59,941 bases of DNA from Gammaproteobacteria bacterium. GTDB lineage: Bacteria; Pseudomonadota; Gammaproteobacteria; SZUA-152. Positions 1 through 59,941 of the stretch are shown here, in pieces; position 1 is the stretch's first letter, and every line of letters begins with the position of its first letter. The stretch spans positions 1 through 59,941 of the forward strand of contig JAKEGK010000053.1 in the NCBI GenBank assembly GCA_022627515.1, written 5' to 3'. The notes below the pieces were generated by a model, which saw only the letters and a program-made list of their open reading frames with translations, made no database searches and was not told the DNA's origin. A program made the translations under genes and the position numbers.

Positions 1-1204
1 AGACCCGCAAACCCCTGCGCTCCCGCCATGGATAGGGTAACTTGCTGGCTTTATCCTGCACCATTTCCACGGCTGCGATCATACCCCGTTGCCTGACATC
101 CCCCACGTGCGCCAGGTCTTTGAGGGGCTCAATAGCGGCCGCTAGTGTTTTAATTAATTGCCGGTTGTGGCAGAGAATATCGTCGGACTCGAAAATATCC
201 AGTGTTGCCAGCGCCGCGGCGCAACCCAGCGGATTACCGGTATAACTGTGCGAATGTAAAAACGCGGCGAGCCTGTCATAGTCAGCATAGAACGCTTTAT
301 ACACCTCATCGTGTGTTAACACGACTGACAATGGCAGGTAACCACCGGTCAATCCCTTCGCTAAACACATAAAGTCCGGCGTAATTCCCGCCTGCTCGCA
401 GGCAAACAGGGTGCCGGTGCGGCCAAAACCCACCGCAATTTCGTCGGCGATCAGATGCACACCATACTTGTCGCACGCCGCGCGCAGCAGTTTCAGATAG
501 ATGGGATCATACATGCGCATCGATCCGGCGCATTGCACCAGAGGCTCCACAATAATGGTGCAAATCTCCGGTGCTTGGCGCTGCAGTATTTTCTCCAGTT
601 CCTGAAATTGCCGCGCAGCGTGCTCAGCTGCTGATTCTCCCGGCTGACAGTAATACGCATCCGGCGACGGAGCGGTGATTGCCTGTAACAGTAATGGTTC
701 ATAGGTTTTTCTATAGAGTTCCACGTCACCGACTGACAACGCTCCCAGCGTCTCGCCATGGTAACTGTTTTGCAGGGTCACGAACTTCTGTTTGCGCGGT
801 TCACCCCGGTTACGCCAGTAGTGGAAACTCATCTTCAGCGCAATTTCCACCGCTGATGAGCCGTTGTCGGCGTAAAAGCAGCGCGACAACCCGGCAGGCG
901 CCAGAGCTATCAGACGCTCTGATAAACGGATCACCGGTTCATGAGTGAAGCCGGCGAGCAGCACATGCTCCAGCTGATCGAGTTGCTGTTTTACCGCCGC
1001 CGTTATCCGTGGATGGTTGTGGCCAAACAAATTCACCCACCAGGAACTGATAGCGTCGAGATAACGATTGCCATCGAAGTCTTCCAGGTATACACCTTCA
1101 CCGCGCCGGATAGGAATCAGAGGCAGATGCTCATGATCCTTCATTTGCGTACAGGGGTGCCATACCACGGACAGATCCCTTTGCATCATGGATTGATTAT
1201 TCAT
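1..1204 (-). CDS. bioA: Adenosylmethionine-8-amino-7-oxononanoate aminotransferase (BioA); 3' end cut by the window edge
   Basis: Absent from the ORF track because there is no stop inside the window. My translation of the minus strand from the ATG at 1204 reads MNNQSMMQRDLSVVWHPCTQMKDHEHLPLIPIRRGEGVYLEDFDGNRYLDAISSWW...IADEIAVGFGRTGTLFACE...SHSYTGNPLGCAAAL. This is a class-III PLP aminotransferase with a BioA-type N-terminus. The frame stays open to position 1. Confidence 0.88.
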   Translation of the reverse strand, partial: MNNQSMMQRDLSVVWHPCTQMKDHEHLPLIPIRRGEGVYLEDFDGNRYLDAISSWWVNLFGHNHPRITAAVKQQLDQLEHVLLAGFTHEPVIRLSERLIALAPAGLSRCFYADNGSSAVEIALKMSFHYWRNRGEPRKQKFVTLQNSYHGETLGALSVGDVELYRKTYEPLLLQAITAPSPDAYYCQPGESAAEHAARQFQELEKILQRQAPEICTIIVEPLVQCAGSMRMYDPIYLKLLRAACDKYGVHLIADEIAVGFGRTGTLFACEQAGITPDFMCLAKGLTGGYLPLSVVLTHDEVYKAFYADYDRLAAFLHSHSYTGNPLGCAAALATLDIFESDDILCHNRQLIKTLAAAIEPLKDLAHVGDVRQRGMIAAVEMVQDKASKLPYPWRERRGLRV

Positions 1205-1339
1205 CACTGTTGCTGTCCTAAGTAAAAATCAGATAAGTTTTTCTTAAATGAAACCGTATATAACTGACCATTGCTGTCCCACAAATATTGCTCATAAAAA
1301 GGCTAGACTTCGCGGTTTGCAGTTTTTAATGCGCGCTGA

Positions 1340-1600
1340 AGCTGGTGGAGACATGGATTTACAAAACACGCTGTGAATACTTCCTTTCTTGTTTCGAAAA
1401 GAATGCTCGACGACGGCGTCCGTCTGTAACTGCTCCCGCGTTACTCTCGATTTCTCGTTCCAGACGAAGTCTACCTCGCACATCCTTGTGCTCGTACCTC
1501 CTGCGTATATGCAATCGCGCCGCCGACGGTTTTATATATCCATGTCTCACCAGCTTTTCCATGCCAAAGGTGCGGTGGCATTAGAAAGTCTCTGGTCCCC
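1340..1600 (-). ncRNA. Candidate structured RNA: Csr/Rsm-type GGA-rich sponge sRNA, or a long CsrA-targeted 5' leader of bioA
   Basis: No credible ORF. There are 9 GGA triplets on the minus strand between 1600 and 1382, and 0 on the plus strand over the same interval. Four minus-strand hairpins present GGA in the loop: GCACA-AGGA-UGUGC (1491-1478), UUCGU-CUGGA-ACGAG (1468-1454), GUAAC-GCGGGAGCA-GUUAC (1444-1426) and CUUU-GGCAUGGA-AAAG (1569-1554). A long-range 15-bp helix pairs 1341-1356 with 1540-1554. The ends and the transcript itself are unverified. Confidence 0.4.
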
Positions 1601-1800
1601 AATATTTTTTATGTAACACCAGTGATAACTGACATTATTTCATGAAACCTAAAAGTGTATTCTTGAAATATTATATAAGAATAATTCGCTTGGAGTTTGC
1701 CGATTCATTGCCCTGTTCGTAATGTTTTTTCGTGAGCCAATTTTTCGGATGTTACCTGTTTCAGGCGCGGTATTTTAAGATAATACTTTTTCCAGGCAAT

Positions 1801-1828
1801 AAAAAAGCGGCCTTGGGGAAAGACCGCT
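1801..1828 (-). terminator. Probable rho-independent terminator downstream of recG
   Basis: The minus strand reads AGCGGUCUUUCCCCAAGGCCGCUUUUUUAUU: a 7-bp stem with one mismatch followed by a U6 run. It lies about 250 nt downstream of the recG stop. Confidence 0.45.
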
Positions 1829-2077
1829 AATAACCGCTTTTGTATGAGGGAGGAGTACAAAAGCAGTCCTAATACTAATGTTTAGACAGGGATTTGAACT
1901 TAGTCAAGTTTTGCGTCAAGACTTTGCGTTGAAATTAATTTATATTCCCGGAGCTACGTAAATCGTTTACTTACATTAAAAAGAGAATCTGTTACTCCCG
2001 CCCGTCAAAAAAGAATTTTATTGAATAGAGCTTCGCCCCTTTCGCCCGCTTTTGCGTAAAAACTTTACTGTTACAGC

Positions 2078-4177
2078 CTAAACGTTTCCGTATTCTTCAT
2101 TGCGCCCCAGCCAGCGCTGAATAATCGCATCAATATGTTCCGGATCCAGGTTCAATAATTCACTGGCGGTCTTAATTACATCGGGCAACATGACTTGATC
2201 CCGCTGCAAGTCAGCGATATGAAATTGTTCCATTCCGGTTTGACGGGTACCCAGCAGTTCACCTGGGCCGCGAATTTCCAGATCGCGCTGCGCAATAACA
2301 AAACCATCATTGGAATCATGCATTACCGCCAGTCGCTGTCTGGCCAGTTGCGACAGGGGCATACGGTAGAGCAGCACACAGTTGCTCTGCTGATCGCCGC
2401 GTCCCACGCGGCCGCGTAACTGATGCAGTTGCGAAAGCCCCAGGCGTTCGGCGTTTTCAATAATCATCAGAGTGGCATTGGGAACATCAACGCCCACTTC
2501 AATAACAGTGGTTGCAACCAACATATCCAACGAGCCGCATTTGAATTCTTGCATGACAGTGTCTTTGTCAACCGGCTTCATTCTTCCATGCACCAGGCCG
2601 ATTCGGATATCTGGCAATTCCTCCTGCAATTGGCGTGCGGTGTCTTCCGCGGCCTGGCACTGCAACACTTCCGATTCCTCGATCAATGTGCATACCCAAT
2701 AGGCCTGCTGGCCCGACTTGCAGGCGCCATGCACCCGTTCGATAACCTGCGGGCGCCGCTTGTCATCTATTACCACTGTTTGCACGGGCCTTCTTCCCGG
2801 CGGTAGTTCGTCGATAATGGAGCAATCGAGATCCGCGTACGTTGTCATGGCCAGTGTGCGTGGAATGGGGGTGGCTGTCATGATGAGTTGATGAGGATAC
2901 AGCTCGATGCTGGCCTGCGTTGATTTGCCTTTATTGCGCAACGCCAGCCGCTGATGCACACCGAAGCGGTGCTGTTCATCGACGACAATCAATCCCAACC
3001 GGGAAAACGACACATCATCCTGAAACAGGGCGTGAGTGCCGGCTACCACTTGCGCGCTGCCGCCGGCAATTTCAGTCAGCACGCTCTCCCGCGCCTTGCC
3101 TTTTAATTTGCCGGATAACCACTGCACTCGCACGCCGAGCGGTTCCAGCCACTGCCGGAAACTACGATAATGTTGATCGGCCAGTAATTCTGTGGGCGCC
3201 ATCACCGCCGCCTGACAACCGGACTCCACCGCGTGCAAGACGGACAACGCCGCGACGATGGTTTTGCCGCAACCCACATCACCCTGCACCAGGCGCAACA
3301 TGGGCAGACTGCGGCGCAGATCTTGTCTTATTTCTGCATACACGCGCTGCTGCGCGCCAGTCAGGGCAAACGGTAACCGGGTCTGCAACTGGTTTGCCAG
3401 CTGGCACTCTTGATTAAACACCGGCGCCTGATGCTGCTGGTAGCGCAAACGCCGCCGGCGCATGGAAAGATGATGGGCCAGCAGTTCTTCAAAGGCCAGC
3501 CGTTGCTGGCATCGATGCTGGCCACTGAGAAGTTCGTTGACCGGCGCATCGGGAGGCGGCTTGTGGACAAACGCAATCGCCTGCGCCAGCGGGGGAAATT
3601 TCAAATGTTGCAAACAGGAAGAGGGCAACCATTCCGGCACGTCCACCTGCAGGGTATTAGAGTCGAGCACTAGCTGATCTATCAATGCGCGCAAGGAAAA
3701 CTGCCGCAGACCTTCGGTTGCGGGATACACTGGCGTCAAGTGTGCTGGGCTGTGATTAACCACAGGTATAGCATCAGATTTTAACAACTCATATTCCGGA
3801 TGCACCATTTCCAGTCCCTGGCCGGAATAACGCACTTCGCCAAAACAGCGTATTTTTGCGCCTGGCGACAACGCTTGTTGTTGACTGGCGTTGAAATGAA
3901 AAAAGCGCAGCGTGATGAATCCGGTTCTATCGCCGATCCGGGACAACAACATGCGGCGGCGCCCGTATTTAATATCGGTCAGCAGCACTTCTGCTTCGAT
4001 AACGGCTTCAGCGCCGGAACGCAAACTGCCAATCGGCACGACGCGGGTGCGGTCCTGATACCGCAGCGGCAGGTGAAACAGTAAATCCTGGATGGTAAAG
4101 ATATTGAGCCGCGCCAGCTTTTCAGCAACGCTGGGGCCGACGCGCTTTAGTGAACGCACCGGAGCATCGATGCGCAA
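2078..4177 (-). CDS. recG: ATP-dependent DNA helicase RecG
   Basis: 699-aa ORF. It has a wedge-domain N-terminus (LLFHLPLRYQDRT), a Walker A motif (GDVGCGKT), a DEQH box (VVDEQHRFG) and a helicase C-terminal domain. Confidence 0.95.
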   Translation of the reverse strand: MRIDAPVRSLKRVGPSVAEKLARLNIFTIQDLLFHLPLRYQDRTRVVPIGSLRSGAEAVIEAEVLLTDIKYGRRRMLLSRIGDRTGFITLRFFHFNASQQQALSPGAKIRCFGEVRYSGQGLEMVHPEYELLKSDAIPVVNHSPAHLTPVYPATEGLRQFSLRALIDQLVLDSNTLQVDVPEWLPSSCLQHLKFPPLAQAIAFVHKPPPDAPVNELLSGQHRCQQRLAFEELLAHHLSMRRRRLRYQQHQAPVFNQECQLANQLQTRLPFALTGAQQRVYAEIRQDLRRSLPMLRLVQGDVGCGKTIVAALSVLHAVESGCQAAVMAPTELLADQHYRSFRQWLEPLGVRVQWLSGKLKGKARESVLTEIAGGSAQVVAGTHALFQDDVSFSRLGLIVVDEQHRFGVHQRLALRNKGKSTQASIELYPHQLIMTATPIPRTLAMTTYADLDCSIIDELPPGRRPVQTVVIDDKRRPQVIERVHGACKSGQQAYWVCTLIEESEVLQCQAAEDTARQLQEELPDIRIGLVHGRMKPVDKDTVMQEFKCGSLDMLVATTVIEVGVDVPNATLMIIENAERLGLSQLHQLRGRVGRGDQQSNCVLLYRMPLSQLARQRLAVMHDSNDGFVIAQRDLEIRGPGELLGTRQTGMEQFHIADLQRDQVMLPDVIKTASELLNLDPEHIDAIIQRWLGRNEEYGNV

Positions 4178-4237
4178 CCGTGGTTTCGATTTGTGAGGGG
4201 CCAGTGTTTCGATGATGCAACCAACCGCGGCGGGTGT

Positions 4238-4624
4238 TTAATCCTGAAGTTCCAGCACGGCGTCCATCTCGACCTGCGCGCCTTTAGGCAGGGAGGCGAC
4301 GCCAATGGCGGCACGCGCCGGATAGGGAGCCCTGAAATACTCCGCCATGATTTCATTGACCAGGGCGAAATGTTTGAGATCCGTAAGGAACACATTAAGC
4401 TTTGCCACGTCCGCCAGGCTGCCGCCCGCGGCTTCGGCGACGGCCATTAGATTATCAAATACTCTTTTGATTTGCGCGCGCATATCACCCTGCACCAGAC
4501 TCATGGTGACGGGATCTAGCGGTATTTGTCCGGAGCAGTAAACTGTGTTGCCGGTTTTCACCGCTTGTGAATAGGTGCCAATTGCCTTGGGCGCCTTGTC
4601 GGTATGAATGATTTGTCTTGCCAT
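4238..4624 (-). CDS. ridA: RidA/YjgF family reactive-intermediate (enamine/imine) deaminase
   Basis: 128 aa, typical YjgF/RidA sequence ([12 protein letters not shown]...GQIPLDP...[20 protein letters not shown]). Confidence 0.88.
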
Positions 4625-4659
4625 AATCCTCCCCTCGCTGACTTCTTCCGGTTATTGGT

Positions 4660-6837
4660 TTATTTTGCCCTGACCATGCGCACAACACTGTCGATCCTCC
4701 GCACTCTGCGGATGATGTTTGCCAGATGTTTGCGGTCCTTCACGCTCAATGTGAATTTCATGGAAGAATAGGAGCCGTCCCGTTCTTCCATGGACACATT
4801 TTCAATATTCACGGACATTTCCGCAATCGCCGCAGCTACGGTGGCCAATACACCGCGGCGGTTTTCCGTGTCGACACGCACATCCACCGGAAAGGTCGAC
4901 TGCACATTATTGTCCCACTGCACATCAACCCACTTGTCCGGGCGGGAGCGGTAATCCTTGGTATTTTTACAACTGTCGCGGTGAATCACAATACCGCGTC
5001 CAACGCTGATGAAACCCAGAATGGAATCACCGGGGATAGGCCGGCAGCATTTCGCATAGGAGACGACGGTGCCTTCCGTGCCCTTGATAGCCAGCGGGTG
5101 GTTATCTTTGCCGCTGCTTTTCATCCAGTCCGGCGCATAGCGGTTAAAAACGTTTTTAATACCCAAAGGGCGCAGCGTTGCGCGTGAACTTTTCTCTTTG
5201 ACTTGTTTCGATTCCGTCAATTGGCGGGCCACTAATAATGACACCCGATTACCCAGGCTGATTTGTTCCAGCAAGTCATCCAGACTTGCGAGTTTGAATT
5301 CTTCCAGTAATTTGGTAATGCGCGATTGAGGAATATTATCCAGGCTGGTTGAAAACGTAGCCAGTGATTTTTCCAACAAGCGGCGGCCCAATTGCACCGC
5401 TTCGTCCCGTTTGAGGCGTTTGAGAAAACTGCGGATATTGGAACGCGCCTTGGCGGACACCACAAAGTCAAGCCACACCGGATTGGGTTTGGCGCCCGGC
5501 GCCGAAATAATTTCCACGGTCTGGCCATTGTGCAGTTGCGTGCGCAGCGGCGCCAGCCGCCGGTCGATTTTGCCGGCCACGCAGGAATTACCCAGGTCGC
5601 TATGCACGGCATAGGCGAAATCCACAATAGTTGATCCGCGCGGCAAGGTCATGATGTCGCCCTTCGGCGTGAAGACGTAAACTTCGTCAGGAAACAGATC
5701 AATCTTGACGTTTTCCAGGAATTCCTGTGAATTACCGGCGTTTTGCTGCATTTCCAGCAAACCGCGCAGCCACTCCTGCGCCAGGTCCTGCCGCTTCGCT
5801 TCACCACCGGATTTATACAACCAGTGCGCCGCAATCCCCATGTTAGCCACTTTATCCATATCTTCCGTGCGAATCTGCACTTCGATGGGAATGCCATAGG
5901 GTCCGAACAACACGGTATGCAGGGATTGATATCCATTGGTTTTGGGAATGGCAATATAGTCCTTGAACTTGCCGGGCACCGGTTTATAAATGTTATGCAC
6001 TATACCGAGTACGCGGTAGCAGGTATCCGGTTTGTCCACCACAATACGAAACGCATACACATCGAATACTTCCGCAAACGACAGGTGCTTGCTGCGCATT
6101 TTTTCGTAAATACTATAGAGGTGTTTTTCCCGCCCATGAACCGGGTAGTTGATGCCCTCCTGCCGGAGACGGTCTTCGATATTCCTGCGGATTTTTTCCA
6201 CCACTTCGCTGCGGTTGCCACGGGCTTTTTTGACAGCTTCCTCAAGAATACGGTAACGCATCGGGTAAACGGCCTTGAAACCCAGTTCTTCCAGCTCCAG
6301 CCTGAGACTGTGCATGCCCAAACGGTTGGCGATGGGCACGTAAATTTCCAGTGTTTCCTTGGAAATGCGGCGGCGTTTGGCGGGTTTCATGACGCCGAGG
6401 GTGCGCATGTTATGCAGCCGGTCAGCAAGTTTGATGAGTATGACGCGGATATCTCGCACCATGGCAAGCACCATCTTACGGAAGTTTTCGGCTTGTGCTT
6501 CCGCCTTGCTTTCGAATTTGACCTGGGTAAGTTTGCTGACGCCATCGACGAGTTCGGCGACTTCATCACCGAACTCTTTGGCCAGCTGGTCTTTCGCGGT
6601 GGGAGTATCCTCGATGACATCATGCAGTAAGGCCGCAATGATGCTTTTTACATCCATGCGCATTTCCGCGAGGATGCGGGCAACCGCTAGGGGATGGTAA
6701 ATGTAAGGTTCGCCGGTAAGGCGTTGTTGTCCCTGGTGGGCTTCCGCCCCAAAAACATAAGCCCGATAAACGTCTTTAACCTGGTCAGGTTCAAGGTAGG
6801 TTTCAAGTAATGCGCATAGATCACTAATGAGAAACAC
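4660..6837 (-). CDS. spoT: Bifunctional (p)ppGpp synthetase/hydrolase SpoT/RelA family
   Basis: HD hydrolase domain (HPLAVA...HDVIEDT), RelA/SpoT synthetase domain, and TGS and ACT domains. I placed the start at the GTG at 6837 (VFLISDL..., aligning with the E. coli SpoT N-terminus). The longer ORF reaching 6918 would overlap the end of rpoZ. Confidence 0.9.
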   Translation of the reverse strand: MFLISDLCALLETYLEPDQVKDVYRAYVFGAEAHQGQQRLTGEPYIYHPLAVARILAEMRMDVKSIIAALLHDVIEDTPTAKDQLAKEFGDEVAELVDGVSKLTQVKFESKAEAQAENFRKMVLAMVRDIRVILIKLADRLHNMRTLGVMKPAKRRRISKETLEIYVPIANRLGMHSLRLELEELGFKAVYPMRYRILEEAVKKARGNRSEVVEKIRRNIEDRLRQEGINYPVHGREKHLYSIYEKMRSKHLSFAEVFDVYAFRIVVDKPDTCYRVLGIVHNIYKPVPGKFKDYIAIPKTNGYQSLHTVLFGPYGIPIEVQIRTEDMDKVANMGIAAHWLYKSGGEAKRQDLAQEWLRGLLEMQQNAGNSQEFLENVKIDLFPDEVYVFTPKGDIMTLPRGSTIVDFAYAVHSDLGNSCVAGKIDRRLAPLRTQLHNGQTVEIISAPGAKPNPVWLDFVVSAKARSNIRSFLKRLKRDEAVQLGRRLLEKSLATFSTSLDNIPQSRITKLLEEFKLASLDDLLEQISLGNRVSLLVARQLTESKQVKEKSSRATLRPLGIKNVFNRYAPDWMKSSGKDNHPLAIKGTEGTVVSYAKCCRPIPGDSILGFISVGRGIVIHRDSCKNTKDYRSRPDKWVDVQWDNNVQSTFPVDVRVDTENRRGVLATVAAAIAEMSVNIENVSMEERDGSYSSMKFTLSVKDRKHLANIIRRVRRIDSVVRMVRAK

Positions 6838-6862
6838 CGGGCCCTCTTGTACATGATATGGC

Positions 6863-7108
6863 TTAGATGGACTCCTCTGGCTCTTCAGGTGTAAATTCAA
6901 CTTCTTTTTCCGCAGCATCCATCACGGCTTTGTTAATTTTGCCTTCCGCGATTTCACGCAGGGCAACCACGGTGGGTTTGTCGTTTTCGATATCAACAAA
7001 AGCGTCTTTGCCTTGCGCGATTTGCCGCGCACGCCGGCTGGCTATCAGTACCAGCTCAAAACGATTATCGACATGTTCCAAACAGTCTTCCACTGTCACT
7101 CTTGCCAT
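6863..7108 (-). CDS. rpoZ: DNA-directed RNA polymerase subunit omega
   Basis: 81 aa beginning [30 protein letters not shown], the canonical RpoZ N-terminus. The start is an internal ATG of the 127-aa ORF. Confidence 0.95.
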
Positions 7109-7327
7109 GTTTACACCTCTATTTTCATTGATGGTATTTATATAAATAAAAAGTTCTTCGCCTGGAATATTCAGTTGATCTGAATATCGGTAATCCACTA
7201 TTTGTGACGCTAAGTTGCCGGATGGTTCCTTGTATTGTTTTTCCACCTAAAATGCGGCGTTACCGGAGCCGGGCAATTGTACAAAATCGCTACTTGCAGT
7301 GCCAGCCAATACCCGGGAAATTAGTAA

Positions 7328-7966
7328 TTAAGCCAGCAGTTGCTGCAACAATTGTTCCCGGAGCTGACATTGCACACTCGTGCGCTGCCGGCGCGCGAGC
7401 ACGATAGCCCGCAGTAACTCCAAGGTGTCGTCGAACACATCATTAACCAGTAAATAATCGAATTCCTGGTAATGGGACATTTCCGCAACCGCTTCCCGTA
7501 ACCGTCTGGCTACCGTGGCTTCATCGTCCTGGGCGCGGGCTCGCAACCGTTCCTCGAGGGCATTACGCGAAGGCGGTAGAATAAAAATACCGCAAGACTC
7601 CGGATAGAGTTTGCGCACCTGCCGGGCGCCCTGCCAGTCAATTTCCAGGATGATGTCCGTTCCTTGCGCCAGCGTAGCTTCCACCACCTGGCGCGACGTA
7701 CCGTAATAGTTATCAAACACTTTGGCGTATTCCAGAAATTCGCCCCTGTCACGCATGCTTTCAAACGCCGGCATATCCACAAAATAATAGTGCACGCCAT
7801 GCGCCTCGCCCGGCCGCGGCCGGCGGGTAGTGTGGGATACTGATACGGTTATACCGGATGATGATTCCAGCAGCGCCTTGACCAGGCTGGTTTTACCGGC
7901 TCCCGAAGGAGCGGCGACTATATAAAGGGATCCGGTAAGGGAAGGTACGTGTGAATCAGTTTTCAT
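7328..7966 (-). CDS. gmk: Guanylate kinase
   Basis: P-loop APSGAGKTSL and guanylate kinase body (TTRRPRPGE..GVHYYFV). The start is taken at MKTDSH (ATG 7966). Confidence 0.92.
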   Translation of the reverse strand: MKTDSHVPSLTGSLYIVAAPSGAGKTSLVKALLESSSGITVSVSHTTRRPRPGEAHGVHYYFVDMPAFESMRDRGEFLEYAKVFDNYYGTSRQVVEATLAQGTDIILEIDWQGARQVRKLYPESCGIFILPPSRNALEERLRARAQDDEATVARRLREAVAEMSHYQEFDYLLVNDVFDDTLELLRAIVLARRQRTSVQCQLREQLLQQLLA

Positions 7967-7991
7967 GATTATTAACCGCTGATGTCCAAGG

Positions 7992-8855
7992 CTATTCAAT
8001 ATTCTGTACTTGCTCGCGCATTTGCTCAATGAGCACTTTCAATTCCACTGATGCACGGGTCATTTCCGTGTCCGGTGATTTGGAGCCCAGCGTATTGGCC
8101 TCCCGGTTGAGTTCCTGCATTAAAAAATCCAGGCGCCGCCCCATGGGCTTTTTCTCGCTCAATACGCGCTTGACCTCTTCTATATGCGCCTGCAAGCGAT
8201 CCATTTCTTCGGCAACATCCGATTTGTTGCACAGGAAAACCACTTCCTGCTCCAGGCGGATTTCGTCCAGTTCCGCCTTCCATTCCGCCAGCTTTTCCTT
8301 AAGCCGCTGACGCATGGCTTCGATAGCGGCCGGTATGCGCTGTTGAACTTTGGCCACTTCCGTCGACATCGCCGCGCAGCGCTCCAGCAATAATTGCTTG
8401 AGTTTTTCGCCCTCGCGCTCGCGGGTTTCCATTAATTCTGTCAGCGCTTTATCCAGGAGCGCCATAGCCATATTGCTTAATTGTTCCGCATCGATTTCCG
8501 GAAATTTGAGCACGCCAGGCCACTTCAGGACATCGATCATGCGTATGGGAGCGACACCGGGCAGGTGGGTTTCCACGTCTTTACTGGTAGCCGCCAGGGT
8601 TGCGAGCAAATTACGGTCGATATCAAATCCGGCCGCCACTATAGGCGGTTGATAACGAAAATTAGCATCTATTTTCCCACGGCTTACCACCTGACCCATG
8701 CGATCCCTGATCTTGGACTCCACCGCCCGCAATTCTTCGGGTAAGCGCAAACTCACTTCAGAAAACCGGTGATTGACCGATTTTAATTCCAGGGTGAGTG
8801 CGCCCAGATCACTCTCCATTGTTTGGCGTGCAAACGCCGTCATGCTACGCACCAT
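7992..8855 (-). CDS. yicC: YicC family stress-induced protein
   Basis: MVRSMTAFARQ...LKSVNHRF... N-terminus and DVAEEMDRLQAHI C-terminal motif, both typical of YicC. The start is taken at ATG 8855. Confidence 0.88.
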   Translation of the reverse strand: MVRSMTAFARQTMESDLGALTLELKSVNHRFSEVSLRLPEELRAVESKIRDRMGQVVSRGKIDANFRYQPPIVAAGFDIDRNLLATLAATSKDVETHLPGVAPIRMIDVLKWPGVLKFPEIDAEQLSNMAMALLDKALTELMETREREGEKLKQLLLERCAAMSTEVAKVQQRIPAAIEAMRQRLKEKLAEWKAELDEIRLEQEVVFLCNKSDVAEEMDRLQAHIEEVKRVLSEKKPMGRRLDFLMQELNREANTLGSKSPDTEMTRASVELKVLIEQMREQVQNIE

Positions 8856-8980
8856 GGTAAATACCTCTTCGTGATTATTTATTAGACCGCAATGGGACAA
8901 TGATGGCTAACTGACTGATGTATATATATTTCTTACTGTAGCATATTCATCGATGCCTGTACAAACATGACGACACTAAC

Positions 8981-9925
8981 ATGACAGTACATAACAATCA
9001 GCTCCCCAAAAATACACAGGTCGGGAATTACACAATCATTAAAACCTTAAGTGCGGGGGGATTTGGGATTGTTTATCTGGCTACCGATCGGCGCAATCAA
9101 CAGGTGGTGGTGATCAAGGAGTATCTGCCCAATAAATTGGCGCAGCGGGAAGCCAATTTCGCCGTGGCGCCTCGCAACAATGAGTGTAAAGGCAAATTAT
9201 ATGAAGGCCGGCAGTTATTTCTGCTCGAAGTAAGCGCGCTGAAAAAACTGCACCACCGCAATATCGTACACATCACCGAATCCTTCGAAGCATTTGATAC
9301 CGTATATATTGTAATGGAATACCGTCCTGGCATAAGTCTCCAGGACTATATCAATAAGAGCAACGGTGGCTTCAAGGAACATGTCCTGCGGGCCCTATTT
9401 CCACCGCTGATTGACGGATTGCGCCTGGTGCACGCCAATAACCTGCTGCATCTGGATATTAAACCCGGCAATATACTGATTCAGAAAGACGGCACCCCTA
9501 TCCTGCTGGACTTTGGCGCCGCCATCCGCAAGAACATGAGCCGCACCGTGCAGCACCGCACGGTCATCACCGCCGGTTTTTCGCCCGTGGAACAATATGA
9601 CCAGAAAGGTTACTGCGGACCCTGGACGGATATCTACGCCATTGGCGCCACTATGCGTATCTGTATTGAAAATGCACCATTACCCGTATCCACCGAACGC
9701 CGCGAAAAAGATATCTTAAAACCCGCCGCTATCGCCTTTAAGCGCAAATACTCGCAGGATCTGCTGGAAGCTATCGACTGGGCCATGGAAGTGGATCCGT
9801 TACTGCGGCCCCAGACCATCGACGAATTCCTGCAGGCGTTTCATCAAGGCGCGGAGGACGGCAAAAACACAGGTGTATTGTCCAGGCTATTTACCAAACG
9901 CATGCCCTGGGGAAAAGCCGGTTAG
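8981..9925 (+). CDS. Hanks-type Ser/Thr protein kinase, kinase domain only (non-RD catalytic loop)
   Basis: G-loop SAGGFGIVY, VVIKEY (VAIK-like Lys), catalytic loop HLDIKPGNIL, DFGAA, and SPVEQ (APE-like). 314 aa with no predicted TM or sensor domain. Confidence 0.85.
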   Translation: MTVHNNQLPKNTQVGNYTIIKTLSAGGFGIVYLATDRRNQQVVVIKEYLPNKLAQREANFAVAPRNNECKGKLYEGRQLFLLEVSALKKLHHRNIVHITESFEAFDTVYIVMEYRPGISLQDYINKSNGGFKEHVLRALFPPLIDGLRLVHANNLLHLDIKPGNILIQKDGTPILLDFGAAIRKNMSRTVQHRTVITAGFSPVEQYDQKGYCGPWTDIYAIGATMRICIENAPLPVSTERREKDILKPAAIAFKRKYSQDLLEAIDWAMEVDPLLRPQTIDEFLQAFHQGAEDGKNTGVLSRLFTKRMPWGKAG

Positions 9926-9931
9926 CCAGTC

Positions 9932-10786
9932 ATGAAGTACGATGTCAGCAAAGCCAGCCGCCTTGGCAATCGAAAAAGCAATCAGGACCGCATGGGAGTA
10001 GTGGAGAACCAGCATGCGGTGTTGCTGGTGGTGGCTGATGGGCTGGGCGGTCATGCCGGCGGAGATCTTGCCGCCGACACCGTGGTGAACTGCGCGATCC
10101 GCCTGTTCAATAGTGCCGAGTATCCGATTCAGAATCCCGGAGCCTTGATCAACGAAATCTTTCTGCGCGCCCAGCGGGATGTGTTAAACCTGGCCAGCGC
10201 CTGTGATCCGCCAATCCAGGCGAGATCCACTTGTGTCGTTTGTATCATCCAGGATGGATTTGCCTGCTGGGGGCATCTGGGTGACAGCCGACTTTATATA
10301 GTGCGTAATCAAGCCGTCTTGACGCGCACCGTTGATCATTCACGGGTGGAAAGTCTATTCCAACAAGGCTTGATTACGGAAAAGGAGAAGGCGAACCATC
10401 CGGATAAAAATCTGATTACGCGCTGTATTGGCTCGGAAAATCATCGGCCACAACCCGCCATTTCGCCGGTTTTTTCCCTGGAACGTAACGATGTTTTACT
10501 ATTGTGTTCCGATGGTTTCTGGTCACCGCTGTCGGACCAGGACATTATTAACGGCGTGCAAAAACAGAATCTCAATGACGCCATCGAAGACCTGGCCAGT
10601 GACGCCGAAGAAACCAGCTATCCTCATTCAGACAACATCAGTGTCATTGGTTTTCGCTGGCTGGATACGGCGCAAAAAGCCGGAACCAAAAATGCCGCCA
10701 TTGCAAACACCCTGTGCGACACCGACGAATTGGACAAGGAGCTCAATGAGATGATGAAAAAGCTTCAGCAGATCGTCAATAAGTAA
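9932..10786 (+). CDS. PP2C-family Ser/Thr protein phosphatase
   Basis: Motifs RKSNQD, ADGLGGH, GDSRLY, CSDGF and DNISV. It starts 6 nt after the kinase stop, so the two are probably co-transcribed. Confidence 0.88.
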   Translation: MKYDVSKASRLGNRKSNQDRMGVVENQHAVLLVVADGLGGHAGGDLAADTVVNCAIRLFNSAEYPIQNPGALINEIFLRAQRDVLNLASACDPPIQARSTCVVCIIQDGFACWGHLGDSRLYIVRNQAVLTRTVDHSRVESLFQQGLITEKEKANHPDKNLITRCIGSENHRPQPAISPVFSLERNDVLLLCSDGFWSPLSDQDIINGVQKQNLNDAIEDLASDAEETSYPHSDNISVIGFRWLDTAQKAGTKNAAIANTLCDTDELDKELNEMMKKLQQIVNK

Positions 10787-10806
10787 TTGGACATTTCATT
10801 TAGGTT

Positions 10807-11481
10807 TTACATCCATCCCCGCTCCGCAAACGACACCGTCTCGCCATCCCCCACGACGACGTGATCCAAAACCCGCACTTCCACCAGCGCCAGCGCTTTT
10901 TGCAACTGGCTGGTCAGGTCACGGTCCGCCTGACTCGGCTCGGCAACGCCGGACGGATGGTTATGCGCCAGAATCACCGCGCTGGCGTTATGTTTTAACG
11001 CGCGCTGCACGATTTCGCGCGGATGCACCGACGCCATGTTGATCGTACCATAGAACATCTCGTCAAAACTGATCACCCGGTGCCGGTTATCCAGATACAA
11101 ACAGGCGAAAACTTCCTGGCGATGGCCGCGCATTCTGGCCATCAGGTAACGGCGGGTGTCATCCGGGCTCGAAAGCGTATCACTCCGCATCATTTTTTCC
11201 GCCAGATAACGCCGGCTTATTTCCAGTGTCGCGTGCAATTGGCTGTATTTTGCTTCCCCCAATCCCGGGCATTGGCAGAATTGTCGCTGATCCGCTTCCA
11301 GTAACCCACGCAAACTGCCAAACTGGATGAGTAATTCCCGGGCCAGATCCACGGCGGTTTTACCCTTGATGCCGGTGCGTAGGAAAATCGCCAGCAATTC
11401 CGCATCGGACAGCGCCTGCGCGCCGCGCAGCAGCATTTTTTCCCGCGGCCGTTCATGCGCCGGCCAGTCGATAATCGCCAT
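10807..11481 (-). CDS. radC: RadC/YicR family JAB-domain protein
   Basis: 224 aa with an HhH-like N-terminus and the JAMM motif HNHPSG...S..D. Confidence 0.9.
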
Positions 11482-11653
11482 TTCATGACTCCTGTTTGGC
11501 TTTATTGGGAAGAAGAGTATCTGTATCGCCGGGCTTTATTGTTCTGTTACGCCGGATACAGTTTTTTTTCATCATTTATTGGTTTATTGTCTACAATACA
11601 TCGGGCTCCGGAACTTCAGAAGCCGCCATCACAAACCGGGAAAATTCTACGCA

Positions 11654-12856
11654 ATGAAGCAACTGGCCAACAAACAAATATTACTGGGAATAACTGGTAG
11701 TATTGCCGCTTACAAAGCCTGCGAACTGGTGCGCCTGTTGCGTGACAGCGGCAGTGACGTGCGCGTCGTCATGACCCAGGCGGCCACTGAGTTTGTTAGT
11801 CCTCTGACTTTTCAGGCCCTCAGCCAGAACCCAGTGCACCGCACTTTGCTGGATGAAACCGCCGAAGCGGCCATGGGGCATATCGAACTCGCCCGCTGGG
11901 CGGATGCGGTCGTCATCGCACCCGCCAGCGCCGACAGTATTGCCCGCCTTGCACAAGGACGCGCTGATGACCTTTTAGGCGCGGTTTGCCTCGCGACACC
12001 GGCGCCGGTCGCCATCGCGCCTGCCATGAACCAGCAAATGTGGCTGGACACCGCCACCCAGGAAAATATCGCACTGCTGCAGAAACGGGGCTTGCATATC
12101 CTGGGTCCGGCAACCGGTGATCAGGCCTGTGGCGACGTGGGCCCCGGCCGAATGCTGGAGCCGCAAATCATCCGTGAACAGATTGCCGGTTTATTCGAAA
12201 CCGGCGCATTGGCCGGTCTTACGGTGGTTATCACTGCCGGCCCCACCCATGAACCAATCGATCCCGTGCGCTTTATCAGTAACTACAGTTCCGGGCGAAT
12301 GGGTTATGCGCTGGCCGAAGCGGTGGTGGAAGCCGGCGCGCGATGCATTCTAATCAGCGGTCCCACGCATTTGCCAATCCCCTATAAAGTCCAGCGGGTG
12401 GACGTGCAAACCGCGCAACAAATGCATACGGCTGTTATGGAGGAGATGTCGAACTGTAATATATTCATCGCGGCGGCCGCGGTAGCTGACTACCGGCCGG
12501 CGGAAACTTCAACGCAAAAAATCAAAAAAGACCAGCAGCAACTCAGACTGGAACTGGTGCGCAATCCGGATATTTTACAGGACGTGACAGGCTCGCACCC
12601 TGAAGTATTCGCCGTAGGCTTCGCGGCGGAAAGCGGCAGCGTGGAACACTACGCTACGCAGAAGTTAAGTCAGAAGAAACTGCGGATTATTATAGCAAAT
12701 GACATCAGCCGCACGGACATCGGCTTTGACAGCCCGGACAACGAAGTCGTGGTTTACTGGCAAGGCGGAAGCAAACAACTGCCCAAAGCCTCCAAACCCC
12801 AAATCGCACGGCAATTAGCCGCGATGATAGCCGACCACTACAACGAAAGCCAATAA
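11654..12856 (+). CDS. coaBC: Bifunctional phosphopantothenoylcysteine decarboxylase / phosphopantothenate-cysteine ligase
   Basis: Flavoprotein N-domain (ILLGITGSIAAYK) and DFP C-domain (ITAGPTHEPIDPVRFISNYSSG). The start is taken at ATG 11654 (MKQLANKQ). Confidence 0.93.
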   Translation: MKQLANKQILLGITGSIAAYKACELVRLLRDSGSDVRVVMTQAATEFVSPLTFQALSQNPVHRTLLDETAEAAMGHIELARWADAVVIAPASADSIARLAQGRADDLLGAVCLATPAPVAIAPAMNQQMWLDTATQENIALLQKRGLHILGPATGDQACGDVGPGRMLEPQIIREQIAGLFETGALAGLTVVITAGPTHEPIDPVRFISNYSSGRMGYALAEAVVEAGARCILISGPTHLPIPYKVQRVDVQTAQQMHTAVMEEMSNCNIFIAAAAVADYRPAETSTQKIKKDQQQLRLELVRNPDILQDVTGSHPEVFAVGFAAESGSVEHYATQKLSQKKLRIIIANDISRTDIGFDSPDNEVVVYWQGGSKQLPKASKPQIARQLAAMIADHYNESQ

Positions 12857-13439
12857 ATTCAATTCTAACCATTCGAGTTGTTAAAGCCCGCTGCGAGTTC
12901 GGAATCTTGTAAGTCGAGTCTTAATTCCAATTGTAGTATGGCAGTACTTTTAGCCACGTGACTGAGATTGTTGCCCTCCTGGATATTTACATATTTTTAT
13001 CTTGTTGTGGGTTTTGTTGTTTTGTTCCATGCAATATTTTTTTAATTGTTAACAAATATATAAATGGGATGACCACACTAAAAGCGAGGAAGTAAAAAAT
13101 ATGGAGTCACGCACTTTTGTAAATGATGCCAAGCGTTCTGTCACCATTTATACGTCAAGAGTCAGCGATCGCGAGAACTAGGTATAAGTACTAAGGAGAC
13201 GACGCACCCTCTTTAAACCAACTAAGTGTCGCCACTAACACTTGACTGCTGCTGTTAAGACAATTGCGTTATGAAAAATAAGGTGTGTTTGCAGCTGAAG
13301 AGTATTTAACAAGACGGGCATGCTAGATTAGTTTGAGGGATTAGGTCCAATCCACGTATAATCCAATGGCTTGGAGCTAATCCGCACTTCAGGCATACCT
13401 GAAAAACAAAGTCATTAGTCAGGAAGTACACAGACATCA

Positions 13440-14054
13440 TCAAAGGGACTGTTTGTCCACGACCACTGTACTGGGATATTTTGCCATGATGCCATCCTCA
13501 ATCTGTTGAAAGAAAACCTGTCCCATCTCTTCTTTACTCATACCTTTGGCAAATACGGAGTTGATACCCGACGCCAAAGCGCCACTAATTCCACCGGAGC
13601 TGCTTTCCGTGTAACGGAAACCCACAACAACGCGAAACTTTCTACCCACCCCATCCGGAGAAAAAGGGAATATACAGGCGGTATATTGTTCGGCGTCACT
13701 TTGCCCCAGCCCGGAGGAGCCAGAGCGGCCGCTACTAATGTTTGCAATACTTCCATCGGAGCACTGTAAAAACAAGTAACTAACCGGTCCAAAGTTCATA
13801 GGTTTCATTTCAATTCCTCCAGCAGGAGTAACAGGCACTATGTCCGGCATAAATCGCATATCCACGTTCATGTCTTTACTTCGGTTTGCCAGCACGTCTT
13901 TTATATCATCCGCAAGCGCCTTGGGTTGGACGTTTTCGCCATCGACGTCCAACTTCAGCATGTAGCTCCTTGTCTCGGATTTCTGTGTCATAGAGGCGCA
14001 AGATGCAATTAGCAGACAACTGATTGCTAGCATTAACGATGCAAAATACTTCAT
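13440..14054 (-). CDS. Hypothetical lipoprotein
   Basis: 204-aa ORF in an AT-rich islet. Signal peptide with a lipobox (MKYFASLMLAISCLLIASC|AS). A good SD (GGAGGA) lies upstream of the ATG. I recognise no family. Confidence 0.6.
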   Translation of the reverse strand: MKYFASLMLAISCLLIASCASMTQKSETRSYMLKLDVDGENVQPKALADDIKDVLANRSKDMNVDMRFMPDIVPVTPAGGIEMKPMNFGPVSYLFLQCSDGSIANISSGRSGSSGLGQSDAEQYTACIFPFSPDGVGRKFRVVVGFRYTESSSGGISGALASGINSVFAKGMSKEEMGQVFFQQIEDGIMAKYPSTVVVDKQSL

Positions 14055-14663
14055 TATGTCCTCCTATTTTATATAATAATTATTGTCAACAGATGTAACT
14101 AATATAAATTGTTAGACTTGTTAGCTGACAAAACAATAGTTGCGACTTCTAGCTTAAACAAATTTACAATGTGAATATTCACGCTATCCATAATTATCAG
14201 TTTTGGCGAACTGAATGTATCCCCATAAAAAGGTAATTACTTCAGGTTGCCACAAGCGCTGCATTTTATATTGCCAAATTACGACAAGTCTATATTTGCC
14301 AAACGTGAAAAATACCCATTCCGGATATACTAAGGTGCAATTAGTGGGCATCATGGTTCGCTTTGGACGTTGTTACTTCAACCTAGAGTGTCGAGCACCA
14401 AGGTAAGAGCGCCTTGTGCGCATCGCGAATTACTCCAAGAGATTGCGAATCCAAAAAAAGCTAAAAAGGGGGCTTGCCGCACGCTTAACGCTAATGACCC
14501 AAAGAAACGGCAAAGTCAGCACTGCTCAATTATTGAATGGCTAGCGGGGATTGGAATATTAAAATTCGATTGTGTTTTGACATTGTTAAGGCTGGGTTTT
14601 AGAAAACGGGGAAGAACTGCATGATTACAAGTATGAACAAATCAGCATTTCAAATCTGTACTG

Positions 14664-14936
14664 TTGGTTGCCTCATTGTTAGCGTTATCCGCCTGCGGTT
14701 CCGGCCTGGATGGCACTTATGCAGATCAATCGGGGATAACAAAATACAAATTTGAGTCGGGTGGAAAGGTCTATGTGTCCATGATGGGCGTGGAAACAGA
14801 ACTCAAATATGAAGTGGACGGCGATAAAGTCAAGATAGCGGCGCCTGGCGATAATGGTGCGAATCAGATTTACACATTACAAGGTGACGGTAGCTTAAGC
14901 GGCCCAATGGGATTAACGCTGACCAAGCAGAAATAA
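14664..14936 (+). CDS. Small hypothetical lipoprotein (start unclear, possible frameshift)
   Basis: ORF with lipobox LLALSAC|GSG. The only in-frame starts are TTG 14664 and CTG 14661, which give an unusually short signal peptide. A well-placed ATG at 14633 is one nucleotide out of frame. Confidence 0.45.
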   Translation: MVASLLALSACGSGLDGTYADQSGITKYKFESGGKVYVSMMGVETELKYEVDGDKVKIAAPGDNGANQIYTLQGDGSLSGPMGLTLTKQK

Positions 14937-15025
14937 TACCGGCACGAACATTGTACGCGCCATTCTTGGCAATAATTGACTGAAGTGTAAGTGTTGCGTT
15001 GAGATTAACTTATCCGGCAGCTATG

Positions 15026-15913
15026 TTAACTTTTCAGGCCGGCGAGTCCTGCCGCAAGATCGGGATATTGCAGGGTAACACCCAATTCGCGCAGCAATTT
15101 CGCGTTACTCATGCGCCGTGATTCGCTGAGGTAGGACAGCATGCCGGGGCTTAATTGCCGCTTTGCCTGTTCGCGGTCGATCTCGGTTGGTGGTGGCAAA
15201 TCCAGCGCTTTGGCAATTGACTTAAAATAGTGGGACATCGTGCTGGGATGACCATCGCAAACATTATAAACGGCGCCATTGGGAGCACGTTCCGCGGCGG
15301 CAACACACACCAGGGCCAGATCGTCCTGATGAATGCGGTTGCTGAACGGCGCCTGGTCTTCCCGCAATATTGGCAGCCCTTGTTGCAGGCGCTCAATCGG
15401 CAAACGTCCGGGACCATAAATACCCGATACGCGCAATATCACAAAAGGTATTTGATGTTTACCGGCCCATTCGCGTAAGGCGTTTTCTGCGTCAAGCCTG
15501 CGTCTGCCCCGGTCTGTCTGGGGATTAACAGGTTCAGATTCGTCAATCCACCTGCCCTCGCAATCACCATAGACTGCGGTGGTGCTCAATAGAATCACTT
15601 TGGCCGGCAAACCCGTTTTTTCACAGACCGCCAGCAAGACGCGAAAGCGCGGATCGGTTTGGCCGCTGTCAGGCGGCGGGGCAAAGTGGAACAAAATAGC
15701 ATGCTTGCAGGACAATGCTGTCAAGGTATCAGGCCGATCGAGATCCGCTATCACCGGCGTGACGCCCAGTGTTTGCAGTTTTGCCTGAACTTGTGGACGC
15801 CGCACCAGTCCATAAAGTTCGATGTGGGCCTGTGATAAGACACTTTGAGTATGATAACGCGCAGCGACTCGCTGACCTATATCACCACAGCCGCTTATAC
15901 ATATTTTACCCAT
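15026..15913 (-). CDS. NAD-dependent epimerase/dehydratase (SDR) family protein
   Basis: Rossmann N-terminus ISGCGDIGQRV and an extended-SDR-like body. The start is taken at ATG 15913; the ORF-track start at 15937 is a TTG. Confidence 0.78.
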   Translation of the reverse strand: MGKICISGCGDIGQRVAARYHTQSVLSQAHIELYGLVRRPQVQAKLQTLGVTPVIADLDRPDTLTALSCKHAILFHFAPPPDSGQTDPRFRVLLAVCEKTGLPAKVILLSTTAVYGDCEGRWIDESEPVNPQTDRGRRRLDAENALREWAGKHQIPFVILRVSGIYGPGRLPIERLQQGLPILREDQAPFSNRIHQDDLALVCVAAAERAPNGAVYNVCDGHPSTMSHYFKSIAKALDLPPPTEIDREQAKRQLSPGMLSYLSESRRMSNAKLLRELGVTLQYPDLAAGLAGLKS

Positions 15914-16159
15914 GGTTTTTACCGTTTGCGCACTCAAGCATATTTGGCGGTTTCTTTAAGCCGTGCAGTGTAGCATAGGATATTGGTATAGTAGCTGCTT
16001 GATTTGAACCGTCAATTTTCCGAGGGCCATTTTTCCAGCTATAAATAACTCGGCATTGTTATATTTGTTTGGTACCGGATACGGGGTCCGGATTCTGCTC
16101 AACTAGTAGAAAAGTAACAACGTAGAAATAATCTTTAAAACACGCATGCTCCTGTAATC

Positions 16160-17176
16160 ATGAAATATCGCGTCAACCTGCAACCCAGTTATCACACGCT
16201 AGATGTGGACGAAAATGAATCCATATTAAGCGCGGCATTGCGCGAAGGCATTCATCTTGCCTATGGTTGCCGCAGCGGAACCTGCGGCACCTGCAAAAGC
16301 GTATTACTGGAGGGTAAGGTGGCGTATCCCGTTGAACAGGCGCTGGCTTTGACTGATGAAGAACGGCAACACGGCGCAGCCCTGTTATGCCAGGCGCAAC
16401 CCCGTTCTGATCTGACGATTGCCGCGCAAGTCATTCCCCATGATGATGTGATCGTGGTGAAAAAGCTCCCCTGCCGTGTTTCCCAAAAACAGCTGGTCTG
16501 CCACGATGTGCTCAGGTTGCTACTTAAATTACCCGTTATGGAAAAGTTTTCTTACCGCGCTGGCCAGTATATCGACATACTCCTGCCCGATGGCCGCCGC
16601 CGCAGTTTTTCCCTGGCCAACGCGCCATTTGTAAACGGATCCCTGGAGTTGCATGTACGGCATGTCGAGGGCGGAGATTTTACCGGCTACGTATTTAAAG
16701 AACTCGAGGAAAAAACCATTTTAAGGGTGGAAGGGCCGCATGGGCAATTTTTCCTGCGGGAAGACTCGGACAGGCCGATTATTTTCATGGCAGGCGGAAC
16801 CGGCTTTGCGCCAATCAAAAGCATTATTGAATTCTGCATCATCAATGATATTCAACGCCCCATGTATTTGTATTGGGGGGCGCGTGCGCAGCAGGATTTA
16901 TACATGAATGACCTGGCCGCATTGTGGGCGAAAGATTTTCCTCATATTCACTATATTCCCGTGTTATCGGCTCCAAAACCGCAAGACGATAAATCCATTC
17001 GCACAGGGCTGGTCCATGAGGCGATTACGAAGGATTTTCCGGATTTATCCGGTTATGAAGTGTATGCGAGTGGCCCGCCGATGATGGTCAAGGCCGGCAA
17101 GGAAGCTTTTGCCCGTTGCCACTTGCCACCGGAACATTATTATTCTGATGCTTTTGAATTTCAGCGTCCCAAGTAG
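16160..17176 (+). CDS. 2Fe-2S ferredoxin / FNR-type NAD(P)H oxidoreductase (AscD or oxygenase-reductase-like)
   Basis: N-terminal plant-type 2Fe-2S motif CRSGTCGTCKS...C. This is followed by an FAD-binding RSFSLAN motif and an NAD-binding GGTGFAP motif. Confidence 0.85.
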   Translation: MKYRVNLQPSYHTLDVDENESILSAALREGIHLAYGCRSGTCGTCKSVLLEGKVAYPVEQALALTDEERQHGAALLCQAQPRSDLTIAAQVIPHDDVIVVKKLPCRVSQKQLVCHDVLRLLLKLPVMEKFSYRAGQYIDILLPDGRRRSFSLANAPFVNGSLELHVRHVEGGDFTGYVFKELEEKTILRVEGPHGQFFLREDSDRPIIFMAGGTGFAPIKSIIEFCIINDIQRPMYLYWGARAQQDLYMNDLAALWAKDFPHIHYIPVLSAPKPQDDKSIRTGLVHEAITKDFPDLSGYEVYASGPPMMVKAGKEAFARCHLPPEHYYSDAFEFQRPK

Positions 17177-17189
17177 ATTTGAGCAGGAC

Positions 17190-17618
17190 TTAAAAATAAT
17201 ATGCGGCGCCAGGCATGCGGATCAGATACGATCGCCCGTTGTAATTTGCACCAGCCCCCCCTTCAAAGACCAGAATTCTTAGCAGCGTTCCGGGACCTTG
17301 ATTATAGGTCCAGTGTTCGATCGATTTGGTAACGGATTCCTTGCGCCGGATCACAGCCGGATCACTGTTATCCGTTGGCGCATCACCTTCACGGCTGCCG
17401 GATTCGGAGGACGTCAAAGGGATGTCGATTCGCCTGGACTCTTCCTTTTCGCCGACAGTTTCTTTCAGCATGGGTTCACCGCAATTTAATAGCACATCAG
17501 CCTTGCTGTCGCCCACTGAAATCAGTTTGGTTCCACAGCGCATGCTTGTATCGGCGTAACCAGCGGGATACAGGAGAAAAAACATCAAAAAGGTCATAAC
17601 GCATATATTAACTTTCAT
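17190..17618 (-). CDS. DUF2845-like secreted protein
   Basis: Signal peptide MKVNICVMTFLMFFLLYPAGYA, then MRCGTKLISVGDSKADVLLNCGEP...HWTYNQGPG, which as I recall is the DUF2845 pattern. The start at ATG 17618 is preceded by GGGAGG. Confidence 0.68.
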   Translation of the reverse strand: MKVNICVMTFLMFFLLYPAGYADTSMRCGTKLISVGDSKADVLLNCGEPMLKETVGEKEESRRIDIPLTSSESGSREGDAPTDNSDPAVIRRKESVTKSIEHWTYNQGPGTLLRILVFEGGAGANYNGRSYLIRMPGAAYYF

Positions 17619-17796
17619 ATCTTGCCTCCCCTTTAAGCTGCCACGCATGAAGTACATTGCCCGTTTATGTACAATAATAACGGAAATAAACACCACAAAC
17701 CGTCGTTTTTATAAATGAATATCCGCGGCGTCAGGATCAGGCGCCAGGATCTTTATCGTGATTGTTTTTATTGCCAATATTCACTATGCTCCCCGC

Positions 17797-18696
17797 ATGA
17801 TAAGGACTCTAACCTGGCCGCCGGAATTGGCGAAACCCGCCGGCGCAACCCACTGGCAACACGCCAACAGCAATATCAGCCTGGATTTCCATGGTGATCC
17901 GCTTGCTGCACATCTTACTGTATTTTCAGACGGTAATCATCACATGGCGTTACAGGAAACAGTGGAATTGTTTCTGCGCCTGCATCCCGCTGCCGAGGAT
18001 GTGTTTTATGCGACCACGCCGCCCAACATTTTGACGGCCTACCTGGAACACGGCAGATTGCAACTTGGTAATCTGCTTCTCTCCCGGATGCCGCACGTTT
18101 TCATCAGCCCCGCGAACGTGATGAATCAACTGGTCAAGAAAGGTTTTATCAGCAGTCACCGCGCTTTTATGCAAAGTAGTGGCAACGTGTTATTGATCAC
18201 CAAAGACAATCCCAAAAACATCAGCGGCCTCACCGACCTGCTGCGGGATGATGTGAAGTTATTCATATCCAATCCGCAAACGGAAAAAGCCAGCTTCCAG
18301 GTTTATCGTGACACGTTGTTGGGATTGGCGCGGGAGCAGGGATTGGATACGAAACGATTGGAACAAAAGCTGGAGCCGGGCAGCAGCACAACGGTTTTTG
18401 GCGAATGCATACACCACCGCGAGGCGCCGCAGGCGCTGTTTGCGGGCGGCGCGGATGTAGCCATGGTGTATTATCATCTGGCGTTGCGTTATACGCGAAT
18501 CTTTCCCGGGCAGTTTGATTTTATTCCCTTGGGCGGCAGCAAGGCTGCGCCGGCGCCGGGTCCTACCAATGTGACCACGGCTTATCACGCCGGTTTATTG
18601 AATGATCCTGGCGCGTGGGGTCAATTGTTTCTGGATTTTCTGTTCAGCAGCCGTGTAACCAAAATTTATCAGTCGCATGGTTTGCGGCGCCCGTGA
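17797..18696 (+). CDS. Periplasmic-binding-protein-fold (ModA/PBP2-like) protein without a signal peptide
   Basis: About 300 aa with the alternating pattern of type-2 binding proteins (VFSDGNHHMAL..., NPQTEKASFQVY, ADVAMVYYH). The N-terminus MIRTLTWPPELAKP is not hydrophobic. The family assignment is tentative. Confidence 0.6.
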   Translation: MIRTLTWPPELAKPAGATHWQHANSNISLDFHGDPLAAHLTVFSDGNHHMALQETVELFLRLHPAAEDVFYATTPPNILTAYLEHGRLQLGNLLLSRMPHVFISPANVMNQLVKKGFISSHRAFMQSSGNVLLITKDNPKNISGLTDLLRDDVKLFISNPQTEKASFQVYRDTLLGLAREQGLDTKRLEQKLEPGSSTTVFGECIHHREAPQALFAGGADVAMVYYHLALRYTRIFPGQFDFIPLGGSKAAPAPGPTNVTTAYHAGLLNDPGAWGQLFLDFLFSSRVTKIYQSHGLRRP

Positions 18697-18755
18697 CAAT
18701 GCGATTTGAAAACTGTTGCTTCGGCTTTTTATATTGATGTTCTTTAAAAGTGCCG

Positions 18756-21143
18756 TTATTTAAATGTAATAAACATCGCCGAGGTCCACACCTTGCCGTC
18801 GTCAATTTGCCGTGCTGCGATATACACCGGGCGGAAACCATGCGGTCCGTTATGGGGATCCACATCGATGGTGCCGGACACATCCCGTGGCATGGATTTG
18901 CCGCTTAAACGCTCCAGCGCCAAAAACAATTCGGTGCCGCCCAGCTCCTTGCGCAACGCACCGGCATCCAGCAATTCCCTGCCGTTGATCTCCCAACTGA
19001 ATGATGGGCAATGCACAAACGGATTGCCATCCAGCGGATTGCCCACCTTGACATAACCATCAATGGTACCTTCAATGCGGATAATGCATTGTTCCAGATT
19101 GCTCACATCCAGGTCGATGGCATCGGCATCACCATAGGTGTCAGAACGAAAGCGGATCGTTGTGGGCGAAACCCGGCCGCAGGTTTCTTCACCGTGTTCG
19201 AAACCGTGGGCGTTAAAACTGTTGACGATGCCATTGGTAATCGTGATGGCGCCTTTCCAGTCCGCCCACCGGTAGCGGTCCTTGATGCGCGCGCCACCCC
19301 AGCGTAACCGGATGCGCCGCCCGGAATAACCATATTCTTCCTGTAAATTGCGGCGCCAGAAACACCCGTTATGATCATACGCCGCAATTTCATCCCAGCC
19401 CGCATCACCCAGAAACCGGTAATGAATTTCGGCGCTGCCGGTGCAAGTAAATTCATCACCCTGAATGTATTTGCCGCATGTTGTAAGGCCTACCAGACGT
19501 TCGCCGGTCGTGGCCCAGGTGTGCCGCGCGCGCAGCGCCTTACCAATGGTGGCGCGATCCAGTTTTTCAGCCACGATACCGGTAATACCACCCTTGGTGC
19601 CGAATACCGCCGTGCCAGGCACGCCACCGCCACAGCGGCCACGGTGTTCATCGCCATTAGCTGACGCTCCGAGCTTATAACCGCGGCGCATGACGTCTTC
19701 ATATAACCAGGGAAAATGCCCCCAAGCCGATTCGATTTCCACCAGTTTTTCAAGCACCGGGTGATGCCAGTCCATATTGCAGCGCCGGCCGCCCACATGC
19801 GGCATCAACAGGTGGCCTTCCGGATCTTTGATATACGTCGCCCACAATTCTTCCAGCGGCCAGGCGCCGGGTTCGATCTGATCGCCGGTCATGTCTTCAT
19901 TCCATTCAAAGGAACGGCATACATTTCCATCGCGGTCAAATGGGAACTCCGGTGTGCCGCCGTGCAGAAACACGACGTTGTGATCACCACCGGCGCAGGA
20001 ATTACCGCACCATTCTGTGCCGGGATAACACACAAATTCTCCGTTTTGATTTAACTCGTTAATAAGTTCGACAGCCTTGTCCCAACGCTGTTTGGTGATC
20101 TGAAAATCATTGGCGGTATAACCCAGCACATCGAGGCCCACCACATCGCGGCCGTAGCTCAGGTTGTATAAGGTATCATTTGTACCCACGGTATCATCGG
20201 AATGCACATGCAAGTCGGCGAAATAGTTGCGGGCGAAAGATAATCCGTTCTCCAGACTAATATAGAACCACGCGTCGGGCACCCGCGGGTGCTGCGTCAG
20301 CCTCGCGCGGATTTCCATTTCTCCGGCCGTATTGGTGGGCAAATCGGAAATACTGGCTATGGCCCAGCCTTGCGCATTTAGCGTGATAAGGTTTTCATAC
20401 ACCGTCTTGCCCTCGGCAAGGCCGGTTATCTTTACCGCATCGCCGCCCGTGTTCCAACAGGTGTTGCCCCAGTTATCTTCCGCGCGGATGCGCAGGTTAA
20501 GTTTTTCTCCTGTGCGCACCAGGCGCGAGGCGGACATCATGAGTCTGGCGGGCGCGCCAGGCACGATATCAAACACAATATCTCCGGGAATAGCGCAAAA
20601 CCGGGACGTACCCAGTGGGTCGACGTAGCAACGAAAACGGAAATCTTTTTCTACAAATGTCTGCACGCGGGTGCCGGGACCGCCAAAACGGCGGTCACCC
20701 AGGCGAATGATTATGTGGTCACCCGGTTTTAAAAAACCATCTACGGTATCCACAATGACGGCCTTTTGAAACGGACGTTCATGTCCTTTTTGATCAAAAC
20801 GTACTTTTAATGATTGTACTGTTGCGGGGCTTTGGCCTTCCACCAGTGGCCCCGCCTGATATTCAGCGGAAACATAGTTGGCGCCCGCGGGATCGCTGGT
20901 CTGAAATAATGCCCAGTCAGAATAGAATTTAAACGTGGCTTTTAGCCACGCGCCATCGGCAATACCGGAAGCACCCACTTCATAATCCAATACAATTTCA
21001 TGCCAGCTGCCGGCTTCCAGCTTTTCAATATAACAGGTGACCTTGCCAAGAAATGGCGTGTCCTTGGTTTTTGCATACAAGCCTTCAGGAGCGATATAGT
21101 CGCCAAGAATTTTTTTTAATTGCGCATCAGACAATTTTTTCAT
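18756..21143 (-). CDS. Large cytoplasmic PHP-superfamily / DUF3604-like metal-dependent hydrolase (three-part, 795 aa)
   Basis: ADLHVHSDD motif at residues 309-317 (nt about 20219-20193). Other motifs are EWCGN..GGDHNVVF, PHVGGRR, SANGDEHRG and GITGIVAEKLDRATIGKALRARHTWATTGERL. As I recall these match the DUF3604 pattern. The core is flanked by about 300 aa N-terminal and about 250 aa C-terminal regions I cannot assign. No signal peptide. Confidence 0.72.
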   Translation of the reverse strand: MKKLSDAQLKKILGDYIAPEGLYAKTKDTPFLGKVTCYIEKLEAGSWHEIVLDYEVGASGIADGAWLKATFKFYSDWALFQTSDPAGANYVSAEYQAGPLVEGQSPATVQSLKVRFDQKGHERPFQKAVIVDTVDGFLKPGDHIIIRLGDRRFGGPGTRVQTFVEKDFRFRCYVDPLGTSRFCAIPGDIVFDIVPGAPARLMMSASRLVRTGEKLNLRIRAEDNWGNTCWNTGGDAVKITGLAEGKTVYENLITLNAQGWAIASISDLPTNTAGEMEIRARLTQHPRVPDAWFYISLENGLSFARNYFADLHVHSDDTVGTNDTLYNLSYGRDVVGLDVLGYTANDFQITKQRWDKAVELINELNQNGEFVCYPGTEWCGNSCAGGDHNVVFLHGGTPEFPFDRDGNVCRSFEWNEDMTGDQIEPGAWPLEELWATYIKDPEGHLLMPHVGGRRCNMDWHHPVLEKLVEIESAWGHFPWLYEDVMRRGYKLGASANGDEHRGRCGGGVPGTAVFGTKGGITGIVAEKLDRATIGKALRARHTWATTGERLVGLTTCGKYIQGDEFTCTGSAEIHYRFLGDAGWDEIAAYDHNGCFWRRNLQEEYGYSGRRIRLRWGGARIKDRYRWADWKGAITITNGIVNSFNAHGFEHGEETCGRVSPTTIRFRSDTYGDADAIDLDVSNLEQCIIRIEGTIDGYVKVGNPLDGNPFVHCPSFSWEINGRELLDAGALRKELGGTELFLALERLSGKSMPRDVSGTIDVDPHNGPHGFRPVYIAARQIDDGKVWTSAMFITFK

Positions 21144-21199
21144 TCACGCGTCTCCGGGAGTCTCAAGCGTCATACGTCAAACTGAGTCAGGAAGTTTAA

Positions 21200-22156
21200 T
21201 CAGGTCAAGCGCCATACTTCATAACGCTTTTCTATCGGGCGGAATAACATGCGTTCAAAGATATAGGAAAATAATCCGATCATCGCAATACCCAGCAACA
21301 CCAATCGGGAGTTTCCCACTTCACCGGCGGTCTGCACCATATATCCCAGACCCACCGATGCGCCAATCATTTCAGCGGCGACCAGGGCGCGCCACGCCTG
21401 GCTAAAGCCAATGCGCAATGCGGCAGTGACAAACGGCAAACTGGCGGGAAGGTAAACATATAACAGCAACTGCCAACGCCTTGCACCCAGAATGCGCGCC
21501 GCGCGGACTTCCTGCCCCTGGATTTGCAGCACGCCTTCCATAATGGTGAGTATCATGGGGTTGACCGCTGAAATAAAAATGACGATGACAATGGTGGTAT
21601 AACCCAAACCAAAAATGATGACCATCAGTGGCGCCCAGGCAATCGGGGGTATGGCCATGAACAAACCGTTTAACGGCACGATGTATTCGCGGAAGCCCTT
21701 AAAAAAGCCAGCCAGAAATCCGAAAATCAGCGAGAAAACAATAGCGGCGCCAAATCCGCCTACCTCTTCCAGCAGGCTCCAGCCAACGTGCGGCCAGATT
21801 TCCCCGCGAAAAAAATGCTGCACTGCGGCAACCAGTTCCCCGTGACTGAGCAAGCGCCATGTTGTGACGCGTTCTTCTTCCGGAATTTCAACGATATTAC
21901 CGTCATCGTCCATGACTGTTTCCTGGGTGGGAAACAGCATTTCATTCCAGGCTTCGTCAAGCACTTCCCAGGGTTGGGGCAGAATGTAGGATTCAAATTG
22001 GGTGGCAACCAAAATCCAGGCCAGTAGCAGCGAAGGAATGGATAACCATGACCAGGAGGCGTAGCGGCGTAGAAATTCCAGAGGTGCGGTCATAAGCCCG
22101 GAAAATGACGATGTTGTTGATGCCGGTGACGAAACTTTTGCCGCAGGAACACTCAC
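21200..22156 (-). CDS. ABC transporter permease (NitT/TauT-like BPD family)
   Basis: Multi-TM protein with an EAA-type loop (AARILGARRWQLLLYVYLPASLP). The start (GTG 22156 or ATG 22093) is uncertain. Confidence 0.85.
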   Translation of the reverse strand: MSVPAAKVSSPASTTSSFSGLMTAPLEFLRRYASWSWLSIPSLLLAWILVATQFESYILPQPWEVLDEAWNEMLFPTQETVMDDDGNIVEIPEEERVTTWRLLSHGELVAAVQHFFRGEIWPHVGWSLLEEVGGFGAAIVFSLIFGFLAGFFKGFREYIVPLNGLFMAIPPIAWAPLMVIIFGLGYTTIVIVIFISAVNPMILTIMEGVLQIQGQEVRAARILGARRWQLLLYVYLPASLPFVTAALRIGFSQAWRALVAAEMIGASVGLGYMVQTAGEVGNSRLVLLGIAMIGLFSYIFERMLFRPIEKRYEVWRLT

Positions 22157-22288
22157 AGCTGTACTCCTTCCTGTTACGTTTTACGTTCAAGAGTTAACGA
22201 ATATCGAAAAATCTCTCTTTTTATTAGATAAAAAATGTGTAAACGACGGGCGGGCGGTCCTGATATTATTCTCAGGACCGCCGCTTTG

Positions 22289-23284
22289 TCATTTCATGGC
22301 TATGGCTTCCTGCATAAAGCTGTTGTCGACTATTTCCTCAACCGTCAGGCGCTTCTTGATGAATCCCAGTTCATAGGAATAATTCATCAGGCGCTGGATA
22401 AATTCCATATCCTCCTTTTTCAATTCGTATTCCCAGCCCAGACGTTCCCGGGCCATAGCGACGATTTCCGTAGGTCCGTGTTTTTTGCCATTAACATCAG
22501 TAACCTCCCCAAGGTTAAAGGCTTTGGCAATGATGCCGTTGCCGGCGTTGGGCTTGGAATTGAGGTATTCCACCGCTTGTTTATGCGCGCGCAGCACCTT
22601 GATTACTTCGGTGCGCTTATTTTTGAGTGTATCGGGCATCGCCATGACGATGTACCAGGGATACTTGGGCACGGCTTTGTTCATATCAAAAATCAGTTGG
22701 GTGTTGCCGCGGATCAGCGATTGCGACGTGAAGGGTTCCCAGATAAAAGCCGCGTTAACCACTTTCTCGTCAACCGCGGAATCCATATTGCCGGTGGGCA
22801 TGGATACTATTTCCAATTCTGTGTCGGGTTTCAATTTGGCCGCATCTCCCAGCACATAACCCCGCAGCAGCACATCCATGCCGCTGCCCTTGCGCACGCC
22901 GGCCATTTTTTTATTCTTAAGATCGCTCAACTGATTCACGCCAGAGTCCTTGCGAGAGATTACCGCCGCCTGGCCATAATTCACTTTTGCCAGAATGCGG
23001 CTTTCCAAACCGCGGGAAAACCAGTGATAGACCGGTGGTGCGCCAATATACGCCATATCCAGTTCGCCGGCGGACAATGCCTGATGCAGCAGAGGTCCGC
23101 TTTTAAATTCCTTGATCTCAACATCAATACCCTGTTCTTTAAAATAACCTTTTTCATTAGCAACCAGAACCGGAGCATTCGCCATGGCGTATACCCAGCC
23201 AATGCGAATTTTCTCTCCCGCATAACTGGTTAAAGAGAACATCATCATTAACGCGATAACTAAAATAACTTTTAATTTCGGCAT
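22289..23284 (-). CDS. ABC transporter substrate-binding protein (NMT1/THI5-like, NitT/TauT family)
   Basis: Signal peptide MPKLKVILVIALMMMFSLTSYA, then an NMT1-like body (IRIGWVYAMANAPVLVA..GYFKEQGIDVE). The start at ATG 23284 lies 9 nt after AGGGAG. Confidence 0.85.
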   Translation of the reverse strand: MPKLKVILVIALMMMFSLTSYAGEKIRIGWVYAMANAPVLVANEKGYFKEQGIDVEIKEFKSGPLLHQALSAGELDMAYIGAPPVYHWFSRGLESRILAKVNYGQAAVISRKDSGVNQLSDLKNKKMAGVRKGSGMDVLLRGYVLGDAAKLKPDTELEIVSMPTGNMDSAVDEKVVNAAFIWEPFTSQSLIRGNTQLIFDMNKAVPKYPWYIVMAMPDTLKNKRTEVIKVLRAHKQAVEYLNSKPNAGNGIIAKAFNLGEVTDVNGKKHGPTEIVAMARERLGWEYELKKEDMEFIQRLMNYSYELGFIKKRLTVEEIVDNSFMQEAIAMK

Positions 23285-23331
23285 AGCCTTCATCTCCCTG
23301 ACCAAAATGGCCTAATGATAAACGACATGAA

Positions 23332-24177
23332 TTATTCCAAAACTTCCGCGTGTTGTGCCAAACGAAGTTCCCGCATTTCTTCTTCACTTTGGGGACTTTG
23401 CGCGGTAACAACTGCGATATCCTCAATTAACTGCTTTTTATATTGCCAAAACAAATCCTTGGTGCGTGTGTTGGGTCCGCTGCGAGGCCGCGGCAACTCA
23501 TTTTCCATGATTTTGTAAATGCCGTGAGGCGGCCGGCCGCACACCACGATGCGATCGGACAGATAAACCGCTTCATCAATGTCATGGGTGATAAATAGGA
23601 CTGTTTGTCCCAGTTCGTCCCAAATGCGTAACAACTCGTCATTCATGGTTTCCCGCGTTATCGCGTCAAGCGCACCGAAGGGTTCATCCATTAACAATAA
23701 GGTGGGTTCCATGGCCAATGATCGCGCCAGTGAAACACGCTGTTGCATACCACCGGATAACCGCAACACCAAAAAATCTTCGAATCCCTTTAATCCAACC
23801 AGGTGGAAATATTTCAACGCCCTTTCCCGCCGCGCATCCGAGGGTATGCCGATCATACGTAAACCGAATTCGACGTTTTCAATGGCGCTTAACCAGGGAA
23901 ACAGGGTTGGTTGCTGAAAAACGTAACCGAGGTGGGTGTCTTCCGGGGCGATGGGCTGGCCGCGCAATCGCACACTGCCTTGTTCAGGCTGATAAAAACC
24001 AGACAATAAATTCAATAATGTTGTTTTACCACATCCCGAAGGACCGATAATGGATAAAAATTCACCGGGCTTAACGTTCAAATTGAGATTCAGAAAGATG
24101 GATAGTTTTCCACCGTAGGAAAAATTCACACTATCGATAACCAGATCCTCGCCACCGACGCGATCAATGTGTGACAA
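23332..24177 (-). CDS. ABC transporter ATP-binding protein (NitT/TauT family)
   Basis: Walker A GPSGCGKTT, signature LSGGMQQRV, Walker B LLLMDEPF. Confidence 0.92.
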   Translation of the reverse strand: MSHIDRVGGEDLVIDSVNFSYGGKLSIFLNLNLNVKPGEFLSIIGPSGCGKTTLLNLLSGFYQPEQGSVRLRGQPIAPEDTHLGYVFQQPTLFPWLSAIENVEFGLRMIGIPSDARRERALKYFHLVGLKGFEDFLVLRLSGGMQQRVSLARSLAMEPTLLLMDEPFGALDAITRETMNDELLRIWDELGQTVLFITHDIDEAVYLSDRIVVCGRPPHGIYKIMENELPRPRSGPNTRTKDLFWQYKKQLIEDIAVVTAQSPQSEEEMRELRLAQHAEVLE

Positions 24178-24430
24178 AAAGTTATCCTCCCCGGCTTGAA
24201 CAACAGCAGTTCATTAATTGTGCAATGTTGGAAAATGAAAGACTGTGATATTTGTTATGTAATAAACAGTCATTGTTAAACTAGACTAATTCCTTAACAG
24301 CGTTATTCTATAGAAGACTTTGCTGAAGTCTGTCGCGTATGCGACAGCTTTCGGCGGGATGTGAAAAAATACTTTTAAACCATAGGCGAAAGGTAACCCT
24401 ATTAACGTTCACCCCTTCAGGAGCAGCCGC

Positions 24431-25132
24431 ATGTATAAGGATGATGCATCGTTTGGCTTTCTGCAAAAACTTGATCAGAACGAACAGCGCTCACTGGAGG
24501 CAATTGCCACTTGTCTTAGTTTCAAAAGAAAGGAATATATATTCCAGGCCAACCTGACTAGTAATGCCATTTACGTCTTGGTTGAAGGGAGGGTGAAACT
24601 ATCCCGATTGTCAGCTCTGGGCCAGGAATGTATACAATGGTTTTGCTGTCCCGGAGAAATTTTTGGCTTGTCGCAAAACGTTTATGACTACGATAGTGGT
24701 TTGTATGCGCAAGCGTTGGCGCCATCCAAAGTATGGGCGATCTCAAGATATGAATTTAATCAGCTGCTGCTGGAAAAACCCAGGCTGGGACTGATCATCA
24801 TTGAACAGCTCAGCTCACGGGTCAGATCCCTGGGTAACCTGCTATTACATATAACCTGCGATAACGCCCACAGCCGCCTGGTTAATCTCCTGCATCGATT
24901 TGCCCAATTGTATGGCAGCCGCGCCGGGAATGAAATTTACATTGATATGCAATTAACGCATCAGGAAATAGCCGACATGATTGGCGTATGCCGGCAGACT
25001 GTTTCTACAATGATGGCTAATCTGAAGCGCTCAGGCATCGTATCCGCCGACAGGCGGGGAATATCCATAAAATGCCCCGCGTCGCTCGACAAACTTTTAA
25101 ATAGCAAGACATCGCCGGTCTTGGTTGGTTGA
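24431..25132 (+). CDS. Crp/Fnr family transcriptional regulator
   Basis: cNMP-binding-type beta-barrel (VLVEGRVKLSRLS..GQE) plus a C-terminal HTH (LTHQEIADMIGVCRQTVSTMMANLKRSG). It lacks the FNR N-terminal Cys cluster. It is divergent from the ABC operon. Confidence 0.85.
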   Translation: MYKDDASFGFLQKLDQNEQRSLEAIATCLSFKRKEYIFQANLTSNAIYVLVEGRVKLSRLSALGQECIQWFCCPGEIFGLSQNVYDYDSGLYAQALAPSKVWAISRYEFNQLLLEKPRLGLIIIEQLSSRVRSLGNLLLHITCDNAHSRLVNLLHRFAQLYGSRAGNEIYIDMQLTHQEIADMIGVCRQTVSTMMANLKRSGIVSADRRGISIKCPASLDKLLNSKTSPVLVG

Positions 25133-25286
25133 GCTGAAATGATTTGTTTTAATTCACTGGAAGCAATGTGACGCATTAATTACAGGGGGGTGGACGGATT
25201 AACTTAGGACGATTTCAAGTAATAAGAGCAATTAACTCACGCAGCGAGTAAATCTACACGCTGCGCCCGGTAATCACCAATGAATA

Positions 25287-26555
25287 CTATTTCCGCGCGG
25301 ATATCAGCGTCTGGGGTTTTTGCAGAGGCTGATGTTCCAGCTCGAGTAACCTGGAACCAGCCGCAACGCTGTGTTCGCAATGAGATGTTTTGGCGAGGCC
25401 TTCCCGGTAATACCGCATGGCCAATTCGCTTTCACCCATAGTTTCCAGCAGATGCGCCAGTTCATTATAAGTTTCCGCCGGCCCATTGGCCGCGACACTC
25501 GCTTCAAAATAACTCCGCGCCTTACCCCATAACCGGTTGCGCAAACATAGCCGCCCCAGGGTCAAGAGTAAAACCGGATCACTGCCTTCACGCTCAAGCC
25601 AGTGCTCAGCATACGCCAATTGAGCTCTGGGATCAGCGCCATCAATAACACCATATAAACGCACCAATTCACTGTTCCATTCCCGTTTTAATGCATTGCG
25701 AATCATAGGCTCCACAATATCACTGTTACCCAGATCCAGCAGCAGCTGAATATATGTCGTCAAAACCTCAATATGATTTTGCACGTGTTGTGGTATCCGA
25801 TACCAAAGATCCTGTAATTGTTTCGCCGATGCGGGCGGGTGAGGGGACAAAAAAGCTTTATAGGCACGGCGCTCCAACGTATCCAGTTCCCCGGCTGTAA
25901 ATACTTTACGGCGGCGCAATTGCGGAATCATGTCAATCAGGTTATTCCATTCCCCCATGTCAAGATAAAGATTGGCGAGGGTTTTTAACACGGTACGGTG
26001 CTGAGGATTCACCAGTTGCAATGTCCGTAAGGTTGCCAACGCCTGTTCTTGCTGGTGTTGGCTGAGCTGCAATTCCACCTGGGTGAGTTTGACACCAGCA
26101 TCGTTGACACTGGCATTTTGCCCCGCCAATTTCAGATAACGATCCCGGCGATCGTATTCATTGAGCTCGTGAGCAGCGCGCGCAGCCGCCAGGTAATTCA
26201 GCATCGGAGCGCGGCTGTCATTGATATGTTTCAGCACATCTTTCTCCGCCCGCCGCCAGTCACCTTCCGCCAGCTTAACGAGACCGTCCAGTAAAGTCTG
26301 GTTTGCGCGCTCCTGCCGGCGTTGCTCCCGCCAAATCTTCATACCCCTTGGCATTTGAAACAGGTTTGCCAGAAACCGCAGGGTATAATGGACGCTCAAA
26401 AACGCGATGATCAGCAACACTATCCACGTAACCAGCGAAGACTCAATCGTGTAACCCCGCGCGCTTATCAATACATAGCCCCTGTTTTCCATTGCCAGCA
26501 AGGTCAGGGAGGCCATGATAATAATGGTAATTAACGTATAAGAAAGCCACTTCAT
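25287..26555 (-). CDS. hemY: HemY-like heme-biosynthesis-associated TPR membrane protein
   Basis: Two N-terminal TM segments plus TPR-like repeats. It sits in the conserved position after hemC-hemD-hemX. Confidence 0.82.
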   Translation of the reverse strand: MKWLSYTLITIIIMASLTLLAMENRGYVLISARGYTIESSLVTWIVLLIIAFLSVHYTLRFLANLFQMPRGMKIWREQRRQERANQTLLDGLVKLAEGDWRRAEKDVLKHINDSRAPMLNYLAAARAAHELNEYDRRDRYLKLAGQNASVNDAGVKLTQVELQLSQHQQEQALATLRTLQLVNPQHRTVLKTLANLYLDMGEWNNLIDMIPQLRRRKVFTAGELDTLERRAYKAFLSPHPPASAKQLQDLWYRIPQHVQNHIEVLTTYIQLLLDLGNSDIVEPMIRNALKREWNSELVRLYGVIDGADPRAQLAYAEHWLEREGSDPVLLLTLGRLCLRNRLWGKARSYFEASVAANGPAETYNELAHLLETMGESELAMRYYREGLAKTSHCEHSVAAGSRLLELEHQPLQKPQTLISARK

Positions 26556-27832
26556 GGATTATCCGCCCCGGCGGCAAAGCGTGTGAATTGCGCCAGCGTC
26601 AGGGCGTTTTGGCGGCTTGCCACACTTTCCTGCTTCTGCGTCTCCAGCCATGAGCGTAGCTCTCGCAAGGAAGCGCTAATATCAGGCAATGGCGGCTGTA
26701 ATTCCACTTGCTTGAGGTTCCCAGCCATTTGCAACAGATTGATAACCGTCACGGATTCCCTGTCAAAATAATTACCAACCCATTTTTCAACATCCTCAAG
26801 ATTGGTGCGAAAAAGCGCTGTATCCTGATTCAATAACGAAACACGCGCCTGCTCGAGTTTGAGTTCCAGATTATAAACGAGGTAAAGTTTTTCCTCGGGC
26901 GGCAGTAATGGTTCGATGGGCTGACTACTGCGCTGAACTTTGAATAAACCGTCCACCAGATCACGCCATACGGTTTTCAGGAAATTGCCAACACCTTTAA
27001 ATTCTTTTTCGGATTCAGATGTGGGTTCAGATTCCAGGGCGAGAATTTTTTTCTCGAATGGTAATTGATGCACGCCTTCTATCACACTGCGCAGTTGCGC
27101 CGTCATGCCGGGAATATCCGGCAGTAGCACATTATTAAGCAGGTTGATCTCTTGAGAAATTTTTTCCCGTACCGGAATCAATGCCGGGTCGGCAATAATG
27201 CGCAGGCGGTTGTCGGCATCCTGCAGCGCGGTTTTTGCAGTGAGAACATCGCGCTCCAGCACCAGGCGGTGATTAGCCACCGTCAATAAATACTCCACTT
27301 CCGATACGCGCCAAAACAACGGTTCTTTTCCTTTGACCGCAGCCAGGGATTTTATCTGCTGGGACATTTGCTCCACCGTGCCGAGCAGAGTCCGCCGCCC
27401 CATTTCAGTCTGGTCAACTTGTGACGTGAGTGATTTATACCCGTTCTGCATTTCCGTCACATTTTTTTCAATGGCATCGATCTGTTCGCCCTGGGAAGAT
27501 TGTTGTCCGGCGACGCGCTCTATAATTTGTTTTAGTTGTTGTCCCTGCTGGTATTGCCAATAATTGCCCAGACCCAGGCCAATAATCAGTACCACGGCGA
27601 ATATGGCTGCCCAGGGAACGGCTCTTTTTTTAGGATGCTGAGCAGCCTTTTTGCGAGGTGTTTTGGAATTCCTTTCATCGTGCGCTGACAAAGATGAGGA
27701 TTCTGCGTTTGTGTTATTCATTTCAACATTTTGGTTTTCAGTTTTAATGACTGATGTCTCCGCAGGCCCGGAATCGGTTGATGTTGTTGATTTGGTGTCA
27801 GTACTTTGTCCGCCGCTTTTGCTATTACTCAT
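26552..27832 (-). CDS. hemX: HemX-family membrane protein (so-called uroporphyrinogen-III C-methyltransferase)
   Basis: Low-complexity N-terminus, one TM segment and a coiled-coil body. It overlaps the hemY start by 4 nt (ATGA) and follows hemD. Confidence 0.8.
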   Translation of the reverse strand: MSNSKSGGQSTDTKSTTSTDSGPAETSVIKTENQNVEMNNTNAESSSLSAHDERNSKTPRKKAAQHPKKRAVPWAAIFAVVLIIGLGLGNYWQYQQGQQLKQIIERVAGQQSSQGEQIDAIEKNVTEMQNGYKSLTSQVDQTEMGRRTLLGTVEQMSQQIKSLAAVKGKEPLFWRVSEVEYLLTVANHRLVLERDVLTAKTALQDADNRLRIIADPALIPVREKISQEINLLNNVLLPDIPGMTAQLRSVIEGVHQLPFEKKILALESEPTSESEKEFKGVGNFLKTVWRDLVDGLFKVQRSSQPIEPLLPPEEKLYLVYNLELKLEQARVSLLNQDTALFRTNLEDVEKWVGNYFDRESVTVINLLQMAGNLKQVELQPPLPDISASLRELRSWLETQKQESVASRQNALTLAQFTRFAAGADNP

Positions 27833-27849
27833 GAACTGGATACCTACTT

Positions 27850-28638
27850 TTAACCAATCCTGGAAATGTGTAATCGCCAGTTTATAACAGCCCGCACCAT
27901 CTCTTCATCGCCCGGTTTCTCCGCGATAATCGCAGGCAATTTGAAACCCAACGCCTTGGCCAAAAGCTGGGCGCGCTCACTGACCACTATTATAGGTAAC
28001 GCCAACAAGGCTGAACGGGCCGGGCCTTCCACTAAATCATGAAGATTTTGCAGGCTTTCGCAACTGGTGACCGTTACAATATTGATATCACCCTGGGACA
28101 GATGTCTGGCTAATTCATTGGGATCAAGTTCGGGTTTTTCCCGGAGGTAGCATTCGGCGTATTCAACCTTTGCGCCCCGTTCACGCAAAACTTCGGCCAG
28201 CTGTTCACGCCCTCCTTCGCCCCGATAGATAACAATGCGCTTCCCTGCAACCAATTGCATTTCTTCCATAGCCAGCAAGGCTTCACTATTAAATTGTTGT
28301 GGCGGAAAAATATCGGTTTTTACTCCATGTTTTGCCAATTGCCGGGCGCTGCCTTTTCCAACAGCGGCAACTTTGATATTGGCCGGCAATCCGCCCTGCT
28401 CCCCGATGACCTTCATGCCCCAGTCGACGGCATTGGGGCTGATAAAAATCACCATATCAAAATCAGCCAGGCGCTTCGTAATATTTTTCAAGACTTCCGG
28501 ATCACGCGGACCGATAATCGAAAGCAGGGGGAAACGTAAAGCCGACCCGCCCTGCGACCGAATCAACTGGCATAAATGATCAGCCTGGTGGGCCGGACGT
28601 GTTACAAGGACTGTCACACCGTTCAAAGGTTTAACCAC
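27850..28638 (-). CDS. hemD: Uroporphyrinogen-III synthase
   Basis: HEM4-type sequence ([13 protein letters not shown]...). The start is taken at GTG 28638, overlapping the hemC stop codon (28631-28633). Confidence 0.85.
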
Positions 28639-29560
28639 CGGAATAAACTTCTTGCAGGATTTCCCTGGCGCCACGGGACAACAAATCATCTGCCAGCATA
28701 ATGCCAAGCTGCTCCGCGTTTTTCGCCGAACCCTCTATCTGACCACGCACCACTTGCTTACCGTCTGGCCGTCCGACCAGGCCGCGCATTTTAATCTGCC
28801 CGTACTGTAATTCAGCGTACCCTGCAATGGGAACCTGACAACCACCCTCAAGCCGCTGATTCATGGCGCGCTCGGCCAAAACGCAAGTTCTGGTTTCGTC
28901 ATGATTGAGCGGCGCAATAAGCTTATTGATCCGCGCATCGTCGATGCGGCATTCAATGCCGACCGCGCCCTGGCCAACGGCAGGCAGACTGATATCAATT
29001 GAGAGATACTGGCGTATGCGTTCTTTGAATCCCAGCCGTATCAGTCCGGCGCTTGCCAGAATGATGGCATCGTATTCAGAATGATCCAGTTTACTGAGCC
29101 GTGTATTGACGTTACCGCGCAAGTCCTTGATCTGCAGATCGGGACGCCAGGCCCTCAATTGGCATTGCCGCCGCAGGCTTGACGTTCCAACAATGGCTCC
29201 ATGAGGCAACGCTTTGATATCGGCATACTCATTGGACACAAACGCGTCACGCGGATCTTCGCGCTGACAAATTACACCCAGGTGCAATCCTTCGGGAAAA
29301 TCCACAGGCACATCCTTCATGGAATGCACCGCAATGTCTGCGTCGCCCTGCAACAAGCCAACTTCCAGTTCTTTCACAAACAAACCTTTGCCACCGACTT
29401 TGGCCAAGGGTGTATCAAGGATTTTGTCACCCTGGGTAACCATTTTGACCAATTCCACTTTGATGCCAGGATGTGTGGCTATCAGGCAGGATCTCACATA
29501 TTCCGCCTGCCATAGGGCCAAAGGACTGCGCCGGGTGGCGATTCGAACGATTTCTGTCAT
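28631..29560 (-). CDS. hemC: Porphobilinogen deaminase (hydroxymethylbilane synthase)
   Basis: [22 protein letters not shown]..., the canonical HemC N-terminus, plus the cofactor Cys region EGGCQVPIA. The start is taken at ATG 29560. Confidence 0.94.
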
Positions 29561-29742
29561 TATAAAGGCGCTCTTCTTAAACAAAATGCCAATGCTATGC
29601 GTTGCTAATAGCTTAGGCAACTTTAACGTAATTTTTTGCTAATAATTGCTTAATACCTAAACATAATTCTGTTAGAATCTGCCGCCCTTGTTGAAGTAGA
29701 TAATGTATTCTGTAATTGTGAGATAGAGCTGAAGGAAATTCT

Positions 29743-30753
29743 ATGCATACCGGTGAAACCATTACCCAATTTATTATTGAAGAACAACGCCGTTGTGTTT
29801 CCGCATCCGGCGAATTTACCGCCTTACTAAACGATGTTGTAACGGCGTGCAAGGCAATATCCGCAGCGGTTAATCAGGGTGCCCTGGTAGGTATACTGGG
29901 AACAGCCGGCAGCGAAAATGTACAAGGTGAGACGCAAAAAAAACTCGATGTGCTTTCTAATGAGATTTTTATCAACGCCAATAAATGGGGTGGTCACCTG
30001 GCGGCGATGGCGTCCGAAGAGATGGACGATATTTATCATATTCCTCCGCAGTATCCCAAAGGAAAGTATCTTCTGACTTTTGATCCTCTGGATGGGTCAT
30101 CCAATATTGATGTGAACCTGTCAGTGGGCAGTATTTTTTCCATACTGCGTTGTCCCGAAGGTGTAGCTAATCCCGTGGCAAAAGATTTTTTACAGCCGGG
30201 TGTCCAGCAGGTCTGTGGCGGCTTTACACTTTACGGACCTTGCACCATGCTGGTTCTGACAACAGGAAATGGCGTCAACGGTTTTACTTTGGATCATAAC
30301 ATTGGTGAATTTATCCTCACCCATCCTAATATGACCATTCCAGCTGACACCTCTGAGTTTGCGATTAATATGTCCAACCAGCGTTTTTGGGAAGCACCAG
30401 TTAAGCGCTATATTGATGAGTGCCTGGCTGGTAAAACCGGTCCCCGCAAAAAAGACTTCAATATGCGTTGGGTTGCTTCCATGGTGGCAGAGGTGTATCG
30501 AATCCTGACGCGTGGTGGCATTTTTATGTATCCCAAAGATATCAAGGACCCCAGCAAACCCGGCAAACTGCGCTTGATGTATGAAGCCAATCCCATGTCG
30601 TTTATTGTCGAACAGGCGGGGGGTATGAGTACTACCGGGCTTGCTCGTATTATGGAACTCCAACCGGAAGGGCTGCACCAACGGGTACCGGTAATCCTCG
30701 GATCACGCAATGAAGTAGAACGGGTGGTGGAATACCACAAGAAATCCAGTTAA
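29743..30753 (+). CDS. fbp: Fructose-1,6-bisphosphatase class 1
   Basis: 336 aa with [13 protein letters not shown] and the GGIFMYP...[11 protein letters not shown] motifs. Confidence 0.94.
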
Positions 30754-30813
30754 GTTAAAGGCGAAGCAGCACTAGGAATGATCAATAAATAACCATACTT
30801 AGTGCTGTAACCA

Positions 30814-33243
<2,430 letters not shown>

Positions 33244-33456
33244 TCAAACGGGAGATGAAAGAAAAAATGACACTGCCAAAACGGTAGCGATCGCGCATTA
33301 TAAACTTAATTTCAACAATTTGCCGACTTTTTGGTAGCCTAGGATGGTATACGGTATAGGGCATGTTTCACGTGGAACAAATTTATTAAAACTCGACATT
33401 TATTAGATAAAAATTGCGAAATTTGGTTCTAAAGACTCACTAGCCAGTCAAATGCG

Positions 33457-34533
33457 TTATTCTATGGAACCATGTTCCACGTGAAACACTCTATGATGCG
33501 CATCTTTGAAACCGACTATTGGGAAACTGGTCAAATCTGTCGTTGTTATGAAGCTTTGTATAGGTAATGACGTAATTTCTTCAAACAGTATGCACATCAT
33601 TACGCGATCCAATTCTGCCGGTAAATCGTCGACCAGTAATATGGGATCACTTCCGGAGCCAGAATCTAGCAATTGCTGCGTTTGTGCAACTTTCAATAGG
33701 GCGGTGACTAGTTTTTGCTGCCCTCGGGAAATGATATCTTTTGCCTTAACATTCCCAAAAAAAATTTTTAGATCAGCCCTATGGGGGCCATAATGAGTGA
33801 ATCCTTTCTTCTTGTCGGATGCACGATTATCTCTAAGGACGTCTAATAATTTCGAACCTTCTGGCCAACCTTGATCTAGTGCTATCGTTATAGGGTGCAA
33901 TTCAGATATTTTAGAAAACAATTTATCGATATAAGGATAAAGACGTTGGATATAATCTAACCGGGCCTCATTGACATGTTGAGATATGTCACATAGTGCA
34001 TCATCCCATAATGCTAGCTCGTTTAAACTTACATTGTGTCGAAGCGCTGCGTTGCGTTGTTTCAATATGTGAGTACATTGCCGCCACATCGTAAGGTAAT
34101 TTGGTTTCACGTGGAACACGCCCCATTCTATAAAACGCCTTCGATACCTTGACCCATCCTCCATCATTTTATGAACATCAGGATTGATCAATTGTACTGG
34201 TAGTATTTCTGCCAATTTTGAGGAGTTACTGATTGGGTGGTTACCGATTTTAATTTTTATTTGTTTTTTTTCCCTGGAAATGCCCACTCCTACTGCTACA
34301 CCAGCTTTTTTTATTCTGGAATATAAAGTAAATTTTTTCGCCCCCATACTGATAAGCAAATTACTTTGGGCTGTACGAAACGAGCGTGCCGTACCTAAGT
34401 GATAAATCGCTTCCAAGAAACTAGTTTTACCGCTTCCATTTTTACCTACGACAAGATTTATATGAGGGGAAGGGCACAACCGAACATGTGTAAGATTGCG
34501 AAAATTATCGATCGCTATTTCTTCAATGGCCAT
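33457..34533 (-). CDS. recF: DNA replication and repair protein RecF
   Basis: Walker A GKNGSGKTS, signature SRGQQK, Walker B LLVDDLPAELD. It sits in the conserved dnaA-dnaN-recF-gyrB order. Confidence 0.94.
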   Translation of the reverse strand: MAIEEIAIDNFRNLTHVRLCPSPHINLVVGKNGSGKTSFLEAIYHLGTARSFRTAQSNLLISMGAKKFTLYSRIKKAGVAVGVGISREKKQIKIKIGNHPISNSSKLAEILPVQLINPDVHKMMEDGSRYRRRFIEWGVFHVKPNYLTMWRQCTHILKQRNAALRHNVSLNELALWDDALCDISQHVNEARLDYIQRLYPYIDKLFSKISELHPITIALDQGWPEGSKLLDVLRDNRASDKKKGFTHYGPHRADLKIFFGNVKAKDIISRGQQKLVTALLKVAQTQQLLDSGSGSDPILLVDDLPAELDRVMMCILFEEITSLPIQSFITTTDLTSFPIVGFKDAHHRVFHVEHGSIE

Positions 34534-34584
34534 GCATCTTCATATTGTGTAAAACTGCGATTTGGCGTTGTTTAGACTTTAAAT

Positions 34585-35694
34585 TTAAAGCCGCATAGGC
34601 ATCACAACATATTTACATCCTACGTTCTCATTCACAGGTAATATCAAACAACTGCTGTTGGGATCAGCGTAGATCATTTTCACAGATTCGCCGGGAATCG
34701 CTGCCAACGCTTCCATCAAATAATTGACATTAAAACCTATCTCCAAATTATCACCCTGATATGAGACCTCGACTTCTTCCTCCGCCTCTTCCATTTCCGG
34801 ATTGTGTGCTTGAGCCTGTAGCAAACCTGGTTGTAATCGGATACGTATACCGCGGTATTTTTCATTTGATAAAATTGACGTACGCACTAATGCAGACCTT
34901 AGTAATTCACGATTGGTAATAACCTCCTTGTTGCCGTGCTTTGGAATAACTCTTTCGTAATCCGGAAACTGCCCATCCACCAGCTTTGATGTAAATTGAA
35001 CATTTGGTAAATTAACTCGTATATGGTTGGTGCCTATAATTACCTCAGCTAATGTTTCTGAGTCTTCCAACAACTTGGCCAGTTCCACTACACCTTTACG
35101 CGGCAAAATCACCTGTATGCGTGATTTTGGTGCTACATCTACATCTCGTTCACAATAAGACAAACGGTGCCCATCAGTGGCTACCGCTTTAATAACCTGA
35201 TCTGACACTTCAAGCAGCAATCCATTCAAATAAAACCGTACGTCTTGTTGCGCCATAGAGAATTGAGTTTTCTCGATCAAATTTTTCAGTACACTTTGGG
35301 GTATTGTAAAGTTTGTCTGTCCTTTAACTTCTTCAATGTTAGGAAAATCAGTTGCTGGTAACGTGGCCAAATTAAAACGGCTCCTTCCTGAACGAATAAC
35401 AACACGATCTTTTTCTGCGTCCAGCCACACATCAACTTTCGAGTCTTCCGGGAGCGCCCTACAAATATCAACAAATTTTCTTGCTGGCAGCGTTATTAAT
35501 CCCTTTTCACTGATATCTAACTGCACACTGGCAACAATTTCGACTTCCAGATCTGTCGCTGTAAAACTCAGAGTATTATCTTTTGCTTCGATTAACACAT
35601 TGGATAACACCGGCAGTGTCTGGCGTTTTTCAACAACACCAATGACAAACTGAAGCGGCTTTAAAATATTCTCGCGTTGTACGGTAAATCTCAT
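34585..35694 (-). CDS. dnaN: DNA polymerase III beta sliding clamp
   Basis: MRFTVQRENILKPLQFVIGVVEKRQTLPVLSNVL..., canonical DnaN, 369 aa. Confidence 0.96.
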   Translation of the reverse strand: MRFTVQRENILKPLQFVIGVVEKRQTLPVLSNVLIEAKDNTLSFTATDLEVEIVASVQLDISEKGLITLPARKFVDICRALPEDSKVDVWLDAEKDRVVIRSGRSRFNLATLPATDFPNIEEVKGQTNFTIPQSVLKNLIEKTQFSMAQQDVRFYLNGLLLEVSDQVIKAVATDGHRLSYCERDVDVAPKSRIQVILPRKGVVELAKLLEDSETLAEVIIGTNHIRVNLPNVQFTSKLVDGQFPDYERVIPKHGNKEVITNRELLRSALVRTSILSNEKYRGIRIRLQPGLLQAQAHNPEMEEAEEEVEVSYQGDNLEIGFNVNYLMEALAAIPGESVKMIYADPNSSCLILPVNENVGCKYVVMPMRL

Positions 35695-35699
35695 ACATC

Positions 35700-35925
35700 C
35701 AGTCCCTGTAGAAGTTTATTATTTAAATAATGTGTATATAAAATCTATTATTACTATTGTTAAGCTACAGTCATTCTGTGGATAAATATATTTTTATTAT
35801 ATTTTTCAATAAGTTACATACTGACAAAAAGACGGTATAAGTACATTACAACGTTCTTACAATTTGTGGGTAACTTGTGAATGATTTGAGTGCATTCAAT
35901 TTTCTTAGTTTTATCCACAGATTAA
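35700..35925. promoter_or_regulatory. DnaA-box cluster plus very AT-rich tract in the dnaA-dnaN spacer (candidate oriC/DUE or dnaN control region)
   Basis: Perfect 9-mers are TGTGGATAA at 35777-35785 and TTATCCACA at 35911-35919. Near-matches are TGTGGGTAA at 35865-35873 and TGTGAATGA at 35877-35885. The surrounding stretch at about 35700-35830 is almost pure A/T. Confidence 0.5.
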
Positions 35926-35930
35926 ACACA

Positions 35931-37310
35931 TCAGGATGACAATGTTCTTAACAGGTTGGAATGATCTTCCTTAATGCGGCTATCGCTAATTTTAAGACTG
36001 TCAATTTTTCTGCATGCATGAAGCACAGTTGTGTGATCTCTTCCCCCAAATGCATCACCGATCTCCGGTAGGCTATGGTTGGTAAGCTCCTTTGCCAGCG
36101 CCATTGCAAGTTGACGCGGCCTTGCCAGAGACCGGTTCCGTTTCTTGGAAAGCAATTCATTCACCCGGATTTTGTAATATTCCGCCACGGTTTTCTGGAT
36201 GTTTTCAATGGTAACCAGTTTATCCTGTAAGGCCAATAAATCACGCAATGCTTCCTTGGCAAAATCCAGCGTGATGTTTTGACCGGTGAACTTGGCATTG
36301 GCGATCACTCGGCGCAGAGCCCCTTCCAGCTCACGGATATTGGATCGTATACGTTTGGCAATAAAAAAGGCGACCTCCTGGGGCAGATCGATACGGATTT
36401 GTTGAGCTTTACTCATCAGGATAGCCACTCGTGTTTCTAGTTCCGGCGGCTCGATCGCGACAGTGAGTCCCCAGCCAAAGCGGGATTTCAACCGTTCCTC
36501 CAGACCGGTAACCTCTTTCGGATAACGGTCACAGGTCAATATGACCTGCTGTTGTCCTTCCAGAAGGGCGTTGAAGGTATGAAAAAACTCTTCCTGTGAC
36601 CGTTCCTTACCGGCGAAGAATTGAATATCGTCGATCAACAGCGCATTGACAGACCGGTAGTAGCGCTTGAAGTCATTAATCGCGTTGTGCTGTAACGCTT
36701 TTACCATATCCTGTACAAAACGCTCCGAATGCAGATAGATCACCCGCGCATTCGGATCTCTGGCGATAATCTCGTTGCCGATTGCGTGCATGAGATGGGT
36801 TTTACCCAGGCCAACTCCACCTTGGATGAACAAAGGATTGTAAGTTTCCCCGGTATTGCCGGCTACCTGAAATGCTGCCGCTCGCGCTAACTGATTGGAT
36901 TTACCTTCTACGAAATTCTCAAATGTCAGGTTGGCATTTAGATTGGAATTATGAACGATGTCACTTGCGCGCCGTGGTTTTGGGATTTCATCCGGCGTAG
37001 CAATTGCTTTCGGTTTGGTTTGCAGTGCGCGTAAATCGTCCGTACTTGCGTTCGAAACACCTGCGGTGAGTTCGTCAGCGATTTCCAGGCTTACGCGTTG
37101 AGTTTGAAGACCGGGATTTTGATCGCCCAGAATCATGGTAATCCTATCCAGGAACCGGTTATTTACCCAGTCCAACACAAACTGGTTCGGAGCCAGTATC
37201 CGCAGGGTTCCCTTATCTTCGATGGCTTGCAGAGGCCTGATCCAGGTGTTAAATTGCTGGGCGGTCAGTTCGCCCTCCAAGCGGTCAAGACAAGTTTGCC
37301 AGGTCCCCAC
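35931..37310 (-). CDS. dnaA: Chromosomal replication initiator protein DnaA
   Basis: 459 aa with AAA+ Walker [11 protein letters not shown], sensor motifs, and the C-terminal DNA-binding helix ([11 protein letters not shown]). Confidence 0.97.
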
Positions 37311-37461
37311 TGCAAATCCTCCCTTATGTGATGTGCTGTCGCTGTCTCTCTTAGCTTGCTAGCTAGTTTGTCAGTTTGTTCTATGTTGTGTAGCTTGCGG
37401 CTATGCAGCCATGCGGCGTATTCTGGTGAAAGACCGACGAGTCTACTCCCGAAAGTAAAAG

Positions 37462-37470
37462 TTATCCACA
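37462..37470. promoter_or_regulatory. Single perfect DnaA box upstream of dnaA (dnaA-rpmH spacer)
   Basis: TTATCCACA at 37462-37470, about 150 nt upstream of the dnaA start. This is consistent with dnaA autoregulation or with part of an origin. Confidence 0.45.
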
Positions 37471-37602
37471 CCCATAGCGAAAATTTTTCCCGGATTGTTG
37501 CTTGACGCCAGCGGGACATTCAAAGTATTCTACGCCGCTTTTATTAGGATTCTACGGACTATAATTCAGGCTACGCCTGCGAACTGAAAATATGGGAATG
37601 TT

Positions 37603-37737
37603 ATGAAAAGAACCTATCAACCCAGTAAGTTACATCGCCAGAGAACACACGGTTTCCGCGCCCGCATGAGCACCAAAGGAGGCCGCCGCGTTCTTAATGC
37701 GCGCCGGGCCAAGGGCCGTAAGCGGGTAAGCGTTTAG
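37603..37737 (+). CDS. rpmH: 50S ribosomal protein L34
   Basis: Below the ORF-track length cutoff. My translation is [44 protein letters not shown], the canonical L34. Confidence 0.96.
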
Positions 37738-37899
37738 CGTGCCATTAAATGTTGCGGCTATTAAATAATCAGCGATAAAAAAAACTGACAGCCATGCACA
37801 AGGCTGCTTTGTGGTGCGTGCTGGACAAATACTCGATATTGCACCACCTGCATCAGATCATGATGCGTTCAGATAAATTGGACAGGCTGATAAAATTGC

Positions 37900-38274
37900 A
37901 TGGCTTCCAACTCATGCTTTACCCGCCAACACAGGCTGCTTCATAGTCGGGAATTCCAGCAAGTTTTTAATAATACTCAATATAAATCGGCTGATCAGTT
38001 ACTCACTTTACTAGCAGTATCCAATGAGTGTCATCAGGCGCGTTTGGGACTGGCGCTGTCAAAAAAACGAATTAAGACGGCAGTGGCCCGGAATCGTTTG
38101 AAGCGGCTGATACGGGAAAGTTTTCGCCGCCATCAGCATGAGTTACCTAATATCGATATTGTTGTCATTGGGCAAAACCGCGCAGCACAGGTATCTAATC
38201 AAGAGATATTTGATTGTTTGGATGTTCATTGGAAAAACTTGACGGCAAAATGCAAAAACTCCTCATCACAATGA
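37900..38274 (+). CDS. rnpA: Ribonuclease P protein component
   Basis: 124 aa with the RNR-type motif KKRIKTAVARNRLKRLIRESFR. It follows rpmH. Confidence 0.9.
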   Translation: MASNSCFTRQHRLLHSREFQQVFNNTQYKSADQLLTLLAVSNECHQARLGLALSKKRIKTAVARNRLKRLIRESFRRHQHELPNIDIVVIGQNRAAQVSNQEIFDCLDVHWKNLTAKCKNSSSQ

Positions 38275-38480
38275 TCAAAAGTTATCAGTACTTACTGAGT
38301 CCCTATTTGGGCACCCATTGCCGGTATTATCCGAGTTGTTCACATTACGCGCTAACGGCGGTAAAGGAACACGGAACCTTGAAAGGACTATCCCTGACAA
38401 TTCGCCGTGTATCCCGTTGTCATCCGTGGCATGAAGGAGGTTATGATCCGGTGCCGAACAATACCAATAAAAAAGACTGA
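38250..38480 (+). CDS. yidD: Membrane protein insertion efficiency factor YidD
   Basis: YQYLLSPYLGTHCRYYPSCSHYA...RCHPWHEGGYDPVP, canonical YidD. The start at ATG 38250 overlaps the 3' end of rnpA. Confidence 0.92.
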   Translation: MQKLLITMIKSYQYLLSPYLGTHCRYYPSCSHYALTAVKEHGTLKGLSLTIRRVSRCHPWHEGGYDPVPNNTNKKD

Positions 38481-38488
38481 GTGGTGCA

Positions 38489-40180
38489 ATGGAAAATCAA
38501 CGCCTGTTTTTGTTTATCGCTTTATCCCTGGTTATTTTACTGATGTACAATGCCTGGCAAGAGCAATTCTCGCCCAAGCCAGTCACCACCGGCATCGAAG
38601 CACCACCCAGTCAAGCCGCGATTCCGCCTGATCAGCCCCCCGAACCGCAGGTTCCACGCCAGGATGTTCCAAGCGCTAAACCTGCCACTGGAGAACCACT
38701 GCCACCCGGACCAGCATCCATTGAGCAAGCGGTTAGTGGAATATTAAGCCAGGCGCAACGGATTCATGTGTTGACTGACTTGCTGGATATCGAGATCGAC
38801 GCCACGGGTGGGGACATTCGTAAAGCATCTCTGCTGTCTTACCCGGAAAATCTGAAGGAGCCCGATAAACCGGTGGTGTTGTTCAACGACACATTGCCAC
38901 GGATATTAATTGCCCAATCCGGCATAGTGGCCAGCTCAGGGCAATCAGCGGATCATCACGCGGTTTTCAGCAGCGCGCAATCTGAATACAAGCTCGGCGA
39001 AGCACAGGACAAAATTGACGTTACGCTCAACTGGCAGGGCAAAGATGGCTTTACTATCAATAAAATTTACACCTTTTACCGCGATAGCTACGCAATAGAT
39101 CTGGCCGTTACCATTAACAATGGCACCACTCAGGACTGGTCCGGCCGGTTTTACCGGCAGTTGCAGCGCAATGAAGTCACCGCGCAGGAACAGTCTCGCT
39201 TTATCTACACCTACACGGGTGGCATTGTATCCAATGAAATCAACAAGTATGAAAAAGTTGAACTGGATGACATGGCCACCTGGAAAGCGGAGCAGAATTT
39301 TATCAAAGGTGGCTGGGTCGCCATGATCCAGCATTATTTTATCGGCGCCTGGATTCCCAGGCAGGATCAATATAGTTACTTTTACACCAAAGCGCTCGAC
39401 AACGGCCGCTACCTCATCGGCCTATCCACGGATGAAATCAAGGTGGCTGCCGGGCAAACCAGCAGACTCGACAGCAGCCTGTATATTGGACCCAAGGAAC
39501 GGGACCGGTTGGCCAAAGCGGCTCCGAATCTGCAACTTACGGTTGATTACGGGGTGTTAACCATTCTAGCGGACCCGCTGTTCTGGCTGCTGGATTTCAT
39601 CCACGATTACGTAAAAAACTGGGGCTGGGCAATTATATTAGTGACCCTGGTTATTAAACTGGTGTTTTACAAGTTGTCTGAGGCGGCGTACCGCTCCATG
39701 GCGAACATGCGTAAATTTCAGCCCAAAATAACGGCCTTGCGGGAACGTTATGGCAATGACCGGCAACGCATGAGCCAGGCCATGATGGATCTTTATAAAA
39801 AGGAAAAAATCAATCCTTTGGGCGGGTGTTTGCCCATGCTGGTGCAGATACCGGTGTTTATTGCCCTGTACTGGGTGCTCTTGGAAAGCGTGGAACTGCG
39901 CCAGGCGCCGTTTATCCTGTGGATCGATGACTTGTCAGCCAAGGATCCTTATTATGTGTTGCCGCTGATTATGGGTGCCAGCATGTTTATTCAGCAAAAA
40001 CTGAATCCGGCGCCAATGGATCCCATGCAGGCAAAAATACTGAGCTTTTTGCCAATCGTCTTTACCTTGTTTTTTGCGTTTTTCCCATCCGGTCTGGTGT
40101 TGTATTGGGTCGCAAACAATATACTATCTATCATTCAACAATGGGTTATCACGCGCAAGATCGAGCGTGCTGTCAGTTAA
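38489..40180 (+). CDS. yidC: Membrane protein insertase YidC
   Basis: 563 aa with an N-terminal TM segment, a large periplasmic domain and a C-terminal 60-kDa IMP core (MRKFQPKI..L...YKKEKINPLGGCLPMLVQIPVFIALY). Confidence 0.96.
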   Translation: MENQRLFLFIALSLVILLMYNAWQEQFSPKPVTTGIEAPPSQAAIPPDQPPEPQVPRQDVPSAKPATGEPLPPGPASIEQAVSGILSQAQRIHVLTDLLDIEIDATGGDIRKASLLSYPENLKEPDKPVVLFNDTLPRILIAQSGIVASSGQSADHHAVFSSAQSEYKLGEAQDKIDVTLNWQGKDGFTINKIYTFYRDSYAIDLAVTINNGTTQDWSGRFYRQLQRNEVTAQEQSRFIYTYTGGIVSNEINKYEKVELDDMATWKAEQNFIKGGWVAMIQHYFIGAWIPRQDQYSYFYTKALDNGRYLIGLSTDEIKVAAGQTSRLDSSLYIGPKERDRLAKAAPNLQLTVDYGVLTILADPLFWLLDFIHDYVKNWGWAIILVTLVIKLVFYKLSEAAYRSMANMRKFQPKITALRERYGNDRQRMSQAMMDLYKKEKINPLGGCLPMLVQIPVFIALYWVLLESVELRQAPFILWIDDLSAKDPYYVLPLIMGASMFIQQKLNPAPMDPMQAKILSFLPIVFTLFFAFFPSGLVLYWVANNILSIIQQWVITRKIERAVS

Positions 40181-40237
40181 ACGATTAATCTATCCAGTTT
40201 CCTGTTCGAGATAAGCGTGGCAAGTTTACCGCAAGCC

Positions 40238-41578
40238 ATGGATACCATTACCGCCCTGGCTACCCCGCCGGGGCGTGGTGGCATTGGTGTTATCCGCATT
40301 TCCGGTCCGCTCTGTACCGAGGTTGCCAAAGCGATTCTTGGCAAAATCCCCCCGCCACGCGTTGCGGAATATTTGCCTTTTAAGGATGCCAGCGGCGAAA
40401 CCATTGATATTGGACTGGCTCTGTATTTCTCCTCCCCCCATTCATTTACAGGTGAAGATGTGCTGGAGCTGCAAGGGCACGGCGGCCCGGTAGTGATGGA
40501 CATGTTGATCAAGCGCATTGCCGGTCTTGGCGTGCGCCTGGCGCGGCCCGGCGAGTTTAGCGAACGGGCGTTTCTAAATGACAAACTGGATCTCGCGCAA
40601 GCCGAAGCCATTGCCGATCTGATTGATAGCGCTTCGGAGCAAGCGGCCCGCTCGGCGCTCCGCTCTCTGCAAGGCGAGTTCTCCAGACGCATCCACCAAC
40701 TGGTGGATTCCCTGATTGAAATTCGCACGTATATTGAATCAGCGATTGATTTTCCGGAAGAAGAGATTGATTTTCTGCAGGATGCGCAGATTGGCGAACA
40801 ATTAAATTTCCTTGTTACTCAGTTACAACAAACCCTCTCTGAGGCGCGCCAGGGACAACTGTTGCGCGATGGTATGAGCGTTGTTATCGCCGGCCGGCCC
40901 AACGCCGGCAAATCCACCTTGCTGAATCAATTAACCGGCAGGGAAAGCGCAATCGTCACGGACATACCCGGCACGACACGTGATGTATTGCGGGAACATA
41001 TTCAGATCGATGGATTGCCATTACACATTATCGACACCGCGGGTCTGCGCAAAGGTTCCAATGTGGTGGAAGAGGAAGGCATTCGCCGCGCCTGGAAAGA
41101 AATTAGCCGGGCTGACCGTATCCTGTATCTGGTGGATGCCACCGGCTATGACAACGCATTGAGTGATCCGCTGTTACAGGAGCTGAAAGCCGCCGGTCCC
41201 GGCATTACCATCGTATATAATAAAATGGATTTAATGTCCGAACGCTCTGTAAAGCCATTGGAACCATATCCGCAATTTTTAATTTCGGCCAAAACGGGTG
41301 CCGGTCTTGCAGCGTTACGCAATCATCTGAAAGACTGTGCCGGTTATCAGCATCCAGGGGATAGTGGTTTCATGGCGCGGCGGCGTCATCTGGAAGCGCT
41401 GCACGCGGCGCTGCGGCATGTGCGGCTGAGTCAGCAGCAACTGACGATTAACCGGGCCGGTGAACTATTGGCTGAAGAATTGCGGCTGGCTCAACAACAA
41501 CTGTCGCAAATTACCGGTGAATTTTCTCCGGATGATTTATTAGGAAAAATCTTTGCCAGTTTTTGTATTGGCAAATAA
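40238..41578 (+). CDS. mnmE: tRNA modification GTPase MnmE (TrmE)
   Basis: [17 protein letters not shown]-domain, G-domain [10 protein letters not shown] / DTAG / NKMD, and the C-terminal FCIGK motif. The start is taken at ATG 40238; GTG 40217 is also possible. Confidence 0.94.
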
Positions 41579-41644
41579 TTGCAATAACAATCGATTCGAT
41601 GACATTCCTGAACATAATGAAGAAACCCACAAGGCAACCCGCCA

Positions 41645-43885
41645 ATGGCATGGTTGCGTAAATGTTATGCCTTGCCAATCCGGCTTGCCGGATTAACGCT
41701 AATTTGTGGTCTGCTGCTCAATGTCCCACAACTTACTGCCGCGGAAGCTGACAAACGCTGGCAGTATTGCAGTACGCAATTTGCGCCACCGAACTTACTG
41801 GCCGATAGCGCAGTGAAAGGTGTACAACTTGCCGAAGATGAAATATTGGTTACCGCGGACAAGGCGCGGATTGAAAAACTCCGGATCTATCATTTCGAAG
41901 GGAATGTCGTTCTGCAGCAAGCGCAAGGAAACATCTTCACCGATCATGCTGTTTATGACCGGTTAACCAACAAGATATACGCCGAAGGCTCAGTGCGTTA
42001 TCAAACGGGCAGCCATGTTTTATTGGGAAACAAAGCGGATGTTGAGGTTGAGAACGATGTAGGCAGTATTAGCGATGCTGAGTTCTGGCTGCTGGAAAAT
42101 CATCTCCGCGGCAGGGCCCAGTCAATATCGATACTCAGTGAAGACGTATTGCAGCTGGATCAGGTGTTGTTTACCAGTTGTGACAAGGAGAATGAAAGCT
42201 GGGTATTAAAAGCATCCAGCCTGCACCTGGATCTCGAAAAAAATGTGGGCAAGGCCAAGCACGCGCGCCTGGAGTTTATGAAAGTTCCCTTTTTATATCT
42301 GCCGTATATGAGCCTGCCGATCAAAGGGCGGAAGACAGGATTTCTCGCGCCGAATTTTGGAACATCCAATGCGTCGGGTACGGAAGTATCGCTGCCCTAT
42401 TACTTTAATATTGCCCCAGACCAGGATGCCACGCTGACCGCGCGTTACTACAGTAAACGCGGCACACAATTTAGCGGCGAGTACCGTTATCTGCACCGGC
42501 GGCATGAAGGCGAATTGTATGCGGAACACTTGCCTGACGACCGGGAATATGGTGAAGAGGACCGGACGTATGCCACGTTGAATCATAGCGGAAATCCGGG
42601 CCACGGTTGGCGTACACAATTGCATTATAGCTATGCTTCAGACGGAGATTATCTCGCCGATTTCTGGAACGATCTGAGTGCTTCAAGTCTTACCCACCTG
42701 GAGCGCGTTTTAGATGTTGATTATCAGGCGCCTGAATGGCGCGCCAAAGCGAAAGTACAAACCTTTCAGACGCTGGATGAAACCATTGCCGCTGTTGACC
42801 GGCCCTACCAGCGGTTGCCGCAATTACAGGTAATCACTAATCCGTTAATCATGGACGTTGGCCTGGAAACTTCCGCGACGGCGGAACTGGTCCAGTTCTA
42901 TCGCTCCGAAGGTGTTACCGGTACGCGTTTTGATGTAGCGCCGGAAATCTCCTGGCCTTACCGCGCTGCAGCAGGATTTATCGATCCATCCGTAAAACTG
43001 CGTTATTCCCAATATCAGCTGGATAACCAGGATGCGCTATTTGCGGAACAAATCAGCCGCACGGTGCCGCAAGTGAGTCTCGATAGCGGCCTGATTTTCG
43101 AGCGCGACGCCGGCTTTTCAGAGGCAGGCCTGATCCAGACACTGGAACCCCGTTTGTACTATCTTTATGTGCCTTATCGTGACCAGGATGACATTCCGGT
43201 ATTTGACACGATCCTGCCCTTGTTTAGTTACTCTGAACTGTTTCGCGACAACCGTTTTTCCGGCGTTGACCGTATCGGAGACGCAAACCAGTTAAGTTTT
43301 TCCTTGTCCACGCGCTTTTTAAGCGAGTCCGGAAATGAACGGTTACTCGCCAGTCTCGGACAAATCTTTTATCTTAAGGACCAGAAAGTTGCTTTACCCG
43401 GGGGAGCGCCATCGTCCCGTTCCCAATCCGTAGTGGCGGGCGTATTGCGCAGTCAATGGAGCAGGCAACTCGGAGCGACGGCCAGCGTGGAATGGGATCA
43501 AATACAACAGGAGGTGGATAAAGGCTCAGTGCAGTTCCGTTATCAGTTCAACCGCGATAAAATCACTCATCTTTCCTATCGCTACGAGAAAGACGCCATA
43601 GATCAGATGGATTTCTCCGCGCTCTGGCCGTTGCGGCCGCAATGGAAAGCCTACGTGAGATATTATTATTCGTTTCTGAACAGCATAACACTGGAAACGG
43701 TGGGAGGAATCGAATATGAGAATTGCTGCTGGTCAGTCCGTTTTGTGTATCGTGACTATATCACCGATCTGGCCACTGATAGCCGTAACGACTCCGTATG
43801 GTTCGAGCTTGAACTTAAAGGCCTGGCCAGTGTCGGTAGAAAAGTCAGATCAGCTTTTGAAACAGGAATATTGCCGGGAATTTAA
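41645..43885 (+). CDS. lptD: LPS-assembly outer-membrane protein LptD
   Basis: 746 aa with a signal peptide, an OstA-like N-domain and a large beta-barrel. It is followed by surA-pdxA-rsmA as in enterobacteria. Confidence 0.93.
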   Translation: MAWLRKCYALPIRLAGLTLICGLLLNVPQLTAAEADKRWQYCSTQFAPPNLLADSAVKGVQLAEDEILVTADKARIEKLRIYHFEGNVVLQQAQGNIFTDHAVYDRLTNKIYAEGSVRYQTGSHVLLGNKADVEVENDVGSISDAEFWLLENHLRGRAQSISILSEDVLQLDQVLFTSCDKENESWVLKASSLHLDLEKNVGKAKHARLEFMKVPFLYLPYMSLPIKGRKTGFLAPNFGTSNASGTEVSLPYYFNIAPDQDATLTARYYSKRGTQFSGEYRYLHRRHEGELYAEHLPDDREYGEEDRTYATLNHSGNPGHGWRTQLHYSYASDGDYLADFWNDLSASSLTHLERVLDVDYQAPEWRAKAKVQTFQTLDETIAAVDRPYQRLPQLQVITNPLIMDVGLETSATAELVQFYRSEGVTGTRFDVAPEISWPYRAAAGFIDPSVKLRYSQYQLDNQDALFAEQISRTVPQVSLDSGLIFERDAGFSEAGLIQTLEPRLYYLYVPYRDQDDIPVFDTILPLFSYSELFRDNRFSGVDRIGDANQLSFSLSTRFLSESGNERLLASLGQIFYLKDQKVALPGGAPSSRSQSVVAGVLRSQWSRQLGATASVEWDQIQQEVDKGSVQFRYQFNRDKITHLSYRYEKDAIDQMDFSALWPLRPQWKAYVRYYYSFLNSITLETVGGIEYENCCWSVRFVYRDYITDLATDSRNDSVWFELELKGLASVGRKVRSAFETGILPGI

Positions 43886-43921
43886 CTAACAGGCGGCGGC
43901 ATTTCCAGCAACCGGATTCCA

Positions 43922-45256
43922 ATGACAGGTCTTATGATAAAAATACCAAAATACTCTTCGAAAAAACGGCGCTTAGCACTATTAGCCCTTTTGGTAATGT
44001 TCTGCTTCCCCGCCGCATTATTCGCAGCCGTGGAAAAACACAATTCCATTGACCGCATCGTTGCAATTGTCAATGATGACGTAATTACTTACGTTGAACT
44101 GGCAACGGAGGTGAATGTCATCAAGCAACAGTTGCGTGCGCAGCAAACACAACTGCCACCGGATAATATTCTGGAAAAACAGGTTCTGGACAGACTGGTG
44201 ATAACGCGCATCCAGCTGCAGCATGCGGAAAGACGCCTGCTGAAAGTGGACGATGAAACACTGAATAAGGCCATTGCCAACATTGCCAGTCAGAATGGGC
44301 TGGACATCAATGATTTTCGCCAGGCATTGGAAGCCAGTGGCATGAACTACAGCGAATACCGGGAACGGATAAGGAATGAAATTATTGTCTCGCGGTTACA
44401 GCAGCGTGAGGTTCAGCGCAAGATCAATGTCACCGACCAGGAAATAGAGGATTTTCTTGCCAATCAGGATTTACAGGAAAGCACCAACGAAGAATACCGT
44501 TTGCAGCACATTCTGCTGGTGGTGCCGGAAGCGGCCGCCGCGGAACGCATTCAGGCCGTGAAGCAGAAAGCGCAGCAATTGCTGGAACGGCTGCAGGCCG
44601 GCGAGGATTTCTCGCAGGTTGCCATTGCCGATTCTGACGGACAGCAGGCCTTGACTGGCGGCGATCTTGGCTGGCGTAAACTGGCGGAAATTCCCACCCT
44701 GTTTTCCGATTTAGTGCGCAATATGCAAGTGGGAGAACTGAGCGGCGTGATACGCAGTCCCAGCGGCTTCCATATTATCAAGCTGGCTGAAAAACGCAGT
44801 TCCGATGTTCAGCACATCGTGAAGCAGACATTGGCAAGACATATATTGATACAAACCAACGAGCTGGTTGCAAGCGATGAGGCACTGGAGCGCTTGCAGC
44901 AATTAAAGCAACGTATCGAGAGCGGGGAAGATTTCGCGCAAATCGCGAAAGCGCATTCGGATGACAAAGGATCAGCCGCGGATGGGGGCAACCTGGGCTG
45001 GGTTAATCCGGGCGTCATGGTCAGGGAATTCGAGGAGGCCATGAACCAGTTGCAACCGGGCGAGATCAGCGTCCCGGTTAAAACCCAGTTTGGATGGCAT
45101 TTAATAAAAGTGGAAGACCGCCGTGAACACGACAACACCGAGGAATTTGTCAAACGGCAGGCCGGGGAATTTATTCTGCAGCAAAAACTCGGACCCGCCC
45201 TGGAAAACTGGATAAGGCAAATCAAAGACGAGGCATTTGTCCAGTTGCGTTTGTAA
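43922..45256 (+). CDS. surA: Periplasmic chaperone / peptidyl-prolyl isomerase SurA
   Basis: Signal peptide, SurA N-domain (IVAIVNDDVIT) and two parvulin domains (GGDLGW..., GGNLGW...). Start alternatives lie within the first 5 codons. Confidence 0.92.
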   Translation: MTGLMIKIPKYSSKKRRLALLALLVMFCFPAALFAAVEKHNSIDRIVAIVNDDVITYVELATEVNVIKQQLRAQQTQLPPDNILEKQVLDRLVITRIQLQHAERRLLKVDDETLNKAIANIASQNGLDINDFRQALEASGMNYSEYRERIRNEIIVSRLQQREVQRKINVTDQEIEDFLANQDLQESTNEEYRLQHILLVVPEAAAAERIQAVKQKAQQLLERLQAGEDFSQVAIADSDGQQALTGGDLGWRKLAEIPTLFSDLVRNMQVGELSGVIRSPSGFHIIKLAEKRSSDVQHIVKQTLARHILIQTNELVASDEALERLQQLKQRIESGEDFAQIAKAHSDDKGSAADGGNLGWVNPGVMVREFEEAMNQLQPGEISVPVKTQFGWHLIKVEDRREHDNTEEFVKRQAGEFILQQKLGPALENWIRQIKDEAFVQLRL

Positions 45257-45283
45257 AACATGCCCACGATACGCTAGCCATCC

Positions 45284-46282
45284 ATGAATACACTGTTGCA
45301 CCCGCGCTTGGCTATTACTTCGGGAGAACCCGCGGGCATCGGGCCGGATCTTTGCGTGCAACTGGCGCAGGTGAACATTGATGCGCAACTGATTGTATTC
45401 GCAGACCCTCAGCTGATCGAACAACGGGCGCAGCAGCTCAATGTCAGCCTTGATATCGTCTTACTTGACGCTCCGGACAGTCCGTGCGGCGCACAGCGGC
45501 CGGGCGTCATTCATGTATTTCCCATCCGCCTCGCCCGCCCTGTAACGCCTGGAGAATTAAATCCTGAAAATTCGCGATATGTGCTGACCATGCTGGAGCG
45601 CGCGGCGCAAGCCTGCTTGAGCGGCGCCTGCCATGGCATGGTGACCGCGCCACTGCATAAAGGTGTTATAAATGATGCAGGCATAAAGTTTTCCGGTCAT
45701 ACCGAGTTCCTGGCGGAACTGACCCATACTCCATTGCCGGTGATGATGCTGGAGACCAAAGGACTGCGGGTTGCCCTGGCAACGACACATTTGCCATTGC
45801 GCGAAGTGGCTGACGCGATAACGGCGGCGCGCCTGACGCAGGTGATTGAAATATTGCACGCGGATCTCAAAAATAAATACGGTATCGCGCAACCGGTAAT
45901 ATTCGTGTGCGGGTTAAATCCGCATGCGGGTGAGGGAGGGCATCTCGGCACCGAGGAACAGCAAGTCATTGAACCCGTGCTGAATCAATTGCGGCGGCAG
46001 GGCATGTCGCTGGTCGGTCCGTTGCCCGCGGACACGATATTCAGTCCCGGAAATCTGGCGCAAGCGGATGCCTTTCTTGCCATGTATCATGATCAGGGAC
46101 TGCCGGTACTCAAATTCAAAGGCTTTGGGCAGGCCATTAACACCACACTGGGATTACCATTTATCCGCACTTCCGTTGATCATGGCACCGCCCTGCCGCT
46201 GGCCGGTACGGGTAAAGCCGACAGCAGCAGTTTTTTGCTCGCGATTCAGTCCGCGTTCAACCTGATTAAAAGGAAAGCGTAA
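45284..46282 (+). CDS. pdxA: 4-hydroxythreonine-4-phosphate dehydrogenase
   Basis: 332 aa with [20 protein letters not shown] and [11 protein letters not shown] motifs. Confidence 0.94.
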
Positions 46283-46303
46283 CCGCTTGTAAAACAGCCT
46301 TCC

Positions 46304-47089
46304 ATGACTCGTTCAATTCCATACCGGCCGCGCAAACGTTTCGGCCAGAATTTTCTGAAAGACCGCGCCGTGTTGCAGCAGATCGTGAACGCGATAGCGC
46401 CGTGTGCCAACGACCATGTGGTGGAGATAGGGCCGGGCATGGGTGTGATGACTCAGGCGATATTACCGCATGTAAAGTTTCTTGATGCCGTGGAGCTGGA
46501 TCGTGACCTGGTTGCCAAGCTGCAGCGGTTGCCACTGGGTAACTTCAGCATTCACAGCGCCGATGCCTTGAAATTCGATTTTTGTTCCCTGGCAAGGGCC
46601 GGAGAAAAACTGCGAATCGCGGGAAATCTGCCGTACAACATTTCCACTCCGCTGATTTTTCACTTGCTGCAACAGAGTCATTGCATTGTTGATATGCATT
46701 TTATGCTGCAAAAGGAAGTGGTCGACCGGCTTGCGGCGTCGCCGGGAGAACGCGCTTATGGCAAACTGGGCGTCATGGTGCAATACTATTGCCGTGTGGA
46801 AAAACTGTTTAACGTGGCGCCGGAGGCGTTTTCCCCGCCGCCGAAAGTGGAATCCGCCGTGGTGCGTTTGGTTCCACGCGGTGAACCCCCGGTACATGTC
46901 AACGACTTGAGTCTGTTTGAACAGGTGGTCAGCGCGGCATTTGCCTAGCGCCGGAAAACACTGCGCAACACTTTAAAGGGCCTGATCGGCGCGGACACCA
47001 TGGAGGCCAACGGTATAATTCCGTCGCGCCGGGGCGAAACGCTCTCTCTGCAGGAATTCGCAGTACTGGCCAACCTGCTGGCCAAATAA
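46304..47089 (+). pseudogene. rsmA: 16S rRNA (adenine1518/1519-N6)-dimethyltransferase RsmA/KsgA interrupted by an in-frame TAG (46946-46948)
   Basis: The N-terminal 214 aa are a normal KsgA (KRFGQNFL, VVEIGPGMG, NLPYNISTP). The ORF stops at ...VVSAAFA-TAG. The same frame then continues RRKTLRNTLKGL...FAVLANLLAK-TAA (stop at 47087-47089). The conserved family motif here is AF.QRRKT, so TAG replaces the Gln (CAG) codon. Confidence 0.85.
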
Positions 47090-47103
47090 CTTCTGACATC
47101 ATT

Positions 47104-47877
47104 ATGGATCTGCATCTGGTCAAAGCGATCGCAAGTTTCATTTTGCCCCCCACCGGCCTGATCATATTGGGCATGGTGGGTATGGGTATTTCGCTTATCT
47201 GGAAAAAGCTTGGCATGTGGGTTGCCTCCCTCAGCCTGTCGGGTTTGCTGCTCTGCAGTCTGCCAGCAGTGTCAGCAATACTGGTGGAGTCCCTGCAAAC
47301 CGATCCGCCCATACCCGAAAATGAATTGAAAAAAACTTTAGCCCAGGCGGATGCGGTGGTTGTCCTGACCGGAGGCAGGCGTGCGGCGGCGGAGGAATTT
47401 GGCGATGACACGATATCCGGATATTCCCTGGAAAGAGTCCGTTACGCCGCCTGGATTGTGAAACGCACGGGCTTACCGCTAATTATCAGTGGCGGGCGCG
47501 TGCATAACAATGAAACCGTAAGTGAAGCGCAACTGATGAGGCGCATACTGCAAAAAGAATTTATCGTGATAGTGGATCACACGGAAGAACAAAGCCGCAC
47601 CACTTTTGAAAACGCCAATTACACCGCGCAATTTTTAAAAGAGAACGCGCTGCGCAAAATTGCCCTGGTCACTCACGCCTGGCACATGCCGCGCGCCAAG
47701 GCATCCTTCAACTATTTTGACATACAGGTGATACCGGCGCCCACGGCGTTTTACGGCCGCAATAAATCGGCACGGTTTGACGACTATCTGCCGTCAGCGG
47801 AGGCGCTGAAATTTTCCGGGATTGCTTTTCACGAAATTTTTGGCCAGTGGTGGTATGGCCTGCGGTACTACAAGTAA
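47104..47877 (+). CDS. YdcF/ElyC (DUF218) family protein
   Basis: Two N-terminal TM segments plus a DUF218 body (VVVLTGG...ISGG...EEQSRTTFENA...LVTHAWHMPRA). Confidence 0.8.
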   Translation: MDLHLVKAIASFILPPTGLIILGMVGMGISLIWKKLGMWVASLSLSGLLLCSLPAVSAILVESLQTDPPIPENELKKTLAQADAVVVLTGGRRAAAEEFGDDTISGYSLERVRYAAWIVKRTGLPLIISGGRVHNNETVSEAQLMRRILQKEFIVIVDHTEEQSRTTFENANYTAQFLKENALRKIALVTHAWHMPRAKASFNYFDIQVIPAPTAFYGRNKSARFDDYLPSAEALKFSGIAFHEIFGQWWYGLRYYK

Positions 47878-48012
47878 CGCCTGCACGATTAACTAATGCC
47901 TATCCGTAACAATGTAAAGATTTTCAACGCAAAGGCGCTGCATCACGAAGACAAAGCACAACGTTTTTTATTCTTTGCGCCATTGCTTCTTTGTGTTGAA
48001 TCCGCAGGAGCG

Positions 48013-49020
48013 CTAAAAATGAACGCGCTCCATCAGGTAGCATAGACAGTCCTTGCGGATGATGTCGCTTTCGATGGTCAGCATGGAAGGCATGATATCG
48101 CAGCGTGTCACCAGGCGGTGCTGATTGATGTGAAAAAAACGTTCATACACTTCATTGCCATCTTCGTCTGTTACGATCAGCGGTTTTATATCCGGCCGGC
48201 GGATACCGGCAATGCCGGTGCCCGCGGGCAATTCACAAAAGTTGAGATTTTCCAGATCCGACCGGAAGCAGATGTCCGCGGTGCTTTCAGTAAAACTGAA
48301 ATTTACGCCAGGCGGCACTTTTACCGTGGCCACAGTATGAAACAGATCCATGTCCTGTTTTAATACCGGACGGTCCGGCAGCTCGGATAGTCCCAGGCAG
48401 GACTCGATGTATTCCAGCGCGTGGGTAATGCCGAGCCGGTGCTCGGTCTTGCCGCATTCCACTGTGACAGCCGGACAGATTTCCGCGAAGGCTCTGGATT
48501 GCACACCCTCGGGCCGTATAAAATAAATCACCGTGCGGCTGAACAAAATAGCTAACTGATAAAAGGCATTGTCCATGCGGTTGACACAGGCATAGTGCGG
48601 ATTGAGGCCGGTGTTGTTGTGGATATCGATACTGACAAACACGCCCCGCCTGCGCATTTCATCCAGCACCTGTTGCATGAGCCGTGCTTCAGCGGCATCG
48701 GGCTGATACCCGCTATTCGGCCAGATGCGGTTGTAATCCATCTGATTATCCAAACGGCGTTTGCCAAATTTTGCCGCTGCGATATTGCCGATAAATATAC
48801 TCAGCGAGCGGGGTAAAACGGCGTGCTGATATTTTTTCAATAATTCCTGAACCGCGTAATAGCCTGATGTTTCATTACCGTGCAGCAACACCGAAACAAA
48901 CAGCGGCGGCTCGCGCTGACCGGTTAAATGGATCAGGGTCGGCTGGTCCAGCAGGCGAAATAACTCCGTTGGCGGCGTAGTTAACAATCCATTGGGTATG
49001 TGCGAAATGACGTTAAGCAT
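48013..49020 (-). CDS. Succinylglutamate desuccinylase/aspartoacylase (AstE/AspA, M14-like) family zinc hydrolase
   Basis: VSVLLHGNETSG (the H-x-x-E zinc motif of the family), a later DIHNNTG motif, 335 aa. Confidence 0.72.
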   Translation of the reverse strand: MLNVISHIPNGLLTTPPTELFRLLDQPTLIHLTGQREPPLFVSVLLHGNETSGYYAVQELLKKYQHAVLPRSLSIFIGNIAAAKFGKRRLDNQMDYNRIWPNSGYQPDAAEARLMQQVLDEMRRRGVFVSIDIHNNTGLNPHYACVNRMDNAFYQLAILFSRTVIYFIRPEGVQSRAFAEICPAVTVECGKTEHRLGITHALEYIESCLGLSELPDRPVLKQDMDLFHTVATVKVPPGVNFSFTESTADICFRSDLENLNFCELPAGTGIAGIRRPDIKPLIVTDEDGNEVYERFFHINQHRLVTRCDIMPSMLTIESDIIRKDCLCYLMERVHF

Positions 49021-49078
49021 GGATATAAGGCTGGGTCTTGTTGTACCTGTTCGTTAATTGAATGAGCGCCGCCGGCAA

Positions 49079-50530
49079 TCATAAACTCCATTCATGGACG
49101 GGCAGACCACTGTTTTGCCGCTCGATATAGGCTTTAGTCAGAGTTTGCATGTTTCTGCCAAAGCGCGCGGTAAATGCCCGTTGCCATGCCGCACCATTGC
49201 GGGCGCTATTGGTCCGTTGTTCGATGATTCCAAGATAGGTAGAGATATCCTTCGCGTCAATTCCGGCCGTTTCCAGCCCATGCGCCGCGCTCGGCAGCAA
49301 TTCTTTCAGAATCAGAGTGCGAATACTGCTTTTACTGCCGTCGAGCCACACCATGTGTCCATCGTAAGCAAATTTTGCCGCGTTATAGAAATTGTCACGC
49401 GCCTGATTGAAGGGCAACTGCATTTCAGGCGGTATTTCCCGCCGCATCAGGTGGCTGACCAGGCCGAAATAAAACGCGGCATTGGCCACCGCGTCGATTA
49501 CGCTGGGGCCGGCCGGAATTACCCGGTGCTCAATGCGTATGTGCCCTTTGTTGCCGGCAAAGCCAATCAATGGCCGGTTCCAGCGCCACAAGGTGCCGTT
49601 GTGCAACCGGACATGGCTGAATCGATCCAGAGGATCTTCGATATGTTCCGGTAACAGGACCGGATAGTGTTCCAGGTTTTCGGTAAAGCACTCGAACACA
49701 GATTCATGCAGATAACCGGAACCGAAAGTGACACGCCGCATCGGGCCGTGCGCCGCGGGATCATAGCCGCCCACTTCCACCGCCTGTTCAAACAGGGGCA
49801 CGCGGGTTTCCGCCCAGAGATCCTTGCCGCATAAGAACGGGGAATTGGCCGCGGCGGCGACGGTGGCGGCGGATACGATGATCGAGGCGTTGTACGCCCT
49901 CACCGCCAGCTGCGCCGGTACCTGTAAATGAATCTGGAACGAAGTAGTCGCCGATTCAAACATGACGTGGCTATGCGATGCCTGTAAATGATCCGCGCCA
50001 TAGATGTTCAATTTCAGCGGCCGGCCCTCACGTAAACGCAACACCTGTTCGTTCAGCGCGCGATAGCGGTTCATGGCCGACATGTGTTGCATCGTAAGAT
50101 GGCTTTCATCCACAGTGGGGAGAATGCCAATCATGACTAAATGGCTTTCCAGCTGATTGGCGGCCTGGCCGCCTTTTTGCCACTGATCCGCCATTTCCTG
50201 CTCGGTCAATGACAGCAGCTTGCCCCGCAGTTCCCGTGGCGTGTAATTGAACTCTACATTAAAACTGGCCAGTTCTGGGCTGAGAGTGGGATTGGCCATG
50301 AGCCGCAAGAACTGGGTATTGATGGGCGCCGGCAGCCAGTTTTTGTCAACTAACCAGGCTTCCAGCTCATAACCCGCCACTGTGCGATCATTATCGAAGC
50401 GTTGTTCGGCGAACCACTGGCCGAGCAGCTCGGTTTCCTGTTTCAGGCGGATTAAAAACCGCTGGAAATCCTGTTTGTTAAAGCGCGAGCCGTCGATTTC
50501 CTGTCCCATGGCGAACTCCGGTAAATTCAA
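49079..50530 (-). CDS. GCS2-type carboxylate-amine ligase (glutamate-cysteine-ligase family 2 like)
   Basis: 483 aa. GYELEAWLV, SPELASFNVEFN and FQIHLQV motifs plus an IEHRV.PAGPS-type C-terminal region resemble the YbdK/GCS2 fold. The substrate is not inferable. Confidence 0.7.
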   Translation of the reverse strand: MNLPEFAMGQEIDGSRFNKQDFQRFLIRLKQETELLGQWFAEQRFDNDRTVAGYELEAWLVDKNWLPAPINTQFLRLMANPTLSPELASFNVEFNYTPRELRGKLLSLTEQEMADQWQKGGQAANQLESHLVMIGILPTVDESHLTMQHMSAMNRYRALNEQVLRLREGRPLKLNIYGADHLQASHSHVMFESATTSFQIHLQVPAQLAVRAYNASIIVSAATVAAAANSPFLCGKDLWAETRVPLFEQAVEVGGYDPAAHGPMRRVTFGSGYLHESVFECFTENLEHYPVLLPEHIEDPLDRFSHVRLHNGTLWRWNRPLIGFAGNKGHIRIEHRVIPAGPSVIDAVANAAFYFGLVSHLMRREIPPEMQLPFNQARDNFYNAAKFAYDGHMVWLDGSKSSIRTLILKELLPSAAHGLETAGIDAKDISTYLGIIEQRTNSARNGAAWQRAFTARFGRNMQTLTKAYIERQNSGLPVHEWSL

Positions 50531-50724
50531 TATTAACAGGCACTAACAACAAGTTAGGCACAGGCGGCGGGAGAATGCCAGTCTTTCCGGCGTGATCGGC
50601 TTTTGCCGGTGCGCTAAACCCGGAAAATGCCACGGATATTTTCGCAAATGGGGCCGCGCGCGTTATACTTAGCCGCTTTTCAGTGTCGTGAAACTCATTC
50701 AAATTACCAACATCTTAAACGAAC

Positions 50725-51666
50725 ATGTCCAAGCAGAAAATTGATGTAACCACCTTTCAGGGTTTAATCTTCGCGCTGCAGGCCTATTGGTCTGAACAAG
50801 GCTGCGTGATTTTGCAACCGTACGATATGGAAGTCGGCGCCGGTACCTTTCATCCGGCGACCTTCCTGCGCGCCATAGGTCCGGAACCCTGGAGCGCGGC
50901 GTATGTGCAGCCCTCGCGCCGGCCCACGGATGGCCGCTACGGGCAAAATCCCAACCGGCTGCAACACTATTATCAGTTTCAGGTTGTTATCAAGCCTTCG
51001 CCGCTGGACATTCAGGAGCTGTACCTCGGTTCACTGAAAATGCTGGGCTTTGATCCGCTGGTGCATGATATCCGTTTCGTCGAGGATAACTGGGAATCAC
51101 CGACCCTCGGCGCGTGGGGCCTGGGCTGGGAGGTGTGGTTGAATGGCATGGAAGTCACCCAGTTCACGTATTTTCAGCAAGTCGGCGGCCTGGAATGCAA
51201 ACCGGTTACCGGAGAGATTACCTATGGGCTGGAGCGGCTCGCCATGTATTTGCAGAACGTTGATAGTGTGTTTGAGCTGGTCTGGACCGACGGTCCCCTG
51301 GGCAAAGTAAGTTATGGCGACGTGTTTCATCAGAACGAAGTCGAAATGTCTACGTACAATTTTGAAAAGGCCAATGTCCCGGAATTGTTTCACCAATTTG
51401 ATATTTGCGAACAGGAAAGCAACCAGTTAATCGCCAGTGATCTGCCCCTGCCCGCGTATGAAATGGTCCTGAAGGCTTCGCATTTATTCAACCTGCTCGA
51501 TGCCCGCCACGCCATTTCCGTCACCGAGCGCGCGCGTTTTATCGGCCGGGTGCGCGCCTTGTCGCGGGCCGTGGCGCAAGCCTATTACGACCGGCGCGAA
51601 GCATTGGGGTTTCCCATGCTGCAGGCTGGCAGCAAAGCGGCGGCCAGGAAAGGAGGCAAGTCATAA
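50725..51666 (+). CDS. glyQ: Glycine-tRNA ligase alpha subunit
   Basis: [40 protein letters not shown]..., canonical GlyQ. Confidence 0.97.
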
Positions 51667-53756
51667 TGAGCGTGAATGATGCGAAGCATGACTTGTTGAT
51701 TGAAATCGGCACCGAAGAATTGCCGCCCAAGGCGTTAAAGCGTCTTGCCATGGCGTTTCATGACGGCGTTAAAGCAGGCTTGGAAAAAGCCAGTCTTGAC
51801 TTTGAGGGCCTGCAATGGTTTGCCACCCCGCGCCGGCTGGCGTTGCTTGTCAACCGGCTCGATAGCCGGCAAACGGATCGGAGCGTGCAGCGCCGTGGTC
51901 CAGCATTGACCGCGGCCTTCGGTGATGATGGTTGCCCGACCCCGGCGGCCAAGGGATTTGCCCGGTCTTGTGGCGTGGAAGTGGAAGAGCTGGAACGCCT
52001 GGAAACCGCCAACGGCGCATGGCTGGTGTTTAATAGCACGGAACCAGGGCAGGTGGCGGTGTCCTTGATACCCGCCATCGTGCAAAGCTCGCTGGATCAA
52101 TTACCCATTCCCAAACGCATGCGCTGGGGATCGTTAGCGGCGGAATTCGTGCGCCCGGTGCACTGGGTGGTGTTGCTGTTTGGCGATACAGTGATTGACG
52201 CGCAAATCCTGTCGGTCAAAGCGGGGCGTGAAACCCGTGGTCATCGCTTTCACCATCCCGGGAAATTATATCTGGCCGAACCCAGGGCATATGCGCCTTT
52301 ACTTGAAACCGAAGGCCGGGTCATCGCGGACTTTGCGCAACGCCGCGAAGCCATTCGCGCCCAGGTGCTGGAAGCGGCGAATCAACTCAAGGGCAAGGCG
52401 GTTATCGATGAAGAACTGCTGGATGAAGTGACATCCATGGTGGAATGGCCGGAAGCCGTCACGGGCAGTTTTGAACAACGCTTTTTAGACGTACCGCCGG
52501 AAGTGCTGATCATGACCATGAAAACCAATCAGAAATATTTTCACGTGGTGGATGCCAGGGGAAAACTGCTGCCGCATTTTATTACCGTCGCCAATATCAG
52601 CAGCAAAGATATTGACAAGGTACGGCGCGGCAACGAAAAAGTGGTGCGCCCGCGCCTGGTCGATGCGGAATTTTTCTGGAACCAGGATCGCCAGATCAAA
52701 CTCTTTGAGCGCCTTGAACGGCTGGCCAGCGTGGTGTTCCAGCAACAACTCGGCACCGTGCATGACAAGGTGCAGCGCGTGGCCCGGCTCTCCCGTGCTA
52801 TGGCGGAGCATTTAAAGTTTGACGCACCCCTTGCGGAGCGCGCCGCGCTGCTGAGCAAATGCGATTTGCTGACGGACATGGTGGGCGAATTCCCCGCCCT
52901 GCAGGGCATTATGGGACGTTATTATGCGCTGCATGACGGTGAAGATCCGCAACTGGCCCAGGCGCTGGACGAGCAATACCAGCCGCGCTTTGCCGGCGAT
53001 AATCTGCCGGATACCACCCTGGGACAGATCCTCGCAATCGCCGATAAACTGGATACCCTGGTGGGCATTTTCGCGATTAACCAGATCCCCACTGGCGATA
53101 AAGATCCTTTTGCCTTGCGCCGCGCCGCTCTGGGTGTGTTGCGCATCATGATTGAAAAGCAACTTTCCCTGGATCTTGTGAAATTGTTGCAGCAGGCGGC
53201 GGATCAGTTTAAAACCGTGCTGCCAAAGCTGGATACAGCGGCGGTCGTCACTCAGTGTTATGACTTTATTATGGAACGTGCGCGTTCGTATTTCCTGGAG
53301 TCCGGGATACGGCCGGATGTGTTTGACGCGGTGCTGGCCCAGCAGCCCGGCCGGCCGTTTGATTTTGACCGCCGTATCCGCGCGGTCACCGCGTTTCGCG
53401 CGTTGCCGGAAGCGGAAAGCCTTTCCGCAGCGAACAAGCGTATCGCCAATATTTTGAAAAACCTTGGCAAGGTGAATCCGCGCATCGACGAGTCACTCCT
53501 GCAGGCGGCAGCGGAAAAAAATCTTTATCACACACTGCAGAAACTCACTGCTACAGTTGCTCCCCTGTTTGCCAGGCATGACTATCAAAAAGCCCTGTTT
53601 GAACTCGCGCAACTGCGTGAAGCCGTAGACCGGTTTTTTGATGATGTGATGGTGATGGTGGATGATGAAGCATTAAAGCAAAACCGGCTGGCAATACTGG
53701 AAAATCTGCGGCAGCTGTTTTTGCAGGTCGCCGACTTGTCGCGTTTGCAAAGCTAA
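51666..53756 (+). CDS. glyS: Glycine-tRNA ligase beta subunit
   Basis: 696 aa beginning LLIEIGTEELPPKAL. The start overlaps the glyQ stop (TAATG). Confidence 0.96.
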   Translation: MSVNDAKHDLLIEIGTEELPPKALKRLAMAFHDGVKAGLEKASLDFEGLQWFATPRRLALLVNRLDSRQTDRSVQRRGPALTAAFGDDGCPTPAAKGFARSCGVEVEELERLETANGAWLVFNSTEPGQVAVSLIPAIVQSSLDQLPIPKRMRWGSLAAEFVRPVHWVVLLFGDTVIDAQILSVKAGRETRGHRFHHPGKLYLAEPRAYAPLLETEGRVIADFAQRREAIRAQVLEAANQLKGKAVIDEELLDEVTSMVEWPEAVTGSFEQRFLDVPPEVLIMTMKTNQKYFHVVDARGKLLPHFITVANISSKDIDKVRRGNEKVVRPRLVDAEFFWNQDRQIKLFERLERLASVVFQQQLGTVHDKVQRVARLSRAMAEHLKFDAPLAERAALLSKCDLLTDMVGEFPALQGIMGRYYALHDGEDPQLAQALDEQYQPRFAGDNLPDTTLGQILAIADKLDTLVGIFAINQIPTGDKDPFALRRAALGVLRIMIEKQLSLDLVKLLQQAADQFKTVLPKLDTAAVVTQCYDFIMERARSYFLESGIRPDVFDAVLAQQPGRPFDFDRRIRAVTAFRALPEAESLSAANKRIANILKNLGKVNPRIDESLLQAAAEKNLYHTLQKLTATVAPLFARHDYQKALFELAQLREAVDRFFDDVMVMVDDEALKQNRLAILENLRQLFLQVADLSRLQS

Positions 53757-53786
53757 AATTAACGATGAACCTTCCAGGATGAGAAT

Positions 53787-54119
53787 ATGAACCCGGATTC
53801 TTACAACGACATGCTGGCCGAAGTGCAGTTCTTTCACGACAAGCACGATTTCAAAAACACCGGCGGCGAGGAGCTGATGTACCGCGTGGCGTTAATGGCG
53901 GAAGAGCTGGGTGAAATTTCCAGCTGTGTCAGCAAGGGCAAGTCCAAAGAGAAACTTACCGAAGAATGCGCGGATTTGTTCATCTTGCTTATTGGTACCG
54001 CCATCGCCGCGGATTTCGATTTGAAACAGGCCTTCTGGGACAAGATGGAAAAGCTGCAAAAACGCGAGTCCAAAATGATCAACGGCCGCATCCGGGTATC
54101 TGATTTTCGCGACGTATGA
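53787..54119 (+). CDS. MazG-like nucleotide pyrophosphohydrolase domain protein
   Basis: 110 aa with an EELGE...E..D metal-binding helix pattern (MAEELGEISS...LTEECADLFILLIG). Confidence 0.68.
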   Translation: MNPDSYNDMLAEVQFFHDKHDFKNTGGEELMYRVALMAEELGEISSCVSKGKSKEKLTEECADLFILLIGTAIAADFDLKQAFWDKMEKLQKRESKMINGRIRVSDFRDV

Positions 54120-54670
54120 GCCAGCCGTTGATTATTCTTGACCGAGACGGGGTGATTAATGAAGACTCCGACGACTATATCAAGTCTACGGATGAATTCA
54201 TTCCGATTGCCGGCAGCCTGGCCGCGATTGCGAAATTAACCCGCGCGGGTTATACCGTTGTGGTTGCCACCAATCAATCCGGTATCGCGCGTGGTTATTT
54301 TAACGCAGCCACGCTGCACGCCATGCATGATAAACTTCGCACCCTGCTGGAGGCTGAAGGAGGGCGCATTGACAATATCTATTATTGTCCGCATGGCCCC
54401 GGCGACAACTGCAATTGCCGCAAGCCCAAACCGGGTTTGCTGCAGCAGATACTGAAGGATTACCCGGTCGATCCTGCGGACGCGGTATCCATCGGCGATT
54501 CCCTGCGTGATTTGCAGGCCGCGCAGGCCGTGGGTATTCCCAACATGCTGGTTCGCACCGGCAAAGGGAAAAAAACCGAAGCGCAACTGGCGCAAAACAG
54601 CACTTTCGCTGCGGTGCCGGTATTTGATAATTTAAGTGAAGCGGTGGACGCTTTACTGGCGCAACAATAG
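54116..54670 (+). CDS. gmhB: D-glycero-beta-D-manno-heptose-1,7-bisphosphate 7-phosphatase
   Basis: HAD motif LDRDGVIN, the zinc-binding region CPHGP...C.CRKPKPG, and GDSLRD. It overlaps the upstream stop by 4 nt. Confidence 0.9.
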   Translation: MSQPLIILDRDGVINEDSDDYIKSTDEFIPIAGSLAAIAKLTRAGYTVVVATNQSGIARGYFNAATLHAMHDKLRTLLEAEGGRIDNIYYCPHGPGDNCNCRKPKPGLLQQILKDYPVDPADAVSIGDSLRDLQAAQAVGIPNMLVRTGKGKKTEAQLAQNSTFAAVPVFDNLSEAVDALLAQQ

Positions 54671-54686
54671 TTAGTTCGCTATTGCC

Positions 54687-55430
54687 ATGATATACATTCG
54701 TTCGCTGATCTTTACGATTATCATGATTACCACCGTTCCGGTGTTTGTATTGCCGGGATTGCTGTTGTATCCATTTCCGTACAAAATACGTTATGGATTT
54801 TTGTCCTGCTGGGCGAAATCCGTCGTGTGGTGGCTGAAGCTGATTTGTAATCTGCGCCATGAAGTCATTAATCCGGAAAAAATACCGCAGGGTCCGGCCA
54901 TTGTTTTTTGCAAGCATCAGTCGGCATGGGAAACCATTGCCTTGCAGGCGATCTTTCCACCGCAGGTTTGGGTGCTCAAGCATGAATTGATAAGAATCCC
55001 GGTATTTGGCTGGGCGCTTGCCATGCTCGAATCCATCGCGATCGATCGAGCCTCCGGCCGCAAAGCTGTTGAACAAATTGTCGAACAGGGTAAACAAAGG
55101 CTCGACAGCGGCAAGTGGATCGTGATTTTCCCCGAAGGCACACGGGTGGCGCCGGGGCAACGCAAGAAATTTGGTATCGGCGGCGCGGTGCTGGCCGAAC
55201 AGACCGGATACCCGATAGTGCTGGTGGCGCATAACGCCGGGGATTTCTGGCGCCGCCGCAGCCTGGTCAAACGGCCCGGGGTCATCAAAGTCGTTATAGG
55301 CCCGACGATTGATCCCGCCGGTAAATCCGCCGACGAGATAAAAGATATTGCCGAGCAATGGATTAACGGCACTGTGGATGAAATCAGCGTTAGCAAGGCA
55401 ATTAATGGGGTTGAATCCGCGGCTGTTTAA
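54687..55430 (+). CDS. plsC: 1-acyl-sn-glycerol-3-phosphate acyltransferase
   Basis: Acyltransferase motifs CKHQSAWE (HX4D-type block, H..E variant) and FPEGTR. Confidence 0.86.
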   Translation: MIYIRSLIFTIIMITTVPVFVLPGLLLYPFPYKIRYGFLSCWAKSVVWWLKLICNLRHEVINPEKIPQGPAIVFCKHQSAWETIALQAIFPPQVWVLKHELIRIPVFGWALAMLESIAIDRASGRKAVEQIVEQGKQRLDSGKWIVIFPEGTRVAPGQRKKFGIGGAVLAEQTGYPIVLVAHNAGDFWRRRSLVKRPGVIKVVIGPTIDPAGKSADEIKDIAEQWINGTVDEISVSKAINGVESAAV

Positions 55431-55516
55431 TTTCATGGACGATGGTAGCGGCAGAATGTATGCTAGCGCAGTCACTGGTTTGCGCCAGGGATGGCTGTCA
55501 AAGAGTTTACGATATT

Positions 55517-55593
55517 GCGCCCGTAGCTCAGTTGGATAGAGTGTTGGCCTCCGAAGCCAAAGGTCGGTGGTTCGAATCCACTCGGGCGCGCCA
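55517..55593 (+). tRNA. tRNA-Arg (anticodon CCG), CCA encoded
   Basis: GCGCCCGTAGCTCAGTTGGATAGAGTGTTGGCCTCCGAAGCCAAAGGTCGGTGGTTCGAATCCACTCGGGCGCGCCA. The cloverleaf is complete, with a 7-bp acceptor stem, anticodon loop CU-CCG-AA and T-loop GGTTCGAATCC. It closely resembles E. coli tRNA-Arg(CCG). Confidence 0.96.
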
Positions 55594-55597
55594 GACA

Positions 55598-55632
55598 AAA
55601 ACGGCGATTCTTTTGAATCGCCGTTTTTTTTG
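55598..55632. terminator. Bidirectional rho-independent terminator (tRNA-Arg / CBS gene)
   Basis: AAAAACGGCGATTC-TTTT-GAATCGCCGTTTTTTTT: a perfect 11-bp stem flanked by an A-run and a T-run. It lies between convergent genes. Confidence 0.85.
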
Positions 55633-55665
55633 CCATAAAAAACTGGAATACATAACAGGATAAAG

Positions 55666-56262
55666 TTAAGCCGACAACACCACCTTTTCAACATCGGCGA
55701 ACGTATGGGCGCGTATACTGGGCTCAATATGCATGCCGAGCTGGTGGCTGATTTGTGACGTGGAAAAAATACCGCGAACGATGGATTCACCCACTTCTGT
55801 TTTATCAACAACCAACGTATGCTGGCGTCCCAATTGGTTCATGGTTTGCACAACATCGCCAACATAAGCCTTCTGAACATCGCTTAATAACAAAACTTCC
55901 AGGGCATCAACCGCCGTCATGATATCCTGCACTATTATGTCATCGTGACTGCCGCCATGTTCCTTTAAATACTGTACCGGTTTTTCACCCAGCACATCAG
56001 TTGATGTGACAATACCCATCAGTTTCCCATCATTGCCGGTGACAAATAACAAGCGTACACCGCATGCGATCATCTTTTCATTGGTTGCGTTGATACCCGC
56101 GGTTGGTTCAATACTAAATGGGGTAATTTCATGGAGATCCGTCATAACCAGGATGGCCGGATCATCCAGAGAGACATCAGTAGCCCGGTTGATTGTGCGC
56201 TGATTCACTTTGGTGTGGTGTTCCGCGGAATAATGAGGCAGAGCTTTGTACTTGTTAACCAT
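55666..56262 (-). CDS. CBS-domain pair protein
   Basis: 198 aa with two CBS repeats ([20 protein letters not shown]; [22 protein letters not shown]). Confidence 0.8.
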
Positions 56263-56757
56263 GACAACCTCCTCGTGACGTGTCCGATAAAGACCCTTTC
56301 ATTCAACATATATGAAGAATTTGCTGATTAACAGATAAAATCCATAAGAGTTTCTAATGATATAAACAACACTTATAGATAGTATGGCTATGCTTCCCCT
56401 GATTAACCTAATCGTGTGTCTAATACCTGGCTCTAAGTCACCCTAACTTTTTGATTATTGAATTTTTCTTTGATCCGTTATATCTATCTAATATTCCGAT
56501 AATCCGCAGGCGAATGTTTGGGTGTTAATGACAGCAGATAGTTTTATCCACCATATTCTTTAAACTTTTTGTCTGTGGTTTCAACAGCTTTCCTCTACTT
56601 ATAGCTCATAAAGATTGATTTTACCCCGCCGATATCTCTATTAACGCAGTGTTATTAATTGCTTGTGAACGTCCAGTTTCATAGGCCGCCAAAAACATGT
56701 GCCGTTACGTTACTGTGAATCAGCCAACGATACGTGGCTAAGCAGAGAGAGTCGCCG

Positions 56758-57141
56758 ATGACCGAACGGTGGTACCGGTTAATTCAGGGCATTTATTTGC
56801 TGATCGCGCTTTATATTGAGCACGATATGATGGTGTATGGCTTCATGGTTGTGCTTGCACTTGAAGCCTTGACCAATCTGCGGTTGCCGATCGTGCTAAG
56901 CCAGTTGCGGCAGGGCAAACACGGCACGGACTTTCCTGATTCTTCCAGGTGCACGACCTTCAATATCGATTCCGAGCGCCTGCTAAGAATTGTTGTGGTT
57001 TTGTTTTTGCTGTTAAGTTATGTGTTTTTTGCAGAGCCTATCTGGTTTTTTCCCTGGTTTGTCGCGGCCATGTTACTGCTCGCCGGGATCACCAATATTT
57101 GCCCCATGGTGATGATGTTTCAATACCTGGGATTCAGATAG
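56758..57141 (+). CDS. DUF2892 (YgaP-like) small membrane protein
   Basis: Hydrophobic helices and the C-terminal GITNICPMVMMFQYLGF motif (G..CP......LG). The start is taken at ATG 56758. Confidence 0.62.
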   Translation: MTERWYRLIQGIYLLIALYIEHDMMVYGFMVVLALEALTNLRLPIVLSQLRQGKHGTDFPDSSRCTTFNIDSERLLRIVVVLFLLLSYVFFAEPIWFFPWFVAAMLLLAGITNICPMVMMFQYLGFR

Positions 57142-57156
57142 TAAAAGAACAACCGC

Positions 57157-59379
57157 ATGATTGATACCGATAAAAACAAAAAACCAAATGACTGGCAAAG
57201 GAACTGGGGCAGCAGCATCGCCGTAAAGGTCACGGCGCCGCTATTCTGGATTCTCATCACCGTTGGTTTGATAATTGCGACAATTATTCAAAATCGTTTC
57301 GGCGGGGAGTTGCCGCGCAGGATTTCAGCCGATGCTGACCGCATTGCATATGCGGTCAGCAGTTACCTGGTGGAACTCGAAGGCGGCCAGCCACTGGATT
57401 TGCAGCAAGTCATAGAGAGCGCCATGATGGGAACTCATTTTCTTGGCGGAGACATTACAGTTGGTTTGCGCAATGTGCATGCCGGCGAAACAATTTCAGA
57501 CAAGAATGGGTTAGAGCAGGTAAAACGCCTGATACCGTTCACAAATAAAATCACCGGCGGTGATTCGTTACTTGCGGAGCTGGCGCTTTACCACAAGCCG
57601 CATATACGGATTATCAAGGATCAGCGCAAACATATGCTGCTGCAGTTCGGCCTGGTGTTTTTTATATTTGGCCTGTTGCTGGCGGGGCTGATTCACGTGA
57701 TTGTTACCAAGCCCATTTTCCGCTTGTTATCCGCGACCAAGGCTGTTTCAGAAGGCGATATGACCTCGCGTCTTGAAAATGACCGGCAGGATGAATTTGG
57801 CGAACTGACGGAATTTTTCAATCGTATGCTGGACAAATTGCAAAATAAGCAGGACGAATTGTCGCTGGCGGTCAAAGTCGCCGAGTCCGCCAGTAACGCG
57901 AAAAGCGCATTTCTTGCCAATATGAGCCATGAAATCCGCACACCTTTAACCGCCATACTGGGATTCTCTGAAATGTTGAAGGAAGACGACATCGCCAAAA
58001 CTGAAATTCACCAGTACGTGGAAAGCATAATCCGCGCGGGCAACCATTTACAGCAGATCATTAATGATATCCTGGACATGTCAAAAATAGAGGCCGGTCA
58101 ACTGGTGATCGAAAACAACGATGTGGACCTCTTTGAGGTGTTAAAGGATTGCGGCTATCTGATGCGGCCTTATGCGGAAGAGAAGCAGTTGAAGTTCCGG
58201 ATCAAACACAAATTTCCTTTGCCAAGCGTTATTATTACGGATGCCAAACGTTTGAAACAGGTGCTGCTGAATCTCTGCAGTAACGCCATCAAGTTTACCA
58301 GTGATGGCAATGTGGAAATCGCTGTTGACTACAACAAGGAAAAGCAGCTCGTGCAGTTTGATGTCACCGATACCGGCGTTGGCATGACGCAGAAAGAACT
58401 GGAAAGGCTGTTCAAACCGTTTTCCCAGGTGGATACGTCAACAACCCGGCAATACGGCGGTTCAGGACTGGGTCTGTGTATATGCAGGGAATTGGTGACC
58501 AGCCTGGGCGGTGAAATTGCCTGCCAAAGCCGCAAAGGGATCGGCAGCCGGTTTTTCTTTACCATTAATCCCGGTCCAATAAAAGAAGACCAGTGGGTAT
58601 ACCGCTTTCAAGAGAATGACGCTGACAGGCGTCAGTCGCAGGTTACTTTAAAACCGGGTTCATTAAGCGGCAAAGTGCTGCTGGCGGAAGATACCCTGGA
58701 TAACCAGAAACTGATCTCCATGTATATCAAGCGCGCTGGCGCGACGCCGGTTGTGGTGGAAAATGGAAAACAAGCGCTGGACAGGGCATTGTCGGAAGAA
58801 TTTGATTTGATCCTGATGGATATGCAAATGCCGGTAATGGGCGGCCTGGACGCAACCGCCAAGCTGCGAGCCACTGGCTATAAGCACCCGATTGTTGCGC
58901 TTACCGCAAATGCGCTAAAAGAGGATCGGGAACGTTCGCACAGGGCAGGAGTTGATGATTATTTGACAAAACCCGTTGACCTAAACCGTTTCAATGAAGT
59001 GTTGAACCGGTATCTAAAACCGGCACAGGTGCAAAGTAGTGAGTCTGGTTCCCGCAAACATGATCAAACCATACCGGATTTTACCGATGATCCGGAATTC
59101 CAGGCGCTGGTCAGGCGATTTGAAAATGAATTGCCGGAAAATATTCATCATATAAAGATCGCGGCGGACAAACAGGACTGGATTAATTTGAGAAGCCAGG
59201 TGCATAAATTAAAAGGATTGGGCGCGAGTTTTGGGTATCCCGAATTATCGGACATATCGGCGCAGATACAAACCGCCATTGTAAAAGAATCATTTGATAA
59301 AATTCCGTCTTTAATAGGCAAGCTGCTCACAAGTTTCCACAAGGACATCCAACAAAACAAGCGGTCTTCAAACTTTTAG
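57157..59379 (+). CDS. Hybrid sensor histidine kinase (TM-HAMP-HisKA-HATPase-REC-Hpt)
   Basis: H-box FLANMSHEIRTPL, G-box GGSGLGLCICRELV, receiver LILMDMQMPVMGG...ALTANA, and C-terminal Hpt VHKLKGLGASFGY. Confidence 0.9.
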   Translation: MIDTDKNKKPNDWQRNWGSSIAVKVTAPLFWILITVGLIIATIIQNRFGGELPRRISADADRIAYAVSSYLVELEGGQPLDLQQVIESAMMGTHFLGGDITVGLRNVHAGETISDKNGLEQVKRLIPFTNKITGGDSLLAELALYHKPHIRIIKDQRKHMLLQFGLVFFIFGLLLAGLIHVIVTKPIFRLLSATKAVSEGDMTSRLENDRQDEFGELTEFFNRMLDKLQNKQDELSLAVKVAESASNAKSAFLANMSHEIRTPLTAILGFSEMLKEDDIAKTEIHQYVESIIRAGNHLQQIINDILDMSKIEAGQLVIENNDVDLFEVLKDCGYLMRPYAEEKQLKFRIKHKFPLPSVIITDAKRLKQVLLNLCSNAIKFTSDGNVEIAVDYNKEKQLVQFDVTDTGVGMTQKELERLFKPFSQVDTSTTRQYGGSGLGLCICRELVTSLGGEIACQSRKGIGSRFFFTINPGPIKEDQWVYRFQENDADRRQSQVTLKPGSLSGKVLLAEDTLDNQKLISMYIKRAGATPVVVENGKQALDRALSEEFDLILMDMQMPVMGGLDATAKLRATGYKHPIVALTANALKEDRERSHRAGVDDYLTKPVDLNRFNEVLNRYLKPAQVQSSESGSRKHDQTIPDFTDDPEFQALVRRFENELPENIHHIKIAADKQDWINLRSQVHKLKGLGASFGYPELSDISAQIQTAIVKESFDKIPSLIGKLLTSFHKDIQQNKRSSNF

Positions 59380-59748
59380 ATTTTGCAGATTCATTCACTT
59401 CACAATAACCTCCCTGACCGCGCCCCGGTTTAACGGTTGCCTTGTGCTAATGTTGTCTGGTCCTGATCCAGAAATGGCAAAAATTCAATAACACCATTAA
59501 TAAACATAAAAATTATGTGACCGACATTGACGCATGTGGGGACGTTAAGTGAAGCTTAATCTCCGCTGTATTTGAACACAACCGAAAATCACGCGGTTAT
59601 AGCCATGTCCATGAGTAAATAAACTTAATTCCCGGGACGTGAAAAGAATTGGTTTTCAAACCGGCATTGTCAGGTAAAATTGTTTATAATGCTTTCTCAA
59701 TAATCTGGTTTACGGCAACTTTTAGCCATTAAAAGACAACTCAAGCCT

Positions 59749-59941
59749 ATGTGTGGAATCAGTTTTATCTTTGACTCAGTTGACGAAATACTTGCCAATA
59801 ATCCAATTGATCTAATGGTCACCTGCCTGAATCATCGCGGCCCCGATGCGCAAGGGAGCGTTATCAAGCGCCATGCCGCGCTGGGTCACACACGTTTAAG
59901 CATTGTGGATATAAAAGGCGGCAGCCAGCCAATGAGCTCGA
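59749..59941 (+). CDS. Asparagine synthase (glutamine-hydrolysing) family protein, N-terminal fragment (runs off the window)
   Basis: MCGISFIFD...NHRGPDAQG...LGHTRLSIVD: an Ntn amidotransferase class-II N-terminus with catalytic Cys2. Confidence 0.8.
   Translation, partial: MCGISFIFDSVDEILANNPIDLMVTCLNHRGPDAQGSVIKRHAALGHTRLSIVDIKGGSQPMSS

What the first reader, a model, noticed from the sequence alone, without database searches (positions are those of the whole stretch)
17797..25132. Uncharacterised uptake-plus-hydrolysis locus: NitT/TauT-type ABC importer fused in an operon with a giant cytoplasmic DUF3604/PHP-like hydrolase
Four minus-strand genes are separated by short gaps of 26, 132 and 56 nt. 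They are the ATPase (23332-24177), an NMT1/THI5-like binding protein (22289-23284), the permease (21200-22156) and a 795-aa metal-dependent hydrolase (18756-21143).

A Crp/Fnr-family regulator is transcribed divergently (24431-25132). A leaderless binding-protein-fold gene (17797-18696) converges on the hydrolase.

NitT/TauT importers usually carry nitrate, sulfonates, bicarbonate, or pyrimidine or thiamine precursors. They are normally partnered with oxygenases or kinases, not with a PHP-type hydrolase.

I know of no described pathway with this gene combination, so the imported substrate and the bond being hydrolysed are open questions. This is the best candidate in the window for an undescribed multi-gene functional module.
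Basis: partly seen in the sequence, partly recalled or inferred. Interest (0 to 1): 0.6.

Follow-up and report, generated by a model that had tools for sequence, protein, structure and literature searches.

The report
Unstudied anion import-and-hydrolysis gene module
This is a real, widely conserved but never-studied gene set in which bacteria import a small negatively charged compound and cleave it inside the cell with a large metal enzyme and a partner protein; neighbouring genes hint, without proving, that the compound carries sulfur.

Summary
Comparison across genomes shows they form one functional module.

**What stays constant.** The core is the 795-aa cytoplasmic hydrolase (HYD, 64-89% identical across Gamma-, Beta- and Alphaproteobacteria) plus the leaderless protein that resembles a sulfate-binding protein (SBP11). 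Within one bacterial order the two genes are gained and lost together.

**What varies.** The importer does. The NitT/TauT ABC system seen here is one of three alternatives. The others are a DASS symporter and a TctCBA transporter, and they have been swapped repeatedly even among close HYD orthologues.

**Regulation.** A conserved palindrome, TGTCG-N6-CGACA (window 24331-24346), sits upstream of whichever importer is present, and often upstream of HYD. It is the likely operator of the Crp/Fnr-type regulator.

**The enzyme.**
- HYD has a PHP-like metal core between beta-sandwich domains.
- No solved structure shares the overall architecture.
- No paper describes the family.

**Substrate.** It is unknown. 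Three observations favour a small sulfo- or sulfate-bearing anion:
- SoeABC-type sulfite dehydrogenase operons lie next to the module in five loci.
- TauE occurs nearby.
- The binding proteins resemble SsuA and Sbp.

A suspected link to Xsc did not survive a control.

The scan has flagged this same module before on other DNA.

The parts
17797..18696 (+). SBP11: leaderless, cytoplasmic protein resembling sulfate- and molybdate-binding proteins; the constant partner of HYD
   Evidence: - Pfam SBP_bac_11, 70.9 bits.
- A profile of 40 orthologues best matches the Salmonella sulfate-binding protein 1sbp (E 5e-6), then PEB3/AcfC and ModA.
- No signal peptide.
- 27 invariant columns, including H32, H206, H207, H227, E10, D30, E163, E209, D220 and R208; H48, H49 and H294 are 90% or more conserved.
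- Found next to HYD in 34 of 43 fully flanked loci. At least three more copies were hidden under antisense ORFs.
- Phyletic pattern in one order: both genes 11, HYD only 3, SBP11 only 2, neither 135.
18756..21143 (-). HYD: 795-aa cytoplasmic three-part metallohydrolase-like protein. Beta-sandwich domains span about 30-300, a PHP-like alpha/beta core about 305-560, and further beta-sandwich domains about 560-795.
   Evidence: - AlphaFold2 model: pLDDT 89.2, pTM 0.87.
- A model of the core alone hits only PHP-family structures at the top: 3e38, 3e0f, RNase AM 9etk/7ug9 and 2yb1.
- Residues invariant across the close and the distant family: D310, H312, N345, E377, D387, N389, R410, H449, R453, E469, D498, H500, R503.
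- Residues specific to this subfamily: H314, C379, H388, H444, H711 and a Cys trio C383/C455/C504.
- More than 1400 homologues; the 120 best hits listed either carry no source name or are called 'hypothetical protein'.
21200..22156 (-). ABC permease, NitT/TauT type
   Evidence: BPD_transp_1, 86.7 bits. Best NCBIfam hit is TauC at 144 bits, below the equivalog cut-off of 342.
22253..22282 (.). Strong 11-bp-stem hairpin in the 132-nt gap between the binding-protein and permease genes
   Evidence: Found by the pattern scan; sequence checked. Its function was not tested. The position fits an intercistronic mRNA-stabilising or attenuating hairpin.
22289..23284 (-). Periplasmic substrate-binding protein of the ABC importer, SsuA/NMT1-like. 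ATG start at 23284; an upstream TTG lies at 23305.
   Evidence: - NMT1_2, 93.7 bits.
- SsuA_fam, 148.5 bits against a cut-off of 163.5.
- Best solved relative is E. coli SsuA, 2x26, E 7e-8.
- A signal peptide is visible in the translation.
23332..24177 (-). ABC ATPase
   Evidence: ABC_tran, 122.9 bits. Best NCBIfam hit is the taurine transporter ATPase at 230 bits, below the cut-off of 357.
24331..24346 (.). Palindrome TGTCGCGTATGCGACA, the candidate operator of the Crp/Fnr-type regulator. It lies 154 nt from the ATPase start and 84 nt from the regulator start.
   Evidence: - TGTC-N8-GACA occurs in 17 of 30 divergent Crp/importer intergenic regions.
- TGTCG-N6-CGACA with at most one mismatch was found in 55 of 75 loci, although many of the one-mismatch hits lie inside genes. 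The recurrent placement is about 100-150 nt upstream of the first importer gene, whatever its type, or of HYD.
- Only two exact copies exist in the 4.45-Mb genome, and the other is inside a gene.
24431..25132 (+). Crp/Fnr-family regulator transcribed divergently from the importer operon
   Evidence: - cNMP_binding + HTH_Crp_2.
- No equivalog match; the best is NtcA at 72 bits against a cut-off of 245.
- No FNR-type N-terminal cysteine cluster.
- An orthologue lies within 8 kb of HYD in 28 of 43 fully flanked loci.

Best explanation
The locus is a self-contained regulon for importing and cleaving one compound.

**Proposed sequence of events**
1. A small anionic compound is taken up by a dedicated importer. 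Here that is a NitT/TauT-type ABC system. In other genomes a DASS symporter or a TctCBA transporter does the same job.
2. In the cytoplasm a bond in the compound is hydrolysed by HYD, a 795-aa enzyme with a PHP-like metal centre.
3. HYD works together with SBP11, a cytoplasmic protein that resembles a sulfate-binding protein. SBP11 binds the substrate, its oxyanion product, or the enzyme's metal.
4. The divergently transcribed Crp/Fnr-type regulator binds the TGTCG-N6-CGACA box upstream of the importer operon and switches the genes on in response to the compound or its product.

**Most likely substrate class**
The most likely substrate is a small organic or inorganic anion carrying a sulfonate, sulfinate or sulfate-ester group, probably with a second acidic group. 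Its sulfur is released as sulfite or sulfate. In this sulfur oxidiser, sulfite could be passed to its SoeABC-type sulfite dehydrogenase.

**Shown versus inferred**
- Shown: the gene set, its conservation, the importer swapping, the conserved palindrome, the fold, and the conserved metal-ligand-like residues.
- Inferred: hydrolysis as the reaction, the role of SBP11, activation by the regulator, and the sulfur nature of the substrate.
For: **Module and regulon**
- HYD is flanked by an importer in 39 of 43 loci with full flanks.
- The three importer types were identified by Pfam and NCBIfam.
- Importer type changes at least 4 to 10 times on the HYD tree, including inside a clade of 78-86% identical orthologues.
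- The palindrome recurs upstream of ABC, DASS and TctC genes alike.
- SBP11 and HYD share a phyletic pattern: 11 both, 3 and 2 singly, 135 neither.

**Hydrolase**
- The model is confident.
- Its core matches PHP phosphoesterases.
- A D-x-H-x-H motif, E377, H449 and D498-x-H500 are invariant, as are three arginines.

**Sulfur link**
- A SoeABC-architecture operon lies next to the module in L036, L050, L059, L063 and L070. It consists of a 950-1010-aa Mo subunit without a Tat leader, a Fer4_11 subunit and a DmsC-like anchor.
- Of 26 HYD genomes that have this Mo subunit, 4 have it within 10 kb of HYD. About 0.13 would be expected by chance.
- In L050 the order is SBP11-TauE-SoeABC-Crp-DASS-HYD in one block.
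- TauE lies near HYD in 3 loci, and a SulP permease in one.
- The best solved relative of the ABC binding protein is SsuA. For SBP11 it is the sulfate-binding protein.
- The window's own genome has a 72.5% identical SoeA-like gene.
Against: - No substrate, product or activity is known for any member.
- Every solved PHP relative is a phosphoesterase or nuclease, so a phosphate ester is the default chemistry for the fold.
- The sulfur evidence is contextual and sparse. SoeABC is adjacent in 5 of 75 loci, which are not fully independent lineages. TauE appears only in Hyphomicrobiales.
- True Xsc is adjacent in only 2 related loci. Its genome-level co-occurrence (36 of 50) is explained by lineage: 124 of 151 genomes in one order have it regardless of HYD.
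- The window's genome has no Xsc.
- Most flanking genes are unrelated to sulfur and vary widely.
- The binding proteins score below the curated cut-offs for SsuA and TauA.
- Membership of the PHP family rests on a domain model of only moderate confidence (pLDDT 66.5).
- Co-transcription and regulator binding are untested.
Confidence: 0.5

Rival explanations
1. The same import-and-hydrolyse module, but the substrate is a phosphorylated organic acid, such as a phospho-hydroxy acid, or another phosphoester or anhydride. HYD would then be a phosphoesterase like its PHP relatives. SBP11 would bind the phospho-compound or the released phosphate.
For: - All top structural relatives of the core are PHP phosphoesterases or nucleases: 3e38, 3e0f, RNase AM and the 3',5'-bisphosphate nucleotidase 2yb1.
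- Three arginines are invariant in the core.
- SBP11 also matches PEB3/AcfC. From memory, PEB3 binds phosphoglycerate.
- The ABC binding protein has a secondary Phosphonate-bd match.
- PPK2 lies among the flanks twice.
Against: - No link to Pho-regulon genes was seen, and the module has its own Crp-type regulator instead.
- The recurrent non-core neighbours are sulfite- and sulfate-related (SoeABC, TauE, SulP), not phosphate-related.
- The importer families found here (SsuA-like ABC, DASS, TTT) are not the usual organophosphate importers. This last point is from general knowledge and was not tested.
Confidence: 0.2
2. HYD is an amidase or carbamate hydrolase like CehA/McbA. It would free an amine or acid from an N-acyl or N-carbamoyl derivative of an anionic compound, for example an N-acylated taurine-like molecule. 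The product would then enter existing pathways.
For: - A weak match to the CehA/McbA metallohydrolase domain: 21 bits over residues 480-575.
- In two Burkholderiales loci the module sits next to a taurine gene set of TauA, Xsc and a MocR-type regulator.
Against: - The CehA/McbA score is far below the cut-off of 80.
- Taurine-gene adjacency is limited to two related loci.
- The closest relatives of this window's HYD sit in genomes without Xsc.
Confidence: 0.1
3. The module handles an inorganic oxyanion or a metal rather than breaking down a compound. SBP11 would be a cytoplasmic carrier for an oxyanion or metal, and HYD would process or store it.
For: - SBP11 belongs to the sulfate/molybdate-binding protein class and is unusually rich in invariant histidines.
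- MoeA-type genes occur three times among the flanks.
- Exported DUF3604 proteins elsewhere travel with metal-handling helpers, according to earlier scan notes that I did not check.
Against: - None of the three importer types is a ModABC- or CysPTWA-type oxyanion system.
- An 795-aa enzyme-like protein with conserved catalytic-type residues is hard to explain as a carrier.
- The MoeA genes may simply serve the neighbouring Mo enzyme.
Confidence: 0.08
4. The gene neighbourhood is coincidental and the ABC importer and HYD are functionally unrelated.
For: The ABC type itself accompanies HYD in only about 16-24 of 75 loci.
Against: - An importer is adjacent in 39 of 43 fully flanked loci.
- A shared palindrome precedes importer and HYD genes.
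- The gene order ATPase, binding protein, permease, HYD recurs in many genera.
Confidence: 0.02

Closest known systems
Pfam DUF3604 (PF12228), an uncharacterised family
   Same: It is the only Pfam family that HYD reaches (28 bits against a cut-off of 20.4). A wider set of about 720-aa proteins, 30% identical to HYD and with the same three-part layout, scores 22-77 bits and is named 'DUF3604 domain-containing protein' by NCBI.
   Different: - Only 36 of 591 profile positions match in HYD.
- HYD orthologues form a tight subfamily of their own, with extra N-terminal helices, H314, C379, a Cys trio and an H711-C712 insertion.
- Only this subfamily shows the importer, SBP11 and Crp context; three loci of the 720-aa relatives had unrelated neighbours.
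- No function is known for any DUF3604 protein.
PHP-superfamily metal-dependent phosphoesterases (BVU_3505 3e38, Bad_1165 3e0f, RNase AM/TrpH 9etk, Cv1693 2yb1)
   Same: These are the best structural matches of the HYD core (probability 0.96-1.0, TM 0.43-0.57). HYD has a D-x-H-x-H motif on the first strand, an invariant Glu, His and a D-x-H near the last strand, as in PHP metal sites.
   Different: - No sequence-level match. PF02811 finds four PHP proteins in this genome but not HYD.
- hhalign against the genome's TrpH-like protein gives probability 0.6%.
- PDB sequence and profile searches find nothing.
- The first ligand is Asp, not His.
- HYD is three times larger and is flanked by beta-sandwich domains with no global structural match (TM at most 0.17).
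TauABC/TauD and SsuABC/SsuDE sulfonate uptake and desulfonation systems
   Same: An importer of the same ABC family (best hits TauB, TauC, SsuA family) is linked to a cytoplasmic enzyme acting on the imported anion.
   Different: - All three importer components score below the equivalog cut-offs.
- The partner enzyme is a metallohydrolase-like protein, not an oxygenase.
- The regulator is Crp/Fnr-type.
- The importer can be replaced by DASS or TTT systems.
CehA/McbA carbaryl hydrolases (NCBIfam NF038032)
   Same: A weak local similarity over HYD residues 480-575.
   Different: The score is 21 bits against a cut-off of 80, so HYD is not a member. The context and size also differ.
DszB-type desulfinase, a cytoplasmic enzyme with a binding-protein fold (from memory, not tested)
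   Same: It is a precedent for a leaderless protein of the periplasmic-binding-protein fold acting as a hydrolytic, sulfite-releasing enzyme. That is one possible role for SBP11.
   Different: DszB did not appear among the PDB matches of the SBP11 profile, which were Sbp, PEB3/AcfC and ModA. SBP11 has no invariant cysteine. This is an analogy only.

Membership tests
PHP superfamily (metal-dependent phosphoesterase fold) | Distorted (beta/alpha)7 barrel core | tested here: met
   The six best Foldseek PDB matches of the core model are all PHP-family structures. Caveat: the domain-only model has pLDDT 66.5. The same region is confident in the full-length model.
PHP superfamily (metal-dependent phosphoesterase fold) | Conserved metal ligands: H-x-H on strand 1, a bridging Glu, further His, and D-x-H near the last strand | tested here: inconclusive
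   D310-x-H312-x-H314, E377, H449 and D498-x-H500 are invariant in 74-75 of 75 orthologues. Their equivalence to PHP ligands could not be checked in three dimensions because no model coordinates were available. The first ligand is Asp rather than His.
PHP superfamily (metal-dependent phosphoesterase fold) | Match to the Pfam PHP model PF02811 or detectable sequence homology to a PHP protein | tested here: not met
   - PF02811 finds DnaE-type, PolX-type and TrpH-type proteins in this genome but not HYD.
- hhalign against the TrpH-like protein gives probability 0.6%.
- PDB sequence and profile searches are empty.
Pfam DUF3604 (PF12228) | Whole-protein score above the gathering cut-off of 20.4 bits | tested here: met
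   28 bits. However, no single stretch is significant and only profile positions 376-411 of 591 are matched. HYD is a divergent relative, not a typical member.
CehA/McbA family metallohydrolase (NF038032) | Score above the curated cut-off of 80 bits | tested here: not met
   21.4 bits.
NitT/TauT-family ABC importer | ATPase, BPD_transp_1 permease and NMT1/SsuA-type binding protein encoded together | tested here: met
   The binding protein has a signal peptide.
Taurine (TauABC) or aliphatic sulfonate (SsuABC) transporter, as equivalogs | Scores above the NCBIfam equivalog or subfamily cut-offs | tested here: not met
   - TauB: 230 against 357.
- TauC: 144 against 342.
- SsuA_fam: 148.5 against 163.5.
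- TauA: 44 against 304.
Crp/Fnr transcription factor family | N-terminal cNMP-binding-type effector domain plus C-terminal Crp-type helix-turn-helix | tested here: met
   PF00027 at 49 bits and PF13545 at 54.5 bits. No FNR-type Cys cluster and no equivalog match.
SoeABC-type cytoplasmic sulfite dehydrogenase (a neighbour in some loci, not in this window) | Mo subunit of about 1000 aa without a Tat leader, plus a 4Fe-4S subunit and an NrfD/DmsC-type membrane anchor | tested here: met
   Architecture shown. In two genomes this Mo-subunit gene lies within about 2 kb of a true Xsc gene. Identity with the characterised Allochromatium SoeA was not tested, because no reference sequence was at hand.
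Sulfate/molybdate-type periplasmic binding proteins (SBP_bac_11) | Pfam match, and export to the periplasm | tested here: not met
   The Pfam match is met at 70.9 bits. Export is not: the protein has no signal peptide here or in 37 of 39 aligned orthologues. It therefore has the fold of the family but not its role as a transporter component.

The most novel reading that the evidence does not exclude
HYD and SBP11 together form a new kind of hydrolytic sulfur-releasing enzyme system. In this reading a PHP-fold metalloenzyme, helped by a cytoplasmic protein resembling a sulfate-binding protein, splits sulfite or sulfate from an imported sulfonate, sulfinate or sulfate ester without oxygen, radicals or formylglycine. 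That would give uncultured sulfur oxidisers, sponge symbionts and groundwater bacteria an unrecognised route into the organosulfur pool.
Probability: 0.3. Interest if true: 0.8.

Novelty: new variant of a known kind. Interest (0 to 1): 0.62.

Why it matters
**Scale of the gap**
- The core enzyme is found in at least 263 species-level genomes and in more than 1400 protein clusters.
- It is kept at 64-89% identity across three proteobacterial classes.
- It has no name, no structure, no paper and no evident cultured host.

**What this work adds**
The module offers several concrete handles on function:
- three different periplasmic binding proteins that should all bind the same ligand;
- a regulator with a defined operator;
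- a two-protein cytoplasmic core.

**Possible consequences**
- If the sulfur reading is right, it adds an oxygen-independent hydrolytic step to organosulfur cycling in sediments, sponges and groundwater.
- If it is wrong, it still assigns a first function to the DUF3604-related enzymes.

Tried and rejected
1. **Xsc link.** My first clustering suggested sulfoacetaldehyde acetyltransferase next to HYD in six loci. A curated-model search showed the cluster mixed other thiamine enzymes. True Xsc is adjacent only in L062 and L064. Xsc is present in 36 of 50 HYD genomes, which looked striking. However, 124 of 151 genomes of one order have it whether or not they have HYD (13 of 14 against 111 of 137). 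I dropped it as evidence.
2. **Rhodanese.** It was seen near HYD in the first two look-ups but does not recur.
3. **Riboswitch or leader RNA.** No Rfam match at E up to 1 in 17000-25500.
4. **Further regulon members in this genome.** The only other exact operator copy lies inside a gene. No box lies upstream of SBP11 or in the internal gaps.
5. **Whole-chain fold search.** It returned only partial matches to immunoglobulin-like domains, with TM at most 0.17.
6. **PDB sequence and profile searches with HYD.** They returned nothing.
7. **Profile comparison with the genome's own TrpH-like PHP protein.** Negative.
8. **Context of the distant 720-aa relatives.** No shared neighbours were found, so they give no functional clue.
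9. **Bulk Pfam tally of 127 flanking proteins.** No further recurrent enzyme appeared.
10. **Literature.** Two papers mention DUF3604 in passing; the one I read says no activity or metal binding has been reported. Four further searches found no description of this module.
12. **Antisense ORFs.** ORF clusters 'c11' and 'c17' turned out to be antisense ORFs hiding real SBP11 genes and, probably, Crp genes in high-GC loci.

Full report
**1. The observation**

All six ORFs are present at the stated positions. Pfam and NCBIfam confirm an ABC ATPase, a BPD_transp_1 permease, an NMT1/SsuA-like binding protein with a signal peptide, a Crp/Fnr-type regulator and a leaderless SBP_bac_11 protein.

The 795-aa protein, called HYD here, reaches only one Pfam family. 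That is DUF3604, at 28 bits over 36 profile positions. It also gives a sub-threshold CehA/McbA hit. It has no export signal.

Two of the three stated gaps are exact. An 11-bp-stem hairpin occupies the 132-nt gap. No Rfam family matches the region.

**2. HYD is a large, tightly conserved, unnamed family**

- A word-indexed search gave more than 1400 homologues. The best 120 are full length and 70-89% identical. They come from Gamma-, Beta- and Alphaproteobacteria, and where a source names them they are 'hypothetical protein'.
- A scan of one genome per species found 263 encoding loci. All 80 retrieved were metagenome-assembled genomes.
- A full HMMER scan of 1.8 billion representatives showed that this orthologue group collapses into a few 50% clusters. 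Beyond it lies a wider set of about 720-aa proteins at about 30% identity with the same layout.
- Those wider relatives score better on DUF3604 and are named 'DUF3604 domain-containing protein'.
- Three loci of these distant relatives had unrelated neighbours. The context described below therefore belongs to the 795-aa subfamily.

**3. Neighbourhood comparison**

I called ORFs in 80 loci, clustered them, and oriented each locus on HYD. Five gene groups recur:
- the SBP_bac_11 protein (SBP11);
- the Crp/Fnr regulator;
- one of three importer types, listed next.

The three importer types are:
- the NitT/TauT ABC set;
- a 521-aa DASS/Na_sulph_symp carrier;
- TctC-TctB-TctA (first seen).

Among 43 loci with at least 8 kb on both sides, 39 have an importer: DASS in 15, TTT in 12, ABC in 6, and combinations in 6. 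SBP11 is present in 34 and Crp in 28. At least three apparent SBP11 absences were artefacts of antisense ORFs in high-GC DNA.

On a maximum-likelihood tree of HYD, well-supported branches force at least 9 changes of the ABC label, 10 of DASS and 4 of TTT. The window's own clade of ten close orthologues holds 5 ABC and 3 DASS loci. Repeated importer replacement around an unchanged enzyme argues that all three carry the same compound.

**4. A shared operator**

In 30 divergent Crp/importer intergenic regions, the palindrome TGTC-N8-GACA occurs 17 times. Allowing one mismatch to TGTCG-N6-CGACA, 55 of 75 loci have at least one copy. Many of those one-mismatch hits lie inside genes. The recurrent placement is typically 100-150 nt upstream of the first ABC, DASS or TctC gene, and about 100 nt upstream of HYD where HYD is a separate unit.

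In the window the site is TGTCGCGTATGCGACA at 24331-24346. The genome has only one other exact copy, inside a gene. The regulon here is therefore this locus alone. The regulator lacks FNR-type cysteines, so it probably senses a small ligand.

**5. SBP11 is the obligate partner**

In a sample of 151 genomes from one order:
- HYD occurs in 14 and SBP11 in 13;
- 11 have both, always adjacent;
- 3 have HYD only, two of them on very short contigs;
- 2 have SBP11 only;
- 135 have neither.

A profile of 40 SBP11 orthologues best matches the Salmonella sulfate-binding protein (E 5e-6), then PEB3/AcfC, another sulfate-binding protein and ModA. The segment aligned to the anion-binding loop of the sulfate-binding protein is the invariant S-N-P-x-T-E-x-x-S motif.

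Unusually for a binding protein, 27 columns are invariant. They include four histidines (H32, H206, H207, H227), and H48, H49 and H294 are 90% or more conserved. This would fit metal binding or catalysis as well as ligand binding. Its exact role is open.

**6. Structure of HYD**

With a 65-sequence alignment, AlphaFold2 gave pLDDT 89.2 and pTM 0.87. The model has beta-sandwich domains at about 30-300 and 560-795 and an alpha/beta core at about 305-560.

The whole chain has no global match in the PDB (TM at most 0.17). No sequence or profile match exists either.

A model of the core alone (pLDDT 66.5) hits, in order:
- the PHP-like phosphoesterases 3e38 and 3e0f;
- RNase AM;
- the bisphosphate nucleotidase 2yb1.

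Residues invariant across the close and the distant family are D310, H312, N345, E377, D387, N389, R410, H449, R453, E469, D498, H500 and R503. This is a plausible metal site plus three arginines for an anionic substrate.

The 795-aa subfamily adds further conserved residues:
- H314, H388 and H444;
- an H711-C712 insertion;
- C379, present in 75 of 75 and replaced by Ser in the distant family;
- a trio C383/C455/C504, present in 67-68 of 75 and apparently lost together in one small group of sequences.

All four cysteines sit directly after metal-ligand motifs. Whether they form an extra metal site could not be measured.

Sequence-level membership of the PHP family is not met.

**7. What is the substrate?**

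Outside the core the flanks vary, so the module looks self-contained. A few neighbours recur more often than chance.

- **SoeABC-type operon.** A three-gene operon with the architecture of the cytoplasmic sulfite dehydrogenase SoeABC lies beside the module in L036, L050, L059, L063 and L070.
- **Enrichment.** Of 26 HYD genomes with this Mo subunit, 4 have it within 10 kb. About 0.13 would be expected, giving a Poisson P of about 1e-5 if lineages were independent, which they only partly are.
- **L050.** This locus reads SBP11-TauE-SoeABC-Crp-DASS-HYD.
- **Other neighbours.** TauE, named a sulfite exporter in PMC5373536 (which cites Weinitschke 2007), lies near HYD in three Hyphomicrobiales loci. 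A SulP permease occurs once.
- **Binding proteins.** The ABC binding protein is closest to SsuA and SBP11 to the sulfate-binding protein.
- **Own genome.** It carries a 72.5% identical SoeA-like gene but no Xsc.

Together these favour a sulfur oxyanion product, but they do not prove it.

The fold argues instead for a phosphoester, and I keep that as the main rival. TTT and DASS carriers typically move carboxylates and dianions (general knowledge). I therefore suspect a second acidic group on the substrate.

**8. A correction made on the way**

An apparent Xsc link came from a clustering artefact and from lineage effects. It is not used as evidence.

**9. Comparison with what is known**

No paper in the library describes this family or module. 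The one paper I read that mentions DUF3604 says no activity or metal binding has been reported for it. Searches combining PHP, sulfonate, desulfonation, SoeABC, TauE and TTT terms found nothing relevant.

The nearest known systems are the TauABC/TauD and SsuABC/SsuDE sulfonate systems, which share the importer family but use a different enzyme and regulator, and the PHP phosphoesterases, which share the fold only.

Earlier notes of this scan describe the same module in other genomes with ABC, DASS and TTT importers and reach similar conclusions. I reached the importer alternation and the operator independently before reading them.

**10. Verdict**

The ABC importer is interchangeable, and the leaderless binding-protein-fold gene is the enzyme's true constant partner. 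The mechanism is import followed by metal-dependent hydrolysis under a dedicated Crp-type activator. The substrate class, most likely sulfur-bearing, remains to be shown.

Noticed in passing
window 22253-22282: Perfect 11-bp-stem hairpin (GGCGGTCCTGA...TCAGGACCGCC) in the 132-nt gap between the binding-protein and permease genes. It may stabilise or attenuate the transcript so that more binding protein than permease is made.
   Followed up: partly
protein cluster of P0001: Several distinct HYD variants, including P0014, P0395 and P0399, are filed in RefSeq under the cyanobacterium Kaarinaea lacus (Nostocales). The family is otherwise proteobacterial. Those contigs are probably from heterotrophs that accompany a non-axenic culture.
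   Followed up: no
L018, L069, L083: HYD-bearing contigs are binned as Spirochaetia, Enterobacteriaceae and Streptomycetaceae MAGs. In the HYD tree L018 and L083 sit among proteobacterial sequences. This suggests mis-binned contigs rather than transfer across phyla.
   Followed up: no
G021:C1:3969832-3975409 and G013:C32:4370-10729: True Xsc and the SoeA-like Mo subunit lie within about 2 kb of each other in two HYD-bearing genomes. This supports reading that Mo enzyme as a sulfite dehydrogenase serving sulfonate breakdown.
   Followed up: partly
order of G026, 151 genomes: Sulfoacetaldehyde acetyltransferase (Xsc) is present above the curated cut-off in 124 of 151 sampled genomes of this order, which includes Arenicellales MAGs. 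C2-sulfonate use seems nearly universal there.
   Followed up: no
L052, L057, L058, L067, downstream of HYD: In several Arenicellales-type loci HYD is followed by pntA/pntB-like transhydrogenase genes. A second NMT1-type binding protein with an ABC ATPase and permease comes after them, in addition to the upstream TctCBA.
   Followed up: no
L024, L040-L043, directly downstream of HYD: A 239-aa SAM-dependent methyltransferase follows HYD within about 10 nt in five loci. These are sponge-associated and Chromatiales MAGs. The best hit is CpaM-like at 58 bits, below the cut-off. Its role is unknown.
   Followed up: partly
L078 and L080: Two SBP11 homologues have a signal-peptide-like N-terminus, lack the S-D-G-N-H-H motif and carry insertions. 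They belong to the Betaproteobacteria-type HYD clade (L078-L084); whether that clade is the one lacking the Cys trio was not checked sequence by sequence. This may be a diverged version of the system.
   Followed up: no
window 25287-26555: The gene next to the regulator is a hemY-type TPR protein (TIGR00540, 357 bits). It marks the edge of the module, and the same flanks are kept in the closest relative, L006.
   Followed up: partly
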